Part shown: in pieces, positions 1 to 64,000 of the stretch
How the letters are laid out: each line of letters starts with the position of its first letter
Numbering within the stretch: the first letter of the stretch is position 1
Source: a virus
Strand: one strand, 5' to 3'
DNA length: 64,000 bases
Virus record (IMG/VR): IMGVR_UViG_3300049783_001607
Position numbers and translations under genes: made by a program
Notes under the pieces: model-generated
Told to the model about the DNA's origin: nothing
Seen by the model: the letters and a program-made list of their open reading frames with translations, nothing else
Database searches by the model: none

Positions 1-491
1 ATTATACTACCATTTTGTTCATACTCAATCTCATATTCTCCATCAGGATCATTAACAAATTTTTCTAGAAACGATTGATGTAGTCCCGGTATTTTTTTAC
101 TTATTATTTGTGAAGAAGTTGAACCTGCAGGCACTAATTTTTTAATAATAAGCGAAAGATCAGTAGTTGCTATTAACTTAAAAATATTATTTCTTAGTTT
201 TGTTTTACCTTTGCTGTAATACATATCAAGAGCTAAATTTATTTCGCAGTCTTTAGAAGCTATTTCTAATCTATTCATGTGCCGATTAAAAATATTATCG
301 CCTTTTTTAATAGGTTCTACATATTGTGATATTATTATGTGTAGATGTTGAATTTGAATTAGTGATTCTACAACTTTACCTATTAAAGTGTCGTTAATAG
401 TTAATAAAGCGCCCTCTTCAAAATGTTTGACTGTATGATTTTTTATTATTTCTTCTGTCGGTAACATTATTATCTTTATTAAGTGCTTCAT
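1..491 (-). CDS. Conserved-block/hypervariable paralog family protein (partial, runs off window start)
   Basis: Manual translation MKHLIKIIMLPTEE...SQYVEPIKKGD...KLIATTDL...LHQSFLEKFVNDPDGEYEIEY; same blocks as 495..1142. Confidence 0.85.
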   Translation of the reverse strand, partial: MKHLIKIIMLPTEEIIKNHTVKHFEEGALLTINDTLIGKVVESLIQIQHLHIIISQYVEPIKKGDNIFNRHMNRLEIASKDCEINLALDMYYSKGKTKLRNNIFKLIATTDLSLIIKKLVPAGSTSSQIISKKIPGLHQSFLEKFVNDPDGEYEIEYEQNGSI

Positions 492-494
492 ATT

Positions 495-1142
495 TTATAG
501 ATTTTCTTTAATCCAATCGTTTAGAAAAAATACTCCATCTGTTCCTATTGTAGCTTCATTATTAGCTCTTAACATATCATGCATTAATTGAGAAACTTCA
601 CTTATAGGTAGCATCTTTTCTTTTACAGAAGTAATATTCACAGTATTGTCTTGGTTTAGTTTGAGTTTACTAGACACTTTATGAATACCATTTTTCCCTT
701 TAAAAGATATTACACTACAGTTAGTATATTCAACCTCAAACTCTCCATTAGAGTTACTAGCAACAAACTCTTTTAAAAATGATTGTTGTAGTTCAGGTAT
801 TAAATCATAAGGAATATATTTATTTGATAAATTAAGCTTAGGATCAGTAGTCGCTATAATTTTAAACTCTGTATCTGATTTAAGTAAAGTTTTTTCTGAG
901 TCATTCTTAAATATGTTGTTTGATTTAATATTATAAAACCAATCATCTACTTTAATAGGCTCTACATCTTGTGATACTGTTATGTATACGTGTTGGTTAC
1001 TGCCGTAGTTTTTATTATCTTTAGAATAAATTCCTGATTCCAGGTACATTAAATATGGAGGGAAAAATTTCCTGTTAACTGTTCTATGTATATTAATGTT
1101 ATCGTCTGTCGGCAGCATTACTACCTCTATTTTGTGCATCAT
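495..1142 (-). CDS. Conserved-block/hypervariable paralog family protein
   Basis: Blocks VVMLPTD, SQDVEPIK.DDW, KIIATTDPKL, LQQSFLKEF, LKLNQDNTVNITS, WIKENL. Confidence 0.85.
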   Translation of the reverse strand: MMHKIEVVMLPTDDNINIHRTVNRKFFPPYLMYLESGIYSKDNKNYGSNQHVYITVSQDVEPIKVDDWFYNIKSNNIFKNDSEKTLLKSDTEFKIIATTDPKLNLSNKYIPYDLIPELQQSFLKEFVASNSNGEFEVEYTNCSVISFKGKNGIHKVSSKLKLNQDNTVNITSVKEKMLPISEVSQLMHDMLRANNEATIGTDGVFFLNDWIKENL

Positions 1143-1147
1143 AATTA

Positions 1148-1579
1148 TTAGTGTAATAATCTAAAAAGTCGTATACTTTGCCTCTTAAGTTCTATTAAAT
1201 GTATTGGTATTTCAACTTTGATTTTTTTAGATACTAAGTGTTTATTCTTAGCTTGGTCGTTTATGAGTTGTCTTACATAACAAGGTTTTAAAAGTGATAT
1301 CTGTAGTTTAGCATTTTTAGCATTCAATTCTACAATTCTTTTAGGGTGTCTAAGTATGTAATTTCTGGCAGCTTTTTTCACTGAGTCTTTAAAGCCTGGA
1401 GTATGTTTATATCGCTTATTAAATTTTTTTTTAGCGCATGTTTTACAGACTCCTTGTACAGGCCACAAAGTATCTGTTTTTTTTGAAAATTCTTTAAACG
1501 GTTTTTCTTCTTTACAACAGGTGCATACCCTTCTTTTTTTTAGTATGCATTCTTCCCTGTACTTTTTTTCTTTATTCAT
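1148..1579 (-). CDS. Basic Cys-rich (CxxC...CxxC) zinc-binding protein, resembles N-terminal module of phage HNH proteins
   Basis: CTCCKEEKPFKEF...CKTC; no clear HNH catalytic motif. Confidence 0.5.
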   Translation of the reverse strand: MNKEKKYREECILKKRRVCTCCKEEKPFKEFSKKTDTLWPVQGVCKTCAKKKFNKRYKHTPGFKDSVKKAARNYILRHPKRIVELNAKNAKLQISLLKPCYVRQLINDQAKNKHLVSKKIKVEIPIHLIELKRQSIRLFRLLH

Positions 1580-1838
1580 GGCTTTCTGTAGGTAAGATAG
1601 TAATTTGATTTCTTATAAAATGAGCGCTAATTATTGCTTTAGCTGCTGAATTATAAGTTTTATATAATGTCAAAGCTTGTTGTCTACTTATATCCCCTTT
1701 TAAAAAAGCGTCTCCTACTAATTCTAATTTTTTAGCTAATATAACAGATGCATTTGCACTATCGATAGAGTTTTCATCTAATTCTTGTCTAAATATTGTC
1801 ACTTCATTTAACTCGTTTGTAAAATCTTTTTTATTCAT
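1572..1838 (-). CDS. Hypothetical protein
   Basis: 88 aa ORF in tightly packed operon. Confidence 0.7.
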   Translation of the reverse strand: MNKKDFTNELNEVTIFRQELDENSIDSANASVILAKKLELVGDAFLKGDISRQQALTLYKTYNSAAKAIISAHFIRNQITILPTESHE

Positions 1839-1846
1839 GATATTAT

Positions 1847-2566
1847 TTATTTAAGGTTTAATTTTTTGTTAATCCATTTATTGTCACACAAACATGGCAA
1901 AGGATTTTCTGTTTCTATACCGGCCTCTGAATGAGACCCTCTAGTTATACTTATTTTCATTAAATGTGTGACTTCTTTTATAGTATACATCTTCTCTTTT
2001 AAACAAGTAATATTAACAGTATTGTCTTGGTTTAGTTTCAATGTTATTCTTCTGTCAGTAGTAGTTGCATCAGGAAATGGTTGTAATCCATTTTTTCCTT
2101 TGTTCTTCCACATGGTTTCATATTCAACTTCAAACTCTCCATCAGGATTATTAACAAATTCTTTTATAGATGATTGTTGTAGTTGAGGTACCCCATTAAC
2201 AATATCTCTTACATTTTTATATTCTTTTGAAGGAATAGATTTAAGTGTAAGCTTAGGGTCAGTAGTTGCTATGATTTTTCTACACTTAAGTATTTCCTCT
2301 TTAGTATAAACTGCCCCAAAATCATATCCAAACATTTCGGGGAACCCTTTAGGATTAATACACCAATCATCCTCTTTAATAGGTTCTACATCTTGTGATA
2401 TAGTTGCGTATGTGTGTTTATACACGTAATTACCTCCCATTAATAGTCTATTCTTATGTACATTATCTCTAGGAATAACCAATAAAGTCTGTTTGTTATT
2501 ATTTTTAGCTACAAATAATGTTGTATCTTCTGTTGGTAGCATGACTACTTTTATTCTATGTTTCAT
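1847..2566 (-). CDS. Conserved-block/hypervariable paralog family protein
   Basis: MKHRIKVVMLPTED...SQDVEPIK...IIATTDPKL...NPDGEFEVEY...LKLNQDNTVNIT. Confidence 0.85.
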   Translation of the reverse strand: MKHRIKVVMLPTEDTTLFVAKNNNKQTLLVIPRDNVHKNRLLMGGNYVYKHTYATISQDVEPIKEDDWCINPKGFPEMFGYDFGAVYTKEEILKCRKIIATTDPKLTLKSIPSKEYKNVRDIVNGVPQLQQSSIKEFVNNPDGEFEVEYETMWKNKGKNGLQPFPDATTTDRRITLKLNQDNTVNITCLKEKMYTIKEVTHLMKISITRGSHSEAGIETENPLPCLCDNKWINKKLNLK

Positions 2567-2568
2567 AA

Positions 2569-3303
2569 TTAACTGTTAAATTTTTGTTCAATACATAATT
2601 TACTTAAAGCAGACCAAGTAGTTGTAGGTTTATTTAACAATTTACATCCTTCTCCGTTATAAAAACATTTACTACTTAGATATAAAGGTATTTTATTAAT
2701 AGTATACTCTTTTGGAATAATATTATAAGTAACAATACCTTTACTCATTATCGAACCAAATTGAACATTTTGATTTTCATCATACAAGGTCAATACTAAT
2801 TCCTCTGGAAATTTTTTTAAGTTGTCTTTTAAGCACCATTTATTTAGATTATTTTTAGCTAGAGCTTGCAAATGTTTTTTTTCTTGCAAATGTTTTAAAG
2901 ATTCTTGTTCTTCAATAGTCAATGAAGTAAGAGCTTTAATATTTATTTGAGCCCACACTTTACACCAGTCTTTTTCAGTATGATTAGAACTAATTAAAGC
3001 AATAGTAACATCCGTATTTTCAGGATGAGTTATTGTTTCAAGAATAGTATATTCATAAGATTTATGAGTTTGTTCTCTACTAACTTCAATAGTATCTCCA
3101 TTTTTAAATGGTAATCCTTTTTGAGTTAATTTAGGAGTATATACAACTGTATCGTTAGATTCGTTAATATATTTAGGTAACTTTGTTTTCCAAGCAAATA
3201 TATTTTCTCTAGTATTAGTTATATAGTTCCATTTTTTAAAATTAGAATATATTTGCATCCAATTAGATACATATACTTTATCATTTGTTGACGCCATAAT
3301 CAT
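2569..3303 (-). CDS. Hypothetical protein
   Basis: 244 aa ORF, operon-packed. Confidence 0.75.
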   Translation of the reverse strand: MIMASTNDKVYVSNWMQIYSNFKKWNYITNTRENIFAWKTKLPKYINESNDTVVYTPKLTQKGLPFKNGDTIEVSREQTHKSYEYTILETITHPENTDVTIALISSNHTEKDWCKVWAQINIKALTSLTIEEQESLKHLQEKKHLQALAKNNLNKWCLKDNLKKFPEELVLTLYDENQNVQFGSIMSKGIVTYNIIPKEYTINKIPLYLSSKCFYNGEGCKLLNKPTTTWSALSKLCIEQKFNS

Positions 3304-3309
3304 TTTATT

Positions 3310-3759
3310 TTATGTTTCATTAGTTATAACTTTTTTATTACTCGGTCTATTATATAATTTCTTTAACAAATCATACGTTTCAATAAATTTTTCTCTTACA
3401 AAAGTTTTATCATTTGAAAATCTAACATTTATATGTGCTTCAAGTTGATTAACTAAAATAGATTCTATAGCTTTTAAATCATCTATATAACACATTCTTC
3501 CTTTCATTCTATTCATATCTTCACAACATGAAAATACTAAACATGTTTTATTGTTTCTAGAACATTTTGCTAAATAAATTCCTTCGCATAATAAATAAGA
3601 AAGCAATTTTCCTGATACATTACAGCAATCGTAACCTGAATCATCTTCAAGTTTTCCATGCATATAATAATAAGATGCTCTGAATCCTTGATCTTTGCTT
3701 AATTCGTTCATTCCGTAGCCTTCCCAATTATCAGGATATATAATATTTTCTGCTTTCAT
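3310..3759 (-). CDS. Hypothetical protein
   Basis: 149 aa ORF, operon-packed. Confidence 0.7.
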   Translation of the reverse strand: MKAENIIYPDNWEGYGMNELSKDQGFRASYYYMHGKLEDDSGYDCCNVSGKLLSYLLCEGIYLAKCSRNNKTCLVFSCCEDMNRMKGRMCYIDDLKAIESILVNQLEAHINVRFSNDKTFVREKFIETYDLLKKLYNRPSNKKVITNET

Positions 3760-3761
3760 AC

Positions 3762-4442
3762 TTATTCAATTTTTAATATATTTCCATTGCTACTTAATTT
3801 ACCGAATTTACCGTCAGTTAATACACTTCCATTACTAAATATAGTTTTATATTCGGATAATTTAGTTGTACCAGCATTAATAATATCTACATTATTATGA
3901 ACGTGTCCAAATAAACACAGATCAGGTTGTATTTTAAGCATTCTCTTTTTAAGAGCGCTACAACCACACATTTCTACAGAATGATTAGTATTATAAGATA
4001 AATCTAATACTCCTTTAGGTGGTCCATGGACGATTACTATTCTAGTATTTTCTGGTATTTGTTGCCAAACTTTATCTAACTTAGATCTATTTTTCATGAA
4101 ATACCAATTGCCGAATTGAGGTGTATGAGGACTCCCCCATATTTTAATACCTTCAATAATAACAGATTCATTTTCTAAATAATCGATTGAATATTCTTTA
4201 CATAACTTTTTAAATTCTCTACTTCTATGAAATGGCACAGCATCGTGATTACCTGCAATTAATACTTTATGTTTTATAGGTAAGCAAGCGTACCAGTTTA
4301 AAAAATCTCTAGTTTCAATCTCGTTTGTATATAGTTCATAATAATTACTAAAATCTCCCGAATGTATTACTAAATCTATATTTTCAGGAATTTCTAATAA
4401 ATTATGATAACTGTGAGTATCTCCTATATGCCAAATGTTCAT
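3762..4442 (-). CDS. Calcineurin-like metallophosphoesterase
   Basis: Motifs GDTH, HSGD, AGNHD, HGPP, FGHVH in canonical order. Confidence 0.92.
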   Translation of the reverse strand: MNIWHIGDTHSYHNLLEIPENIDLVIHSGDFSNYYELYTNEIETRDFLNWYACLPIKHKVLIAGNHDAVPFHRSREFKKLCKEYSIDYLENESVIIEGIKIWGSPHTPQFGNWYFMKNRSKLDKVWQQIPENTRIVIVHGPPKGVLDLSYNTNHSVEMCGCSALKKRMLKIQPDLCLFGHVHNNVDIINAGTTKLSEYKTIFSNGSVLTDGKFGKLSSNGNILKIE

Positions 4443-4471
4443 ATTTTCAGTTTTATATTGTTAATATTAAT

Positions 4472-4771
4472 TTAATAGATGTCTTTTCTATGACTTGAAG
4501 TTATTTTTTGCATCCTACATTTAGGAAATAAATGAATATTATTTTTTAATTGTTGCTCCGTATCAAATCTAGCAAGTATTTCTCCTATATCTCCAATTCT
4601 TGCTACAAATCTACCTATTTTAGCGTGTTTTCTGCAAAATGAATGGGCTCCGTTACTATGTGTAGCTATTTTTTGACATCTAGATGTACTTACAATACCA
4701 ACACCTTGCATAGTATGTTTCATAGATTTGTTACAAATAATATTTTCTGGATTATCAAAATTTTTATACAT
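4472..4771 (-). CDS. Hypothetical protein (Cys/His motif)
   Basis: 99 aa ORF; RCQK...FCRKH. Confidence 0.65.
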   Translation of the reverse strand: MYKNFDNPENIICNKSMKHTMQGVGIVSTSRCQKIATHSNGAHSFCRKHAKIGRFVARIGDIGEILARFDTEQQLKNNIHLFPKCRMQKITSSHRKDIY

Positions 4772-4792
4772 AATATTTAATTTATAATTGTT

Positions 4793-4882
4793 ATAATCTT
4801 ATTTCTTATTAGCTGAAAGGTTTTCCTTACATTTAATTTACATCCCTCTAATAGGGTGCAACACTAATAAGAATAAGGTTAT
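4793..4882 (-). ncRNA. Stem-closed element related to the 3' terminal hairpin of ncRNA motif A
   Basis: ataatcttatttcttattag...ctaataagaataaggttat; arms resemble ccctctttcttatta/taataagagtaggg at 5866 and 6424. Confidence 0.4.
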
Positions 4883-4900
4883 TTAATCAATTTATAATTT

Positions 4901-5074
4901 TTATACACGCAGCTTTTTTGCTTTATCATAATACGCTTCATCTATTTGTAAAACTTTTCCTTTAGGATCTGTGAGCCAGCGTTTAAAATTATTGTGGGTA
5001 GAATGTAATTTTCTCCCGTCTTTAAGTTCTATAGGTTTATCCACACTTGAACTAGGTAAATTGTATTTTTTCAT
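4901..5074 (-). CDS. Small hypothetical protein (57 aa)
   Basis: Manual translation MKKYNLPSSSVDKPIELKDGRK...AKKLRV*. Confidence 0.55.
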   Translation of the reverse strand: MKKYNLPSSSVDKPIELKDGRKLHSTHNNFKRWLTDPKGKVLQIDEAYYDKAKKLRV

Positions 5075-5083
5075 ATCTATTAT

Positions 5084-5449
5084 TTATTTAATTGTTTTTA
5101 ATGCGTCTTGTAAACCTTTTTCTAAAGATTTTTCGTAAGATTTATATATTAAAACTTCTTTTGTAATAACATAACTGTTTACTAATCTTTTAATTACAGG
5201 AAAAAAACTCATTCCTGAATCACTTAAATTAGAACTTACTACTAAATCGTGTTTTTCTCTCAACCATCTTTTAAGTTCCGATTGAGTTATATTAAAATAC
5301 CAAAATGAATTTGTATTTAATTGTTTTCTATGCCAATTATGAGGTTGTTTCAATTCACCTAATTTTATAAAATCAGCTATACATAATCCTTTTTCGTTAG
5401 CTAATTGGACTGTTTTAAATTCAATTAATTTATCTTTAATATCTATCAT
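5084..5449 (-). CDS. Hypothetical phage protein, paralog of 5446..5835
   Basis: Shared TQS.L..WLRE.H and E..LEKGLQ motifs. Confidence 0.75.
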   Translation of the reverse strand: MIDIKDKLIEFKTVQLANEKGLCIADFIKLGELKQPHNWHRKQLNTNSFWYFNITQSELKRWLREKHDLVVSSNLSDSGMSFFPVIKRLVNSYVITKEVLIYKSYEKSLEKGLQDALKTIK

Positions 5450-5835
5450 TTAATGGCTTTTAAAATTTCTTGTAAACCTTTTTCTAAAGCATCTTCGAAA
5501 GTAGAAAAATCTTCGCCGCTAACATTTTTATAAGGCGGTACTTCCATAGTATCTTTTTTTAGAATATTAAGTATTTTAAATGTCCAATTTGATGTTATTG
5601 TAGGAATAATAATAACGTAATATCCGTGTATTTCTCGTAACCACTTATTAAGTAATGATTGTGTTGGAGCTGTGATTAAATAATTATCGCCATCTATAAA
5701 AAATTTATGGTTATAATTAGTAAGTATCTCTCTATTTTGAAAACTCCCATCAGAATGATATGCTTTACCTACCCAATCAAATCTTTTCTTTTTTGCTAAT
5801 TCAGATGTTTCAAATGTTGTTATTTCATCTTTCAT
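5446..5835 (-). CDS. Hypothetical phage protein, paralog of 5084..5449
   Basis: APTQSLLNKWLREIH...FEDALEKGLQE. Confidence 0.75.
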   Translation of the reverse strand: MKDEITTFETSELAKKKRFDWVGKAYHSDGSFQNREILTNYNHKFFIDGDNYLITAPTQSLLNKWLREIHGYYVIIIPTITSNWTFKILNILKKDTMEVPPYKNVSGEDFSTFEDALEKGLQEILKAIK

Positions 5836-5865
5836 TTTTTACTGATTTTAATTTGATTAATAATT

Positions 5866-6416
5866 ATAACCCTCTTTCTTATTACCAGGGAACTATAAGG
5901 CACCTGCTATAAATAGTTTACTGCTTATATTCGTAATAAGAGTAGGGTTATGTAGTTAATGATACTTTAGCAAGGTCGGATGCATAACTGCCATTACCTG
6001 CTTTTCTTAGTCCGGTCCATAGAATCAATGGAATTTATAACTACTTATTGAGAATTCATTTGTGTTGTAGCCGTCATAATACACTAGGCTCACTAAGATT
6101 TCCTTCTCAAAGGAACAACACAAGAAAATATTACTATTTTCATCCAATTTTTAAAGAGGTTTTCGATGTTCAGTCCTCTATTTACTAGGATTACTCCATT
6201 AATTTTTAGGTCTAACCTATTACAGCGATTTCCATCAAAGCTTACGCTCAAGTTTTCTGCTTAATATCCTGTCAATTTAGGATTAGTATATTTATGTGTA
6301 TAATAAAAGGTACGGTTTCAAACCTCAGTTATAGTTTCATCTACTTATAGTTAAATAAGTGACCATTTGGTGCCTTCTTTTTATTATTATTCACAAAGGA
6401 TCAATGTTTAGCCTTT
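5866..6416 (-). ncRNA. Large structured ncRNA candidate, motif A copy 1
   Basis: No credible ORF; about 10 colinear conserved blocks shared with 6424..6855, separated by variable hairpins. Confidence 0.65.
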
Positions 6417-6423
6417 TATTAGC

Positions 6424-6855
6424 ACCCTCTTTCTTATTAGCAGTGTTTCAAATTACGCACTTTAAATGGTTTCGAGCCATTCACTAATAAGAGTAGGGTC
6501 GCGTAGTTATTTGATGTGTTTAACTTATCAATGTTGATACTTTCACATAACTACTTGCTGAGAAACTATCCTTATCATTACTTTACAGATAGTTCAAGTC
6601 CTCACGGATACTCGCTCATTTGTGTTGTAGTAGCTTATATTCTACTCTATTTATTATACAACTTTCTCAAGGTTGCAACACATCCAGGATCACTCCATCT
6701 ACAGCCTCTTCTTACGTCAATTACTTGATGTCTAGCGTCTTGATCAGTATCCTGTCAATTCAGGATTAGTATCTTTATGTGAATGTTCACCAACCATAAA
6801 ACTAACGTTTAGTGGCAAATTACTTATATTCACAAAGCATCAATGTTTAGGCTTT
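6424..6855 (-). ncRNA. Large structured ncRNA candidate, motif A copy 2
   Basis: Blocks tcatttgtgttgtag, tatcctgtcaattYaggattagtat, tattcacaaagSatcaatgtttag shared with copy 1. Confidence 0.65.
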
Positions 6856-6954
6856 ATTTTTATATTTTAAATAGTTAGCACAGGATATTATAGTTTAAAA
6901 CTATAAAATAAGCCTAAACCTGTCTATTTCTCGGGCTATTCTGCTAACTATAAT

Positions 6955-7222
6955 AAACTCTTTGACCCAAAATTCAGTTATGGGATATTGTTTTTACACT
7001 AGTAACTTCGGTTTCGAACCGACTACTTCCCTTTGATGGACTAGCACAATACATCTACAATATTTAATACCCTTTCGGGAACACAACTGCTGATACAGTT
7101 TAATAACATAATAGCGTTACTGCCATCGCCTAATACCGTCTTTTCGCATTTAAAGTACGTGTAGCAATCATCAGATTTATTATATTTAACATGTTATTGT
7201 TTATCTTCAATTCAAAGAGTTT
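6955..7222 (-). ncRNA. Structured ncRNA candidate, motif B copy 1
   Basis: Closed by aaactctttg/caaagagttt; conserved acccaaaattcagttatggga hairpin and actgctgatacagttt block. Confidence 0.65.
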
Positions 7223-7225
7223 AAT

Positions 7226-7969
7226 TTATAAGTTTTCTTTAATCCAGTTAAGAATCTTAGATGAGCTTCCTTCTATTAAATGTTCTTCTAGAGCATACTT
7301 TTTTATTAATATTTTAACTTCTTTTGCATTATAAATTTTATTTTCTACAGAAGTAATATTAACAGTGTTGTCTTGATTTAGTTTAATAATAGCTATGGGG
7401 TAATGCTCACAGTTTTCTTGACATTCACTTTCGTAAATGTGAGATTTACCGCAACATGAAGTAGTCATATACTCAACTTCAAACTTTCCATCAGGATTAG
7501 CAATAAACTCTTTTAATAATGATTGTTGTAGTTGAGGTAGTAATACAGGGTTATAAATATTATTTATTTCATCTTTACCAATTACAGTCTTTTTCTGCAC
7601 AAGCTTAGTGTTAGTACTTGCTATTACTTTTTTAATATTTGGTATGTTTCTTTCCCAAGGTGTAGTTACGCTTCCATCTCCAATATTTCTAGGCAAAGTG
7701 ACAAAACATTCTTTACCGTACACATTTTTAATTATACCTAATCCAAATGTTTTATGTATTGCATAATCACCTTTTTTAATAGGTTCTACATCTTGAGATA
7801 CTGTTGCGTATAAGTATTGTGATACCCCACCTATATCTTTCACAGCTCTTAGATTATCAACCCTATCTTTAACGCTATTAGTATAAAAAGGGTCTAGACC
7901 TGTGCTATGTAATACAATACCTGTTATGTCTTCTGTTGGTAGCATGACTACTTTTATTCTATGTTTCAT
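7226..7969 (-). CDS. Conserved-block/hypervariable paralog family protein
   Basis: All six family blocks present. Confidence 0.85.
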   Translation of the reverse strand: MKHRIKVVMLPTEDITGIVLHSTGLDPFYTNSVKDRVDNLRAVKDIGGVSQYLYATVSQDVEPIKKGDYAIHKTFGLGIIKNVYGKECFVTLPRNIGDGSVTTPWERNIPNIKKVIASTNTKLVQKKTVIGKDEINNIYNPVLLPQLQQSLLKEFIANPDGKFEVEYMTTSCCGKSHIYESECQENCEHYPIAIIKLNQDNTVNITSVENKIYNAKEVKILIKKYALEEHLIEGSSSKILNWIKENL

Positions 7970-7989
7970 TTTATTTATTTTTTAAATTA

Positions 7990-8148
7990 AAACTCTTTGA
8001 CCCAAAATTCAGTTATGGGATGACAGATACTGAACTAAGAGTTATCTGAAATGTCACATATTCAATAAACACGACTGATAACTGATACAGTTTATAATAA
8101 GGTTCTTATGTGTTCTTCATTATTGTTTATCTCCAATTCAAAGAGTTT
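7990..8148 (-). ncRNA. Structured ncRNA candidate, motif B copy 2 (shortest)
   Basis: First 32 nt identical to copy 1; same closing stem. Confidence 0.65.
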
Positions 8149-8151
8149 ATT

Positions 8152-8925
8152 TTATAAGTTTTCTTTAATTAACCAAGGCTTCAATGCTTCTTCAATTCTA
8201 TCTGCTAGAGTTAAATCTAAATGATGTAGCTTAGCAGTTGTCATAGTAATATATGGTAACATATCTCTAGCTTCTACTGCTACTTTTGCTAATTTATTAG
8301 CTATAGTTTTCCAATCCTTGTCTTGTAAGGCAGAAGTGATACTAATAGTATTATCTTTATTTAGTTTAGGTCTTACGCTACTTCGATAGGGGACTGGATG
8401 TTCAAATATATTTAAATATTCTACTTCAAATTTATCATCAGGATTAGTAACATATTCTTTTAAAAATGATTGTGAAAGTTGTGGGAACATTGACTCACAG
8501 TCTAAAAATTTACCGTAACATTTATATGAGCAATTACCACAAATTCCTGATTTAATTTTAAGGTCATTAGTTGCTATGATTTTTTTTTGCTTTTCGTAAA
8601 TACATAATTTAGTTTTTATTTTAACTAAATAATTACCTTCGGGAATTTGAGGATGCAGATGAGCAGTCTCTGATTTATCTATTTCAACTTTTTCAATAAC
8701 CCAATCACCTACTTTAATAGGCTCTACATCTTGTGATACTGTTATGTATACGTGTTGAGGAGTACAAGTTTTTATAGCTATTTTATGATATTCTTCATGT
8801 GAATCATGATTATTTTCATTTAAAATTTTATCATCTGTAAACATTATTTCATTTAGTATGTTATGTTTATAAATATTAGATATATCTTTTGTTGGTAGCA
8901 TTACTACTTTGATTGGCTGTTTCAT
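8152..8925 (-). CDS. Conserved-block/hypervariable paralog family protein
   Basis: Family blocks with a different C-terminal helical module ending WLIKENL. Confidence 0.85.
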   Translation of the reverse strand: MKQPIKVVMLPTKDISNIYKHNILNEIMFTDDKILNENNHDSHEEYHKIAIKTCTPQHVYITVSQDVEPIKVGDWVIEKVEIDKSETAHLHPQIPEGNYLVKIKTKLCIYEKQKKIIATNDLKIKSGICGNCSYKCYGKFLDCESMFPQLSQSFLKEYVTNPDDKFEVEYLNIFEHPVPYRSSVRPKLNKDNTISITSALQDKDWKTIANKLAKVAVEARDMLPYITMTTAKLHHLDLTLADRIEEALKPWLIKENL

Positions 8926-8927
8926 AA

Positions 8928-9335
8928 TTATAAGTTTTTTTCAATCCAATTATCCACTATCATTTTTGGAGTAATTTTTATATACCACTCTGAATTACCT
9001 CTATTAGCAGCTATTTGAGTTACAACATTTGCAGCAGATAAATACATTTCTTCTAAAGTATACATCTTTTCTTTTACATCGATGTTTATATTTCTTAAAA
9101 GAGTTTTACCTGCAATACTAGGGTAATATCTCCTGTCATTACTTGTAAAACCTGTAAATTTGACATCTGTTAAAGTCGTCCACTTACTCTCCCATACTCT
9201 GCCATCTTTATCAGTAGATTTTAACCAATTAAATATTTCTATACATTCTTCAGCATCTTTCTTATATTCTGTGGCTAGTTGTTTTTCTAATCTTTCCATT
9301 AATTTTCCCATAATTATAAATTTTTTTTGATCCAA
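8928..9335 (-). CDS. Hypothetical protein carrying only the family C-terminal module
   Basis: Unrelated N-terminus fused to VKEKMYT...NWIEKNL. Confidence 0.75.
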   Translation of the reverse strand: MDQKKFIIMGKLMERLEKQLATEYKKDAEECIEIFNWLKSTDKDGRVWESKWTTLTDVKFTGFTSNDRRYYPSIAGKTLLRNINIDVKEKMYTLEEMYLSAANVVTQIAANRGNSEWYIKITPKMIVDNWIEKNL

Positions 9336-10045
9336 TTTTTTAAGGATTTATTGAAATTCTTTGTATCAGTACTATTTAATCCGATATTAAAACCTGTTAT
9401 AAAACTTCTTACCATTTCTTTATTACTATACATTTTTTCTTTTGCAGAAGTAATATTAACAGTATTGTCTTGGTTTAGTTTAAGTGTTTTTTGTAATGGT
9501 ATATATGATTTCCACACTCCGTTTATTCTATCTTCAAAGAAATTTTCTTTACGTTCTTCGTGAAACATTACTTCTTGATTATGAATATTATTTGTGTTAT
9601 ACTCAACCTCCCACTCTCCATCAGGATTAGTAATAAATTCTTTTATGAATGATTGTTGTAGTTGTGATATTTTATGAATAGAAGGAATAAAATCAAGATC
9701 TGTTGGATCTAATTTAGGTATAGCTCTTTCATGTATTTTAATAAAAGTAAGCTTAGGGTCATTACTCGCTATAATTTTAAAGGGTGTATTACTTATACTA
9801 GAATCAAATAATCTAATTGGGTTTTTATATTTAGGGTAGTAACACCAATCGCCGTCTTTAATAGGTTCTGCATATTGTGATACTGTAATGTATAAATATT
9901 GAGGATTATCTCTTCCATCAAATTTGTTGGTTTGATATGTAGGGTGATCACTCAATTCTCTATATCTATTCTGTCTGATAGTTATAAAAGGAGGTAGCGG
10001 TATGTCTTCTGTTGGTAGCATTACTGCTTTGATTGGCTGTTTCAT
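9314..10045 (-). CDS. Conserved-block/hypervariable paralog family protein
   Basis: All six family blocks present. Confidence 0.85.
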   Translation of the reverse strand: MKQPIKAVMLPTEDIPLPPFITIRQNRYRELSDHPTYQTNKFDGRDNPQYLYITVSQYAEPIKDGDWCYYPKYKNPIRLFDSSISNTPFKIIASNDPKLTFIKIHERAIPKLDPTDLDFIPSIHKISQLQQSFIKEFITNPDGEWEVEYNTNNIHNQEVMFHEERKENFFEDRINGVWKSYIPLQKTLKLNQDNTVNITSAKEKMYSNKEMVRSFITGFNIGLNSTDTKNFNKSLKNWIKKNL

Positions 10046-10308
10046 TTATGATATTTTTTTATTAAATTTTTTATTTGTAATATCAATGAAATTAAACTTA
10101 ATATAAATAATAAAAACATCATCCAATAATACCAATAATGTCTGGCTCCCCAACAATAATCTCTATCCATTCTAAATACACCGTTTTCTTTACAAGGTAT
10201 ATCACCAAAAAAACTTCTAAGTTCATTTGGTATAAAAGTAAATAAAATTGCACACGTAAATAATAATATTATTCTACCTGCTATATTAAAATATAGTTTA
10301 TAAGTCAT
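10042..10308 (-). CDS. Small two-TM membrane protein
   Basis: Two hydrophobic stretches flanking a WGARHYWY loop. Confidence 0.7.
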   Translation of the reverse strand: MTYKLYFNIAGRIILLFTCAILFTFIPNELRSFFGDIPCKENGVFRMDRDYCWGARHYWYYWMMFLLFILSLISLILQIKNLIKKYHK

Positions 10309-10459
10309 AGCTTTTTTTTATTTTAAATTAAACGATTTTTTTTAGTTAATAAGTGCAGTTACTTAAAAGTGTGCTTTACAGAGAGTGTTACTTTGGTCTT
10401 TTTCACACGCTAACTTTACCGGCACTTGTAACTCTTGATTTCACTGCAATTAATTTAAA

Positions 10460-10712
10460 AACTCTTTGGCCCAAAGTTCATTTATGGGATATTATACACA
10501 TCAGGAACAAGGTTTTGCAGACCTCTAGTGCATCTCTACACATCATCTAATTTTTGCTGATACATGTACGTCTACATTTACAATATTTAATACTTTTTCA
10601 AGGACACGCCTGTTGATACAAACTATAATTAACTTATACTCGTAAGTCTTTTAATCCAGCACTACACTTCCGATAGTAGGAATATTATTGTCTATCTTCA
10701 ATCCAAAGAGTT
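10460..10712 (-). ncRNA. Structured ncRNA candidate, motif B copy 3
   Basis: aactctttgg/ccaaagagtt closing stem; ccca..tggg hairpin; tattgtctatcttcaat block. Confidence 0.6.
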
Positions 10713-10970
10713 GAACTGTAAATTTTTTATTTCATCTATTTTAAGCGTTAAAAAATAATAATAAGGCTTTTGTTAACCGATTTTTGATATAAGTTATTAC
10801 ACTTATCCTGATACTATGCACAGCATTACAGGTATCTACGCCAAGAGGATATTTAGCTCTTCACAAGCTTAAATGCTCGAGCACTTGTGGTATCATATCC
10901 GCTTTTCATCTCCAAGTTAAGCGTGAGACTATGGGCAACCTTATTATTAAATTATATGATTATTTTAAAA

Positions 10971-11190
10971 CTTTTTGTCTTAAATTTCAGTTATAAGAAT
11001 TATATTTAATTCGATAAAGTACAATTTGTGGTTGTCTTTATAATCTAGGTGTTGCAACCTGATATAATCATTTAAATAAACTCGTTTTCAATAAACGCAA
11101 CTGCTGAAACAGTTTATAACTAGCACACTTCTCATCCTTTGTGTATATTATTTTGGATTCTTAGTTATAGTTTATATTAAATCCAAAAAG
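10971..11190 (-). ncRNA. Structured ncRNA candidate, motif B copy 4 (divergent, compensatory changes)
   Basis: ctttttg/caaaaag stem; hairpin ctta..taag replaces ccca..tggg around the same ttcagtta loop. Confidence 0.55.
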
Positions 11191-11281
11191 AATTAATATA
11201 TTTTATAAAAGTATAGAGCCTATAATAATCCCCCGATTATTTAGTTAATGACATATACTAACATCAACTCTATACTTTATA

Positions 11282-11803
11282 TTAAAATCCTAAATAAGCT
11301 AATTCAGAAGCAAAATCTTCATAAACAACTAAATTTTGTTTGTAATTATCGTTATCTAGTTCTACAAAATTAAAATTTTTACTGATGTCTGTAATAGTTT
11401 TCATACTTTCACTAACATCAATCCCAGTTTCTTTTTCAATTATTTTTAAACAGTATAAAAACTGATCTACATTACCCGTTCTTAAATAATCTATACCTTT
11501 TTCAAATGTAAATAAAGTACTATGACTTATACCAAAATTTATTTCTTTAGCTCTCCTACCTCTGTTATATATATTATCGAGAGTAAATGGTTTATCCATA
11601 AGCTCACATAAAGTATTAGTAGCAGCACAACCATAGCACACATCTTTTTTAATTAACCCAAAAAAATAAGATTTTTGTTCTATTTCTCCAAAAGTATTCA
11701 TGTTTATTTCAACCCACTTTTTTCTTATTCCTGCTACCATAGCAAATATAATACTAGAAACTGAGTCTATGTTTTCAAATATCCCTTTATTTTCACTTTT
11801 CAT
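11282..11803 (-). CDS. CxGCAATNTLC tandem-array paralog
   Basis: CYGCAATNTLCELM motif. Confidence 0.85.
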   Translation of the reverse strand: MKSENKGIFENIDSVSSIIFAMVAGIRKKWVEINMNTFGEIEQKSYFFGLIKKDVCYGCAATNTLCELMDKPFTLDNIYNRGRRAKEINFGISHSTLFTFEKGIDYLRTGNVDQFLYCLKIIEKETGIDVSESMKTITDISKNFNFVELDNDNYKQNLVVYEDFASELAYLGF

Positions 11804-11828
11804 TTTTTATACTATTTATAGTTATTGA

Positions 11829-12317
11829 TTAATGACCTGTTGATTTTAATAGTAAGGCAAGATTTTCATAATTAATTAAACCTGTTTTAAAATCATCATC
11901 TTGTAATATTGGTAAATAAAATCCCTGTGAAATTTTTAAAATAGCTCCTATATCAACAGAAATACCTATTTCTTTTTTTAATCCTGATAAAGAATGTACA
12001 AATTCATCTACATCCCCTTGTCTAAGCCTGTCTAAAGCACGTTCAAATCTCATTAAAGTATTTTTAGATATTCCAAAATTTATTTTATCAACCCTTTTAC
12101 TTAAACTTGATATATTACTTGCATTAAAAGGTTCTCCCATTAATTGACACAAAGTATTAGTAGCAGCACAACCATAGCATATTTTTTGTGAGCTTACGTC
12201 TCCATAGGTTTGCATTGCAACTCTTACCCACTCCTTTTTTAGTCCTTCTGTCATAGCTAATATTACGTCAGAAACTGAGTTTATATTTTCAAATAAACCT
12301 GTATATTTTTTAGTCAT
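11829..12317 (-). CDS. CxGCAATNTLC tandem-array paralog
   Basis: CYGCAATNTLCQLM motif. Confidence 0.85.
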   Translation of the reverse strand: MTKKYTGLFENINSVSDVILAMTEGLKKEWVRVAMQTYGDVSSQKICYGCAATNTLCQLMGEPFNASNISSLSKRVDKINFGISKNTLMRFERALDRLRQGDVDEFVHSLSGLKKEIGISVDIGAILKISQGFYLPILQDDDFKTGLINYENLALLLKSTGH

Positions 12318-12340
12318 GTTATAGTATTTTTAATGTTGAA

Positions 12341-12838
12341 TTAATAGCCTTCTTTTTTTAATTCCGTGCCAAATTTTTTATAGTAATGCAAATTTGCTTT
12401 AAAATTTTTATCATTTAAAGAAGGTAATTGAAATAAAGCGCTGAATAACATGATTTTTTCAAATTGAGTAACAAATCCCAATTCGTTTTCTAAAACGGTA
12501 GTATAAGATAAAAATTCAATTATAGATCCTTGTCTAAGCTTATCTACAGCACGTTCAAATCTCATTAAAGTTTCTTCAGATATTCCAAAATTTATTTCTA
12601 TAGCCCTGCCTTCTAAACTATTTATGTGGCTAGACTTAAAAGGTTTTCCCATCAATTCACATAAAGTATTAGTAGCAGCACAACCATAGCATGTTGTATT
12701 TTTATTACCCATTGTTGACGCACCAAAAGTGTACATTTTAACATTTACCCATTCTTTTTCCAACCCTGCTACCATGGCTAGTATTATGTCAGAGACTGAA
12801 TGTATGTTTTCAAATAAACCTGTATATTTTTTATTCAT
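12341..12838 (-). CDS. CxGCAATNTLC tandem-array paralog
   Basis: CYGCAATNTLCELM motif. Confidence 0.85.
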   Translation of the reverse strand: MNKKYTGLFENIHSVSDIILAMVAGLEKEWVNVKMYTFGASTMGNKNTTCYGCAATNTLCELMGKPFKSSHINSLEGRAIEINFGISEETLMRFERAVDKLRQGSIIEFLSYTTVLENELGFVTQFEKIMLFSALFQLPSLNDKNFKANLHYYKKFGTELKKEGY

Positions 12839-12856
12839 TTCGTAATATTTATAGTG

Positions 12857-13345
12857 TTAATAACCGTTTTGTTTTAATTCATTTGCGAATTGCTCATAAT
12901 AAATTAAATCCGTTTTATAATTTGAATTTTCTAGTCTAGGTAAATTAAAGTCTATATAAATAGATTTAATTTTTTTTAATTCTACAACGAAACCAATTTC
13001 TTCTTCAATCTCTGATAACGCCTCTAAAAATGTTATTATACATCCTTTTCTAAGGCTATCTATACACTCTTCAAACATTCTTAAATTTCCTGAAGATATC
13101 CCAAAATTTACTTGTTCTGCTCTCCGGTCTAAATTTATTATATTACTTGCATTAAATGGTTTATCCATTAATTGACACAAGGTATTAGTAGCCGCACAAC
13201 CGAAACATATTTTATCAGTAGTTACACCTCCATAAGTATTCATATCAACTTCAACCCATTCTTTTTTTAATCCTTTTATCATTGAAAATATAATATCTGA
13301 AACTGAATTTATTTTACTGAATATTCCTTTTTGTATTGCAGCCAT
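12857..13345 (-). CDS. CxGCAATNTLC tandem-array paralog
   Basis: CFGCAATNTLCQLM motif. Confidence 0.85.
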   Translation of the reverse strand: MAAIQKGIFSKINSVSDIIFSMIKGLKKEWVEVDMNTYGGVTTDKICFGCAATNTLCQLMDKPFNASNIINLDRRAEQVNFGISSGNLRMFEECIDSLRKGCIITFLEALSEIEEEIGFVVELKKIKSIYIDFNLPRLENSNYKTDLIYYEQFANELKQNGY

Positions 13346-13368
13346 TTTGTAATATTTTTAATGTTAGA

Positions 13369-13857
13369 TTAAAGTCCTTCTTTTTTTAATGCACTCGCTA
13401 ATTGCTCATAATAAATTAAATTCGTTTTATAATTTGAGTTTTCTAATTTTGGCAAATTAAATTCCATACAAATAGACTTGATTTTTTCTTCTTCTATAAC
13501 AAAACCAATTTCGTCTTCGAGGCTTGATAAGTAAAGTAAAAATGTTATTATACATCCTGTTCTCAAGTTATCTATAGATACTTCAAACCGTCTTAAAGTA
13601 TGTGTAGATATCCCAAAATTTACCTCTTTTGCTCTTTCGTGTAAACCTATTATATTATCTACAGTAAATGGTTTATCCATTAATTGACATAAAGTATTTG
13701 TAGCAGCGCAGCCAAAACATACTTCATCATCAGTTACACTTCCAAAAGTATCCATATCAACTTCTACCCATTCTTTTTTTAAACCGTGTATCATAGCAAA
13801 TATAATATCTGAAACGGAGTTTATGTTCTTAAATATCCCTGTTTGTATTTTATCCAT
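13369..13857 (-). CDS. CxGCAATNTLC tandem-array paralog
   Basis: CFGCAATNTLCQLM motif. Confidence 0.85.
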   Translation of the reverse strand: MDKIQTGIFKNINSVSDIIFAMIHGLKKEWVEVDMDTFGSVTDDEVCFGCAATNTLCQLMDKPFTVDNIIGLHERAKEVNFGISTHTLRRFEVSIDNLRTGCIITFLLYLSSLEDEIGFVIEEEKIKSICMEFNLPKLENSNYKTNLIYYEQLASALKKEGL

Positions 13858-13879
13858 TTGTAATATTTTTAATGTTAAA

Positions 13880-14365
13880 TTAAAGCCCTTCTTTTTTTAA
13901 TTCAGCAGCAATTTTTTCATAGAAATGCAGATTTTTTTTATAATCGTCAGTATCTAATTCTGGTAAATTAATTTTATTCATAATGCTGATAAGTCTGTCC
14001 GTTTCAATTTTTATACCGATTTCTTTTTCAATTTCTATTAAATGATGTATAAATTCCCTACTTCTTCCTAGTCTTAAATTATCTAAAGACATTTCAAATA
14101 CTTTTAAAGTGTACCAATCAATTCCAAAATTTACTTTTTCACGTCTACTTTTTAGGTTGTTTATATTACTTGCATTAAAAGGTTCTCCCATTAATTGACA
14201 CAAAGTATTAGTAGCAGCGCAACCGAAACATACTTTTTTATATACAGCTCCATAAGTTTGCATATCAATTTTTACCCACTCTTTTTTTAATCCCTCTGTC
14301 ATAGCTAGTATTATGTCTGAGACTGAATTTATTTTACTGAATATACCTGTTTGTATTGTATTCAT
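13880..14365 (-). CDS. CxGCAATNTLC tandem-array paralog
   Basis: CFGCAATNTLCQLM motif. Confidence 0.85.
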   Translation of the reverse strand: MNTIQTGIFSKINSVSDIILAMTEGLKKEWVKIDMQTYGAVYKKVCFGCAATNTLCQLMGEPFNASNINNLKSRREKVNFGIDWYTLKVFEMSLDNLRLGRSREFIHHLIEIEKEIGIKIETDRLISIMNKINLPELDTDDYKKNLHFYEKIAAELKKEGL

Positions 14366-14388
14366 ATTGTAATATTTTTAATGTTAGA

Positions 14389-14874
14389 TTAAAGCCCTTC
14401 TTTTTTTAATGCTTCTGCAAATACTTCGTAATGTCGTAAATTGATTTTATAATTTTCATTAGTTAATATTGGTAAATAAACTTTATCCGCAATAACCATA
14501 ATTTTTTCTTCTTCGATTTTTATACCAGTCTTTTTCTCAATTTGTTCTAAACAGTATAAAAAATCTTCAGTTCTTGCTTCTCTTAAATGATCTAAACCCA
14601 TTTCAAAGTTTCCTAAAGTATGGCTATCAATCCCAAAATTTACTTTTTTACGTCTGGATTGTAGGCTAATTATATTATTTTCATTAAAAGGCTCTCCCAT
14701 CAACTCACATAAAGTATTAGTAGCTGCACATCCAAAACATAGATTATTTTCTTCATATCCGTAACTTTGCATATCAACATTTACCCATTCTTTTTCTAAG
14801 CCTCGGATCATTGTAAATATTATGTCAGAAACTGAATTTATTTTACTGAATATGTTTTCTTGTATTGTATCCAT
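14389..14874 (-). CDS. CxGCAATNTLC tandem-array paralog
   Basis: CFGCAATNTLCELM motif. Confidence 0.85.
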   Translation of the reverse strand: MDTIQENIFSKINSVSDIIFTMIRGLEKEWVNVDMQSYGYEENNLCFGCAATNTLCELMGEPFNENNIISLQSRRKKVNFGIDSHTLGNFEMGLDHLREARTEDFLYCLEQIEKKTGIKIEEEKIMVIADKVYLPILTNENYKINLRHYEVFAEALKKEGL

Positions 14875-14902
14875 TCTGTAATTATTTTTTTTTAGTGTTA
14901 GA

Positions 14903-15412
14903 TTAATACCCTTCTTTTTTTAAGTCTAAAGCAAATTCTTTATAGATAGGCAGATATTCTTTAAAATCTTCATTGTATAATATTGGTAAATGATATGTGC
15001 TGCTAAAGCATAAGATTTCTTCAACTTTTACAGCAAACCCTAGTTCTTTTTCTAGTGCTTTTATATGCGATAAAAACCAGTCTATATCTCCCACTCTTAA
15101 CTTATCTACTCCTTGTTCAAATCTATATACAACATCTGAAGGGATACCAAAATTTACTAGAGAAGCTCTTTCTTCTACGCTGTGTATATTACTGGAATCA
15201 AAAGGTTTTCCCATCAATTGACATAGAGTATTAGTAGCTGCACATCCAAAACACATATTTTTTTCATTAGCTATTGTCTCACCAAACCTTGTTGTACCAT
15301 AGGTTTCCATATCAACATTTACCCATTCTTTTTCTAAGCCTGCTACCATAGCAAATATAATATCTGAAATTGAGTGCACATCTTCAAATAAACCTGTATA
15401 TTTTTTATTCAT
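14903..15412 (-). CDS. CxGCAATNTLC tandem-array paralog
   Basis: CFGCAATNTLCQLM motif. Confidence 0.85.
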   Translation of the reverse strand: MNKKYTGLFEDVHSISDIIFAMVAGLEKEWVNVDMETYGTTRFGETIANEKNMCFGCAATNTLCQLMGKPFDSSNIHSVEERASLVNFGIPSDVVYRFEQGVDKLRVGDIDWFLSHIKALEKELGFAVKVEEILCFSSTYHLPILYNEDFKEYLPIYKEFALDLKKEGY

Positions 15413-15574
15413 GTTATAGTATTTATAGTGTTAAAATTAAAAAACCCCACTTCTATAGAGAGGTGGGGAAATTGCTATGAATAAGTTTCTTATTTATGCA
15501 CCCCAGAAACTTGTTTGAAGGAGGGGCAAAGAACTTGGTACGTACTTAGTCGCTCGGCAGCGATGATTTCTACT

Positions 15575-16021
15575 TTATTTAATATGAACGATATCAAGTA
15601 TTCTTGTATCAATTCTTTTTGATAATTTTTCGGTTTCTTCTTCAAAAACTTTTTTACATTCTGTTTTTAGTGCTAATTCGTTTTTTAAAGCTGCCCTAGC
15701 ATTACTAATTCCTTTTAAATAAACAGAAATAATATTATTTTGAGCTTCGTTTGTAAGAATATCATCTGGATTAACATTCATGTACGCCTCTTTCAACGAC
15801 TCTTCAAAATCTTCAATTCGCTCATTAAAAGATTCAATAGCTTGTTCGTAATTAAACTTTAGAGTTTCTTTATTCTTCTCTAAAGCTTGCACATCCCTTT
15901 TTAATTTTTTAACTACTTTAGTAAAAAAACTATCTAATTTTCCGTTATTACCTAATTTAAGTAATTCAGCGATTTTTCTTGTAATAAGATACTTAGCTGT
16001 TTCTTGTTTTTCTGTACTCAT
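15575..16021 (-). CDS. Coiled-coil hypothetical protein
   Basis: 148 aa, charged helical composition. Confidence 0.7.
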   Translation of the reverse strand: MSTEKQETAKYLITRKIAELLKLGNNGKLDSFFTKVVKKLKRDVQALEKNKETLKFNYEQAIESFNERIEDFEESLKEAYMNVNPDDILTNEAQNNIISVYLKGISNARAALKNELALKTECKKVFEEETEKLSKRIDTRILDIVHIK

Positions 16022-16051
16022 AATAATTTAATTCTAGTATTTAAATAATAT

Positions 16052-17998
16052 TTAATAATCTATCACCTCGATTAAAGGTATTACAATAATCTCATCCCTT
16101 GTAATAATTTTTGGAGTATTTAATCTTTTTTCATTTATTGTACTAACAGTTTTTTTATTAGTTACCTCATTTTCTGCAAATTCTAAGCAATCTTCTACAT
16201 ATGTATATGAAAAATGACCTGCGGGTATAGAATTTACTCTGAAGTGGTTTTTTGAAATATACTTTGTTATTACACCTAGTTTACCAATTGTGTCGTCCAT
16301 GGAATCTATCCAATTAAAAGGAGGAGGAGAATTTATATTTTTGCGCTTTATTCTTACAATATCGTCTTTTTTAAATTTCATTTCCGGTCCAATTTCTAAA
16401 GAATCTTCAAAAAATTCTCCATTTTTAAGCATTTCGTCATAAGGATTCATAACTACTATGTCTCCGTGGGTATTTAGTTTTGTTGTCGGATCTAATATTA
16501 AAGATTCTACAGGAAAAGTAAACCTTTCATATGCTACATTTATTTCTTCCCCCCGGCCATTTAAAAATTTTAATTTAACACTATTAGAACTTTCTAATGT
16601 TTTACGTACTATTGCTTTAAGAGAAATAGCAGAATCCATTTGCTGAATCCATGAGCATAATTTATTATCACTGTATTTTTTTAAAACAATTACTACATCA
16701 TCTTTTTTAAAGCCATCATAGTTAACACTAGGCTTTTCAGCATTAAAAATATCAATATGTTCTTCTTCTTTAATTAAAGCCGCATTTCCAGGAATTAAAG
16801 ATTGTAAAGGATATGAATATACATGAAAAGAAGGGGAAATAAAATTATAATCAGAACTTAAAAATTTTAATTCTGCACTTTCATTTATAGTGTTAATTTT
16901 TGCTATAATAGCTTTATAACCAACAGCTTCTGTCATTTCAGGTTCCCAACTACATCCTTTATTTTCACGATATATTTTATTAACTCTTACTGAAGAACCT
17001 TCTATAAACTTATTTATATCTATTTTTTCAGGTGAGTCTTTAATATTAGATTCTAGTTTTAATGATTGTATGGGAGATCTGTTAGCTACCCATCCAATAT
17101 TAGATTCTAGTTTTAATGATTGTATGGGAAATCCTTTGCCTCCTCCCAACTCAGATATTTTTTTTTCTAGTGAAATATCTATAAATTTTAATTGTGCAAA
17201 TTTATATCTATAATTTACACTTTGTACTATTGCTGATCTTTTTAGAGTCATATCCATAGGCGAAATCCAAACACAATTTCTATTGTCTCTATATATATTA
17301 TCTACTATTACTTCAGATCCTTTTTGAATCTCTAGTAATTCTAATGATTCAACAGGAAACACCCAGTTAGAACTGCTAAATTCATTTTTTAAAATAGTGT
17401 TATGAAATTTTAACTTTGCTATATTTTTAAATACATTTACTACTGTAGCAGTTTTTCCTATAGTTTTATCCATCTTAGATACCCAACAAGCATCCATATT
17501 TTCAGAATGTTTTTTAGTTACTTTTATTTCTGATCCTTCTTTTATGTCCATGGTATTAGATTTAGTGTATTTTTTTAAGAATTCTTCCGATAGTGGGGGC
17601 AGTGGTATTGGTTCCTGGTTTAAAAAACATTCTGAGGGTGTAAGGGGTCTTTCCATTGCAGTATTGAGATAAAAAGGATTGGAAGCTGATTTATTAAATC
17701 CTCTAGCAGCCGTATCTAAATACATAGTACGCATACTTGAATATGTATTAGGCACAAAAAGAGAATCATTATTGGAATATACTAAAGATTCTATAGGGAA
17801 TGACATGTTTTTAAACTCGTTTTTTAAATGAGGTGAACTAAACATTAAATTTACTACACTATTAGACCATACATAACTCACTTCTGCAAAATGTCCTATA
17901 GCTTTATCCATTGTTGGAGTCCATCTACATGTTTTATTTTGTCTATATATTTTATCTACTTTTATTATATCTCCTATTTGTATTTTTTCTGTTTTCAT
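16052..17998 (-). CDS. Six-repeat protein (SH3/KOW-like beta repeats)
   Basis: Six copies of G..V.V....N..C.W...MD..IG..A.V...FP.ESL. Confidence 0.75.
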   Translation of the reverse strand: MKTEKIQIGDIIKVDKIYRQNKTCRWTPTMDKAIGHFAEVSYVWSNSVVNLMFSSPHLKNEFKNMSFPIESLVYSNNDSLFVPNTYSSMRTMYLDTAARGFNKSASNPFYLNTAMERPLTPSECFLNQEPIPLPPLSEEFLKKYTKSNTMDIKEGSEIKVTKKHSENMDACWVSKMDKTIGKTATVVNVFKNIAKLKFHNTILKNEFSSSNWVFPVESLELLEIQKGSEVIVDNIYRDNRNCVWISPMDMTLKRSAIVQSVNYRYKFAQLKFIDISLEKKISELGGGKGFPIQSLKLESNIGWVANRSPIQSLKLESNIKDSPEKIDINKFIEGSSVRVNKIYRENKGCSWEPEMTEAVGYKAIIAKINTINESAELKFLSSDYNFISPSFHVYSYPLQSLIPGNAALIKEEEHIDIFNAEKPSVNYDGFKKDDVVIVLKKYSDNKLCSWIQQMDSAISLKAIVRKTLESSNSVKLKFLNGRGEEINVAYERFTFPVESLILDPTTKLNTHGDIVVMNPYDEMLKNGEFFEDSLEIGPEMKFKKDDIVRIKRKNINSPPPFNWIDSMDDTIGKLGVITKYISKNHFRVNSIPAGHFSYTYVEDCLEFAENEVTNKKTVSTINEKRLNTPKIITRDEIIVIPLIEVIDY

Positions 17999-18103
17999 GG
18001 CTTAAATTTTAAAATGAAAATGTCTTTTAATATATCTTAACGTTATATTAATTGTTTTAAGATATGATAAAAGACATGGATTATATTTTGAAAATCTGGA
18101 ATT

Positions 18104-18138
18104 AAAAAAAGCGGGAGTATGATAAACCCACGCTTTTT
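18104..18138 (-). terminator. Intrinsic terminator downstream of tmRNA
   Basis: Imperfect GC stem (agcgggag/cccacgct) with A/T tracts on both sides. Confidence 0.6.
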
Positions 18139-18182
18139 TAATAATTTAATTAGTGGAGCATAAGGGATTCGCTTTAGTTTCA

Positions 18183-18214
18183 TTTGTTTTAACCACTAAT
18201 TTAATTTATATTTG
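18183..18214 (+). promoter_or_regulatory. Bacteroidota sigma-70 type promoter for the intron endonuclease
   Basis: TTTG (18183) - 20 nt - TATATTTG (18207), 4 nt before the ATG. Confidence 0.75.
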
Positions 18215-18218
18215 CAAT

Positions 18219-18725
18219 ATGAATTACAAAAATAATAGAAAATTAATAGAGTTAAAATGCGATGGTTGTAACACTATTTATAATAAACCTGAAAAAGATT
18301 ACAAAAGAAATCTTAGAGTAGGTAGAAAAAGCTATTGTACTAGAATTTGTGCTGGTAAACACAATAAAACTACACATTTAATTCCCGGTAACAGAAATGA
18401 TACTTTTACTCCTTACAAGTATTATATGAAAAATGTTAAACAACGTTTTAAAAATCACAATATAACATTAATAGATTTACAAAACCAATGGTTACAACAA
18501 AAAGGGATTTGTCCTTATTCTGGTGTAAAATTAATATTGTCTACTCATAGTAAAAGAGAATCTAACACTGTTTATGGAGCTTCTTTAGATAGAATAGATT
18601 CTACTTTAGGCTATATAAAAGGTAATATTCAATTTACTTCAAAAGCAATAAATTACATGAAAGGAGAAATGACTCATGAAGAGACTTTAAACTTATGTAA
18701 AATAATATCTATTAATTACAAATAA
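18219..18725 (+). CDS. Putative homing endonuclease (His-Me/HNH-like), antisense within the intron
   Basis: N-terminal CxxC..CxxxC, CPYSG, SLDRIDS.LGY.KGN...N..K; ATG 18219 preferred over GTG 18153, which lies in the tmRNA 3' end. Confidence 0.8.
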   Translation: MNYKNNRKLIELKCDGCNTIYNKPEKDYKRNLRVGRKSYCTRICAGKHNKTTHLIPGNRNDTFTPYKYYMKNVKQRFKNHNITLIDLQNQWLQQKGICPYSGVKLILSTHSKRESNTVYGASLDRIDSTLGYIKGNIQFTSKAINYMKGEMTHEETLNLCKIISINYK

Positions 18726-19231
18726 ACTTACATTTCTATAAGGATCGGACTATATCATCAACTGTTCTAGTTGTTGCTTCCTGTGGGCTATCCGTAGATT
18801 CCCTAGTCTCTGAACCTTCTCACTTCTTCCAGTGAGCTTGGCTGCTGATTAGCTTAGGTGCGTCTTTCAACCCTTAGCTTCCCAGTCAATTCAAGCAATG
18901 TTTTTTATTAAGTATCCCTACTTAACTGGTCCGAATTTCTTTAAACCCTTGTCTTCCGCTACTCAATAAATAATATTTTATAAAGCTTATGTGTAGTTTT
19001 AATTCTTCTCCAGAATAGGAACAACTGATTAAAGTTAGTTCACCACCACTTATTTTTTTAAGAAATAAGAAACTTTGTAATATATTATACAGCTTCACTA
19101 TTATAATAATAAAAGATTACTCCCATATTAAATACAATTTCGGGTCTTGCTCTAGTTTTTGTGTTATCCAAACTCAAGGTTCCTGTAATATATTGTGCAT
19201 AGCCCTCCTAAACCTTTTTTGGGTATTGACT

Positions 19232-19357
19232 CTATGCTGCCACTGCTAATTCCTTTTCTTGGACTGGTACTGTACTTCCCAATTCTTCTGATCCAGAGTT
19301 TAGAATGTTGTAAACAACTTTCATGTTAGCTTCCGATTGATTCTTAATTTCGTTTCC
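19232..19357 (-). other. tmRNA tag reading frame, 41 aa GNEIKNQSEANMKVVYNILNSGSEELGSTVPVQEKELAVAA
   Basis: Resume context aataaacGGA; C-terminal LAVAA degron-like; TAG stop. Confidence 0.75.
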
Positions 19358-19449
19358 GTTTATTAAAATTCACCTATGTTTAGAGTTTTCTCTCGCTTAA
19401 TATTATAAATCTTGTATGAAATCAACACCGAAAATGCCCCAGTTAATCA

Positions 19450-19457
19450 CAAATGTA
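19450..19457 (-). promoter_or_regulatory. Bacteroidota -7 promoter element for ssrA
   Basis: TACATTTG 9 nt upstream of tmRNA 5' end. Confidence 0.7.
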
Positions 19458-19485
19458 ATATTTTTTATTGGTTTTAGTTATTTAA

Positions 19486-19710
19486 TTACTCAATTTCATT
19501 CATTAAATAAGTTTTAGGCTTTTTTTCTACTATATAATGTGTATGAAGAAAGTTTATGTATGCTTTGTATCTACTTTTAGTTCTCAAAGCTCTAATTCTT
19601 TCTAATTCATGTTGTTGAACTAGTACTAATTTATAAGGCTGTGTTAAAAGTTCTCTAAGTTTATCTAATAATGATAATTCATTGTGTTCTTCATCAATCC
19701 AGTTAGACAT
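19486..19710 (-). CDS. Hypothetical protein
   Basis: 74 aa ORF. Confidence 0.6.
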   Translation of the reverse strand: MSNWIDEEHNELSLLDKLRELLTQPYKLVLVQQHELERIRALRTKSRYKAYINFLHTHYIVEKKPKTYLMNEIE

Positions 19711-20618
19711 AATATTATAGTTTAAAAGTTAAATAAAACCTCTTCAAAATATCACTATTAAGAAGAGGAAAATTGCTATGAAACAGAGTTACCTAATTAC
19801 TCCGAGGTTAATATTTTCTAGTAACTACATTTATTACGCTATCTTGCATTTTGCAATTAGTGCATTTAGTTACTTTTATCGTTCTGCTAAATTTTGTTAG
19901 TTTATTAATAAAACTGACTGAATCTTTTGTTCCACAGAAAGAACATTGTATTTTATTTGTAATGATACTCACAACACTATAGTTATACTAGCATAGCTGA
20001 TAGTTAAGTGACAAAATGCCCAGACCATAAAAATGGCTGTAATAACTCTTTTTATGTCGTAATTTTCTTTCCTGGATAATGGTTCCAATGTTTTAATCAC
20101 TGCTAATCCGAATACTATAATCATTAATGCGTCCATGGGTATATTTTTAAATTGGTTATTATTTTAAGGTTTAATATTTAAAATAACTGCCGCGTGTTTA
20201 CATTTGTACTATATCTACTCCCCTTTAGAATCGGCTTTAATAGAATATCAACAAAAACTCAGCAGTTATTTTAAGAGATAAATTAGTAAGAATCGTATAT
20301 TCCCTACTAAAGAAACAATTCTGTACGATTCATTCATCCCTTTTAAGAGTTCATTCGAAGTTTCTCAAATTTCAAATATAGCACACATCACAAAATACTG
20401 ACATAGTACTAGCCTCTATTCTTTACAATATATTCTTCGGCTTAAAGGAATATACTAAGAGTTTTTTATCTTTATCATATCCCATTTTAATTTCTTTCTT
20501 CAACATTTTATGTTGCACTTAGAAATAGGACAAGCGCTAACTTCTTTAATACGCTTTTATCTATCATCATTTATAAAGGCTTTAGACTTTTGGATTTTAT
20601 CATATTATTCCAGCTGAT

Positions 20619-20861
20619 TTAATATTCTAATGGTGGTTTAAAGTGTCTATTTAATACAATTAATCTGGGGTTTGTTGATTTTAGATTCCGGCATTTTCTA
20701 CATTTACACGGCTCATTTACAAATCTACCGCAACCCGGATGATATTTATAACCTAAATCAAGTTTTTTTTGTATTTTACCAGAATGTATCCATTTCTCTA
20801 AAGTATCAGGGTTTGTTATTATTAGTGTACCTCCCATAGGTTTTTCCCATTGATCGCTCAT
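20619..20861 (-). CDS. Small Cys-rich hypothetical protein
   Basis: HPGC...CKCRKC. Confidence 0.65.
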   Translation of the reverse strand: MSDQWEKPMGGTLIITNPDTLEKWIHSGKIQKKLDLGYKYHPGCGRFVNEPCKCRKCRNLKSTNPRLIVLNRHFKPPLEY

Positions 20862-20873
20862 AATAATATCTTT

Positions 20874-21164
20874 TTAATATTTTTCTAATGTGTACTTTCT
20901 ATTGTTCGTATAAACCAATGATTTTTCAAAAACAGGTTTAAACCAAGCTAATGGTTTGTGCTCATTTAACCATTTTAATCCTTCTTGATTCACGGTTAAT
21001 TTTATCAGATTTTCTATTTGTAAACTGTAACCGCTCATTTGAGAACTCCAGTTATTAAAAGTTGTATCCAGATTTTTTTTTACTGCTGTCATCACACTTT
21101 TAGATTGATCATCAGACATACCGTTGTTTATTAGGTATTTTAACATAGTTTCTTCTACTGTCAT
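20874..21164 (-). CDS. Hypothetical protein
   Basis: 96 aa ORF. Confidence 0.7.
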   Translation of the reverse strand: MTVEETMLKYLINNGMSDDQSKSVMTAVKKNLDTTFNNWSSQMSGYSLQIENLIKLTVNQEGLKWLNEHKPLAWFKPVFEKSLVYTNNRKYTLEKY

Positions 21165-21174
21165 TTTAAATGTT

Positions 21175-21402
21175 TTAATCGTGAAAAGGTCTTTTTTTGT
21201 TATGCTTTATTTTTTGAGGTAATTGTACTTTATTTGTATAGTTATTTAAATCTCTATAGATTGTGTTATCATCAACAGTAGGTATTTTAATATTTTTTTC
21301 AGATTGTTTTTCAAAAATTAAAAGCTCTTTTAAACGTTTTTTTTCGTTAAGTATTGATTTATTTCCATACCCATCAACTATTACAATTATTCTTTTTTTC
21401 AT
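21175..21402 (-). CDS. Hypothetical protein
   Basis: 75 aa ORF. Confidence 0.6.
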   Translation of the reverse strand: MKKRIIVIVDGYGNKSILNEKKRLKELLIFEKQSEKNIKIPTVDDNTIYRDLNNYTNKVQLPQKIKHNKKRPFHD

Positions 21403-21503
21403 CGTCTTACAAATTAATAATTATTGATAATAAAAAAACCTTCTCTAATTAAAGAAAAGGTTTTTAAAATGTTAAATCAAGCTTACTAGGCTTTTTTTGT
21501 TCT

Positions 21504-21986
21504 TTAAACTTTGGGTTTATAAATATTGGCAATGTATTTTCTGGATTTGCCGCAATCTTCTTTGACGTACATTATATAAGTACTTTCATAAAAAGATATT
21601 TTATTTGCCTTGCTTGCCATTGTCCTATTATAAATTATGTCCTGCTTGTATATGTCGTCATAATCAGTTAGGTATTTAGTCAAAGCGTTATTCAAATAAG
21701 TATAGTATTCTTTATTTAGACTATCTAGTACGGCTATATATTTATCAGCTGTAAAATTTAGAGTCTCTTTTTCAGAATCATACTTTAAATTATAGTTGTC
21801 TTGCAAACTATAATGAACTGTTTTTAAATCAACAGCTAAATCGATATTTAATTGTTCCAGCGTGACTGATTCTAATTGTTCAGTGTTTACTTGGTTATCC
21901 TGCGAACCGAATGTTTCTGCAATCGCGGACGTACTTAATAGCAGTACTAGTGCTAATAAAATAAATTTGATTTTTTTCATGATCAT
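21504..21986 (-). CDS. Exported protein with Sec signal peptide
   Basis: MKKIKFILLALVLLLSTSAIA/ET. Confidence 0.7.
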   Translation of the reverse strand: MIMKKIKFILLALVLLLSTSAIAETFGSQDNQVNTEQLESVTLEQLNIDLAVDLKTVHYSLQDNYNLKYDSEKETLNFTADKYIAVLDSLNKEYYTYLNNALTKYLTDYDDIYKQDIIYNRTMASKANKISFYESTYIMYVKEDCGKSRKYIANIYKPKV

Positions 21987-22958
21987 GAATTGCCTTATTA
22001 GAGGACTTTTTTTAAGGTTAATACTAATTATGGATTGTAAAGATACTGAATAGTAAGTAATTATTATAAAAAAACGTATAAATTACTCTAATATTATGTG
22101 TTTAGTAGTATAGATTCGGTTTACTTTATAATAATTACTATTACTATTTTACTATGTTATAGTTTATTTGCAGTTAAAGGCTTTTTTATCTCGGCTCTCC
22201 AATTACTTAAATTTAAGATAAACTATAATGAATTAAAATACCTGTCTTCATATTTAAATACCAACTCAAGTATGAATCTGAAACAATTAATAGTTGTCGA
22301 CAGGTATTAGTTTGTATTAAAATTCTCTGGCGGGAGCCACAACACACAACAGTACTAATAAATTACTATAATTCATTTATCATCTTCGTGTTTATATGTG
22401 TGAGTTCGAGCCACGCTCATTACATTCGTATTTAAAGGCAGTACCCACTATCAGCTAGAAAGCGTCTTTCGTACTGTTCAAGTAGAAGAGTCTCGCTTGT
22501 GAAAGAGAATAACAAACTTTATGTCGAAAGCGTTATTATGGGCACTACTTTTAAATTTGACTTTGAGTCTTGGTTTCTAATTTAGCCTTTTGACAGCTTG
22601 AATTAGTATATATGATGTATTTCTTTGTTAGGTTAACAGTTAATTAATAGCTACTATAGTTCACTTTAATCAATGGTCTAGCATTTAGTACATCGGTTTT
22701 ATTTGTTTTATATTGAATCATCTTTTTACAACTTCTTATCTCAATTTCTCTGTTACTCTGTTCATCTAGGCTCTATCACCTTGTTGATTTTTCTGCAGAT
22801 ACTGTTGAAAGTCTGTTGTTATTATTCTAAAAGTCTATCGATGATAGGTAGTATTGGTTATTAATTATAGTGGTTGGGTTGAAAAACGGTGGAAAAATAA
22901 CTCCCATACCAGATTATTAGTCTAGTATAGGAGTAAGAACTACAATAATTACAATATC

Positions 22959-23624
22959 TTATTCAGATAACGCAATTACTATAACTTTAGTTGGTTCCAC
23001 ATTCTCTCTTCCCGCATCAATATCAGTTCCAGGTAAACCCTGCATAAAAGAGATGTCAGCATAAATAGGTCTGATATCAGCTACTTCTTTTGCTTCTGCT
23101 GCTGCATCGTTAATTTCTTTAACTCTTACATTAAAGTCTTTGTAACAATAAGCAGGATAAACATCGTGTTTATCATCCGGTGCTGGCTTATCTCTTCTAG
23201 TAGTTACAGATACAACTGTAAAAGATTTAGGTAAAGCTATTGTATCTTTTCCTTCTTTTGTAGCAGCTAATAAGTGCTCTGATACTCTTGACGTTTTAGT
23301 TACTCCAGCTTCATACTCATCATTGTCAGTGCTAGTCTTAACAGTCTCAAGTCCTAGAAATGATCTGATTGGAATAGTAAAAGACTGATCCGTTTCAGAA
23401 TTGATGTACTTTGCTTTAACATAACTCAAGTCTTCATTGTTTTCATCTGTAAGAGATGTAGACTTTCCTACTTCGTTAGTAACCATAGAATGAAGATCAA
23501 ACTTGTAACCTTTTTTACTGGTTGCATTGATCAAATCATTTTTAGCAGCATTCATCATATTCTTTCTTGGAGATAATAAGTTTAATACTCCAACACTAAT
23601 AGTAATTTCTTGCATTTTGCCCAT
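22959..23624 (-). CDS. Hypothetical protein, distant paralog of 23891..24487
   Basis: ITIS..V.N and YPAYCY vs YPPFCF. Confidence 0.75.
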   Translation of the reverse strand: MGKMQEITISVGVLNLLSPRKNMMNAAKNDLINATSKKGYKFDLHSMVTNEVGKSTSLTDENNEDLSYVKAKYINSETDQSFTIPIRSFLGLETVKTSTDNDEYEAGVTKTSRVSEHLLAATKEGKDTIALPKSFTVVSVTTRRDKPAPDDKHDVYPAYCYKDFNVRVKEINDAAAEAKEVADIRPIYADISFMQGLPGTDIDAGRENVEPTKVIVIALSE

Positions 23625-23740
23625 AATAATTAATTGTTTTAATTAATAGATTTTTAGAAGCGTGTATTTACATTTGATAAAGAAAGAATTTTCCTGATCA
23701 TGTCACCCCTACACGCGGGAGCGACAAAAACATAAATGGA

Positions 23741-23754
23741 TAAGGCGAAGCTTA
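23741..23754 (-). promoter_or_regulatory. GCGAAGC mini-hairpin motif, candidate phage early promoter (copy 1)
   Basis: taaggcgaagctta on template strand upstream of leftward gene. Confidence 0.45.
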
Positions 23755-23890
23755 CGAATCAACCGTCAACCCCAGTCAACCAGTCAATCATCCAACCAGT
23801 TAGCCTCAATATATGCCAGTAAAAAAAAAGCCTGCCGTACTGTTATTCGGGCAAGCTTTTTCGCGAAGATGTTATTTATTTACTCGGTAA

Positions 23891-24487
23891 TTACTTTGTT
23901 TTAGGAGGATACGAGAACAAAGGAACGTCAAGAGTTAAGATTCGATAGAATTTGTCTTCGAATCCCTCTTTAATTGCTGACGCATACAATGTATCACGTT
24001 CAGATTGAGGCATTTTAAACTTGGTTTTATCCTTGGCATTTTTAGCTTTTAGCTCCTCTGCTAATCGCTCGTAAGTTTCCCAGTACTCGAAACAAAATGG
24101 AGGGTAGGATATTACCCTGTCCGCCTCGGGCAGCTCCTTACCTTTGCCTTTTACGTAAGTAGGTTCACAAGCTAACACTTTGAAATCCAGTGCTAGTACA
24201 GCAGTGACAGAATGTACTGGACGTATTGAGTCCAAGAATGATTTGCCTGCAAAGTGAAAACGACGTAAATCGTACATTGTAAATTTAAATCTGCCTCCTT
24301 CAGAGGAAGCAAATGTAAAAATAGGAGTTTTACCGTCTTCGCTCATATCGTAATGAGTAGGAGCGTCTTTCGGCATTACATGAGTGAAAGAAGTGTTCTT
24401 TACGTGGTCGTTCAATAAGAACGATGCAGGTTTAAGAACAGCATTAATAACATCTTCGCTGATGGTTATTATAATTGCTTTCGACAT
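23891..24487 (-). CDS. Hypothetical protein (start revised to ATG 24487, MSKAIII)
   Basis: Upstream extension overlaps the repeated promoter-like motif. Confidence 0.75.
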   Translation of the reverse strand: MSKAIIITISEDVINAVLKPASFLLNDHVKNTSFTHVMPKDAPTHYDMSEDGKTPIFTFASSEGGRFKFTMYDLRRFHFAGKSFLDSIRPVHSVTAVLALDFKVLACEPTYVKGKGKELPEADRVISYPPFCFEYWETYERLAEELKAKNAKDKTKFKMPQSERDTLYASAIKEGFEDKFYRILTLDVPLFSYPPKTK

Positions 24488-24517
24488 AATGTAGTAAAAA
24501 GACAATGCGAAGCTTAT
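24484..24517 (-). promoter_or_regulatory. GCGAAGC motif copy 2
   Basis: acataatgtagtaaaaagacaatgcgaagcttat, 1 mismatch to 25750..25783. Confidence 0.5.
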
Positions 24518-24570
24518 GAGTATAAATGTAAAAATATAAGAGAGGGTTGTTAGTCCTCTCCATATATTAT

Positions 24571-24915
24571 TTAATCTTCATGCTTGAATAGGTTATTCAT
24601 ATCAATACCTGCCCTTTTACCATATTCTCTCCATTCATATAGTTCCATATCATTTAAATTACCTGCTACACTGTTTACAGTTATAATATAATAATGGTTA
24701 GATAACCTAGCCAATGACTTTAGTTCCATACTAGATAATATTTCTTTTTTAGAAGTATATTCAAATCCAGTGGAAGATATATTTACTGTTCCTTCTTGAC
24801 TTAATATACTTACAGCTTGAGAGTTCGAATATACATCGACAGATATTGCTGATATTGCTATCGTAAACACTATCCCTGCTAGAATCCCTATTAATAATCC
24901 TTTTGATTTATTCAT
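24571..24915 (-). CDS. Membrane-anchored/exported hypothetical protein
   Basis: N-terminal hydrophobic segment. Confidence 0.7.
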   Translation of the reverse strand: MNKSKGLLIGILAGIVFTIAISAISVDVYSNSQAVSILSQEGTVNISSTGFEYTSKKEILSSMELKSLARLSNHYYIITVNSVAGNLNDMELYEWREYGKRAGIDMNNLFKHED

Positions 24916-24987
24916 AAGTTTTAAATTTAATTGGTTTAATTTATAATAGCACCTCTTCTGTCGTTGAAAAGGTGCTTTGATAGTATT

Positions 24988-25326
24988 CTATTGATTTGGA
25001 TTTTTGGCGTAGTAACCAGGCTCGTTGTCGTAGTTTTCAACAGTAGAATCTTCGGTGCAGCCGTAATATTTAGCCGCTATCGTTTGTACATCAGATTGTG
25101 AGTCTGTTGGACGTAGTGCTGCTTTAGCTATAGAAGATAGAATTTTCAATGCTGTGCGTACTGTTGGAGAAGGATCAGGATCACTTGTTGCGTATGCCAA
25201 ATCTATCAAAGACATGATAGCTCTAGCATCGTTTAGAGATACATAAACATGAGTTCCCCACGATACTTCAGTGTTAGCTGGTTCAATTACAGGAATTAAT
25301 ATTTTGTTTGCATTTGAATTGTTCAT
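24988..25326 (-). CDS. Hypothetical protein, tandem paralog of 25402..25722
   Basis: MNNS..K.LIP..E...TEV..G.HVY.S..DARA. Confidence 0.8.
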   Translation of the reverse strand: MNNSNANKILIPVIEPANTEVSWGTHVYVSLNDARAIMSLIDLAYATSDPDPSPTVRTALKILSSIAKAALRPTDSQSDVQTIAAKYYGCTEDSTVENYDNEPGYYAKNPNQ

Positions 25327-25401
25327 AATATTGGATTTAATTTAGTTTAATTTATAATAATAATAGCACCTCTTCTGTCGTTGAAGAAGTGCTTTGATAT
25401 T

Positions 25402-25722
25402 TTAGAATCGGGTTGGGTCTACGGTTAAGTTTTCAACAGTAGTATGTCCATCACAACTGTAATATTTAGACGCAATCTGTTCTATACCAGGGTGTGAACC
25501 CGTTTGAATTACTACTGCTTTAGCTAAAGAATTTAGAATTTGCAGTGCTATGAGTATTTCGTGAGGAACTTCACGCATTGCTGGTGAGTGTCCGTGTTCG
25601 GTCATAGTTATCATAGCTCTAGCATCTTCTACAGATATATAAACATGAGCTCCGATTAATACTTCAGTATGCTTTGATTCAGTTAAAGGAATCAATACTT
25701 TTTTTTCACTTGAATTGTTCAT
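25402..25722 (-). CDS. Hypothetical protein, tandem paralog of 24988..25326
   Basis: Same motifs; duplicated downstream hairpin gcacctcttctgtcgttgaaRaRgtgc. Confidence 0.8.
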   Translation of the reverse strand: MNNSSEKKVLIPLTESKHTEVLIGAHVYISVEDARAMITMTEHGHSPAMREVPHEILIALQILNSLAKAVVIQTGSHPGIEQIASKYYSCDGHTTVENLTVDPTRF

Positions 25723-25749
25723 AATATTAGATTTAAATTATTAATTGTT

Positions 25750-25783
25750 ACATAATGTAGTAAAAAGACAAGGCGAAGCTTAT
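25750..25783 (-). promoter_or_regulatory. GCGAAGC motif copy 3
   Basis: acataatgtagtaaaaagacaaggcgaagcttat. Confidence 0.5.
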
Positions 25784-26473
25784 CGGCATGAGAGTATAGG
25801 GTAAAGGTTATTATTTGGAAATGTTACCCCTACACCCCCCATCATCAATATACTACTCAATACTAGAGGCTTGGATACTGTCTAGTATTATATACCCTCC
25901 ACCCACCATGGTGCTAGATCTACAATAAATATTGTTGAGTAAAATATTTACTGCTATACCTACCCCCTCTACCTAATTAGTTTCTATATATAACATGTTG
26001 CCCTACCTTCCGTTTTTAAAAAAAGTCATTTCCCCTAGCTTTGGGGGCGGGGAGTTACTGGTATAGTGTGTAACAGCGCCCTTCCCTCAGAAAATTTTTT
26101 ATAATATTATTAACCACGTCGAAAAAAAGAGACCCTACCCAACTTTATAGTATATATACAACCTATACAAGAAAAGACCCGGGGGCCCTATTATTAAGAC
26201 AGTAAAGATTAGTAATTATACAGTGCGTACAGAAATTCTACCAGAAGTGTGGAGATTGTGAAAGTTATGTAAGTAGGATATTGAAGTATAAAACTAACCA
26301 AGGATTGCAAAACCTATTAAACCTATTACCTAATAAATTATATTCAGGTGAATCGCCGAAGGCGTCGTAATATATTGCGCTCTTTTCGGAGTGATTGCTA
26401 CAAGAAATTAAACTTACTAAGCATATATACAATCTTGGTTAGTAGTAATGTTTTAATACATAGTAAAGATACA

Positions 26474-26731
26474 TCATCTGGTTGATTTATCGCCTAACCA
26501 TGTAATAAATATAAGTATAAAATTGGTAGATATTATTTTTGCAGCTATTTTCCAGCTAAACCACGGCACTGATACCAATACCATAAATGTAAATACTATT
26601 AATAAACCTCCAAAAGTACATATCCAAGAGTTTAATGATCCATAATTAAAACCCAGATCTTTTGTAACCCATCTCTTTATTACGTATAGAATGTTTGCAA
26701 TAACTTTACCAATTCTTTTCAGGAAGTTCAT
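26474..26731 (-). CDS. Small two-TM membrane protein (holin-like topology possible)
   Basis: Basic amphipathic N-terminus, two hydrophobic segments. Confidence 0.6.
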   Translation of the reverse strand: MNFLKRIGKVIANILYVIKRWVTKDLGFNYGSLNSWICTFGGLLIVFTFMVLVSVPWFSWKIAAKIISTNFILIFITWLGDKSTR

Positions 26732-26736
26732 TTTAT

Positions 26737-27018
26737 TTACAGATTATTCATATAGTTAATATACTTCCACTTGTTCCAAAGGAGTTTGCGATATACATTA
26801 AATTTATATACTGAGCTTAGATCTTTGGCTATTCCTGCACATACATTACACTTGTTAGATTCTATATCGTCACATCCCGGACAAGAGGCGAATATTTCAA
26901 CTCGTTGCCAAGCTATAAAACGTTTAAATAATGCTAATGGGTATAAGTTTATAGGACCTCTTAATTTAACTCCGGAAATAGGGTTAAAAAAGGTTTGGTA
27001 TACTTTGAATAATGGCAT
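26737..27018 (-). CDS. Small zinc-finger hypothetical protein
   Basis: CPGC...CNVC. Confidence 0.6.
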   Translation of the reverse strand: MPLFKVYQTFFNPISGVKLRGPINLYPLALFKRFIAWQRVEIFASCPGCDDIESNKCNVCAGIAKDLSSVYKFNVYRKLLWNKWKYINYMNNL

Positions 27019-27020
27019 AG

Positions 27021-27887
27021 TTAGATAGTTATTTTACTTCGTGTTATTATATTTTTATATGTCTCTGTAGCTGAAACACCGGCCGGTTTAATTATACCTC
27101 CAAGTTGATATAAAGGAGTGCCGTCTATATTTTTGATCCTCTCATTCTCTGGTTGGTAAGGATACTCTTCTTCTCCTAGCATATAGTTATTATCCATATA
27201 CCAATGATCACTTTCCTCAGATTGACTAGTTTTTAATGGTCCTGGAATGTGGTTCTCCTTTACAGAAGGCGAAGCCGGCTGTAGTTCCGCATTAATACCA
27301 AAGTACTCGTAGTGATTTTTACCTTCACCTCTGATTATAGCGTTAGCCCAATTTGTTTTTATAGATTCGTCAGAGTGAGTTTTACCTCTAGTTACCCATT
27401 CTTTACCATATACATCATCAGCGCTCATCTTACCGTCTAAGTAGTTCCCTAAACTTGAGCTTTTCATTTTAAGGTTAACAAATGCTAGTACAGCTTGTTG
27501 TTCTTCTGTTAGATCGTCAGGAGTATTTGCTTTAAGTATTTTAGATAAAGGCACTAAAAGATTCTGAGCTTCTATGTTTTCAGAGTAAGCGTCAGAGTAT
27601 ATCATATTGCTTAATCTTTTTTGAGCGGTTTGAAATGAGGATGTTTTTCTATTTCCGTTAGCGTCGTACTTACCTTTAGAAATTTTTTGGCCGCGTTTAT
27701 TATATCCTCCACCGTTACCTACAAGAAAATGGAAGATGCCTGAAGCAGAAGATTCTTTATTGTACTTTTTAGTTCCTTTGAAAGATTCAGCTTCGGCCAT
27801 TATACCAAGTAAAGATACCAGTTTATCAAAAGTTCCTTTAGTTTCTGTAGATTTATATAGTTTTTCTAGTAAGGATATTTCTGACAT
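27021..27887 (-). CDS. Lysozyme-like/lytic transglycosylase domain protein, probable virion cargo
   Basis: AEAES.....YN..SSASGIFHF catalytic-type motif; C-terminal YQLGGII. Confidence 0.65.
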   Translation of the reverse strand: MSEISLLEKLYKSTETKGTFDKLVSLLGIMAEAESFKGTKKYNKESSASGIFHFLVGNGGGYNKRGQKISKGKYDANGNRKTSSFQTAQKRLSNMIYSDAYSENIEAQNLLVPLSKILKANTPDDLTEEQQAVLAFVNLKMKSSSLGNYLDGKMSADDVYGKEWVTRGKTHSDESIKTNWANAIIRGEGKNHYEYFGINAELQPASPSVKENHIPGPLKTSQSEESDHWYMDNNYMLGEEEYPYQPENERIKNIDGTPLYQLGGIIKPAGVSATETYKNIITRSKITI

Positions 27888-27891
27888 TGTA

Positions 27892-28392
27892 TTAGTAATT
27901 TTTAGGGTTGAATTCGTCTGATATATTTGTATAAGGATTCATTTTTCTTTTTAACTCTGCCGCGGCTTTAGCTTTATTTAGTATGTTATATACAGAACTT
28001 GATCCCAATCTTTTTTTTACAGCGGAGTATTCCGGCATTACAGGCATTGAAGGAGTAGATAAGGGTATACTAGTAGGTGGTTTTAAAGTCGTAGTCATTT
28101 GATTTACGGCTAAGTTGGGGTAGTCTATTTTTTTAATGGGTTGTGCAAAAGGGTTGTTAGCTACTGTAGATGTAACCATAGATCCTCCTGCTTGCATTTT
28201 ATTAGCTCCACAATTACAGTTACAGTTTTTCTTTCCGCAAGGTTTTTTAACTTTTCTTGCTATAGGTCTTTTTCTCAATGGTATTTTGGTACCTTCTTCC
28301 ATATCCATGTATTTAGTACCTTTTTTTGCCATGTATATATCGTTTAAAGCCGGCTTTTTACTTTTTACTATAGTTGATTTTATAAATGTCAT
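27892..28392 (-). CDS. Basic low-complexity protein, probable virion cargo (start revised to ATG 28392)
   Basis: MQAGGSM motif; GTATTATATTAGTAG motif just upstream of revised start. Confidence 0.6.
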   Translation of the reverse strand: MTFIKSTIVKSKKPALNDIYMAKKGTKYMDMEEGTKIPLRKRPIARKVKKPCGKKNCNCNCGANKMQAGGSMVTSTVANNPFAQPIKKIDYPNLAVNQMTTTLKPPTSIPLSTPSMPVMPEYSAVKKRLGSSSVYNILNKAKAAAELKRKMNPYTNISDEFNPKNY

Positions 28393-28627
28393 GATATTTA
28401 ATTTTTTGTTCGGCAGTTCGCCTACTAATATAATACTATAATATAAGAATATTAAATAGATAAGAGGTAAATTTCTTTTGGAGGAGGGAAATTTTTGGGA
28501 TACCAAGAATGGGAGGAGGTCACGGTAAGAGTTCGTCGTCTCCGCCCAGGAGCAACCACGTTTAGGCGAGGTCGTCCCTTGTTATTGTTAGAGGCTTGTG
28601 GGGCGCTCAGGTTCAGTAAGTTACAGA

Positions 28628-28677
28628 GGTTTGAGGGTCAAAATATGCAGGTTTGAGGGTCAAAAGTTGCAGGTTTT
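28628..28677. repeat. Iteron-like 22-bp tandem repeats GTTTGAGGGTCAAAA..GCAG
   Basis: Two and a half units; second cluster at 30296. Confidence 0.65.
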
Positions 28678-28683
28678 ACCACT

Positions 28684-30174
28684 TTATTTTTTATATATTA
28701 GTCCGCCTTTTATAGAATTTTTTATATTATCACTATCGAAGAACCCTTTTTTATTTACAAGGCTCTTGGTATACTTAGGCGCAGCAAACATAGTAAAATT
28801 TGAATCTAGCTGCTCAGTATTAAATTGAGGCTTATATATCCTAGCGGCATTTGCTTCAAGCGCTCTTTTACTTGCATCTTTAAATATGTTTAAATTTTCA
28901 TCTATATCATAATCAAGTTTTCCATGAGATAAAAAAGGCCTGCCATAAAAGTTCTCTACTTTTCTTCCATTAAGGTTTAGATCCCAAATATCGTTATATT
29001 CCATCTTACCTTTATAAAATCTTCTGTTATAATTTCCCATTATATTAGTGGTATTAAAATCAACGGAACTATCAATTCCTTTCTTCTTTATATCCTCTAA
29101 CTGTTTAATATCTTTTAGATAATGAGGCATAGTTCTATTTTGGTCTTTCATTATCATATCCATACCAGGTAGTCGTTTATCAGGCAATTCTTTAAGTAGT
29201 TGTTTTTCCCTATTTATAGAGAAAATTTCCCTATTATTTAATTCACCTTTATTGTATAAAGGATGGTTTTTAGGGGCTGATCCAGCTACTCTAAAAGTAT
29301 TGTTTTTTTGTGGTATACCAGAATATAAATTCCAGGCGTCTTGTCTAGGTTTTGATATAACATCCGCACCTCTGTGAAGGTCATCTGCTAATGTAGGATA
29401 CATATCAACTAATTTTTTAGAGTTTTTATCCCCTTTTATTATTCTTTTAGGTATATTTAATAATCTTTTTGTAGCATTCTCATAACCATAAGGGGTCATA
29501 TAATCTGTCATTACCTCGGAAACCCCTGGAAAATAGCCTTTTCTTTGCGCTGAGGTAATACCTATTTTGCTCATTTGCATATCTTTAATATCCTCTAAAC
29601 TATAACCAGCTTTAAGACCTTCTGACTGTATTTGTCTCAGCTCTTTACCTACAGGATGAAAAGTATCTACGGTTTTTCTTAATGGTACCCGAGATTTTTT
29701 TATAAATGCTTTTGAAGCGCTTGTTATTGCTTTTTTAGCTAGGGGTATTGGTATTACACCTGCAGCACCTTCTAGAATTTGCATCCCATCTAAAGTTGCA
29801 GTACCTTGAATAACGTTTTTAGTGTCATAAGCATATTGAGCAGGGTTGACCACATCTAGAGCATAGTCTAGCGTATTTCTTGGGCCTCTTGAAAAATTAT
29901 CAGGTAAGTCTTTATTTCTAGCAGCATAACCTGCGGCTGTTAGAGGATTGAGCGCTATCTCAATAATCTTACTAAAAAAACCTTGTTTAGGCTCTGAAGG
30001 TCTTATTGATTGACTATTAGCGCTATCAGTCATAGCCTGTATGTTTGACTCCTTTCTTGTATTAGCTATATAGTCTAAAACAGATTGCTCGTCTTGTTTA
30101 GATACTATCTCTCTTGTTTTAATTCCTACTTGAGCCTTAATCGCTTTACCTTTATTTTTATCGTAATATATCAT
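28684..30174 (-). CDS. Hypothetical protein, probable virion cargo
   Basis: N-terminal KAQVG and C-terminal KGGLIYKK motifs; GTATTATATA directly upstream. Confidence 0.7.
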   Translation of the reverse strand: MIYYDKNKGKAIKAQVGIKTREIVSKQDEQSVLDYIANTRKESNIQAMTDSANSQSIRPSEPKQGFFSKIIEIALNPLTAAGYAARNKDLPDNFSRGPRNTLDYALDVVNPAQYAYDTKNVIQGTATLDGMQILEGAAGVIPIPLAKKAITSASKAFIKKSRVPLRKTVDTFHPVGKELRQIQSEGLKAGYSLEDIKDMQMSKIGITSAQRKGYFPGVSEVMTDYMTPYGYENATKRLLNIPKRIIKGDKNSKKLVDMYPTLADDLHRGADVISKPRQDAWNLYSGIPQKNNTFRVAGSAPKNHPLYNKGELNNREIFSINREKQLLKELPDKRLPGMDMIMKDQNRTMPHYLKDIKQLEDIKKKGIDSSVDFNTTNIMGNYNRRFYKGKMEYNDIWDLNLNGRKVENFYGRPFLSHGKLDYDIDENLNIFKDASKRALEANAARIYKPQFNTEQLDSNFTMFAAPKYTKSLVNKKGFFDSDNIKNSIKGGLIYKK

Positions 30175-30295
30175 ACCTATATAATACTAAATATTATTGA
30201 TTACTAAAAGCTTAATGTTAACCTATTTAAGGTAGTATCTAAACACTTCCTTGTAGGGGCTCTATAAGTACACTGATAATCAACACGTTATAGAA

Positions 30296-30345
30296 GGTTG
30301 AGGGTCAAAAGTTACATGTTTGAGGGTCAATTACTGCAGGTTTTA
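30296..30345. repeat. Iteron-like repeats GAGGGTCAA, second cluster
   Basis: ggttgagggtcaaaagttacatgtttgagggtcaattactgcaggtttta. Confidence 0.65.
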
Positions 30346-30359
30346 TTTATAAAAATATA

Positions 30360-30725
30360 CTATCTAACAAATTTACTATTTACTTCGTGTATTCTATTAA
30401 CAAGCCAGCCTAGTAGATAGCATTCTGCCTCATCATTATGCCTGTCTAGCAGCTGATCAACGTCTATAAATATTTTATTTACTAAATGTTTAGCTTCGTG
30501 TGCAATTATACCTGGAGTAGGATATTGCTTACTAGACGCATAAAAACAGCAATAGTGATGGTTGTTTAAAGTATATACAAACCCATCATATTTTCGGTGG
30601 TTAAATTCTAAATAAATATCCTTTTTTTTAAAGAATTTATCTAGTTTTTTAGGAGAAGAGTAAACAATCACTGTGAAAGTAAGACCATACAAAGGAGTAC
30701 GAAAATTTTTTTTTAGTAGTTTCAT
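30360..30725 (-). CDS. Small HExxH metallopeptidase-like protein
   Basis: IIAHEAKH...EAECY; TACCTTTG promoter directly upstream. Confidence 0.7.
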   Translation of the reverse strand: MKLLKKNFRTPLYGLTFTVIVYSSPKKLDKFFKKKDIYLEFNHRKYDGFVYTLNNHHYCCFYASSKQYPTPGIIAHEAKHLVNKIFIDVDQLLDRHNDEAECYLLGWLVNRIHEVNSKFVR

Positions 30726-30854
30726 ACTTCAAAGGTAACAATTAAAAATTAAAGTAGTATCTTTATAGAAAGAAATACTTTGCGCCAACCGGGCATGTAT
30801 CGCTACCTTCTCGTTGGACACTATAGCCTCTATTTATTTAGAGGCTATTTTTTG

Positions 30855-30930
30855 TGGGATGAGTAAGAATCGAACTTACGCAATGTCGCTGGGCTTCAAC
30901 CAACCGCTCTACCAACTGAGCTATCACCCC
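30855..30930 (-). tRNA. tRNA-Phe(GAA)
   Basis: Cloverleaf; anticodon loop TTGAAGC. Confidence 0.92.
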
Positions 30931-30940
30931 ATTATTTTTG

Positions 30941-31014
30941 CGCGGCCGGAGAGACTCGAACTCCCGACACCTGGTTTTGGAGACCAGTGCTCTGGCCAAC
31001 TGAGCTACACCCGC
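30941..31014 (-). tRNA. tRNA-Trp(CCA)
   Basis: ctggt-CTCCAAA-accag. Confidence 0.93.
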
Positions 31015-31025
31015 ATTTATTATTG

Positions 31026-31099
31026 AACGTCTGATGGGACTCGAACCCATGATCTTTCAGATTTGCAGTCTTTTTCCTTAGCCGCTCGGACACAGACGT
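31026..31099 (-). tRNA. tRNA-Cys(GCA)
   Basis: Loop CTGCAAA, U73. Confidence 0.9.
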
Positions 31100-31111
31100 A
31101 TTTAATAATAG

Positions 31112-31186
31112 CTCCTTAGGTTGGACTCGAACCAACAACCCCCGCATTAACAGTGCGATGCTCTAACCAGTTATAGCTACTAAGGA
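31112..31186 (-). tRNA. tRNA-Asn(GTT)
   Basis: tcgca-CTGTTAA-tgcgg. Confidence 0.93.
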
Positions 31187-31325
31187 ATATTTATATATTT
31201 GTAAACATAAAGCCAGTTCATATGAGGCTACAGAAACATCATCTATATCTTTAGCCCAAGTAACTATACCGTTAGGTAACACCACTTTTAAAAACCCGTC
31301 TTCTTGTTTAGTTATAATCATATTG

Positions 31326-31410
31326 TAGAAAGAAGAGGACACGAACCCCAAGGTATTACCCTCCCACTCCTTAGCAAGGAGGCCCAGTACGCCTGCCTGG
31401 TTTACTTTCT
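31326..31410 (-). tRNA. tRNA-Ser(GCT)
   Basis: ctcc-TTGCTAA-ggag, long variable arm. Confidence 0.85.
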
Positions 31411-31416
31411 ATTTTG

Positions 31417-31499
31417 CAGAGAATAAAGGAATCGAACCCTCAAGTATAACCTTGGCACGGCGTTCAAAACCGCTTATGCACCGCTGCATGCTACTCTCT
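31417..31499 (-). tRNA. tRNA-Ser(TGA)
   Basis: gcggt-TTTGAAC-gccgt, long variable arm. Confidence 0.87.
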
Positions 31500-31504
31500 A
31501 ATTG

Positions 31505-31594
31505 TGGGAATGATAGGATTCGAACCTATAATGGGGTCTTTCAACACCTACAGATTTACAGTCTGCTCGCTTCAGCCAATTTGCATACACGCCC
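31505..31594 (-). tRNA. tRNA-Tyr(GTA)
   Basis: gcaga-CTGTAAA-tctgt, long variable arm. Confidence 0.92.
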
Positions 31595-31604
31595 GATTTA
31601 AAAC

Positions 31605-31636
31605 AAAAAAAAAGACCCATTAATTAAAATGAGCCT
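31605..31636 (-). terminator. Attenuator terminator of tRNA operon C
   Basis: AGGCUCAUU/AAUGGGUCU stem plus long U tract, about 10 nt before tRNA-Tyr. Confidence 0.85.
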
Positions 31637-31661
31637 CTAGTTTGGTTGTATATTTTCTTAA

Positions 31662-31736
31662 TTACCCAAATAGCTCATCTGATCCGTTATAAAACGAATT
31701 ACAGAAATTACTATATGACCAACTTGTTACTTTCAC
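31662..31736 (-). CDS. Leader peptide C, MKVTSWSYSNFCNSFYNGSDELFG (GTG start)
   Basis: 13 consecutive codons for Ser/Trp/Tyr/Asn/Phe/Cys, the tRNAs downstream. Confidence 0.88.
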   Translation of the reverse strand: MKVTSWSYSNFCNSFYNGSDELFG

Positions 31737-31758
31737 TGTATTATTATTATTTAAGATG

Positions 31759-31766
31759 CAAATGTA
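31759..31766 (-). promoter_or_regulatory. -7 promoter element of tRNA operon C
   Basis: TACATTTG matches Bacteroidota TAnnTTTG. Confidence 0.8.
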
Positions 31767-31830
31767 CTACTTTATTTGTAATTATAAAAGAAAAAAATAC
31801 TTTTAATGGTTATTATTGCCTTGGGCTCCC

Positions 31831-32025
31831 TTAGTGATAGGGATAATTGTCATAAGTATCTTGGAAATACGATTGCCAAATAACCTGTTCTGTAGTAGTA
31901 ATAAGCTTAAATTTTTTCCAGGCCCCTTTGGGAAAAAGCTCTTTTACTGTATTAACTACATCAGCTATATTTGTACTTTCGGTAACTTCGATAGTTTTTT
32001 TTGTGGTATCTATTGTTAATTTCAT
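31831..32025 (-). CDS. Hypothetical protein
   Basis: 64 aa ORF coupled to 32022..32348. Confidence 0.65.
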   Translation of the reverse strand: MKLTIDTTKKTIEVTESTNIADVVNTVKELFPKGAWKKFKLITTTEQVIWQSYFQDTYDNYPYH

Positions 32026-32348
32026 TTATTTAAAAGTTTGAATGCTTTTTCTAAATCTATAAAAAAAATTAAAGGTTTATCCCCTATCAAAGTAGAATGC
32101 ACTTCATCTGAAAGTCGATTTTTGCTAAATTCAACACTGCCAGAATGTATGTCCCATTTAATTGAATTAATTGATTCTTTTCTTTGAATATAAGTAGCAG
32201 ATCCAGAAGAGTCTACATATTCAATCTCATCTTCTCTTTCGTATATTCTAAGCGAGCCTATTGGCATTTTAGTGTTTTGATTTTTAAAACTATTATCAAA
32301 GACTATAGTAGATAATGTTTCCGTCTTTCTTATTTGTTTATTTTTCAT
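32022..32348 (-). CDS. Hypothetical protein
   Basis: 108 aa; TACCTTTG promoter 4 nt upstream. Confidence 0.7.
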   Translation of the reverse strand: MKNKQIRKTETLSTIVFDNSFKNQNTKMPIGSLRIYEREDEIEYVDSSGSATYIQRKESINSIKWDIHSGSVEFSKNRLSDEVHSTLIGDKPLIFFIDLEKAFKLLNK

Positions 32349-32427
32349 AAATCAAAGGTAGTAAAAATAATGTTAACATGCAATAAGACAGCATTGTAAC
32401 CTGTATTTTACTATTTTAAATACTAAG

Positions 32428-32505
32428 TGGTCCTGGAGTGAATCGAACACTCATGTGACCTAGTTACGATTTCAACTGATTATGAGTCAGAGCCGATACA
32501 GGACC
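32428..32505 (-). tRNA. Atypical tRNA(CAT), probable Ile2 (lysidine), lacking a D-arm
   Basis: Perfect GGTCCTG/CAGGACC acceptor, GAGTG-TTCGATT-CACTC T-arm, ctga-CTCATAA-tcag. Confidence 0.7.
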
Positions 32506-32513
32506 TTAATTAG

Positions 32514-32587
32514 AAGAGGTAGAGGGATTCAAACCCCCAATCGGCAGGATAGAAACCCGCTGCGTTATTCAGTTACGCCATACCTCC
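32514..32587 (-). tRNA. tRNA-Arg(TCT)
   Basis: gcggg-TTTCTAT-cctgc. Confidence 0.88.
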
Positions 32588-32631
32588 ATTACATAGTTTT
32601 AAGTAAATTTAGGTAACTACAGACCTAGTTG

Positions 32632-33108
32632 TTATCCATGTATTTCTTTTAGTTTGGCTGAAGATAAAAGTACCATAACTAGTATTTCAGCTAATAAAAA
32701 AGATATATAATCTGTAAAATAACCTATAACAAATACGCTTACTGCTGAAATAACTACTGCAATACCTACTTTTTTATCTAAAGATGTCTCCCTGTTCCAT
32801 AACAGTGTAAAACAAGCTAATAAAATTGTAACTACAGTAACTATATTATGTAAACTTGTATGTTTATACATATCAAAAGCTAAAATTAATCCCATACCTA
32901 AAGCTAATAGATATTCAGTAGCGTATTTTTTTACTCGTGCATTCAAAAGAAAAAACCAAGAAGCAGTCAAGTGCATTAAATTATAAAATACATTATTATC
33001 AGCCGTAGCGTAAGCACTTAAAGAAGTTAAATCTTCTCCTCTTGTAACCCATATAAGAGCTGAAAATAAAATAGATAATAAAAGCAATATTGTTTTTAAC
33101 AGTTTCAT
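32632..33108 (-). CDS. Multi-pass membrane protein inside tRNA operon B
   Basis: About 6 hydrophobic segments. Confidence 0.75.
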   Translation of the reverse strand: MKLLKTILLLLSILFSALIWVTRGEDLTSLSAYATADNNVFYNLMHLTASWFFLLNARVKKYATEYLLALGMGLILAFDMYKHTSLHNIVTVVTILLACFTLLWNRETSLDKKVGIAVVISAVSVFVIGYFTDYISFLLAEILVMVLLSSAKLKEIHG

Positions 33109-33194
33109 AGTAATATAAGTTTAGTTTGAGTAAAAATACAACAATTAGCTGTAAATTCAAAGTTACTTTGCAATGATTAAATTTATTATTTTTG

Positions 33195-33267
33195 TACAGT
33201 GGGTAGGAATCGAACCTACGACATCTTTCGTGTAAAAAAAGCGCTACTACCGCTGAGCTACCACTGC
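33195..33267 (-). tRNA. tRNA-Val(TAC)
   Basis: ctttt-TTTACAC-gaaag. Confidence 0.88.
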
Positions 33268-33359
33268 AAGTAGGACCAATTATTTTATTAATCGGTCCCG
33301 ATAAAAGACCTATTTTGGGACACTTCAAAACTTCACGAGAGGTGTAATAGGTACTGTTG

Positions 33360-33432
33360 ATCCCAAGGTCAGGTTCGAACTGACGACATGCTCCTTACAA
33401 AAAAGCCGCTCTACCAACTGAGCTACTCGGGA
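33360..33432 (-). tRNA. tRNA-Thr(TGT)
   Basis: gcttt-TTTGTAA-ggagc. Confidence 0.88.
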
Positions 33433-33525
33433 ATGTCAAAGCTAAGGTATTCTCACGTCGATCGTTACCTATAAGGATGATAGCCCCTTGCTTTGATAGT
33501 TGTCTAGGATATCGCCTAAACTCTG

Positions 33526-33600
33526 CAGTCTATACGGGATTCGAACCCGTGATCTCCGCCGTGACAGGGCAGCGTCCACTCCTGGCTGGACCGATAGACT
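33526..33600 (-). tRNA. tRNA-Asp(GTC)
   Basis: ctgcc-CTGTCAC-ggcgg, G73. Confidence 0.93.
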
Positions 33601-33659
33601 ATTTGTGCCCTATCTAAAACCCTTTCCGGGAAAAGCCGCTGAGCACGTCTTAATTCTTG

Positions 33660-33732
33660 TGGCGAGAGAGGGATTCGAACCCCCGACCTGATGGTTATGA
33701 GCCACCCGAGCTGGCCACTGCTCTATCTCGCT
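33660..33732 (-). tRNA. tRNA-Met(CAT), initiator-like
   Basis: 1:72 mismatch, GAGC/GCTC D-stem, loop CTCATAA. Confidence 0.88.
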
Positions 33733-33741
33733 ATATTTTTG

Positions 33742-33813
33742 TTGCGACGATGGGATTTGAACCCATGACCTAGTAGATATGAACCACTTGCTCTACCTCT
33801 GAGCTACATCGCG
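33742..33813 (-). tRNA. tRNA-Met(CAT)
   Basis: agtgg-TTCATAT-ctact; C1:A72 mismatch, so initiator vs elongator is ambiguous. Confidence 0.85.
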
Positions 33814-33950
33814 ATATGTTTATACAATAAATCTTCTTCGTTTTTTCCAGGTTGCACGTTTCGATTTGTTAAATAAAAAAGAGTTATCTCTTCTAACTTC
33901 TTCTCTAGTTTTTACTTGTTCACTCATTTTCTTACTTTATTAATTATTTG

Positions 33951-34024
33951 TGCAGGATGCGAGGATCGAACTCGCTCTGTTCTAGATTGGAAGTCTAGCG
34001 CACCACCACTTATGCGTATCCTGC
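33951..34024 (-). tRNA. tRNA-Gly(TCC)
   Basis: ctaga-CTTCCAA-tctag. Confidence 0.92.
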
Positions 34025-34270
34025 GTTTGTTGGAACAGATGGATTTGAACCGCCGACATTCGTAGTATCAGTACGATGCTCTACCCCTGAGCTATGCTCC
34101 ATTATTTCTTTTCTTACTTCTTCATCTAAAAATTTTTTGTTCTTATTTTTTCTAGCTTCAAGTCCTATACCTTGACAATACCAGCAGTTACATTCATACC
34201 TTCTTTCTAGCTCTCTTTTACTATCAGTATACTTTTTATTAAATTTATTTTTTCTATATGTTCTACTCAT
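34010..34270 (-). CDS. Small basic CxCxxC protein within tRNA operon, reading through tRNA-Ile
   Basis: MSRTYRK...CNCWYC. Confidence 0.6.
   Translation of the reverse strand: MSRTYRKNKFNKKYTDSKRELERRYECNCWYCQGIGLEARKNKNKKFLDEEVRKEIMEHSSGVEHRTDTTNVGGSNPSVPTNAGYA
34030..34101 (-). tRNA. tRNA-Ile(GAT)
   Basis: tcgta-CTGATAC-tacga. Confidence 0.92.
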
Positions 34271-34282
34271 AATTAAATTTTG

Positions 34283-34354
34283 TGCCTCTGGCCAGTACTG
34301 ATCTGGCGGTCCTCTGTTTAAAAGACAGATGCTTTACCATTAAGCTACAAAGGC
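34283..34354 (-). tRNA. tRNA-Lys(TTT) with atypical T-loop
   Basis: tctgt-CTTTTAA-acaga; T-loop ATCAGTA. Confidence 0.85.
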
Positions 34355-34514
34355 AATATCCCCTGCAACTAGTCAGGAGTAATTAACGTTTAAACTTCTT
34401 AATAAATTTTTTCATAATTTTTAACGGTGAAATGTTTGCTCCACTAAATCTCATACTATTAGCAGAAAATAAATATTCATGTTTGTTCATATCATTATAA
34501 TTTAGTTAATGTTG

Positions 34515-34587
34515 TGGAATCGGAGGGAATCGAACCCTCAGGACTGTCGTTGCAAACGAAAGTGTCTAGCCAATACAACACGACCCC
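34515..34587 (-). tRNA. tRNA-Ala(TGC)
   Basis: G3.U70, loop TTTGCAA. Confidence 0.88.
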
Positions 34588-34589
34588 AT

Positions 34590-34621
34590 AAAAAAAGCTC
34601 CTATCTTTCGAAAGGAGCTTT
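34590..34621 (-). terminator. Attenuator terminator of tRNA operon B
   Basis: AAAGCUCCU/AGGAGCUUU stem, GAAA loop, U tract, 2 nt before tRNA-Ala. Confidence 0.88.
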
Positions 34622-34643
34622 ATGTTGTTTGTAATGTTTTAAA

Positions 34644-34724
34644 TTATCCACATATAACGTCCTTCCAAAGAGCTTGATCTCTCCCTGTTTTAACCGTAAC
34701 CGCTATGTTCATAATTGTTTTCAT
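34644..34724 (-). CDS. Leader peptide B, MKTIMNIAVTVKTGRDQALWKDVICG
   Basis: 15 of first 16 codons read by the 11 downstream tRNAs. Confidence 0.88.
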   Translation of the reverse strand: MKTIMNIAVTVKTGRDQALWKDVICG

Positions 34725-34755
34725 TGAAAATTGTTCTTTTTTTTACTATTGGTTG

Positions 34756-34763
34756 CAAATGTA
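34756..34763 (-). promoter_or_regulatory. -7 promoter element of tRNA operon B
   Basis: TACATTTG. Confidence 0.8.
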
Positions 34764-34810
34764 CTTCATTATATTATACTTTCCTAACAAAAAATAAATT
34801 ATTTGTATAG

Positions 34811-34885
34811 AATCTCTCCAGGGACTCGAACCCCGAATCTCTTAGTTCGTAGCTAAGTGCTTTAATCCAATTAAGCTAGAGAGAT
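34811..34885 (-). tRNA. tRNA-Arg(ACG)
   Basis: cttag-CTACGAA-ctaag. Confidence 0.92.
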
Positions 34886-34904
34886 ATTTATAAAGGTAAT
34901 ATTG

Positions 34905-34990
34905 TGCCCAAAGCGAGAGTCGAACTCGCACGACCTTTACAGATCCACAGATTTTAAGTCTGCTATGTCTACCAATTCCATCATGAAGGC
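34905..34990 (-). tRNA. tRNA-Leu(TAA)
   Basis: gcaga-CTTAAAA-tctgt, long variable arm. Confidence 0.9.
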
Positions 34991-35082
34991 ATTATAACGT
35001 CGTCGGGAATCACCTAGCTGCACTCATCTTATCTAGGATTAAAGTTTCGACACCTATCTGCTTATTATTTTCCCAACTATTG

Positions 35083-35168
35083 TGTCTACGAAGGGATTCG
35101 AACCCATAAACTTTTTCAAGAACTGGTTCCTAAGACCAGCGCGTTTACCCAATTTTCGCCACATAGAC
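35083..35168 (-). tRNA. tRNA-Leu(TAG)
   Basis: ctggt-CTTAGGA-accag, long variable arm. Confidence 0.92.
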
Positions 35169-35228
35169 AAATTACGATTTCAAAAACTTCTTGTACAGAA
35201 GATAACCTAATCGTTTGGTTAATTTGTG

Positions 35229-35302
35229 GGTGAAAGCTGGGGCTCGAACCCAGGGCTCCAGGACCACAACCTAGCGCTTTAGCCGGTTAAGCGACAATCA
35301 CC
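35229..35302 (-). tRNA. tRNA-His(GTG)
   Basis: ctagg-TTGTGGT-cctgg; G-1:C73. Confidence 0.9.
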
Positions 35303-35336
35303 ATATAATCTATATATTGTATATATAAATTGATAG

Positions 35337-35407
35337 ATGAGGTAAAGAGGCTCGAACTCTTGATTCGGCCGTCAAAGGGCCGCGTGTTACCGCTACACCA
35401 TACCTCA
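35337..35407 (-). tRNA. tRNA-Gln(TTG)
   Basis: cggcc-CTTTGAC-ggccg; U1-A72. Confidence 0.92.
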
Positions 35408-35418
35408 TTATTACATTG

Positions 35419-35490
35419 TACTGCGACGGAGAATCGAACTCCGGTTACCAAGGTGAAAGCCTGGCGTCTTAGCCACTGGACGACCGCAGC
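35419..35490 (-). tRNA. tRNA-Glu(TTC)
   Basis: ccagg-CTTTCAC-cttgg. Confidence 0.92.
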
Positions 35491-35523
35491 ATATTTTATA
35501 TCCGCTCATGATATAAATTATTG

Positions 35524-35600
35524 TCTAAGAAGTGAGAATCGAACTCACGAATCTCTTGTTTCCAAAACAAGCGGGTTCTTCCGTCTGCCCTAGCCCCTAG
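35524..35600 (-). tRNA. tRNA-Pro(TGG)
   Basis: cttgt-TTTGGAA-acaag; C1-G72, A73. Confidence 0.88.
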
Positions 35601-35615
35601 AATTTATTATAAACT

Positions 35616-35645
35616 AAAAAAACCTTCTAAATTAATAGAAGGTTT
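35616..35645 (-). terminator. Attenuator terminator of tRNA operon A
   Basis: AAACCUUCUA/UAGAAGGUUU stem plus U tract, 15 nt before tRNA-Pro. Confidence 0.88.
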
Positions 35646-35674
35646 CTTTATGTGTTTAATTATGACAGTTAAAT

Positions 35675-35758
35675 TCAGCCAAGATCGAGTACAAGATTCC
35701 TTCCATTGATTAACAACGGTTGTTCCAGTAATTCGATATGACGTAATGATCTGTTCAT
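35675..35758 (-). CDS. Leader peptide A, MNRSLRHIELLEQPLLINGRNLVLDLG
   Basis: 11 of codons 5-16 read by the 7 downstream tRNAs. Confidence 0.88.
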   Translation of the reverse strand: MNRSLRHIELLEQPLLINGRNLVLDLG

Positions 35759-35762
35759 ATTG

Positions 35763-35770
35763 CAAATATA
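35763..35770 (-). promoter_or_regulatory. -7 promoter element of tRNA operon A
   Basis: TATATTTG 4 nt before leader ATG. Confidence 0.8.
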
Positions 35771-35838
35771 CAATTATAGTTTAATATATAACTAATAAAA
35801 GAAAAATATTTTGTATATTTATCGATTAAAGACTTATT

Positions 35839-36630
35839 ATGGCCGATAAACCTAACAGAATTAAAATTGATACTCATAGAGGGAAAGAAAATACTGCTTT
35901 CGGTAAGCATTCAAGAGTACCTTTTAATATAGAAGATCTTGATTCTAGAAGTCTTTTAATCCTAGCTTTTATAGACATCGATCAATTTTTAGACTCGAAA
36001 TTTAAAACTAAAAACATTAGACGAATTATAAGACTGGAGGATTTTTCTTTTACTTTAGGTGTAAGTAAAAACACGGTTAAAAAGTGTTTAAAAGAATTGG
36101 AGACTAAAGAGTTAATAACTTCTACATATAAACACAGTGTAGGTACTTCGTATATATCTAATATAGTCAAACTGCATGTAAAATATCAAATAATAACTTA
36201 CTCATTTATTTCTAGACAGGATTTATCTCATTCAGTAAAAGCTTTTATATTAAAGGTTATAATGCTTGGAGAAAATAGAATATCTAACATACGAAACGTT
36301 ACAGCTTTAGTAAAAGAAACTAGTACTCCAAGAAGAAAAGTAAATGAAGTTTTGGACTCTTTGTTATTGCAAGGATATATATTGGATCATCCTACAGAAA
36401 AGTCAATTCAAATATTGGATGTATCTGGTATAATGTTAGATTCGGAAGAAAAGTTAATGCTTGAACACAGACAATTAAGAGAAGCCATATCTTTTTATGA
36501 AACTAATCTTCCTACTTTTAGTGAAGATGATACAGAAGAGATTTCTAGATTAAAGTCTGAAGTAGGGAGACTACTTAAAAAAATAGAAATGATCCAAAAT
36601 GGCAAAAGTAAAAATCATAAAAAGACATAG
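35839..36630 (+). CDS. Winged helix-turn-helix DNA-binding protein (replication initiator/regulator-like)
   Basis: LGVSKNTVKKCLKELETKELI HTH; second HTH-like segment; C-terminal coiled coil. Confidence 0.65.
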   Translation: MADKPNRIKIDTHRGKENTAFGKHSRVPFNIEDLDSRSLLILAFIDIDQFLDSKFKTKNIRRIIRLEDFSFTLGVSKNTVKKCLKELETKELITSTYKHSVGTSYISNIVKLHVKYQIITYSFISRQDLSHSVKAFILKVIMLGENRISNIRNVTALVKETSTPRRKVNEVLDSLLLQGYILDHPTEKSIQILDVSGIMLDSEEKLMLEHRQLREAISFYETNLPTFSEDDTEEISRLKSEVGRLLKKIEMIQNGKSKNHKKT

Positions 36631-37423
36631 TCTAAAAAAATTTAAAAGAAAAAAATCAAGGCTTAATAAAAAACCAGTTTTTAAAAATGAAGTATTAGTA
36701 GGAATAATATCTAAAAGAAAAAAGAAGGTATATCCATCCCATAAAAATAAGCTCGTGTATACTTATGTACTAAAAGACATAAAAAAGAATATTTATAAGA
36801 TAGGTAAAACAGCCGATCCTCACGCAAGATTTAAATCGTTGTGTAAAAAAGGACGAGTAATGCCAATAGCACTAGTTAACAAAGATATAGAAGGAGTATT
36901 ACATAAAGAATACGCGGATAATAGAATATTTAATGAAGAGTATAAAATGAACGGAGCTACTGAGTGGTTTAAACCAGGAGGAAAGTTTGACAAGTTTATT
37001 GAGACGGTAGATAAAGGAAAGTTTTTACCTTATATAACTCTTCATTCCATGACTAAAGATTTAATTGAAGACAATGTTATAAGAATAAATGATTCTACAG
37101 TTGAATGGGAATTATCTCAAAGTACCTTTGGGTATTATTTAATAGGTTTAGAATTATTAGTGATGTTGGGCTATATTAAAAAAGCTGGGAAAGTAGTTAT
37201 AGCGGGAGATAGAGATAATATTTTATTGATAGGTAGACGAATATCTGTATCTGATCATATATATAACGAGATTAAAAGTAAATATTTTGTATATTTAGCC
37301 CACAAAGTAACTAAAAGTATTATATCTGAAAATAAAGTCAAAACTTCTAGACTTAGAAAAGTTGTAATTGAAGATACCGACTTTGATTCAGAGTTATTTT
37401 TACTATTAAATAGTGTATTATAA
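36599..37423 (+). CDS. GIY-YIG superfamily (T5orf172/MUG113-like) nuclease domain protein
   Basis: YTYV..YKIGKT..P..R...IE..LH......R....EWF. Confidence 0.75.
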   Translation: MAKVKIIKRHSLKKFKRKKSRLNKKPVFKNEVLVGIISKRKKKVYPSHKNKLVYTYVLKDIKKNIYKIGKTADPHARFKSLCKKGRVMPIALVNKDIEGVLHKEYADNRIFNEEYKMNGATEWFKPGGKFDKFIETVDKGKFLPYITLHSMTKDLIEDNVIRINDSTVEWELSQSTFGYYLIGLELLVMLGYIKKAGKVVIAGDRDNILLIGRRISVSDHIYNEIKSKYFVYLAHKVTKSIISENKVKTSRLRKVVIEDTDFDSELFLLLNSVL

Positions 37424-37446
37424 TAATAAGATATAAATCATACAAA

Positions 37447-38235
37447 ATGAACTTTTATACAAACCACAAAAAATCTAAGCTAAAGTTTCAAGCAGGTAGC
37501 GTATTACCTAATTCTGGATTTCAAGAGGATAGTTACTACAAAAATTTTTTCCCTGATGTTATGAGTCGTAAAGAAACATCTGCATTACCTCTTTCTGATG
37601 ACCCTGTAAAAACAGCTTCTATGGGAGAATATCTAGCTGTATCAGGATCTCCTGGAAACGTTAAACCTATTATTTCTGACGCTAATTTATTACAGATTTT
37701 AGATGATAAACTAGAAAACGCTAAACAAGGAAAAGGAATCGAAGAGTTACAAAGAGAATTAAAAGTAGTAGACGATGACATTTGGGGTCCAAAATCTCAA
37801 AAGGCTTTCGATAATCTAAGAAGAGAGCTGTATCTTAATACTGTAGAAGGTAGAGAAGAAGATAGTAAGATTAAATATATACAAGAACATCTAGGAGTTA
37901 GATCTGACGGAATTTGGGGAAGAAAAACTCAAGACGCTTATAAAATAGTTACTAACAGACAAAATACATTAGGTGTATCTGAAGACGGGATTTGGGGAAA
38001 AGAATCCCAAGCAGCTCAAGATGAGTTAACAAATTCTTTATCTAGGCCTATTAAAGCATTATATGATGAGGATATGACTTCTGGATTACTGGCAAAAAGA
38101 GCACAGCCTCTTGAAGGAGCTGAATCTAGAAAAGCTAGAAGAGATTATAAAAGAAAAATAAGAAAAGCTAAAAGAGTTTCTAGAAAAGAGGCTAGAGAAA
38201 ATAAAAAATTAGAGGGAGGTGGTCTTTTCTACTAG
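37447..38235 (+). CDS. Peptidoglycan-binding repeat protein, probable virion cargo
   Basis: Three Q..LGV..DGIWG..(S/T)Q.A repeats; KFQAG and EGGGLFY termini. Confidence 0.75.
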   Translation: MNFYTNHKKSKLKFQAGSVLPNSGFQEDSYYKNFFPDVMSRKETSALPLSDDPVKTASMGEYLAVSGSPGNVKPIISDANLLQILDDKLENAKQGKGIEELQRELKVVDDDIWGPKSQKAFDNLRRELYLNTVEGREEDSKIKYIQEHLGVRSDGIWGRKTQDAYKIVTNRQNTLGVSEDGIWGKESQAAQDELTNSLSRPIKALYDEDMTSGLLAKRAQPLEGAESRKARRDYKRKIRKAKRVSRKEARENKKLEGGGLFY

Positions 38236-38291
38236 CTCAATAAAAAGTGCGAAAATAGCATTTAATAAGAACAATATGAAAACAACTAAAT

Positions 38292-39185
38292 ATGTTAATA
38301 GAAGATTGGAGACCTAAATTATATTGCAAAAATGTAGAGTGTCAAAACCTTTCACCAAATAAAAAAGTATTTTTTATAGAGGAAGGGCATAAATATTACC
38401 ATGAAAATGATATAGTAAACGGAAAAATAACGCCGTTTGAAAACTCTGAATTTAAATTTAAATCTCCTACAGGAATAATAGGAGATCTTTACGAACATTT
38501 TGACGTCATACCCCAAGCAAAAAAATATGTCAAAAAACATGAGCTACCTATTACATGGGAGCAGTTAGTATATGCTTGGGAGCAGTTAGGTTTAATAGCC
38601 TCTGAAGAAGGTACGATACTTCACGGTTATGGAGAAGCTTTATTCAATAACTGGCCTATGGAAGCTCCTACTTTAATCAAACAGCCTTTTGTACATACTC
38701 TATACAAAGAACTTTTATCTAAATATACGTTAGCTAAAACAGAGCTTCTTGTATATTCTACTAGATTACGATTAGCTGGCCAAGTTGATCTATTAATGAA
38801 AAATAAAGACGGCTCAGAATATTACATTTTAGATTATAAATTTTTAAATAAGCCTATAGAGAAAAAAAGCTTTTTTAATTGGGGAACAAAAAAATTTAAA
38901 ATGATGAAAGGCCCTTTCAAGCATTTAATGGATTGTAATTTTATACACTATAGTATTCAAATGGAGCTATACAGATATCTTATGGGATCTATAGGTAATA
39001 AGGTTAAAAATAAAACTTTAATGGTTGTAACAACTAAAAACTATGAATTAGTTGAAGGGCATCCTATTAAAATATGGTTTTCAGCAGACGGTGTAATGCA
39101 TGCAAAATATCGACATTACAAAAATAAATTATATGATAGCTCTAAAGATAACAGCTATTTAAAAAACACTTACAAAATACTTTAA
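38292..39185 (+). CDS. PD-(D/E)XK exonuclease (Cas4/RecB-like)
   Basis: GTILH, E..V, LAGQVDLL, ILDYK, QMELY. Confidence 0.85.
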   Translation: MLIEDWRPKLYCKNVECQNLSPNKKVFFIEEGHKYYHENDIVNGKITPFENSEFKFKSPTGIIGDLYEHFDVIPQAKKYVKKHELPITWEQLVYAWEQLGLIASEEGTILHGYGEALFNNWPMEAPTLIKQPFVHTLYKELLSKYTLAKTELLVYSTRLRLAGQVDLLMKNKDGSEYYILDYKFLNKPIEKKSFFNWGTKKFKMMKGPFKHLMDCNFIHYSIQMELYRYLMGSIGNKVKNKTLMVVTTKNYELVEGHPIKIWFSADGVMHAKYRHYKNKLYDSSKDNSYLKNTYKIL

Positions 39186-39186
39186 T

Positions 39187-39444
39187 ATGGAAAATAATTT
39201 AAGACCTAGAACAGACAGAATATTTTTTGCTTCAGGTGATTTAGTACAGCTAAAACATAAACTTCGTAATAAACCAGAAATGCTTGTACAATCAGTTGAT
39301 AAAACAATAATTAAATCATTCACTGAAGAAAATAATAAAGGTACATTATTAGGAATTACCTGTATATGGTTCACAGATACTGGAGCACTTCAAAAGCATC
39401 GATTTAATACTAAGGACATAGAAAAGATAGATAGCGATGATTAA
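39187..39444 (+). CDS. YodC/DUF2158-like small protein
   Basis: F..GDLVQLK...PEM.V...C.WF...G.LQ...F. Confidence 0.7.
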   Translation: MENNLRPRTDRIFFASGDLVQLKHKLRNKPEMLVQSVDKTIIKSFTEENNKGTLLGITCIWFTDTGALQKHRFNTKDIEKIDSDD

Positions 39445-40006
39445 ATTTACTTTAGTAGGTGGGAAAGTAGTGCTTGATCCTAATATAGTACTATTTGAGC
39501 CGTTACATAAATTGTATAAAAGTAAAAACGGGCCTAAATATTTACAAGTTATTTATTATATGAATTCTACGGATCCTGATAATCCGTTTAGAGATTTTGA
39601 TCCCTTTGTATTAGAAGAAAATGTTTTAATGACCATTTTTAAAAAGAATAGTTTTGAATCTTTGAAAATGTCTGGCGAGTTAAAACTTTTATTCCAGGAG
39701 GCAGAAGATATTTTTATAAAGCATAACAGCACCCCTGAAAAAAGATTACTTAAAGCAGTAGATAAAAAACTTGATGAAATATCTACTATGCTTAATGAAA
39801 ACATACCTAAAATAGAAGAATCTGTTAGTGAAATACATGGAACAAAGTTTAGTACTAACTTAAATATAATGCTTAATGCTTTTACTAAAATAGAAGTTAT
39901 TATGAAAAGTAAAACTTTATTGCAAAACGCGGTTCTTAAAGCTGACGGTGCAGGTAAAGTAAGAGGCGGAGGTTCAACTAGTTTTAGAGAAAGGGGACTT
40001 AAATAA
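39437..40006 (+). CDS. Conserved protein upstream of terminase (possible small terminase subunit)
   Basis: Position and translational coupling to TerL; helical. Confidence 0.5.
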   Translation: MIKFTLVGGKVVLDPNIVLFEPLHKLYKSKNGPKYLQVIYYMNSTDPDNPFRDFDPFVLEENVLMTIFKKNSFESLKMSGELKLLFQEAEDIFIKHNSTPEKRLLKAVDKKLDEISTMLNENIPKIEESVSEIHGTKFSTNLNIMLNAFTKIEVIMKSKTLLQNAVLKADGAGKVRGGGSTSFRERGLK

Positions 40007-42177
40007 TGAGAATAAGTGCAAAAACAAAGTACGATCGGTACAACAAAAATAAACTTCCTTTTCTAAATAGGTCGGATGACAAAATAATGAATGGTCATTG
40101 GGATGTTACAGAAACAGTTGAATTTTTAACAGGTATACGTACAGGCGAGGAGGAAATAAGACTAAAAGATTACTTAGTCTATAGACCTTTGCCTAAAGCT
40201 ATTACTGCTTTAACCGTAAAACCTGATGTACATCCGCAGAGCTATGACATGCAGATGTACTATAAGAAAATAAACAAGGCCATGGAAGAAGGAATCTATA
40301 TAGGTTCTGAGTACTATAACCCTATGTTTTGTTTTTGGCTTATTATGTTTATGTTTGAAATCCCATTATATGATGACAAAGGTAACCCTCTAGACGGTTT
40401 TGAAGTAGGTAGACCTTTGTATTCTAATATTGATAGATACGTTTTTGATCTTTTATGGAAAGGGTACAAAACTAGAAAGTACGGAGCCATAATGGGAGGA
40501 AGAGGTATAGGTAAATCTTTTATTACTGATTCTGTAATGGCTTGGTACTATATGATTTTTGATAGCCAAGAGTTAATTGTATCTGCAACTTCTGATCCAA
40601 TTGTAGAAGAAGCTTGGGATAAAGTTACAGACACTATTAAAGCCATAGAAAAAGAATACCCGGGATACAGACAAAAGCAAAAAACCAGCTCAACTAAAAA
40701 AATTGTAGCTGGAGAAGAGTATTTTGATAGTAATCACGATGAACAGACAAGAGGGTCTGGTAACGAAATTAGAAGAATAACTTACGCAGATAATCCTAAC
40801 GTTACAAGGGGTAGAAGACCTCATTTTCAACACATAGAAGAATTTGCATCATTCCCGTCACACCCGTCAAAAGGATCTCTTAAAAATTGTTTGGGACAAT
40901 CCAAAGGTTCTTGGAAAATAATGGGTTCTATTATGAAAGCTTTTGTAATGTTGACTGGTACAGGGGGATCTGTAAATAATAAAGACGCTGAAGACGTGTT
41001 TACTAATCCACGAGGTTTTAATTTGCTTCTTGTAAACGAGTGGGGAAGAGAGACAGGTATATTTATTCCGGCTTATTTAAAGTATGGAGGAACATGGGAG
41101 CATTCTGGAGTACCTAATATTGAACTAGCTATGAGACAGCTGATTCAATCTAGAAAAGATTTAGAGTCAGATCCTGTAGCATTTATGCAAGAATTACAAG
41201 AATTCCCTATAACATTAGAAGAAGTTTTTACTGTAACAGGTACAAATATATTTAATCAAGACAAGATTGCTGAGCAGCTTACTAAATTAAAAGTGGCGAC
41301 AGTTAAACCTTGGAAAGAAGGAAGACTTGACTATATAATGGATAAAGAAGGTAACCCTACCGGAGTAGAGTTTATAGAAGTTAGAGGAGGTAAAATTATA
41401 ATTGTAGAGCCGCCAGATATAGAATCGAATGGCCAAATAATGAATAATTTATATGTGGGCGGAGTGGATAGTATTGATCAAGGTAAAAAAGATTCTTTAG
41501 TAGACGGGTCTAAGCTAGCTGTAGCAATTAAAAAGCGTATATCTAATAACATGTTTAGCAGGACTAGTCAAGTATACGTTGCATTTTATAATGAAAGATC
41601 TGACGATGTTAGATGGGATTATGAAAATGTACTTAAGCTGTCGATGTATTACAACGCTAAGTTAAATATTGAGTATACCAAAATAAATATTATATCTTTT
41701 TTTAGGGATAAAGGTCAGTTATGGAGAATATTAAAAAGACCTTCTATTGCTATAGGGTCTAATGTCAGCGGCGCTAAAGCCAGTACTCTTTTAGGTACTC
41801 CTGCAACAGGTGCTGTAATCGATCACCAGGATCAAAAATTTGCGGATTATATTGACGATTATTACTATCTAATTATGTATATTCCAGTTTTGGAACAATC
41901 TAGAGATTACTCTAGAGAAAAAAGGACTGCGTTTGATTTTGTTGTAGCCTGCGGATTAGCGGAACTAGCTGATGAAGATTTTTTAGGTAAGCCTGCTTCC
42001 ACTACTGGTACAGCCTCAAGCGACCTTGCTATGATAGGTGTCTATAGAGATAGAAATGGTAAAAAAAGATGGGGGCCAATACCTAAAAAAGAAACCGAAA
42101 TTACTTCTATTGCAGAAGAAGAATTACAGAGTGATAATAGCTCTGACGCATATAAATGGGTAGTTGATAGTCCATAG
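40006..42177 (+). CDS. terL: Terminase large subunit
   Basis: Walker A GGRGIGKS, Walker B HIEE, TGTGG motif III, RNase H-like YVGGVDSID. Confidence 0.93.
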   Translation: MRISAKTKYDRYNKNKLPFLNRSDDKIMNGHWDVTETVEFLTGIRTGEEEIRLKDYLVYRPLPKAITALTVKPDVHPQSYDMQMYYKKINKAMEEGIYIGSEYYNPMFCFWLIMFMFEIPLYDDKGNPLDGFEVGRPLYSNIDRYVFDLLWKGYKTRKYGAIMGGRGIGKSFITDSVMAWYYMIFDSQELIVSATSDPIVEEAWDKVTDTIKAIEKEYPGYRQKQKTSSTKKIVAGEEYFDSNHDEQTRGSGNEIRRITYADNPNVTRGRRPHFQHIEEFASFPSHPSKGSLKNCLGQSKGSWKIMGSIMKAFVMLTGTGGSVNNKDAEDVFTNPRGFNLLLVNEWGRETGIFIPAYLKYGGTWEHSGVPNIELAMRQLIQSRKDLESDPVAFMQELQEFPITLEEVFTVTGTNIFNQDKIAEQLTKLKVATVKPWKEGRLDYIMDKEGNPTGVEFIEVRGGKIIIVEPPDIESNGQIMNNLYVGGVDSIDQGKKDSLVDGSKLAVAIKKRISNNMFSRTSQVYVAFYNERSDDVRWDYENVLKLSMYYNAKLNIEYTKINIISFFRDKGQLWRILKRPSIAIGSNVSGAKASTLLGTPATGAVIDHQDQKFADYIDDYYYLIMYIPVLEQSRDYSREKRTAFDFVVACGLAELADEDFLGKPASTTGTASSDLAMIGVYRDRNGKKRWGPIPKKETEITSIAEEELQSDNSSDAYKWVVDSP

Positions 42178-42243
42178 TAGAATAATATAAAAATTAAATA
42201 GTATTATATAATCATGAGTAAATAACATAATAATAAGAACAAT

Positions 42244-42981
42244 ATGAAAACACAAAGTAAAGGCATCACTAAAGCCGATGTTGTAAATGGTACGAATGGA
42301 CCTAATGTAGTTAGAAGTATGGCGAGAGCTAAAAATTTAACTGCTAAAAATGATTTAAGTGAAATTAGAGCGGTAGGTGATAGAATAGTGGTAACACTAA
42401 AATCATGGCCTGCACAAAGTATGAACGGAGTATTTATGCCTGAAAGTTATACTGTAATTAGAGGTAATATGTATGTTACAGAAGTTGTATCTATAGGATC
42501 AGATGTAACTTTAGTAAAAGCTGGAGATGTGATAGTTGTATCCATTTATTCAGGATTTCATATAACAACAAAAACAGGGCATGCTAAAATAATATCAGAA
42601 TCAGACGTACTAATTTTTAAATCAAAAAAAGAGATGGACACAAATAAATCATTTAACCCAAAAACATTCAAACCTGGGATTAATAATATACTAGTTGAAA
42701 TGATCGAAAGAAAGCAAGTTGTAACCGCATCTGGAATTATTTCAGAAGTAGGTGAAGATGACGTTTTTAATGACAATGATGTTGTAACTAAGTCAGCTAA
42801 AATTCTAGCAGTGGGGCCTACTAACGACTATGGAAAAGATTATAAAGACGTAGGTATAGGATCTGTAATTATTATAGACTCTTTTGTAGGAAATAATTTA
42901 AACACTTCCGATATATCAGACGATTCAAAATACAGAGTTTTATTAAGTACTGATATATTAGGATATATTGTAAAAAAATAA
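42244..42981 (+). CDS. groES: Co-chaperonin with two tandem GroES-like domains
   Basis: IRAVGDRIVV..VVSIG..VKAGDVI and FKPG.NNILVE..TASGII..ILAVG. Confidence 0.72.
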   Translation: MKTQSKGITKADVVNGTNGPNVVRSMARAKNLTAKNDLSEIRAVGDRIVVTLKSWPAQSMNGVFMPESYTVIRGNMYVTEVVSIGSDVTLVKAGDVIVVSIYSGFHITTKTGHAKIISESDVLIFKSKKEMDTNKSFNPKTFKPGINNILVEMIERKQVVTASGIISEVGEDDVFNDNDVVTKSAKILAVGPTNDYGKDYKDVGIGSVIIIDSFVGNNLNTSDISDDSKYRVLLSTDILGYIVKK

Positions 42982-42993
42982 CAGACAAATTAT

Positions 42994-45285
42994 ATGTATA
43001 CCAATAACTATTCATCTATAAAAGACGAAGTGTATTTGTCAGAAGCTGAAAAGCTTAAGCCTCAACATTTCAAAGATAAAGCTGATTTCTATATAGAAAG
43101 TCTAGTTGGTGTTAAAATAGGCGTTGAAACAGCGCGTAACTATTACTCCAGTGTTAGAGATCAATTAGATTTTGAGTATTTAGAAGATATTTATGGTATG
43201 CAAAATCCTATTGATTTAGGGTTTACAAACATTATAAAACCAAGAGTAGATGCACTTGTCGGGCTTAGTTTATTATCTGAGCCCGTCTTTAGTGTAGCGT
43301 ATACAGATAGTGAAACAGTTAATTTAGTAGACCAAGAAAAAATGGACGGTTTATTAAAAGAGCTGGATGCCGATTTTCAATCAAGAGTAAAAAGCAATAA
43401 AAGAACTGCGGATAAAACCCCGGATCAAAAGCCTGACATTTCTGAAAATCCTTCTGAAGGACTTAAAGATTGGCTATCTAAAGTAACGAATAAATACGGC
43501 GACTCTTATAAATCATCTTTTGAAATAGCTGCAGAAAATATACTTAGACATATAGAAACTGACGCGGATATAGACATGTCTAACATTAAAAAAGAAGTAT
43601 CTAAAGATTATTTTACAACTGGTGAAGGGTATACTAGATCTGTATATAAAGGAAAAGGTAAAGATCCTATTATTGAATGTGTTAAACCAGAAAATATATT
43701 TACTAATAGACCTAGACATGAAAGAGATCTAAAGAAAGCAGATGTTGTAGTAACTAAACAAAGAGTTACAGTTCACAATATATTAAAAGAATTAGGCGAT
43801 GTAATTAGTAAAAAAGATGCAGAGCTATTATTTACTTCTTACAGTACTTTAGGGAATGATATTAATATAAAAGAAGGTGCTCCAGATGTAATGATTTCTC
43901 AAAATGGGAAACATGAAATGGACCGCGAGGATATAAAAACAGGGTATGCAAATTCTCATCACGGTCTTGTAGGAGATTTAGTTGATTTTTATCACGTTGA
44001 GTGGTTAGCTTCTACTAGAATATCTGATGGAAAAGGTGGCCATGTGTATAGAGAAGATAGGTATGAATCTTATAGAGTAGGTACTGAAATACATATTGGA
44101 GGAAGACGTTGTGAAGAAGCTCCTAGAAGTGAAGATTCTTTATGGAAAACTACATTATCTTACTCAGGTTTAATTAATGTATCACCTAAAGGTGTTATTG
44201 AATCTATGATTAATAATATGAGAGAAATTCAAGATCTCTATGATATAATGATGTTTTTTAGAAATAATACAGTAGCTAATTCTGGAGTGTCTGGTTCCCG
44301 AGTTAACGTTGCTGCTATCCCTAAATCACTAGGTAACAATCTAGTAGAAAGACTGTCAAAATGGATAGTATTTCGTAAACAAGGGCTTGAACTTGTAGAT
44401 CCTACAGAAGACGGCGCGCAACAATTTAATCATTACGGTGATTTTGATTCTTCTGTAAATCATAATTCTATTCAAGCTATTAACGCTATTTTAGAATCTT
44501 TAGCAGCTCAAGCAGATATTATATCAGGTGTACCTAGACAAATGTTAGGTATTATTGAACAAAGAGATGCAGTGGAAAACGTTAAAGTAGGTATTAATCA
44601 AGTATCTGTATTATCTTTAGAACTATTTAAAGATATAGATCGATGTTTAAATAGAACAGTCCAAGAAACGTTAGACGCGTTTAAATTTTCTTACAAAGAA
44701 CAACCTAAAAGAGGGGTTAGAAAACATGGTACTACTGTTATACCTTTTGTAGTACATCCAAGTAAATTTGCAATGACAGATTATAAAGTATCTGTTATTT
44801 CAGCAGGTATAGAAAATCCTAAGCTTCTTAAAATAATCAACTTATCTAAAGAACTAGTAGCAGCGGGAGCACTGCCTGCAACAGTCATGATTAAAATTTT
44901 AAACAAAAAATCAGTTCATGAAATAGAAAATCTAGTTGAAGAAGCCTTAGAAAAACAAAAAGAAGAGAACATTAGTATTCAAAAAATGCAGCAAGCTCTA
45001 GAAGAGTCTCAAACAAGTATAAAGCAGCTAGAGGCTGAAATTGCTAGGTTAACTAACAATGCTCAAGCACAGCAAAAAGATAAATTAAAATTAGAGACTG
45101 TTATAGCAGAACAAAAAAACATTCACAAGCTAAAAGAATTAGATCTCATAGAAAAAAAGAATATTAAAGAAGGGCAAATTAAAGATAAAGAAATACTGCT
45201 TAAAGCGGAAACAGTGGAGCTTGAAAAAGAAGAGTTACTATTCGCTACTGGAAATGCTAAAGAAGTTAACAACAATTTAAATTAA
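42994..45285 (+). CDS. Portal protein
   Basis: 763 aa after TerL; NIIKPRVD.LVG, ISGVPRQMLG, C-terminal coiled-coil barrel. Confidence 0.88.
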   Translation: MYTNNYSSIKDEVYLSEAEKLKPQHFKDKADFYIESLVGVKIGVETARNYYSSVRDQLDFEYLEDIYGMQNPIDLGFTNIIKPRVDALVGLSLLSEPVFSVAYTDSETVNLVDQEKMDGLLKELDADFQSRVKSNKRTADKTPDQKPDISENPSEGLKDWLSKVTNKYGDSYKSSFEIAAENILRHIETDADIDMSNIKKEVSKDYFTTGEGYTRSVYKGKGKDPIIECVKPENIFTNRPRHERDLKKADVVVTKQRVTVHNILKELGDVISKKDAELLFTSYSTLGNDINIKEGAPDVMISQNGKHEMDREDIKTGYANSHHGLVGDLVDFYHVEWLASTRISDGKGGHVYREDRYESYRVGTEIHIGGRRCEEAPRSEDSLWKTTLSYSGLINVSPKGVIESMINNMREIQDLYDIMMFFRNNTVANSGVSGSRVNVAAIPKSLGNNLVERLSKWIVFRKQGLELVDPTEDGAQQFNHYGDFDSSVNHNSIQAINAILESLAAQADIISGVPRQMLGIIEQRDAVENVKVGINQVSVLSLELFKDIDRCLNRTVQETLDAFKFSYKEQPKRGVRKHGTTVIPFVVHPSKFAMTDYKVSVISAGIENPKLLKIINLSKELVAAGALPATVMIKILNKKSVHEIENLVEEALEKQKEENISIQKMQQALEESQTSIKQLEAEIARLTNNAQAQQKDKLKLETVIAEQKNIHKLKELDLIEKKNIKEGQIKDKEILLKAETVELEKEELLFATGNAKEVNNNLN

Positions 45286-45291
45286 AATATA

Positions 45292-46326
45292 ATGGACAAT
45301 ATCAAAAGTGTATCTGTAGTAGATACTAATGGAAATTTAGCTGACGATATTATTAAAATATACGCTGATAAACCTGCTGTAACAGCATCACTGACTGATG
45401 GATCAACTGGGAAAAGAAATCTAAAAGTTTCCCCTTCCAATGTAAGATTTGACTCTATACCTAATATATCAGGATCTACTTATAAAACATTTCTTGCGTA
45501 TAATGGTACTTTAGGGTATTCAAACAAAGTTTTTTCTTCTGTAGTAGCCCAAAATTCTGGGTTATTTATATCAAGCGCTCCCCCATCATTGGAGTACAGC
45601 CCTTCAGATATTGTACAACCTGAGCAGGCAGAATTATCTACGGATGTTATAGATATTAAAATGTATAATGGACAAATTGACGTGTTAAAATATTCTGAAG
45701 GAGTTTTATCTAACGGTGAAAAATCTTACTTTGTAACATCTCGAAGAGCTTACCCTACAACTGTAACTTCATTACCTAACGCTAGCGGGAAAAAATTATA
45801 CATGGATGGCTGGTATTCTTATACTACTATAATATTTAGAAATATAGAACTTGGAGGAGCTGTATCTAAAGGCAACTTTTACGGTTTTAAAGGGTTTATT
45901 TTTAAAGCTACTGATAACGGTACTTTATTTCAAAATGAAGGATCCAGCATTTTAGCTATATTAAAAGAGGGAGATACTGCTTCAATTAACAGCGTTGAGC
46001 AAAATAAAAATGAGAATTATGAAGAGCTTTTATTTAGTTTGAATGAAACTACGGGATTAGCTTCTCAAGGTAATAATGTTTATGTCCATTCTCAAATTTT
46101 AGTTATGGATGAAATAAGAGACGCTATAACTAGTGAAGCAGTTAAATCTGCTTTTGCAATAGATACAGACTACGTAGATTTTCAAAATTGGCAAAAACTT
46201 TCCTTAAAAAGACTAGGGGCCAATGTAATGTTTCAAAACGAATTATTTGAAAACGCGCAAATTATTATAGAATCAGCTAGAAATTTATGTAGTAAAGAAA
46301 GGTATAATTTTAATTCGAGTAATTAA
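45292..46326 (+). CDS. Putative structural protein
   Basis: Position in head module. Confidence 0.6.
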   Translation: MDNIKSVSVVDTNGNLADDIIKIYADKPAVTASLTDGSTGKRNLKVSPSNVRFDSIPNISGSTYKTFLAYNGTLGYSNKVFSSVVAQNSGLFISSAPPSLEYSPSDIVQPEQAELSTDVIDIKMYNGQIDVLKYSEGVLSNGEKSYFVTSRRAYPTTVTSLPNASGKKLYMDGWYSYTTIIFRNIELGGAVSKGNFYGFKGFIFKATDNGTLFQNEGSSILAILKEGDTASINSVEQNKNENYEELLFSLNETTGLASQGNNVYVHSQILVMDEIRDAITSEAVKSAFAIDTDYVDFQNWQKLSLKRLGANVMFQNELFENAQIIIESARNLCSKERYNFNSSN

Positions 46327-46328
46327 TT

Positions 46329-46595
46329 ATGATAGTATTAAATGATATTTGGACTGCCTCTAATATGGCTTATGAAGAAATAGCAATGTTACAACTTGAC
46401 ATAGCTAAAAGATCGCGTATATCCGGGGATGTAAATATTTTCAATAAAAAACAAATGCAATCTACAGAATTATACGCTTATTTAGATGCTGTTGGAAACA
46501 TTGATTTTAATCATTCAATTGAAAATAATAAAATAATAGAAAGAGTGTATCATAAAATAAAATTAATTACAAAAGACTTAAGACAATGGGACTAA
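46329..46595 (+). CDS. Hypothetical protein
   Basis: Operon-packed. Confidence 0.65.
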   Translation: MIVLNDIWTASNMAYEEIAMLQLDIAKRSRISGDVNIFNKKQMQSTELYAYLDAVGNIDFNHSIENNKIIERVYHKIKLITKDLRQWD

Positions 46596-46990
46596 ATAAA
46601 TACCGTAAATATAGTAATCAGTTTGAAGATAATGGAGAAGAGATCTTTAGAACAGTAGAGGATAATTTTATACCCGATTTTAAAAATAGACATACTATTC
46701 AGATTTGGGATATATCTAATGTTGTCAATCCCGTAGTCAATAAATGGGTAGGTACTACTTTAACTAACAGTACATTACATGAGATTACAATAGTAAATAA
46801 TAGCAATGCTACTAACAGAATTAAGTTTACTTCTAACTACGATTTAATAGACGAACAGTTTATAGTTGATACAGATATTTTAATCGGTCCTAATGGCACC
46901 GCTCATTTTTATTGTACTGCGATTTTAGTAGATAATAATCTGGTTTTAGCTATGCGTACAGGATCTCAAAATAAAAGAAAATTAGATTAA
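46586..46990 (+). CDS. Hypothetical protein
   Basis: Operon-packed. Confidence 0.65.
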   Translation: MGLNKYRKYSNQFEDNGEEIFRTVEDNFIPDFKNRHTIQIWDISNVVNPVVNKWVGTTLTNSTLHEITIVNNSNATNRIKFTSNYDLIDEQFIVDTDILIGPNGTAHFYCTAILVDNNLVLAMRTGSQNKRKLD

Positions 46991-47069
46991 TTTAGATTTG
47001 AGAGTAATGGTTTTAAATTAAAAGTGTATAATAATAATAAGTACATAAATAATAATAAGAAATAATAAG

Positions 47070-48284
47070 ATGACTAAAATTAGAAACAAACCTACACAAG
47101 TACTCCAAGAAGGAGGCCTTATAGACGAAGAAACTTTATTTGATGATGAAGATGTTTCCGCGATTACGGATCCATTAATAAATGAAGAGTTAACAGAAGA
47201 AGAAGAAACAGCACGAGCAGAAGCAATACAGCTACAAGCTGATGAAGATGCTCAAGCAGAATTAGACGCAGAAGCCATTAAAGAAAAAGAACAGGGTGGG
47301 AATGGAGATGACGGAAATGACGGAGATGACGGAGATGACGTAGAATTAACTGGCGTAGAAGAATTTTTAACTTCTTACGGAGTTAATGGAGGTATTATAA
47401 CGTTTGAAGACGGAACTACTTCAAGATTTTCTGAATTAGATTCAAAAGAGCAGAATAATATTTTAAGTTCTTTAGTAAAAGAAAGTGTTCCTAGCATTGA
47501 AGAGAAATTTAATTTAGATGAAGATGAAATAAATCTTTTAAACGCTGTAAGAGAAAGTGATATGAACTCTGAAGAGTTTATCAATGATTTAGTTAATCAT
47601 AGATTGCAAACAGTACTTGCAACTAAAGAATCTAATAGCACGGATTATAAAAGTTTATCTCAGGACGCGATTTTTGTAAAAAACCTTAGAGATAGTGATA
47701 AAGATTTAACAGATGAAGATGTTGCAGAAGAATTAGTAAAAGCTAAAGGTCTTTCAAGTTATAAATCTACAGTAGAGTCGATGAGAAGACTTTATATTAA
47801 TGATCAAGAGACTGCTAACAAAGCATCTCAAACTGAGAGCGATAAAGTGTTTAATCAAGAGTTAGAAGCTCAAAGACATGATATTGTAGCAGCAATAGAA
47901 AATATCAATGATATAGCTGGAGCAGCTGTAACACCTGAAATGAAAGAATTTTTACTTCATGATATAATGGAGTTAAACGATTCAAAGGATCCAATTTTAA
48001 TGGAGAAAATTTTCTCTAATCCTGAGTCAATGTTTAAAGCTAATTGGTGGGTAAATTATGGTGAAGACTATATAGGTCAATTAAATACTTTTTGGAAGAA
48101 AGAAGTTTCAAAAGCTCAAAAAAGCGGTTATGATAAAGCTGCAGGCAAGTTAACCAGAAATCCTACAATAATAGGTAGTGACGGTAAGCGAGTACCAAAC
48201 AAGGATAAAACAAAAGTAGGGGATGATTTACCACAAAGCTTTGGCACAGTGTTAACAGAAGACCAACTTTTTGAACACGAATAA
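47070..48284 (+). CDS. Acidic scaffold-like head assembly protein
   Basis: Very acidic, immediately upstream of MCP as in crAss-like phages. Confidence 0.65.
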   Translation: MTKIRNKPTQVLQEGGLIDEETLFDDEDVSAITDPLINEELTEEEETARAEAIQLQADEDAQAELDAEAIKEKEQGGNGDDGNDGDDGDDVELTGVEEFLTSYGVNGGIITFEDGTTSRFSELDSKEQNNILSSLVKESVPSIEEKFNLDEDEINLLNAVRESDMNSEEFINDLVNHRLQTVLATKESNSTDYKSLSQDAIFVKNLRDSDKDLTDEDVAEELVKAKGLSSYKSTVESMRRLYINDQETANKASQTESDKVFNQELEAQRHDIVAAIENINDIAGAAVTPEMKEFLLHDIMELNDSKDPILMEKIFSNPESMFKANWWVNYGEDYIGQLNTFWKKEVSKAQKSGYDKAAGKLTRNPTIIGSDGKRVPNKDKTKVGDDLPQSFGTVLTEDQLFEHE

Positions 48285-48330
48285 TAAAAATAGTAAACAA
48301 TAATTAATAATTAATAACAATTTCTAGAAA

Positions 48331-49755
48331 ATGAGAATAGTAGATCGTAAATTTATCGACAAAAACATTCATACTACTAGAACTCGCCAACATTTCGGTA
48401 CTCTTTTAGGAGAGAAGCCACACGTAATGGGGCAAGTGGTACGTATGTATCCACGTTTAACAATCAGTAATTTAACTGAAGGGTTAAGAAACGTGTACAC
48501 AAATAAGAAAGCTCAGGGTGGTTTTACCCCGATCAATTCTTACGCAATTGAATGGAAGATTGATGTTAACTTTATCAAAAAAGTTAGGATCACTGCCGAC
48601 GCAACACCTACTGCAGGAGTATTTGTAGTATCGTTAGAAGAAAAGTATTACAATAAAAATGAGACTTTTGCATTAGACAATGGTACTCAGTTATTTGTAG
48701 TAGCACCTCCACGTTATGTTTCAGCTAAAAGGTTTGAATATAAAGTAATAATGGTGTCAAACAATGGAGGTATCCCAGATATCAACATGTTAAAAGCGGG
48801 ACGTACTACACGTTTTCGTTCTAATTATCACCCGGAGTTATCTAAAAGAGGTTACGTTAAGTACCAATTTAATACAGAAAAGCACCGTAACTATTTATCT
48901 AAGCACAGATCCAGTGATGTTCAGTCTTCTGAATATTCAGCTTCTCAAGAGTATTTAGTTGAGAAAGGAAAAAGAAATGCTAAAGACGGTAAATTAGAGT
49001 ACGAATACTTTAGATTACAGAAACTTGAGAAAGACGTATTAGAGTCTTACTTATGGGCAAGAGAAAACCATTTATTATTTGGAGAAACTAACTTCGATGC
49101 TAATGGTAAGTGTACTATGCAAGATGAAAAAGGGCAAGACATCCCGATTGGTGATGGTGTAATCAAGCAGATCGAAAGATATTGTGAGAAGTTTGTTTAT
49201 TCTGTGTTTACTACACGTTGGATGGAAGATATTATGGCTTCTATGAGATCAAAGTCTGCTAATTCAATTGGAAATACTTATGCGTTTGTAGTGAACGAAA
49301 AAATGTACGACCAAGTAGGTAGAATATTAAAAGATGATCTAAGATTCCATGGTAACTCTAATGGAGATCATTATTGGACTAACAGTTCTGGTAATAAAAT
49401 TAAAGTTGGAGCTCAGTACGATAGCTATACCTTCCAAGGTAACACTATTGTATTTATGGTAGATAAAATTTTATCTGATGAATATCCTTATTCAGGTTAT
49501 GGTTTTTGTATCAATGTAGGTATTGATCAAACTAATGCTAACTCTGGTATTTCAATGTTTACTTTAGAGGGTCGTGAGATGCTTTCTGGTAAGTTAAAAG
49601 GTATGGGAGGATTCACTGGAAAAGAAAATAACGTAGATCTTGCAACATCTGTAGATGGTAGTGAGTATCACTTATTAGGGTATTCTGCTGCAATTGTATT
49701 TAATCCATATAATGCTGCAATTGTAAAAGAGTCTTATACTATGGTTACACCGTAG
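48331..49755 (+). CDS. Major capsid protein (crAss-like)
   Basis: 474 aa; position; strong terminator after; IPIGDGVIKQIE motif; highly-expressed codon bias. Confidence 0.85.
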   Translation: MRIVDRKFIDKNIHTTRTRQHFGTLLGEKPHVMGQVVRMYPRLTISNLTEGLRNVYTNKKAQGGFTPINSYAIEWKIDVNFIKKVRITADATPTAGVFVVSLEEKYYNKNETFALDNGTQLFVVAPPRYVSAKRFEYKVIMVSNNGGIPDINMLKAGRTTRFRSNYHPELSKRGYVKYQFNTEKHRNYLSKHRSSDVQSSEYSASQEYLVEKGKRNAKDGKLEYEYFRLQKLEKDVLESYLWARENHLLFGETNFDANGKCTMQDEKGQDIPIGDGVIKQIERYCEKFVYSVFTTRWMEDIMASMRSKSANSIGNTYAFVVNEKMYDQVGRILKDDLRFHGNSNGDHYWTNSSGNKIKVGAQYDSYTFQGNTIVFMVDKILSDEYPYSGYGFCINVGIDQTNANSGISMFTLEGREMLSGKLKGMGGFTGKENNVDLATSVDGSEYHLLGYSAAIVFNPYNAAIVKESYTMVTP

Positions 49756-49776
49756 TAAATAAAGTAGTATCTTTAC

Positions 49777-49806
49777 AAAAAGGGAGGAATTAAACTCCTC
49801 CCTTTT
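49777..49806 (+). terminator. Intrinsic terminator after MCP
   Basis: aaaagggagga/tcctccctttt. Confidence 0.85.
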
Positions 49807-49849
49807 ATTATTATAAATAAGTTTAATAAGAACAATAAAATAAAATAAA

Positions 49850-50815
49850 ATGAACACAGTAAAAAACACTGTTGGCCTAAGTGCAGGTCAATTAGCAAAC
49901 GGAACACCTAGTGATAGACGATTAATTTTACATTCTTTTTTTAAGGGGGATAAAGTTACCATTTCTCCAGTAAAAGATATAAATGGAAGGTATCTAGGAA
50001 TACAAGAAAATCTTCCTGAGATTAAAAAGTTAGAAATGGGATATGTTCCATCAATTGAAAGCAGCATTAAATTATATGACGGAATAGAAATTGACCTGAA
50101 TAAAAAAGAATGGGCCGCTGATTGGGAGTGGATGCAACACTGTAATGAAATCGCAGCAGATTTTGCAACAGGACAAAGTTCACCCGCCGCGTATTTCTAT
50201 ATTTTTAGACCTGGTCACGAATCAGCTAAAAAGATAGCAGAAACAGAAGAAAGAGTAAGTTTAATGAATTATATTCTTCAGGATTCTAATGAAAATCTTT
50301 ACAATAGAGCAAGTATTTTAGGAATAGATATGTCAGACTCTGTAATTTCAGATGTCAAAGAATATTTATTAAACATGGTTAACACAGAGCCTGCTAAAAT
50401 TAAACAAGTTTATGAAAGTAAAACATTCTCATTAGAACTTTTATTATTACACGCTCTTAAAAAAGGTATTATTACTAAAAGAAACGGCGTGTTTACTTTT
50501 GGAGAAATTTTATTAGGTGTAGAAGAAAGAGCTGTAGTAGCTTATTTTGCAAACCCTTCAAATCACATTACAACAAGAGCGATAGAATCTGTTACGTATT
50601 CTCAAAGTAAACCAGTAAGTAGCAAAAACCCACTAGAACATGAAGCTGTTCAAGGTCAAGATATCCATGATGATTTTGAAGAAGGTAATAATAGCCTATC
50701 AGAAGATGTAACAGGCGACCAAGGTAAAGAAGTTAGAAACATTAAAGCAGATGTTTTAACCCCTCAGCAAAAAGCAACTATTACCAGAAAAAAGAACGCT
50801 GCTAATAAAAAATAA
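49850..50815 (+). CDS. Conserved crAss-like protein downstream of MCP
   Basis: Position; 321 aa. Confidence 0.6.
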   Translation: MNTVKNTVGLSAGQLANGTPSDRRLILHSFFKGDKVTISPVKDINGRYLGIQENLPEIKKLEMGYVPSIESSIKLYDGIEIDLNKKEWAADWEWMQHCNEIAADFATGQSSPAAYFYIFRPGHESAKKIAETEERVSLMNYILQDSNENLYNRASILGIDMSDSVISDVKEYLLNMVNTEPAKIKQVYESKTFSLELLLLHALKKGIITKRNGVFTFGEILLGVEERAVVAYFANPSNHITTRAIESVTYSQSKPVSSKNPLEHEAVQGQDIHDDFEEGNNSLSEDVTGDQGKEVRNIKADVLTPQQKATITRKKNAANKK

Positions 50816-50826
50816 ATAAATAAATT

Positions 50827-51567
50827 ATGTATAGTACAGCTAGGACAGTTTATATAGACATATTAATTGAGCTTGTTAAAGAAGAAGCACCTTCTCTATA
50901 TATGGAAGACTATCTGTACTATTATAATAAAGCTATTAGCGAGTATATGAAAACTCGTTATGAGTTATTCGAAGTCACACAACAACTTACTGATGATCTA
51001 AGAGCTTGGAAAAAAGATTTCAAGACTACTAGCCTAGATACACCTATAGACAATATATTTACTCTTTCTGATAATAAAAAAATTAATAAATACCGACATT
51101 TACTTGGATGTACTATCGATATAAAACTACTTAGACCTATAAGTAGATGCGATCAAAGAGTAAATACGACTAAACAGTACAAAGTTACTAGGATGTCTTC
51201 TAATATTAAAAACGGAATATTAAATAATGTTTATTTAGAACCTAAGTTTTATAGGCCTTATTTTGAAATAATTAATAACCTTATTAAGATAAATATTGGC
51301 GACAGCAGCATTACTAACTTAGAAATTAGTAATATAGGTATAGAGTATTTAATGCAGCCTACTGAAGTGTTTTTAACAGCAGATCAAGTAGCAAGTGATG
51401 AAGATACTAGTCAAGTATTAGAATTTTCAAAAGATGTTGGAGAAGAGATTACTAAAATAGCTCTTAAACTTATATTAGAAAGAGGTTCTAGTCCAAGAAC
51501 ACAGTCCCACGTAGCAGTTAATACTTCAATAAGTGATGTATCTACAGGATTAAAAGGAGGAAAATAA
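50827..51567 (+). CDS. Putative head-tail ring/adaptor protein
   Basis: YYNKAI...FE.TQQ.TDDL motif typical of crAss-like ring proteins. Confidence 0.6.
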   Translation: MYSTARTVYIDILIELVKEEAPSLYMEDYLYYYNKAISEYMKTRYELFEVTQQLTDDLRAWKKDFKTTSLDTPIDNIFTLSDNKKINKYRHLLGCTIDIKLLRPISRCDQRVNTTKQYKVTRMSSNIKNGILNNVYLEPKFYRPYFEIINNLIKINIGDSSITNLEISNIGIEYLMQPTEVFLTADQVASDEDTSQVLEFSKDVGEEITKIALKLILERGSSPRTQSHVAVNTSISDVSTGLKGGK

Positions 51568-51645
51568 TTGGGGATACCAGCTCCAAGTTTATATAAACAC
51601 GAGAAGTCTATACTGGTATAAGACGGATCAAAAAATTTAAAAATT

Positions 51646-52485
51646 ATGTTCGATTTAGGAATGAAACAAATTGTAATCAATGGAAATGCATTGGTTACCG
51701 AAGTAGGTACTACAACAGGAGTATCAGGTGTTATTAGTATTAAAGGGTTTGGTAAATTTACTATTCCTGAAGTAGCCCCGGCTGCCGCTAGAAACGGAGC
51801 TGTAACTGCTGCAAGTAACGCTGCTTTAGGCGTCTACACTGTAGTTGTTGGAGGATATAGTAGTACTAAAAAGTACAATGTAATAGTAACTGTTGAAGCG
51901 GTTAGAGCTACTTCAGAACTTACTCAAAGCCATGGCGGGGATCAGTTTGTTTTTCAAACAGGTGCTGGTGCTAATTTTGGTGTAGCTGCTGCTGCAGGTC
52001 AAATTGCCGGTTTTAATGACACTAAGATTAAATTCAGTGGTACTACAGACATTATCATGACTTTTCAACCTGGTTATGAAGGAGTAAAAATAAAAACTGT
52101 AACTATTCTTGAAGCAGCTACTGAAACAGCTGTTCCTGTGACATCAATTACTGCTAATACTACACCTTCTTATGGTGTTGGGTTAGGTAAAATAATTGAA
52201 GAAGAGGTTCAAAATGCTACTGGTGGTAACACTGATCCTTACGGTTTAGGTGGTAAAGACATAGTAGATATAAGAGGAAAGTATACTGAAATCTTATGGG
52301 AAGCTGTTGCTGAGGATGATGATTCTCCAGGATGGGAACCACATGCTTCTTCAGGTGCTGGAGATGTAAATACAACTGCTGCGTACGCGCCTAGACAGTT
52401 TGTAGCTTACGTTAATGAAGCGTCTGCTGCTGCAACTGTTACTCTTTTAACTAAATTAGTTAATGGAGAAGCTCAAGCTAGCTAG
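51646..52485 (+). CDS. Putative auxiliary capsid/decoration protein
   Basis: Ala/Gly/Thr-rich beta protein followed by terminator. Confidence 0.55.
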   Translation: MFDLGMKQIVINGNALVTEVGTTTGVSGVISIKGFGKFTIPEVAPAAARNGAVTAASNAALGVYTVVVGGYSSTKKYNVIVTVEAVRATSELTQSHGGDQFVFQTGAGANFGVAAAAGQIAGFNDTKIKFSGTTDIIMTFQPGYEGVKIKTVTILEAATETAVPVTSITANTTPSYGVGLGKIIEEEVQNATGGNTDPYGLGGKDIVDIRGKYTEILWEAVAEDDDSPGWEPHASSGAGDVNTTAAYAPRQFVAYVNEASAAATVTLLTKLVNGEAQAS

Positions 52486-52511
52486 TAGGTAGTACTATCA
52501 AAGTAAAAATA

Positions 52512-52543
52512 AAAAAGCATTCATTAATTTGGGTGCTTTTTTT
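52512..52543 (+). terminator. Intrinsic terminator
   Basis: aagcattca/tgggtgctt plus T tract. Confidence 0.75.
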
Positions 52544-52590
52544 ATTTGTATATAAAATGTATTATATTAGTAGTAATTTATAACAAAAAT

Positions 52591-53265
52591 ATGACACTAA
52601 CACAATTAGCCTCGGCAATAAGAAATAACGTAGTAGATGGTTTAGATGGAATATCGTCTACATCTTTTTCTACAGAGCAGCTTAAAGATGAAATACTACT
52701 TACTGCTGCCAGTACTTTAGTATCTTTAACATCTAAAGGGTTGATAGATCTTAATAAATTTTCTCAACGTATTGACGGAATACGGATTGAACGTAAAGAT
52801 GTATCAGGAAATTGTGATGTTGAATCTAATATCGAAGTCCCTCATTTTACAATACCAGATGTAAATAGACTTATAAGTACTCCTATAACTTATTTAGGAT
52901 CTATGGATGGAGCCATGACTTTTAAAGTATATTTTGATAGGGATTATAGATTTCATAAATACAGATTAGCGTCGGCACGATTTCCTTTTGCGTGGGTAAG
53001 TACTGTAGCAAATTCAGACGGTATGCACGATGTATTTTTATTTAACGTACCTACATATAACAACATGCAATTTGTAACTATAGAAGCTGTATTTGATAAT
53101 CCTTACGATATTCAAAAAACTCCTTATTATGAGCAGTTCTCAGATGCAGAGTTTTATGCTCCTTTATTTGTGCAAAAAGAAATTATAGATAAACTAACTC
53201 AGCAATATGTAAATTACTACAGACAGCTTCATTTAACTCCAAAACCTAATACTCAACAAGCCTAA
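52591..53265 (+). CDS. Putative tail ring protein (start revised to ATG 52591)
   Basis: Position; late-promoter-like motif overlaps the longer ORF start. Confidence 0.6.
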   Translation: MTLTQLASAIRNNVVDGLDGISSTSFSTEQLKDEILLTAASTLVSLTSKGLIDLNKFSQRIDGIRIERKDVSGNCDVESNIEVPHFTIPDVNRLISTPITYLGSMDGAMTFKVYFDRDYRFHKYRLASARFPFAWVSTVANSDGMHDVFLFNVPTYNNMQFVTIEAVFDNPYDIQKTPYYEQFSDAEFYAPLFVQKEIIDKLTQQYVNYYRQLHLTPKPNTQQA

Positions 53266-54014
53266 TGGAACAAAGAGAAATATCAAAAAACGAGCATACT
53301 CAAAATATACGATCCGGCCTGCCCTTAATTAAAACTTTGTATGGTTTAAATATAGACGAGTTCGATTATTTAGATATAGCGGTAGATACTTTAAGAGATA
53401 TAAGATATTTTGGTACTACGGAACATATAGCGTATATTACAGTAAATAGAGATTTTAAAGCTGTATTACCTTGTAACATGGGAACTATTGACGCTGTTAC
53501 TACTGAGCATATGGGAAGGAAAGTTTTTAGCACTAGGAAAGTAATTGAAGTTGACGGTATACTAGACACAGATTCCTATTATTCATCTATAGAAACTAGA
53601 GATAATTTAGGTATTGAATGGAATCCTGGTTTAGGAGGTATTACAGGAAAAGGGTATATATCGTATAGATTAAGTGGAAAAAGTCTGATTGTTTCAGAAG
53701 ATCTTGTAGGGAAACGTATAGCTGTAGCATATACAGGCATTATAGTAGACGCTGAAGGATTTCCTATTATAACTAGAAAACAAGCTAATGCTATAGCTGC
53801 AATATGCGCTAAATTTATAATGCTCAAAGGAGCTAATAGAGGAGAGAAAGGCGCTGCTTCAATGATTGAATATTATTCAGGGCTTGCAGGTAGATTAAAG
53901 CAGGCAGCTTCTATACCGGAAGAGATTACAGATAACGAAATGGACGAAATATTAAATGTTAAAACATCTTTTAATAGAAAAACACACAATCGTCCTACTA
54001 AATATTCTAGATAA
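53265..54014 (+). CDS. Putative tail tubular/ring protein
   Basis: LPC...Y.G...D.EG.P.I motif seen in crAss-like tail tube proteins. Confidence 0.6.
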   Translation: MEQREISKNEHTQNIRSGLPLIKTLYGLNIDEFDYLDIAVDTLRDIRYFGTTEHIAYITVNRDFKAVLPCNMGTIDAVTTEHMGRKVFSTRKVIEVDGILDTDSYYSSIETRDNLGIEWNPGLGGITGKGYISYRLSGKSLIVSEDLVGKRIAVAYTGIIVDAEGFPIITRKQANAIAAICAKFIMLKGANRGEKGAASMIEYYSGLAGRLKQAASIPEEITDNEMDEILNVKTSFNRKTHNRPTKYSR

Positions 54015-54017
54015 ATT

Positions 54018-54506
54018 ATGGGAGTAAAAAAATTTAAAACTCCTTCTAATGTTGTTATTCCTATGTCAGATTTATTAGCGGGTGAATTAAAAAAAATTAA
54101 ATACAAAAATAAATTCAATAATAAAGATATAGTATCGGACGGGGGAACATCAAGAGTTTACAACGCGGTTTTATTTAGACTAATGGAATTAATAATAATG
54201 GATGTTATTGAAGGTCATATAGTATATTTTAATAAAAGAGCAGGCTCTAAATTTTATGTTGATTATCAACCCGCGGGTCAAGAATTAATAAAAGGCAAAG
54301 GAATTAAGGATAATAGAGGTTTTCCTTTGGTGGATTTAAGAGTTACTAGATATAGAATGCCTATTATTGCATTTGACCCTGGATACAAGTCTTCTACACC
54401 GTGCGTATGTATAATACCTAAATATTTATATGCTCTTTTAATAGAAGCTGTTAACAAAGGAAAAAAATATCCTAAAGGAGTTAAAAATTTTTGGTATAAT
54501 AAGTAA
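54018..54506 (+). CDS. Hypothetical protein (position of IHF-like genes in crAss-like phages)
   Basis: Position only. Confidence 0.55.
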   Translation: MGVKKFKTPSNVVIPMSDLLAGELKKIKYKNKFNNKDIVSDGGTSRVYNAVLFRLMELIIMDVIEGHIVYFNKRAGSKFYVDYQPAGQELIKGKGIKDNRGFPLVDLRVTRYRMPIIAFDPGYKSSTPCVCIIPKYLYALLIEAVNKGKKYPKGVKNFWYNK

Positions 54507-54507
54507 T

Positions 54508-54789
54508 ATGGTTGATAAATATACAGATGATTATATAAAAGAATTAGAGTTTTATTTTCCTCAGATAGAGAAAAAAGAACTTACTAGAATGGTAAATAGT
54601 ATGACATCTTTATTAACATATTATATGAAAGTATGGTACAGAGGTTTTACAGTAAAGTCAAAAAGCTCGTTACTAGAAGACGGAAAATTAAATAGATTTA
54701 GAATAGAAAGAATTTTTGGTAAGGCTCATCTAGTTAATATGAGAAAGGTATCTAAAAAATATAATATAAAAAATGGCACAGGGAAATAA
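54508..54789 (+). CDS. Hypothetical basic protein
   Basis: Operon-packed. Confidence 0.6.
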   Translation: MVDKYTDDYIKELEFYFPQIEKKELTRMVNSMTSLLTYYMKVWYRGFTVKSKSSLLEDGKLNRFRIERIFGKAHLVNMRKVSKKYNIKNGTGK

Positions 54790-57700
54790 TATTTCATCGG
54801 TAAACTCTTTTGAAGGAGGCTTAGTTACAGATTTACATAATTTAACAAGTCCTAGCAATACAGTTGTAGACTCTCTTAATATGGAGCTTGTTACAATAGG
54901 TAACGATCAATACATATATCAAAATATAAGAGCCAACAAAAAAATTGCTGTAGATTTTCCTATGTATACAGAAAATGGTGTTGAATATCAGTTTATTCCT
55001 TTAGGTTTAAAGGTTCACAATAATATAGCTTACATATTGGCAGGAGCTTTTAAAAAAGACGGCACATTTTTAACAGGTACTATAGGTACATTTCCTAGTC
55101 CTAATTGGGCCTATCTTAACGACTCTTCAAAGGGTTCTTCTAGATTATATGACGTATTCAGCCCTCTTTATAATTATAAAAAAGATGGGGAGTCTAGTCA
55201 CACTGGGCCTTTTATATCTAAGAAATTTGAGTTTGAACGTAACAGACACATAGATATTGAGATTCAAGGAGACTTTGATAACTCTGTAAATATTTTATTC
55301 ACCGATAATAAAAATAATTTATCTATTATTAATTCTAGATTTAAACGTTTAGAGTCTAATGATGTAGTTAAATTAGCTGATAGATTAGGTCTTAACGATA
55401 GCAACACTTATAGTAAATCAGATTGGGATAGAATAACTTTGATTCAGAACACTAATTTTCCTGTTACAGTTGTAGATGATGAAGACAAACCTGGTTTTAC
55501 AGTAGCTGAAGGAGGGTATCTTAGAGGAGGAGGTTATAGATATTATTTTAAATACTCTACTCAAGAAGGAAACACTACTGAAATATTATATGAGTCCCCT
55601 TTAATTCCTATAGCAAATGGTAATTTAGGTTTAAATAAAAGTCAGTTATCTGACAAATTAGTTAGATTTACTTTGAAAAATCTTGATACGTCTTACACAG
55701 GTATTAAAGTATATTTTGCACACTTTGACGGTGAAGATCAAGCTGAGATGGAGTTATTTACTATTGATTACATTTATACTTACGATAATGAAAGTACTAC
55801 TGTAATAGTACATTCGGGTTTAGAAGAAGTATCTCCTGTAGATATTTCAGAAATAAATGTAGGTTTTACTCCTATAGATACTGTAAGATCTGCGGTAATA
55901 ATCAATGATAGGCTAGCTTTAGCGGGAGCATCTTCTACTATAAGCGAATCAGATTTAGATATATTAAGTAGTGCTGCTAAAGATGTAACCTTGTGGGAAA
56001 AAACTATACCGTTAGAAGATTCTTATGCTAACGCTAACGCTTCTGCAAATAAATTGGGTTACTGGAAAGGTGAAGTATATGAATTTGCTACAGTCTTTAT
56101 GCTTAAAAATAAAGGTCTTTCCCCAGCTTTTCCTGTAACCGGTATGGATAATTTTTTAGGTCTTCAAAGCGATTTTTTAAATAATAGTTATCCTGAATAT
56201 GACAGTCTATTAGATAGTGATGGTTTTGCTCACGGATATTTAATAAATAATAAAGGTATATTTAGAACATCTAATCAAGGTAAAATATATACTCCTACTG
56301 TGGACGGAAAAGGAGTAAGACATGTTACATATATTGAAGCAAATGTCAGTTCTTTTAAAAATAATTTGGCTCTAGATAGTATAGCGGCTGGATTTTTTAT
56401 AGTTAGAAGGAAAAGAATTAAAAATGTTTTGTTACAAGGTATGGCTGTTCCTACGCTAAAAGTACCTGCTAAATACCCTTCTTTATATGACGGGGTTTTA
56501 GAAAAACAAGCAGGACTATCTGCTAGTAGAAGATATTTATTAAAGCATTTTGGTAATCCTGAAGACGCTAATGAAGGAGATAATGCTACAATAGGTTTTA
56601 ACGGGCCCTATTCAGCTATAACAGTTGGAGATAAAGCTTCTTTTAACGCGGATTTTGATACTGTGTTTACACCTCAACCTACTCAAATATTAAATGTACT
56701 TACAGCTGAAAAGTCATGGGTAGTATCTGGCGCTTTAGGGCAAAATATATCTTACCCATTTCCGGGTTGGAGTCCTATAGCCTCTGATCCTATTGGTGAA
56801 ACGATAGATAGGGAAGGAAATTTAACAGGTAAAATGCACATAGCTTTTTATTCTTGTGAGCTTGAGATGAACTTGAAAAATGTTAAAGGATATCTTAACG
56901 GAATAGATCCTGAAATTGAAATTCAAAACGCTGCAAAAAGATGTTCTCCTTTAGGTTATACATACACTGGATTTTCTTATAAATCTACAGCTAATATTAT
57001 AGTATATTTAGGAGAGGAGGTTAGTATGAATAAAGCTCCTTGGACAACAATACCATCTAAAGCTGTAAAAGCTACTATATTAGACAGTGGTAGAGCTGTA
57101 TATTCTAATGGAGGGTTTTCATCTAAGATAGATAGATCTTTTGGATTAATATCTGAAAACACATTATCTACTGATACTGATGATCTAGATAATAATTCAC
57201 TTAATTCAGTAGTGTCTATAAGTTATGGATTACCTTATAGAGTATATGCTTCAAGGTATAGTCAAGACGCAGAAAAAATAAATAGGTTGTCGTCTAACTC
57301 TTTATATTACCCTAACTCTAATACCAAAAAATCTTTTTTTCCTTACTCTCTTGTTAGTCAATCTTACTCTACTTATGTAGGTATTAGGGTAGAAGCTTCG
57401 AAAGCAGGGTCTTTACCTATATTTCATTACTCTAGTAACATTCATAAATCTACAGATAATTATACTAATACTTCTGAAGTAATAGTCAATGAAAATAATC
57501 CATTAAATGACGATTTATATTATGTGAATACAGGACATCTTGCTAATATATTTAGATCAGCTACAGGTAGATGGCAGTCAGCAGATATCAGATCGATATA
57601 TAAGTTTGATAGTAACAAAGCTTACTATGCTGTAACAGATCGAAATAAAATAACTGGTTTAAACACAGTGGATATTTTTAGAGGTGATGGTTTCATATCT

Positions 57701-59368
57701 AAGATTTTTAAAAAAGTAACCTATAAAAACGGAGTCCCATCTTCTAAATCAGCTACAGCTTCTGATATAAAAGATTACGGAACTGGGTTGATATCTGCAA
57801 AAAGCAATTCAGTAGATTCTGCAGATGTGTTTGAGGCTGAAAGAGAAGATCTAGGTAGAAATCTTTTAGATGTTGGACAAGTTATCGAAGTTGTAACTTT
57901 ATCTAATATAAATGCAGATATAAGATCTACTGAGAAATTTTCAGATGAAGAGTCATTGTTGTTTGGTCAAGACAGGGATTTTTTCCCTAATAAAGAAAAT
58001 ATATTTGGTGAGGCTAGACCTGACTCCTCAGCATATAATCACGGTTACTCAGGAGAAGATAATCCTATAGCATACTTTAGAATAGAAGCTAATTCCCCTT
58101 CTTTTAATACTGAATTTCCAAATAGAGTTTTATTGTCAGAAAGAAATAAAACTCAAAGTTTCTTCAATTCTTTCAGAGATTTAAAAGGATTTAATTTCAG
58201 AGATTACGGTGTAGAATTAGGCCCTATTATAAAATTGGCCTCTATAAAAAATATTTTACTTACTATTCATCCTACAGGAGTTTTAGCTATTGGAGTAGAT
58301 GATAAAACATTAGTAGCTGAAGGAAGTGATGTATATGTTAATACAGCTCAATCTCTTAGCCCCACGTCTAAAACTATTTCAGAAATATACGGAAGTGTAC
58401 ATCCTGAATCAGTTGTTAAAACAGACTTATCTATTGCAGGTGTAGACTACAATGCTAGTGCTGTTTGGATATTTCAAGGAGATAAATTATCTATAATAAG
58501 TGAATTTGCAATTAGAACATTATTAGATAAATATAAAAATAATATTGATACAGGTTCTTTTGAAGGTGGTGTTGAAGGAGTATCTTATAATTCTAGAGTG
58601 TATTCTACATTTAATTACTCTAAACATACTTTATACATATCTTATGTAGCTGAAGACGTTACTACTAAAAAGCAGTATCATGTAGGTACTGTAAGTTACA
58701 GTACTGTACTTAGTAAATGGATGTCTAGAATATCTGAAGGTAATAAGTTTTCTATGTTTATTGGAGCTAACACTTATACTTCTGGTTTTAAAGCCCTTAA
58801 AAACGGCGTTGAAGTTTCGGATTACACTATATGGAAAGAAGACTCATTGTTAAACACTAATGGTAATAATGTTAGAGCTAGACTTAGAGATATAAATTAC
58901 AATTATGAATTTGAAATAATAATAAACAAAGAGCCTGCACTAGAAAAAATTTTAAATAATATTAGATTAATAACTAATAAAAGCATTCCTATTAAAGTGG
59001 TATATACTACATCAGGAGATGAGAACGATGCTGCTAGAAATATATGGGAAAAGAGAGATAGCACAGATTTAGAAGAAGAAAATGGGCTTTTTACGAGCTC
59101 TTTTGGTAATAAGAAAATAGAGCAAAAAATAATAACTAGAAATAAAAGTGCAAGAAATCATCTTCGTCTTGGTATTCTAGATGAAAACGCGTATTATAAA
59201 AATAGCGGTTTATATATAGAAGTTGGTAAAGTTAGTGCATTGTCAAGAAAAAGTATAGGAACTAAAAGAATTAGAGATAAAAGTATTAAAGTAAGGTTTA
59301 TTTATTCAGGTAATGATGAGACCTTTTTACAAGGAATAATTTCAATGTTAAGCATAAGTCACAGCTAA
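54773..59368 (+). CDS. Tail stabilization/muzzle protein (P22 gp10-like)
   Basis: 1531 aa; N-terminal NSFEGGLVTDL..D.LN and C-terminal RIRDKSIKVRF.YSG as in crAss-like phages. Confidence 0.75.
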   Translation: MAQGNNISSVNSFEGGLVTDLHNLTSPSNTVVDSLNMELVTIGNDQYIYQNIRANKKIAVDFPMYTENGVEYQFIPLGLKVHNNIAYILAGAFKKDGTFLTGTIGTFPSPNWAYLNDSSKGSSRLYDVFSPLYNYKKDGESSHTGPFISKKFEFERNRHIDIEIQGDFDNSVNILFTDNKNNLSIINSRFKRLESNDVVKLADRLGLNDSNTYSKSDWDRITLIQNTNFPVTVVDDEDKPGFTVAEGGYLRGGGYRYYFKYSTQEGNTTEILYESPLIPIANGNLGLNKSQLSDKLVRFTLKNLDTSYTGIKVYFAHFDGEDQAEMELFTIDYIYTYDNESTTVIVHSGLEEVSPVDISEINVGFTPIDTVRSAVIINDRLALAGASSTISESDLDILSSAAKDVTLWEKTIPLEDSYANANASANKLGYWKGEVYEFATVFMLKNKGLSPAFPVTGMDNFLGLQSDFLNNSYPEYDSLLDSDGFAHGYLINNKGIFRTSNQGKIYTPTVDGKGVRHVTYIEANVSSFKNNLALDSIAAGFFIVRRKRIKNVLLQGMAVPTLKVPAKYPSLYDGVLEKQAGLSASRRYLLKHFGNPEDANEGDNATIGFNGPYSAITVGDKASFNADFDTVFTPQPTQILNVLTAEKSWVVSGALGQNISYPFPGWSPIASDPIGETIDREGNLTGKMHIAFYSCELEMNLKNVKGYLNGIDPEIEIQNAAKRCSPLGYTYTGFSYKSTANIIVYLGEEVSMNKAPWTTIPSKAVKATILDSGRAVYSNGGFSSKIDRSFGLISENTLSTDTDDLDNNSLNSVVSISYGLPYRVYASRYSQDAEKINRLSSNSLYYPNSNTKKSFFPYSLVSQSYSTYVGIRVEASKAGSLPIFHYSSNIHKSTDNYTNTSEVIVNENNPLNDDLYYVNTGHLANIFRSATGRWQSADIRSIYKFDSNKAYYAVTDRNKITGLNTVDIFRGDGFISKIFKKVTYKNGVPSSKSATASDIKDYGTGLISAKSNSVDSADVFEAEREDLGRNLLDVGQVIEVVTLSNINADIRSTEKFSDEESLLFGQDRDFFPNKENIFGEARPDSSAYNHGYSGEDNPIAYFRIEANSPSFNTEFPNRVLLSERNKTQSFFNSFRDLKGFNFRDYGVELGPIIKLASIKNILLTIHPTGVLAIGVDDKTLVAEGSDVYVNTAQSLSPTSKTISEIYGSVHPESVVKTDLSIAGVDYNASAVWIFQGDKLSIISEFAIRTLLDKYKNNIDTGSFEGGVEGVSYNSRVYSTFNYSKHTLYISYVAEDVTTKKQYHVGTVSYSTVLSKWMSRISEGNKFSMFIGANTYTSGFKALKNGVEVSDYTIWKEDSLLNTNGNNVRARLRDINYNYEFEIIINKEPALEKILNNIRLITNKSIPIKVVYTTSGDENDAARNIWEKRDSTDLEEENGLFTSSFGNKKIEQKIITRNKSARNHLRLGILDENAYYKNSGLYIEVGKVSALSRKSIGTKRIRDKSIKVRFIYSGNDETFLQGIISMLSISHS

Positions 59369-60810
59369 TGAAAAAAATACAAAACATAATCAGCAGCGAG
59401 GTAATCGTTAGAGCTAATAATTTTAAATTCAAACAAGAATTTGGTACTGTAGGATTTACTGATAATTTATCGGAGGAAGGAAACTCTACTATATTTATCA
59501 CTGACTTCACTATAGATAAAATTATATATGTTACTTTAAATGGTATTAATTTAATTGAAGGTAAACATTATTTTCAAGATACACCTAACACTATTAAAAT
59601 AAGTAACGAAGGATCTCCAATAAAGTCAATGGCTGGGAATACTAACAATATATTAGTTGGTTATCATTATTTAAATAATAGATCAGTAGGAGTTAACGAT
59701 ATCAAAACAGCTCCTAGCATTAGTACTTTTTATATGAATAAGTATTCAGGTAAAAACGAATCACTTACATTTGATTTTGTTATTACTCCTAGAGACGGTA
59801 AAAATATTTACTGGACTATTTTAAAAGATGGAAATGAAACCCCTTTATTTACTGGAAATTCGTTAAAGTCTATAAACGGAGAAGTGAGAGACACTGATAA
59901 TGAGATAGTAAGTCTTACTCATCATATATCTAATACAGAGTATTTAGCAAGACAAGGCGATAAGATACCTTTTACATTTATAGTTATATATGATTTATCA
60001 GAAGATGGGTCTAAACTCAATGAAAAATTAATAGAATCTATACAATTCAATGTAGATGTACCTGAAGTGCTGGCAGGTACTTTAAATGTTACTCCAGAAT
60101 TAGTTGATGTAATAGGCCAAACAGAGATTACAGGTTCTTATAATATTAACGGAATACCTGTAGATAGTCCTACATTATTTAGTTGGAAAATTACTGAAAT
60201 AATTAATGAAGGGGCTGAAACTATTGTCAAAGAAGGGAATCAATCTTCAGATTTATTCGGCACTTTTTCAGCGTCAACTAATCCTGTTGTAGGTCAAAAT
60301 AGCAATATTAGATATTTTTTAAGTGTGCTTTATGCAGGAAGTACTAGCTACTTAGTTATTGCAAATGATAAAGTAGTTATTTCTGTACCTTCTTTACAAG
60401 GCAATGCCAGAGCAGGTTATGTAGACGCTTCTATAGTAAGCTATGTGGATCCGTCAGACGGAGTAAGAAAAAAAATAGGTTCTTTAGGAACTACACAAGA
60501 TGTTTTAGAATATAACAATAGAATTCCAGAAGCTGCATTTACAAAATCAGTGGATATCTCGTACTTAGAAGATTCAATTTTTATATCAGCTCCGGTTTAC
60601 TTAGATCCAGTAAACCCTCCTAATGTAGTTTATTTTGTGATAGAACTACCGGATTCTTGGGGACCAGTTGTATTTAATCAAACGTTAGGTCCTATAGATA
60701 TATCGGCATTTAATGTTATAGCTTTAGGTAACGGGTACACAGCATATGTATATGTTACAGGTACTTCTAGTTCAGCCAACCCATCAGATTACTTTATAAC
60801 TAAAAAATAA
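59368..60810 (+). CDS. Putative tail/structural protein
   Basis: Beta-rich; V.LNG.L.EG..Y module. Confidence 0.6.
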   Translation: MKKIQNIISSEVIVRANNFKFKQEFGTVGFTDNLSEEGNSTIFITDFTIDKIIYVTLNGINLIEGKHYFQDTPNTIKISNEGSPIKSMAGNTNNILVGYHYLNNRSVGVNDIKTAPSISTFYMNKYSGKNESLTFDFVITPRDGKNIYWTILKDGNETPLFTGNSLKSINGEVRDTDNEIVSLTHHISNTEYLARQGDKIPFTFIVIYDLSEDGSKLNEKLIESIQFNVDVPEVLAGTLNVTPELVDVIGQTEITGSYNINGIPVDSPTLFSWKITEIINEGAETIVKEGNQSSDLFGTFSASTNPVVGQNSNIRYFLSVLYAGSTSYLVIANDKVVISVPSLQGNARAGYVDASIVSYVDPSDGVRKKIGSLGTTQDVLEYNNRIPEAAFTKSVDISYLEDSIFISAPVYLDPVNPPNVVYFVIELPDSWGPVVFNQTLGPIDISAFNVIALGNGYTAYVYVTGTSSSANPSDYFITKK

Positions 60811-60821
60811 ACTAATAAAGA

Positions 60822-61370
60822 ATGGAACCAAAATTTTCAAATAAAACTAATGCTTCTGGAATACATGTTACAGACGCTTCTCCTATAGATGATAGAGTGT
60901 ACGTTACTACAATGGCTTTATTAGAATCTCTTTCAAACGAGGAGCCTTTTTCAGGTATAATGTACGATGGGCTAGTTATTCAAGTGGGAGAAAATAGAAA
61001 AGAATTTATTTGGGTAGAATCTAATAGTGGTATTATGGCCAATGGGTACACTTATCCTGAATATATGGATGACATACAAGGTCAGAACTATGCCAATAAA
61101 ACTTTTAATCTAGTTTTGTATGATAAAGTAGCTAAAGTAGATATTACATATAGCGACATTGCTAGCGATGGTCTTTTTATAGCTGATAAATATCTGCCTT
61201 ATCATGTATTAAAAAACAAAGCTTTTGCACAAGTAATGATGAAATCAAGTACTACTGCTTTTAGTGAAATGGAATTTCCTGACACAGTAAGGGTTGAAAA
61301 TAACGGAATAACAATTATACTAGATCCTAAGCCTGAAATAGCCGAGGAATTTAAAATAACAATATTATAA
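60822..61370 (+). CDS. Putative structural protein
   Basis: PIDDR...YDGLVIQV module. Confidence 0.6.
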   Translation: MEPKFSNKTNASGIHVTDASPIDDRVYVTTMALLESLSNEEPFSGIMYDGLVIQVGENRKEFIWVESNSGIMANGYTYPEYMDDIQGQNYANKTFNLVLYDKVAKVDITYSDIASDGLFIADKYLPYHVLKNKAFAQVMMKSSTTAFSEMEFPDTVRVENNGITIILDPKPEIAEEFKITIL

Positions 61371-61382
61371 TAAGTCTTATAT

Positions 61383-63146
61383 ATGAAAGTAAGAGGATCA
61401 TTAAAAATAGCAAAAGACCTTATTCTTAAAGGGTTAAGCGGCGTACTCCCTAAACGTGGGGCTATGTTGACGTCAGATAATTTAGGCAAACTTGAATGGA
61501 GTAATTTATTTTTATCTGAAATTGCTTCTACTGAAATATATAAAGACTTGGGGTCAATGGTAAGACTTAATAACAGAGTTTTTTATTCTATTATAGCTAA
61601 TGCTTCTGGAGCTGATATTAATAATACAGCTATTTGGTCAGAAATAGGGAGTAATTTTTTAGCTGAAATGATAAAAAACAGCTTTGTTCCTGGCACTTTA
61701 TTAGTGGTTAATGATCAAGGTAACGGCCTAGAAAAATTATATTTAAGCAGTGATTTTTTAGTTTCTATAGTTGAAGGTAAAAAAACTATTTATTTATCTT
61801 CTTCTGAAACAACGGCTGATATTTCTTTTTCAGCACCTATATCATTCCTTGCTACACCGTCTCCTAGTGGAGCAGTAGCTTTTGCATGGACACCAGCTGC
61901 AGATGATACTGCTGTAAGTGGGTATTTATTACAAGGTACTTTGATATCTAATTCTAACTGGGAAGCTGACGATATAATTCAAAAACAAGTAAGTAATGTT
62001 GTAAGTAACGTGTATACAGGTATACCAGATGGATCTTACAAATTCAGAGTTAGAGCTATTGATGTTTTTAATAATGTAAGTGCTGTTAACGGGATCGAAG
62101 AATCTGTAGAAATTTCTGATCAAATAGCTCCCACTATTCCTCAATTATTACGAGTTATTTCTAAAGACGGCTTTGAATTAGGGCTAGATTGGAATTTATC
62201 TATAGATAATAGTTTAACAATACTATATGAATTACAGTATAAAATGTCTGTTGATATAGCTGATTGGGACGATAGTGCGATTACAACTACTGTATCTACA
62301 GCATCAATTGAGCAAGTACTTACGTTATCTCAAGACGGTACGTATACATTCAGAGTTAGAGCAATAGATCTGTCAGGCAATTCAAGTCTGTATTCTAGCA
62401 CACTTACTTTGGATATAGATGAATTGAACGATAATATGATTTTAGTGCCTACTATACCTTTAAATATACAGTCAGCCGCAATTTTTGATGAAGTTACTGT
62501 AACTTGGGACGCGTCGACAGATGACGTAGAAGTAGTAAATTATGATATATCTTACACAACTATTAATGATTTAGATTGGAGTGAAGAAACTATAATTGTT
62601 GAAGCCGCTTTATTTCACGTTATTACACTGCCTTTAGGAAGTTATAAATTCAGAGTAAGAGCTAGAGATAACTTTTCTAACCTTAGTGATTGGTCTAGTA
62701 TCTCACCTGTCACAGTAGAAAATACTTCGTCTTATGACACTGTTATTTATTATGGACAATCAGTTGCATTACCTACAGAAAATATATTATTACCTCTTAA
62801 TGCCGGAAATAAAACAATAGAAACCAGTGATTACTTAATTAATATTATAGGTATATCTGATGATATAAGTTTTGAAAGCCCTTATAGAGGCGGAGCTTTT
62901 GAAGAAACTGCTTACAATCATCAAGTAACGCATTTTTTCGCACTACCTGATAACGTACAACTATTAAGTTCTTATAATAGCGCTTTTAGCAGTGATGTGT
63001 TTTATAATCAAAGCTCAAATAGATATACTTTATCAAATATAAGTATCAACAATGAAAATTATGTTCTATATTCATATGTTTCTGATGGTATTCCTGTAGG
63101 ACAACCAATTACAGTAAGCGTTAATTTTATAGAAGGATTAGTTTAA
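61383..63146 (+). CDS. Fibronectin type III repeat virion protein
   Basis: Three W.....D..V..Y...Y.FRVRA.D...N.S repeats. Confidence 0.8.
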   Translation: MKVRGSLKIAKDLILKGLSGVLPKRGAMLTSDNLGKLEWSNLFLSEIASTEIYKDLGSMVRLNNRVFYSIIANASGADINNTAIWSEIGSNFLAEMIKNSFVPGTLLVVNDQGNGLEKLYLSSDFLVSIVEGKKTIYLSSSETTADISFSAPISFLATPSPSGAVAFAWTPAADDTAVSGYLLQGTLISNSNWEADDIIQKQVSNVVSNVYTGIPDGSYKFRVRAIDVFNNVSAVNGIEESVEISDQIAPTIPQLLRVISKDGFELGLDWNLSIDNSLTILYELQYKMSVDIADWDDSAITTTVSTASIEQVLTLSQDGTYTFRVRAIDLSGNSSLYSSTLTLDIDELNDNMILVPTIPLNIQSAAIFDEVTVTWDASTDDVEVVNYDISYTTINDLDWSEETIIVEAALFHVITLPLGSYKFRVRARDNFSNLSDWSSISPVTVENTSSYDTVIYYGQSVALPTENILLPLNAGNKTIETSDYLINIIGISDDISFESPYRGGAFEETAYNHQVTHFFALPDNVQLLSSYNSAFSSDVFYNQSSNRYTLSNISINNENYVLYSYVSDGIPVGQPITVSVNFIEGLV

Positions 63147-63164
63147 AATAAAAGGGAAAAAGTT

Positions 63165-64000
63165 ATGAGTTCAGTACCAATTGGAGTAAGTAGACCTTTA
63201 TATCTTGTATCAAAATCAATGCATTTTGATGCTTTAGCAGGTCCTTATAATTCTATAGCAGAAGCTAATTCTGTAGTAATAAGCGCTATTAGAGAAAAAG
63301 GACGAGAAGTTTATATTTTAAATTTATCTGGAGATCCTGTAGCCCATACCTGGAGAGGTGGGATTGAAGACGATGATCTTTCTCCTGTAGTGGATGTACA
63401 CGATTTTGCAACAAATGAAAATCTGGATAATTATCAACCGCTTTCAGAAAAAAATGTTGCGGACGGATATGCGGGATTAAATAGTTTAGGTAAAATTAAT
63501 TCTAGTCAATTACCTCTTATTGCAATAACAGATACATTTGTAGTAACTTCAGAGTCTGCCATGTTAGCGTTAACTGTTGAAATAGGGGATGTTGCAGTAA
63601 GAACTGATATAGAGTCAACTTTTATACTTAGAGAATCTGGTGCAACAGTATTATCGAATTGGACTCAATTACAGACACCTACAGATTCTGTAACCAGTGT
63701 ATTCGGTAGAACTGGCGTTGTTACAGCACAATCAAATGACTACACCTGGGATCAAATTGATAAATCATCATCAAGTCTTGCAGATCTTGCAATAAGAAAT
63801 TTTTCTGATTTACAGAATAAGCCGACAACAGTAGCTGGTTATGGAATTACAGATGCTTACAATAAAACAGAATCGGATGCAAAATATCTTTTAAATACGA
63901 CATCTACTTTTACAGGTAATCTAACAGTCACAGGAAATGTAGAAGCCGATTCTATTAAACTTATAACAGGAGCTTCAAACGGTTACTTTTTACAGTCTGA
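63165..64000 (+). CDS. Tail fibre protein (partial, runs off window end)
   Basis: Open to end; GYAGLNS.GKI..SQLP, VTSVFGRTG.V, NKPTT.AGYGITDAY fibre motifs. Confidence 0.75.
   Translation, partial: MSSVPIGVSRPLYLVSKSMHFDALAGPYNSIAEANSVVISAIREKGREVYILNLSGDPVAHTWRGGIEDDDLSPVVDVHDFATNENLDNYQPLSEKNVADGYAGLNSLGKINSSQLPLIAITDTFVVTSESAMLALTVEIGDVAVRTDIESTFILRESGATVLSNWTQLQTPTDSVTSVFGRTGVVTAQSNDYTWDQIDKSSSSLADLAIRNFSDLQNKPTTVAGYGITDAYNKTESDAKYLLNTTSTFTGNLTVTGNVEADSIKLITGASNGYFLQS

Follow-up and report, generated by a model that had tools for sequence, protein, structure and literature searches.

The minus-strand unit ahead of the first block of tRNA genes in this phage (unit A) is most likely a ribosome-mediated leader-peptide transcription attenuator that senses the supply of the tRNAs encoded by its own block, with a probability of about 80%. 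The phage probably makes these tRNAs only when ribosomes read the leader codons slowly. The anatomy of the unit, the match between its codons and the tRNA block, its conservation in relatives, the co-variation of its parts and the competing folds in silico were all observed. An attenuator had been proposed in the initial annotation of this DNA. Consistently, all of the unit A elements described there are present on the minus strand at the positions listed in Table 1, and the reading is supported by the conserved parts in six lineages, by ribosome-masked folding and by synonymous changes in the sensing stretch.

The window, which is the whole stretch of 64,000 nt that was analysed, is AT-rich phage DNA (27-36% GC). 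It belongs to a marine crAss-like phage, with a capsid match to the crAss family (PF23898) and a TerL related to those of crAss-like phages. Gene direction flips at about 35.7 kb. ARAGORN detected 22 tRNA genes on the minus strand from 35600 to 30854, in agreement with Rfam, and the array is divided into three blocks (A, B and C) with long gaps between them. tRNA-Pro, starting at 35600 on the minus strand, is the first gene of block A, and the block is followed by a 222-nt gap and then by tRNA-Ala. Unit A sits between tRNA-Pro and the first plus-strand gene, in a divergent gap of 239 nt. Its parts are arranged on the minus strand in the order of promoter-like box, ORF, terminator and tRNA.

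Several other features of this DNA were recorded. Two tRNA-like stretches on the minus strand (31320-31503 and 32428-32512) received no ARAGORN call, and a weak tRNA-Sec-type Rfam match (31418-31499, 24.6 bits) falls in one of them. They are probably long-arm Ser tRNAs and one more tRNA, which would account for an earlier count of 25. Small Lys/Arg/Glu-rich ORFs are found in the gaps of block B (33814-33949, 34102-34281 and 34355-34513, minus strand), with neither a terminator nor a codon-class run. Eight tandem paralogous ORFs of 161-173 aa are arranged head to tail at 11282-15412 on the minus strand.

Table 1. Parts of unit A, its sister units, the tRNA blocks and the A leaders of the six lineages. 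Coordinates are those of the window.
Feature	Coordinates	Strand	Description
-7 box TATATTTG	35763..35770	-	promoter-like; Bacteroidota sigma-A consensus TAnnTTTG
Leader ORF	35675..35758	-	ATG at 35758, 27 codons + TGA (35677-35675); MNRSLRHIELLEQPLLINGRNLVLDLG then stop; translation predicted
Sensing stretch, codons 5-16	35711..35746	-	11/12 cognate to the seven downstream tRNAs
Region 1, CCGUUG	35714..35719	-	5' arm of local hairpin sequestering region 2
Region 2, antiterminator strand AAUGGAAGG	35699..35707	-	codons 18-20, DNA AATGGAAGG
Intrinsic terminator	35615..35650	-	15-bp stem, 6-nt loop, U-run; -16.4 kcal/mol; 5' arm 35650-35636, loop 35635-35630, 3' arm + U-run 35629-35615
Block A	34810..35600	-	Pro(tgg), Glu(ttc), Gln(ttg), His(gtg), Leu(tag), Leu(taa), Arg(acg)
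Unit B	34590..34763	-	TACATTTG, ORF 34724-34644 (MKTIMNIAVTVKTGRD...), terminator 34621-34590; heads block B at tRNA-Ala
Block B		-	Ala, Lys, Ile, Gly, Met, Met, Asp, Thr, Val, Arg(tct)
Unit C	31605..31766	-	TACATTTG, ORF 31736-31662 ((M)KVTSWSYSNFCNSFYN...), terminator 31638-31605; heads block C at tRNA-Tyr
Block C		-	Tyr, two tRNA-like stretches (Ser-like), Asn, Cys, Trp, Phe
A leader, window			MNRSLRHIELLEQPLLINGRN...
A leader, L002			MIKVLRHIELLEQPLQCNGRN...
A leader, L017			MKAILLHIEQPRPLLCNGGTSV
A leader, phi4:1			MKIQRLHLQELEQPIISGGTGV
A leader, Panino			MKTQRLHQELEQPTNIGRD...
A leader, Calle_1			MNARLLHQEPLEQLRLPSRV...

The codons of the leader ORF match the tRNAs behind it. Codons 5-16 are TTA CGT CAT ATC GAA TTA CTG GAA CAA CCG TTG TTA, and each of the seven block A tRNAs has at least one cognate codon within this stretch. 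The initial annotation had listed these codons with 11 of the 12 cognate and all seven tRNAs covered, and its list agrees base for base with the DNA at 35746-35711. The sole sensing codon foreign to block A is ATC (Ile), a block B codon. Because the three blocks together partition the genetic code, every sense codon could be labelled as class A, B or C, and codons 5-16 then read AAABAAAAAAAA. Class A makes up 23% of the codons in the long genes of this phage. In an ORF of equal length with the codon usage of the phage itself, 11 of 12 class-A codons would occur with P of about 5e-6, and none of the 11,453 12-codon stretches taken from the long genes attained this level. A six-frame scan of the whole window found only 5 regions at the 11/12 level, which are the leader and four regions in antisense frames of large genes. 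CGT, CTG and CCG, which make up 7% of the Arg, 3% of the Leu and 7% of the Pro codons, are rare in this phage, and all three occur in the sensing stretch; they are the codons required for sampling tRNA-Arg(acg), tRNA-Leu(tag) and tRNA-Pro(tgg). Chance as the source of the codon match was ruled out by the P value, the six-frame scan and the conservation of the match in other phages.

Blocks B and C are headed by units of the same kind. In each leader of the window, a run of codons has the class of the leader's own block and the other two classes are almost absent. The Arg codon in the unit B leader is AGA, matching Arg(tct). Including the relatives, 17 units from six lineages were compared: the window, L002 (the same phage as L001 and L019), L017, phi4:1/phi17:2, Panino and Calle_1. 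The uncultured relatives L002 and L017 were reached via the neighbouring HTH protein and TerL, and the cultured relatives of other phage groups via tRNA similarity. Among the cultured carriers, Cellulophaga phages phi4:1 and phi17:2 belong to Lightbulbvirus, Cellulophaga phage Calle_1 (L032, NC_062744.1) belongs to Pervagoviridae, and the third is Maribacter phage Panino. The lineages represent three or more unrelated phage groups, with known or probable hosts in the Flavobacteriaceae. TerL-based scans of viral contigs and metagenomes gave two informative array-bearing lineages, L002/L019 and L017, and TerL relatives at 66-72% identity that reach upstream showed no tRNAs in the stretch examined. 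DNA-pattern scans of IMG/VR with the conserved leader core and the shared terminator returned no contigs beyond the lineages already described, and a scan with phi4:1 gp074 matched only phi4:1 itself.

All six lineages retain the ORF with its leaderless spacing and codon-class run, as well as the terminator and the antiterminator segment, despite divergence. The leader ORFs have 22-32 codons, with a start codon at the predicted +1 and a stop; the orthologues of the unit A leader ORF in the five other lineages have 22-29 codons. The A leader sequences have diverged across the six lineages, with the class-A run retained (Table 1). Leader and following block share the same class in 17 of 17 units. 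The block order of Calle_1 is B, C, A, and every leader moved along with its own block.

Some features of the relatives concern the history and annotation of their arrays. All three Calle_1 units have near-identical promoter regions of about 35 nt (L032 2460-2434, 3700-3674 and 5290-5254), units A and B of phi4:1 have near-identical promoter regions of about 40 nt (L005 6410-6362 and 5470-5424), and units A and B of L002 have an identical terminator. Such near-identity of promoters or terminators within one phage suggests that the cassettes arose by duplication. For Calle_1, the tRNA coordinates in the feature table of NC_062744.1 are about 53 nt off the ARAGORN positions, the table misses tRNA-Glu, and two unannotated tRNA-like genes lie right behind the terminators of units B and C (Ala-like at about 5118-5045 and Tyr-like at about 3485-3400). 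ORFs are inserted in the tRNA arrays of L002 (about 3810-3360) and L017 (about 4460-3980). The one in L002 lies between the C terminator and tRNA-Tyr, beside an apparent tRNA fragment; it is Cys/His-rich with an HNH-endonuclease-like look and may be a homing endonuclease.

The substitutions within the leaders follow the decoding of the codons. Between the window and L002, 4 of the 12 sensing codons differ, of which three are synonymous (CGT>CGC, GAA>GAG and TTG>TTA), and the fourth (TTA>CAA) changes Leu to Gln and is still class A. Unlike the sensing codons, leader codons 2-4 are all different between these two phages. The leaders of phi4:1 and phi17:2 differ by CAG>CAA. Changes in the tRNA content are also reflected in the leaders. 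L017 is without tRNA-Leu(taa), Lys and Arg(tct) and has two tRNA-Pro genes; its A leader uses only CTN for Leu (4/4) and contains two Pro codons, and its B leader is without a Lys or Arg codon, whereas all five other B leaders have both. A leaders of phages with both Leu tRNAs always contain a TTR and a CTN codon. The Arg codon is CGN in 6/6 A leaders and AGA in the 5/5 B leaders that contain Arg. There are two exceptions: the L017 A leader retains CGA with no detectable tRNA-Arg(acg), and the Panino B leader has AGA codons although tRNA-Arg(tct) was not found. Judging from these sequences, leader codon choice partly tracks tRNA content.

The synonymous substitutions and the frame-specific codon classes point to ribosomal decoding. 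They argue against a translation-independent RNA switch, in which the leader would bind tRNAs directly in a T-box-like manner, with the triplets as specifiers, and tRNA binding would stabilise the antiterminator. T-boxes do sense tRNA and control tRNA-charging genes, and alternative antiterminator and terminator folds exist in silico for the present leaders. However, in all lineages an open frame runs from a start codon at the predicted +1 to a stop, and twelve different specifiers in succession would be without known precedent. An Rfam scan of 30000-36200 (E<=1) returned tRNAs and noise only, with no T-box, no His, Leu, Thr or Trp leader family and no other match. Direct tRNA binding is therefore very improbable, and a ribosome-read leader is preferred.

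Transcription of unit A is predicted to start at the leader ORF itself. The box TATATTTG is a perfect match to TAnnTTTG and is followed by the spacer CAAT and then by the ATG at 35758, as in the initial annotation, which had placed the ATG 4 nt past the box. The -33 element, for which TTG/TTTG would be expected, is poor (TTAG). In the AT-rich window TAnnTTTG occurs at chance frequency (87 seen versus about 96 expected), so the motif is informative only by virtue of its conserved position. The box and its 4-nt spacing to the ATG are kept in the window, L002, phi4:1 and Panino, and Calle_1 has the variant TATATTTA; the spacing is 4 nt in 5 of the 6 lineages and 5 nt in L017. The dRNA-seq data of Flavobacterium psychrophilum place the sigma-A -7 box at -12 to -5 (PMC9723704). 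This would put +1 on the A of the leader ATG, and the mRNA of unit A is thus predicted to be leaderless. In F. psychrophilum 5.5% of the mRNAs are leaderless, and clues to leader-peptide attenuation upstream of amino-acid operons have been reported in Flavobacterium (PMC9723704); the host family therefore appears able to run the mechanism. A box with the geometry of the unit A leaderless promoter, TAGCTTTG, was also seen at 33444-33437 (minus strand), 4 nt ahead of tRNA-Thr, and could be an internal promoter of block B or a chance occurrence.

A separate promoter for the tRNA genes was looked for downstream of the terminator. The 14 nt between the unit A terminator and tRNA-Pro contain no TAnnTTTG and are too short for another promoter, and the terminator-to-tRNA stretch has no conserved promoter motif. 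The sigma-70-like TATAAT before tRNA-Pro (35611-35606) was rejected as an alternative promoter, since it is without a usable -35, is not conserved in L002, L017 and phi4:1, and is not of the Bacteroidota promoter type.

An intrinsic terminator is present in 17/17 units, with energies of -14 to -25 kcal/mol; the terminator region of Calle_1 unit A is at -25 kcal/mol. In unit A a 24-nt spacer separates the leader ORF from the terminator, which ends 14 nt ahead of tRNA-Pro. The possibility that this hairpin terminates a plus-strand gene was rejected, as there is no plus-strand gene upstream of it; the plus-strand genes begin at 35839 and are directed away from it. For each unit, the leader from the start codon to the terminator was searched for duplexes with the terminator 5' arm and loop. 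In unit A the best leader-to-arm duplex is formed by AAUGGAAGG with CCUUCUAUU of the terminator 5' arm and loop (predicted -13.9 kcal/mol), and 1.3% of the dinucleotide shuffles equal it. This is the 9-bp pairing of codons 18-20 with the terminator arm and loop that had been pointed out initially. In 17/17 units the strongest pairing is found immediately 3' of the sensing run, around codons 17-23, with energies of -9.8 to -23 kcal/mol and shuffle fractions of 0.000-0.17. A Fisher combined P calculated by hand from the per-unit shuffle fractions is roughly 1e-12, with units that are not independent of each other.

The two strands of this duplex change together. Region 2 in the A and B units is a GGAGG/GGAAGG-like copy of the terminator 3' arm. 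The terminators of the C units differ from those of A and B, and the leader segment changes alongside: the duplex is GAUGAGCU with GGCUCAUU in unit C of the window, AGCAAGACU with AGUCUUGCA in unit C of L017, and CAGGAUC with GAUCCUG in unit C of phi4:1. In unit B of Calle_1 it is GGGGAGGAGC with GCCCUCCCC. On the sequence comparison, the duplex segment and the terminator arm co-vary across paralogous and orthologous units. Region 2 of unit A can in turn pair with region 1, and this 1:2 pairing belongs to a long ORF-wide hairpin of -20.6 kcal/mol (predicted). The hairpin closing region 2 is CCGUUG/CAAUGG in the window and CCGUUA/UAAUGG in L002, which is a compensatory change from G-C to A-U, and the equivalent hairpin in phi4:1 and Panino is CCGA/UCGG.

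The transcript up to the terminator loop was then folded in silico with a 28-nt ribosome mask at successive positions. Without ribosome, the ORF hairpin of unit A forms and the terminator 5' arm stays free, with a probability of the antiterminator, P(antiterminator), of 0.30. When the A site is at codons 2-14, the antiterminator forms with P of about 0.7-0.8. When the A site is at codons 15-24, region 2 is covered and P(antiterminator) falls to about 0.3. The outcome was the same for 3' footprint edges of +9, +12 and +15. The A units of the window, L002, L017 and phi4:1 behaved alike: P(antiterminator) was 0.03-0.30 without ribosome, rose to about 0.6-0.9 for A sites around codons 4-13, and dropped once the ribosome covered region 2. 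The initial annotation had depended on a fold that competes with the terminator and had called for folding with and without a ribosome. Such an alternative fold exists in silico, and the expected trp-like logic was reproduced. The full-length transcript at equilibrium always adopts the terminator (P about 0.99), so the switch must be kinetic, like that of trp. The ORF of the window and L002 continues 8-9 codons beyond region 2; with a ribosome halted at the stop codon, region 2 is free and the antiterminator is again predicted by the equilibrium model.

A strong terminator that always wins at equilibrium would also suit a small independent gene, for a micropeptide mRNA or a small RNA, which ends at its own terminator and senses nothing, the tRNAs being expressed by leak or from an unrecognised promoter. 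Public records do call the equivalents hypothetical proteins (phi4:1 gp075/gp076 and Panino CDS0063), and attenuator transcripts can act in trans, as outlined for rnTrpL/peTrpL (10.1101/606483). However, such a gene leaves unexplained the 17/17 match of leader and block, which also holds under the permuted block order, the rare codons that sample specific isoacceptors, and the complement of the terminator arm at a fixed place after the sensing run. It is further disfavoured by the lack of a conserved promoter motif from terminator to tRNA. We consider this possibility unlikely, well behind attenuation.

The sequestering element differs among the units. Without ribosome, region 2 is left unsequestered in silico in the A units of Panino and Calle_1 and in the majority of the B and C units, so the 1:2 element is not universal. 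These units have no predicted anti-antiterminator and, if untranslated, would read through. Because the antiterminator is favoured there without ribosome, a general loss of translation would open them. This would fit a device of the same anatomy whose signal is the global translation status, such as host shut-off, ribosome availability or amino-acid starvation, and which simply times early and late expression. In contrast, a general sensor needs neither block-specific codon sets nor isoacceptor-specific rare codons, and it would not lose TTR, AAR and AGR codons along with the matching tRNA genes. A purely global signal is thus improbable compared with sensing of the block's own tRNAs.

For attenuation by the block's own tRNAs, we infer the TSS, the translation of the ORF, the kinetic coupling and the physiological trigger, and the following scheme is proposed. 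The host sigma-A RNA polymerase would start at the A of the ATG or no more than one to two bases away, giving a leaderless mRNA. A ribosome would translate the 27-codon leader, in which codons 5-16 sample every tRNA species of block A. When an aminoacyl-tRNA is scarce, the ribosome would stall in the sensing stretch and hold the 5' half of the ORF hairpin open. AAUGGAAGG would then be free to pair with the terminator 5' arm, and the resulting antiterminator would allow read-through into the seven tRNA genes. When decoding is fast, the ribosome would reach codons 15-24 and cover region 2, and the 15-bp terminator would form. The terminator would also form when no ribosome is present, as the ORF hairpin would sequester region 2. 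Once formed, it would end transcription 14 nt before tRNA-Pro. Expression of the tRNA block would thus be demand-driven and self-limiting, and units B and C would likewise control their own blocks.

A wider and more tentative reading is that the three attenuators are parts of a 'tRNA-on-demand' system that is modular and horizontally mobile. A cassette, made up of promoter, test ORF, switch and tRNA block, might report the depletion of its own tRNAs, switch on replacements and shut off when decoding recovers, and the cassettes might have been exchanged as units among unrelated Flavobacteriaceae phage families. Under this reading, the depletion could be caused by host anticodon nucleases, other tRNA-targeting defences or phage-induced decay of host tRNAs. 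The purpose of phage tRNA genes and the timing of their use have been under debate for decades; codon compensation and escape from tRNA-targeting defences are the two leading ideas (PMC10264068). If the attenuator is real, the expression of phage tRNAs would be conditional on decoding capacity, and the codon content of a leader would state which tRNA shortages the phage expects. Classical attenuation would be extended to tRNA genes as a new output class, and this would be the first autoregulatory loop in which tRNAs govern their own transcription via the ribosome. Since phage-host pairs with these cassettes are in culture (Cellulophaga baltica with phi4:1/phi17:2, Cellulophaga with Calle_1 and Maribacter halichondriae with Panino), the mechanism can be tested at the bench now.

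Unit A shares its main features with known attenuators. Like the enterobacterial trpL, hisL, leuL, thrL, ilvL and pheL attenuators (pheL: PMC3082878), it has a short ORF with clustered regulatory codons. In both cases an intrinsic terminator lies ahead of the regulated genes, the antiterminator shares the terminator 5' arm, and the position of the stalled ribosome decides the fold, which for unit A is predicted. Sampling of more than one amino acid is known for ilvL and thrL. However, the amino-acid operon leaders regulate biosynthetic enzymes, whereas unit A regulates tRNA genes. The amino-acid leaders contain runs of a single codon, whereas unit A samples seven isoacceptors for six amino acids, most of them only one or two times. 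It also differs from these leaders in being predicted leaderless, phage-borne and set in a Bacteroidota-type promoter context.

T-box riboswitches (RF00230) resemble unit A in coupling tRNA status to a decision between terminator and antiterminator. Uncharged tRNA binds to them directly and no ribosome takes part; they carry one specifier codon and the conserved T-box sequence, and their targets are aminoacyl-tRNA synthetase or amino-acid genes. The leaderless polycysteine short ORFs of mycobacteria, outlined as Cys-responsive attenuators in 10.1101/834739, are similar in that their codon content senses one decoding substrate and controls downstream operon genes. Unlike unit A, the system outlined there senses one amino acid, controls protein-coding genes and is located in a cellular genome. 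A role of phage tRNAs in countering host defences that target tRNAs has been described (van den Berg et al., eLife 2023, PMC10264068). As outlined there, that work gives a rationale for a phage to carry its own tRNAs once host tRNAs are depleted, and it concerns changes of the anticodon loop; the outline mentions neither sensing nor conditional transcription of tRNA genes. A full-text search of the literature gave no description of leader-peptide control of tRNA genes. Compared with these systems, unit A would work like the multivalent leader-peptide attenuators, and what is new is the output of tRNA genes and the sampling of seven isoacceptors by one short peptide. Also new are the predicted leaderless mRNA, the Bacteroidota promoter setting and the modular phage-borne cassettes common to unrelated phage families.
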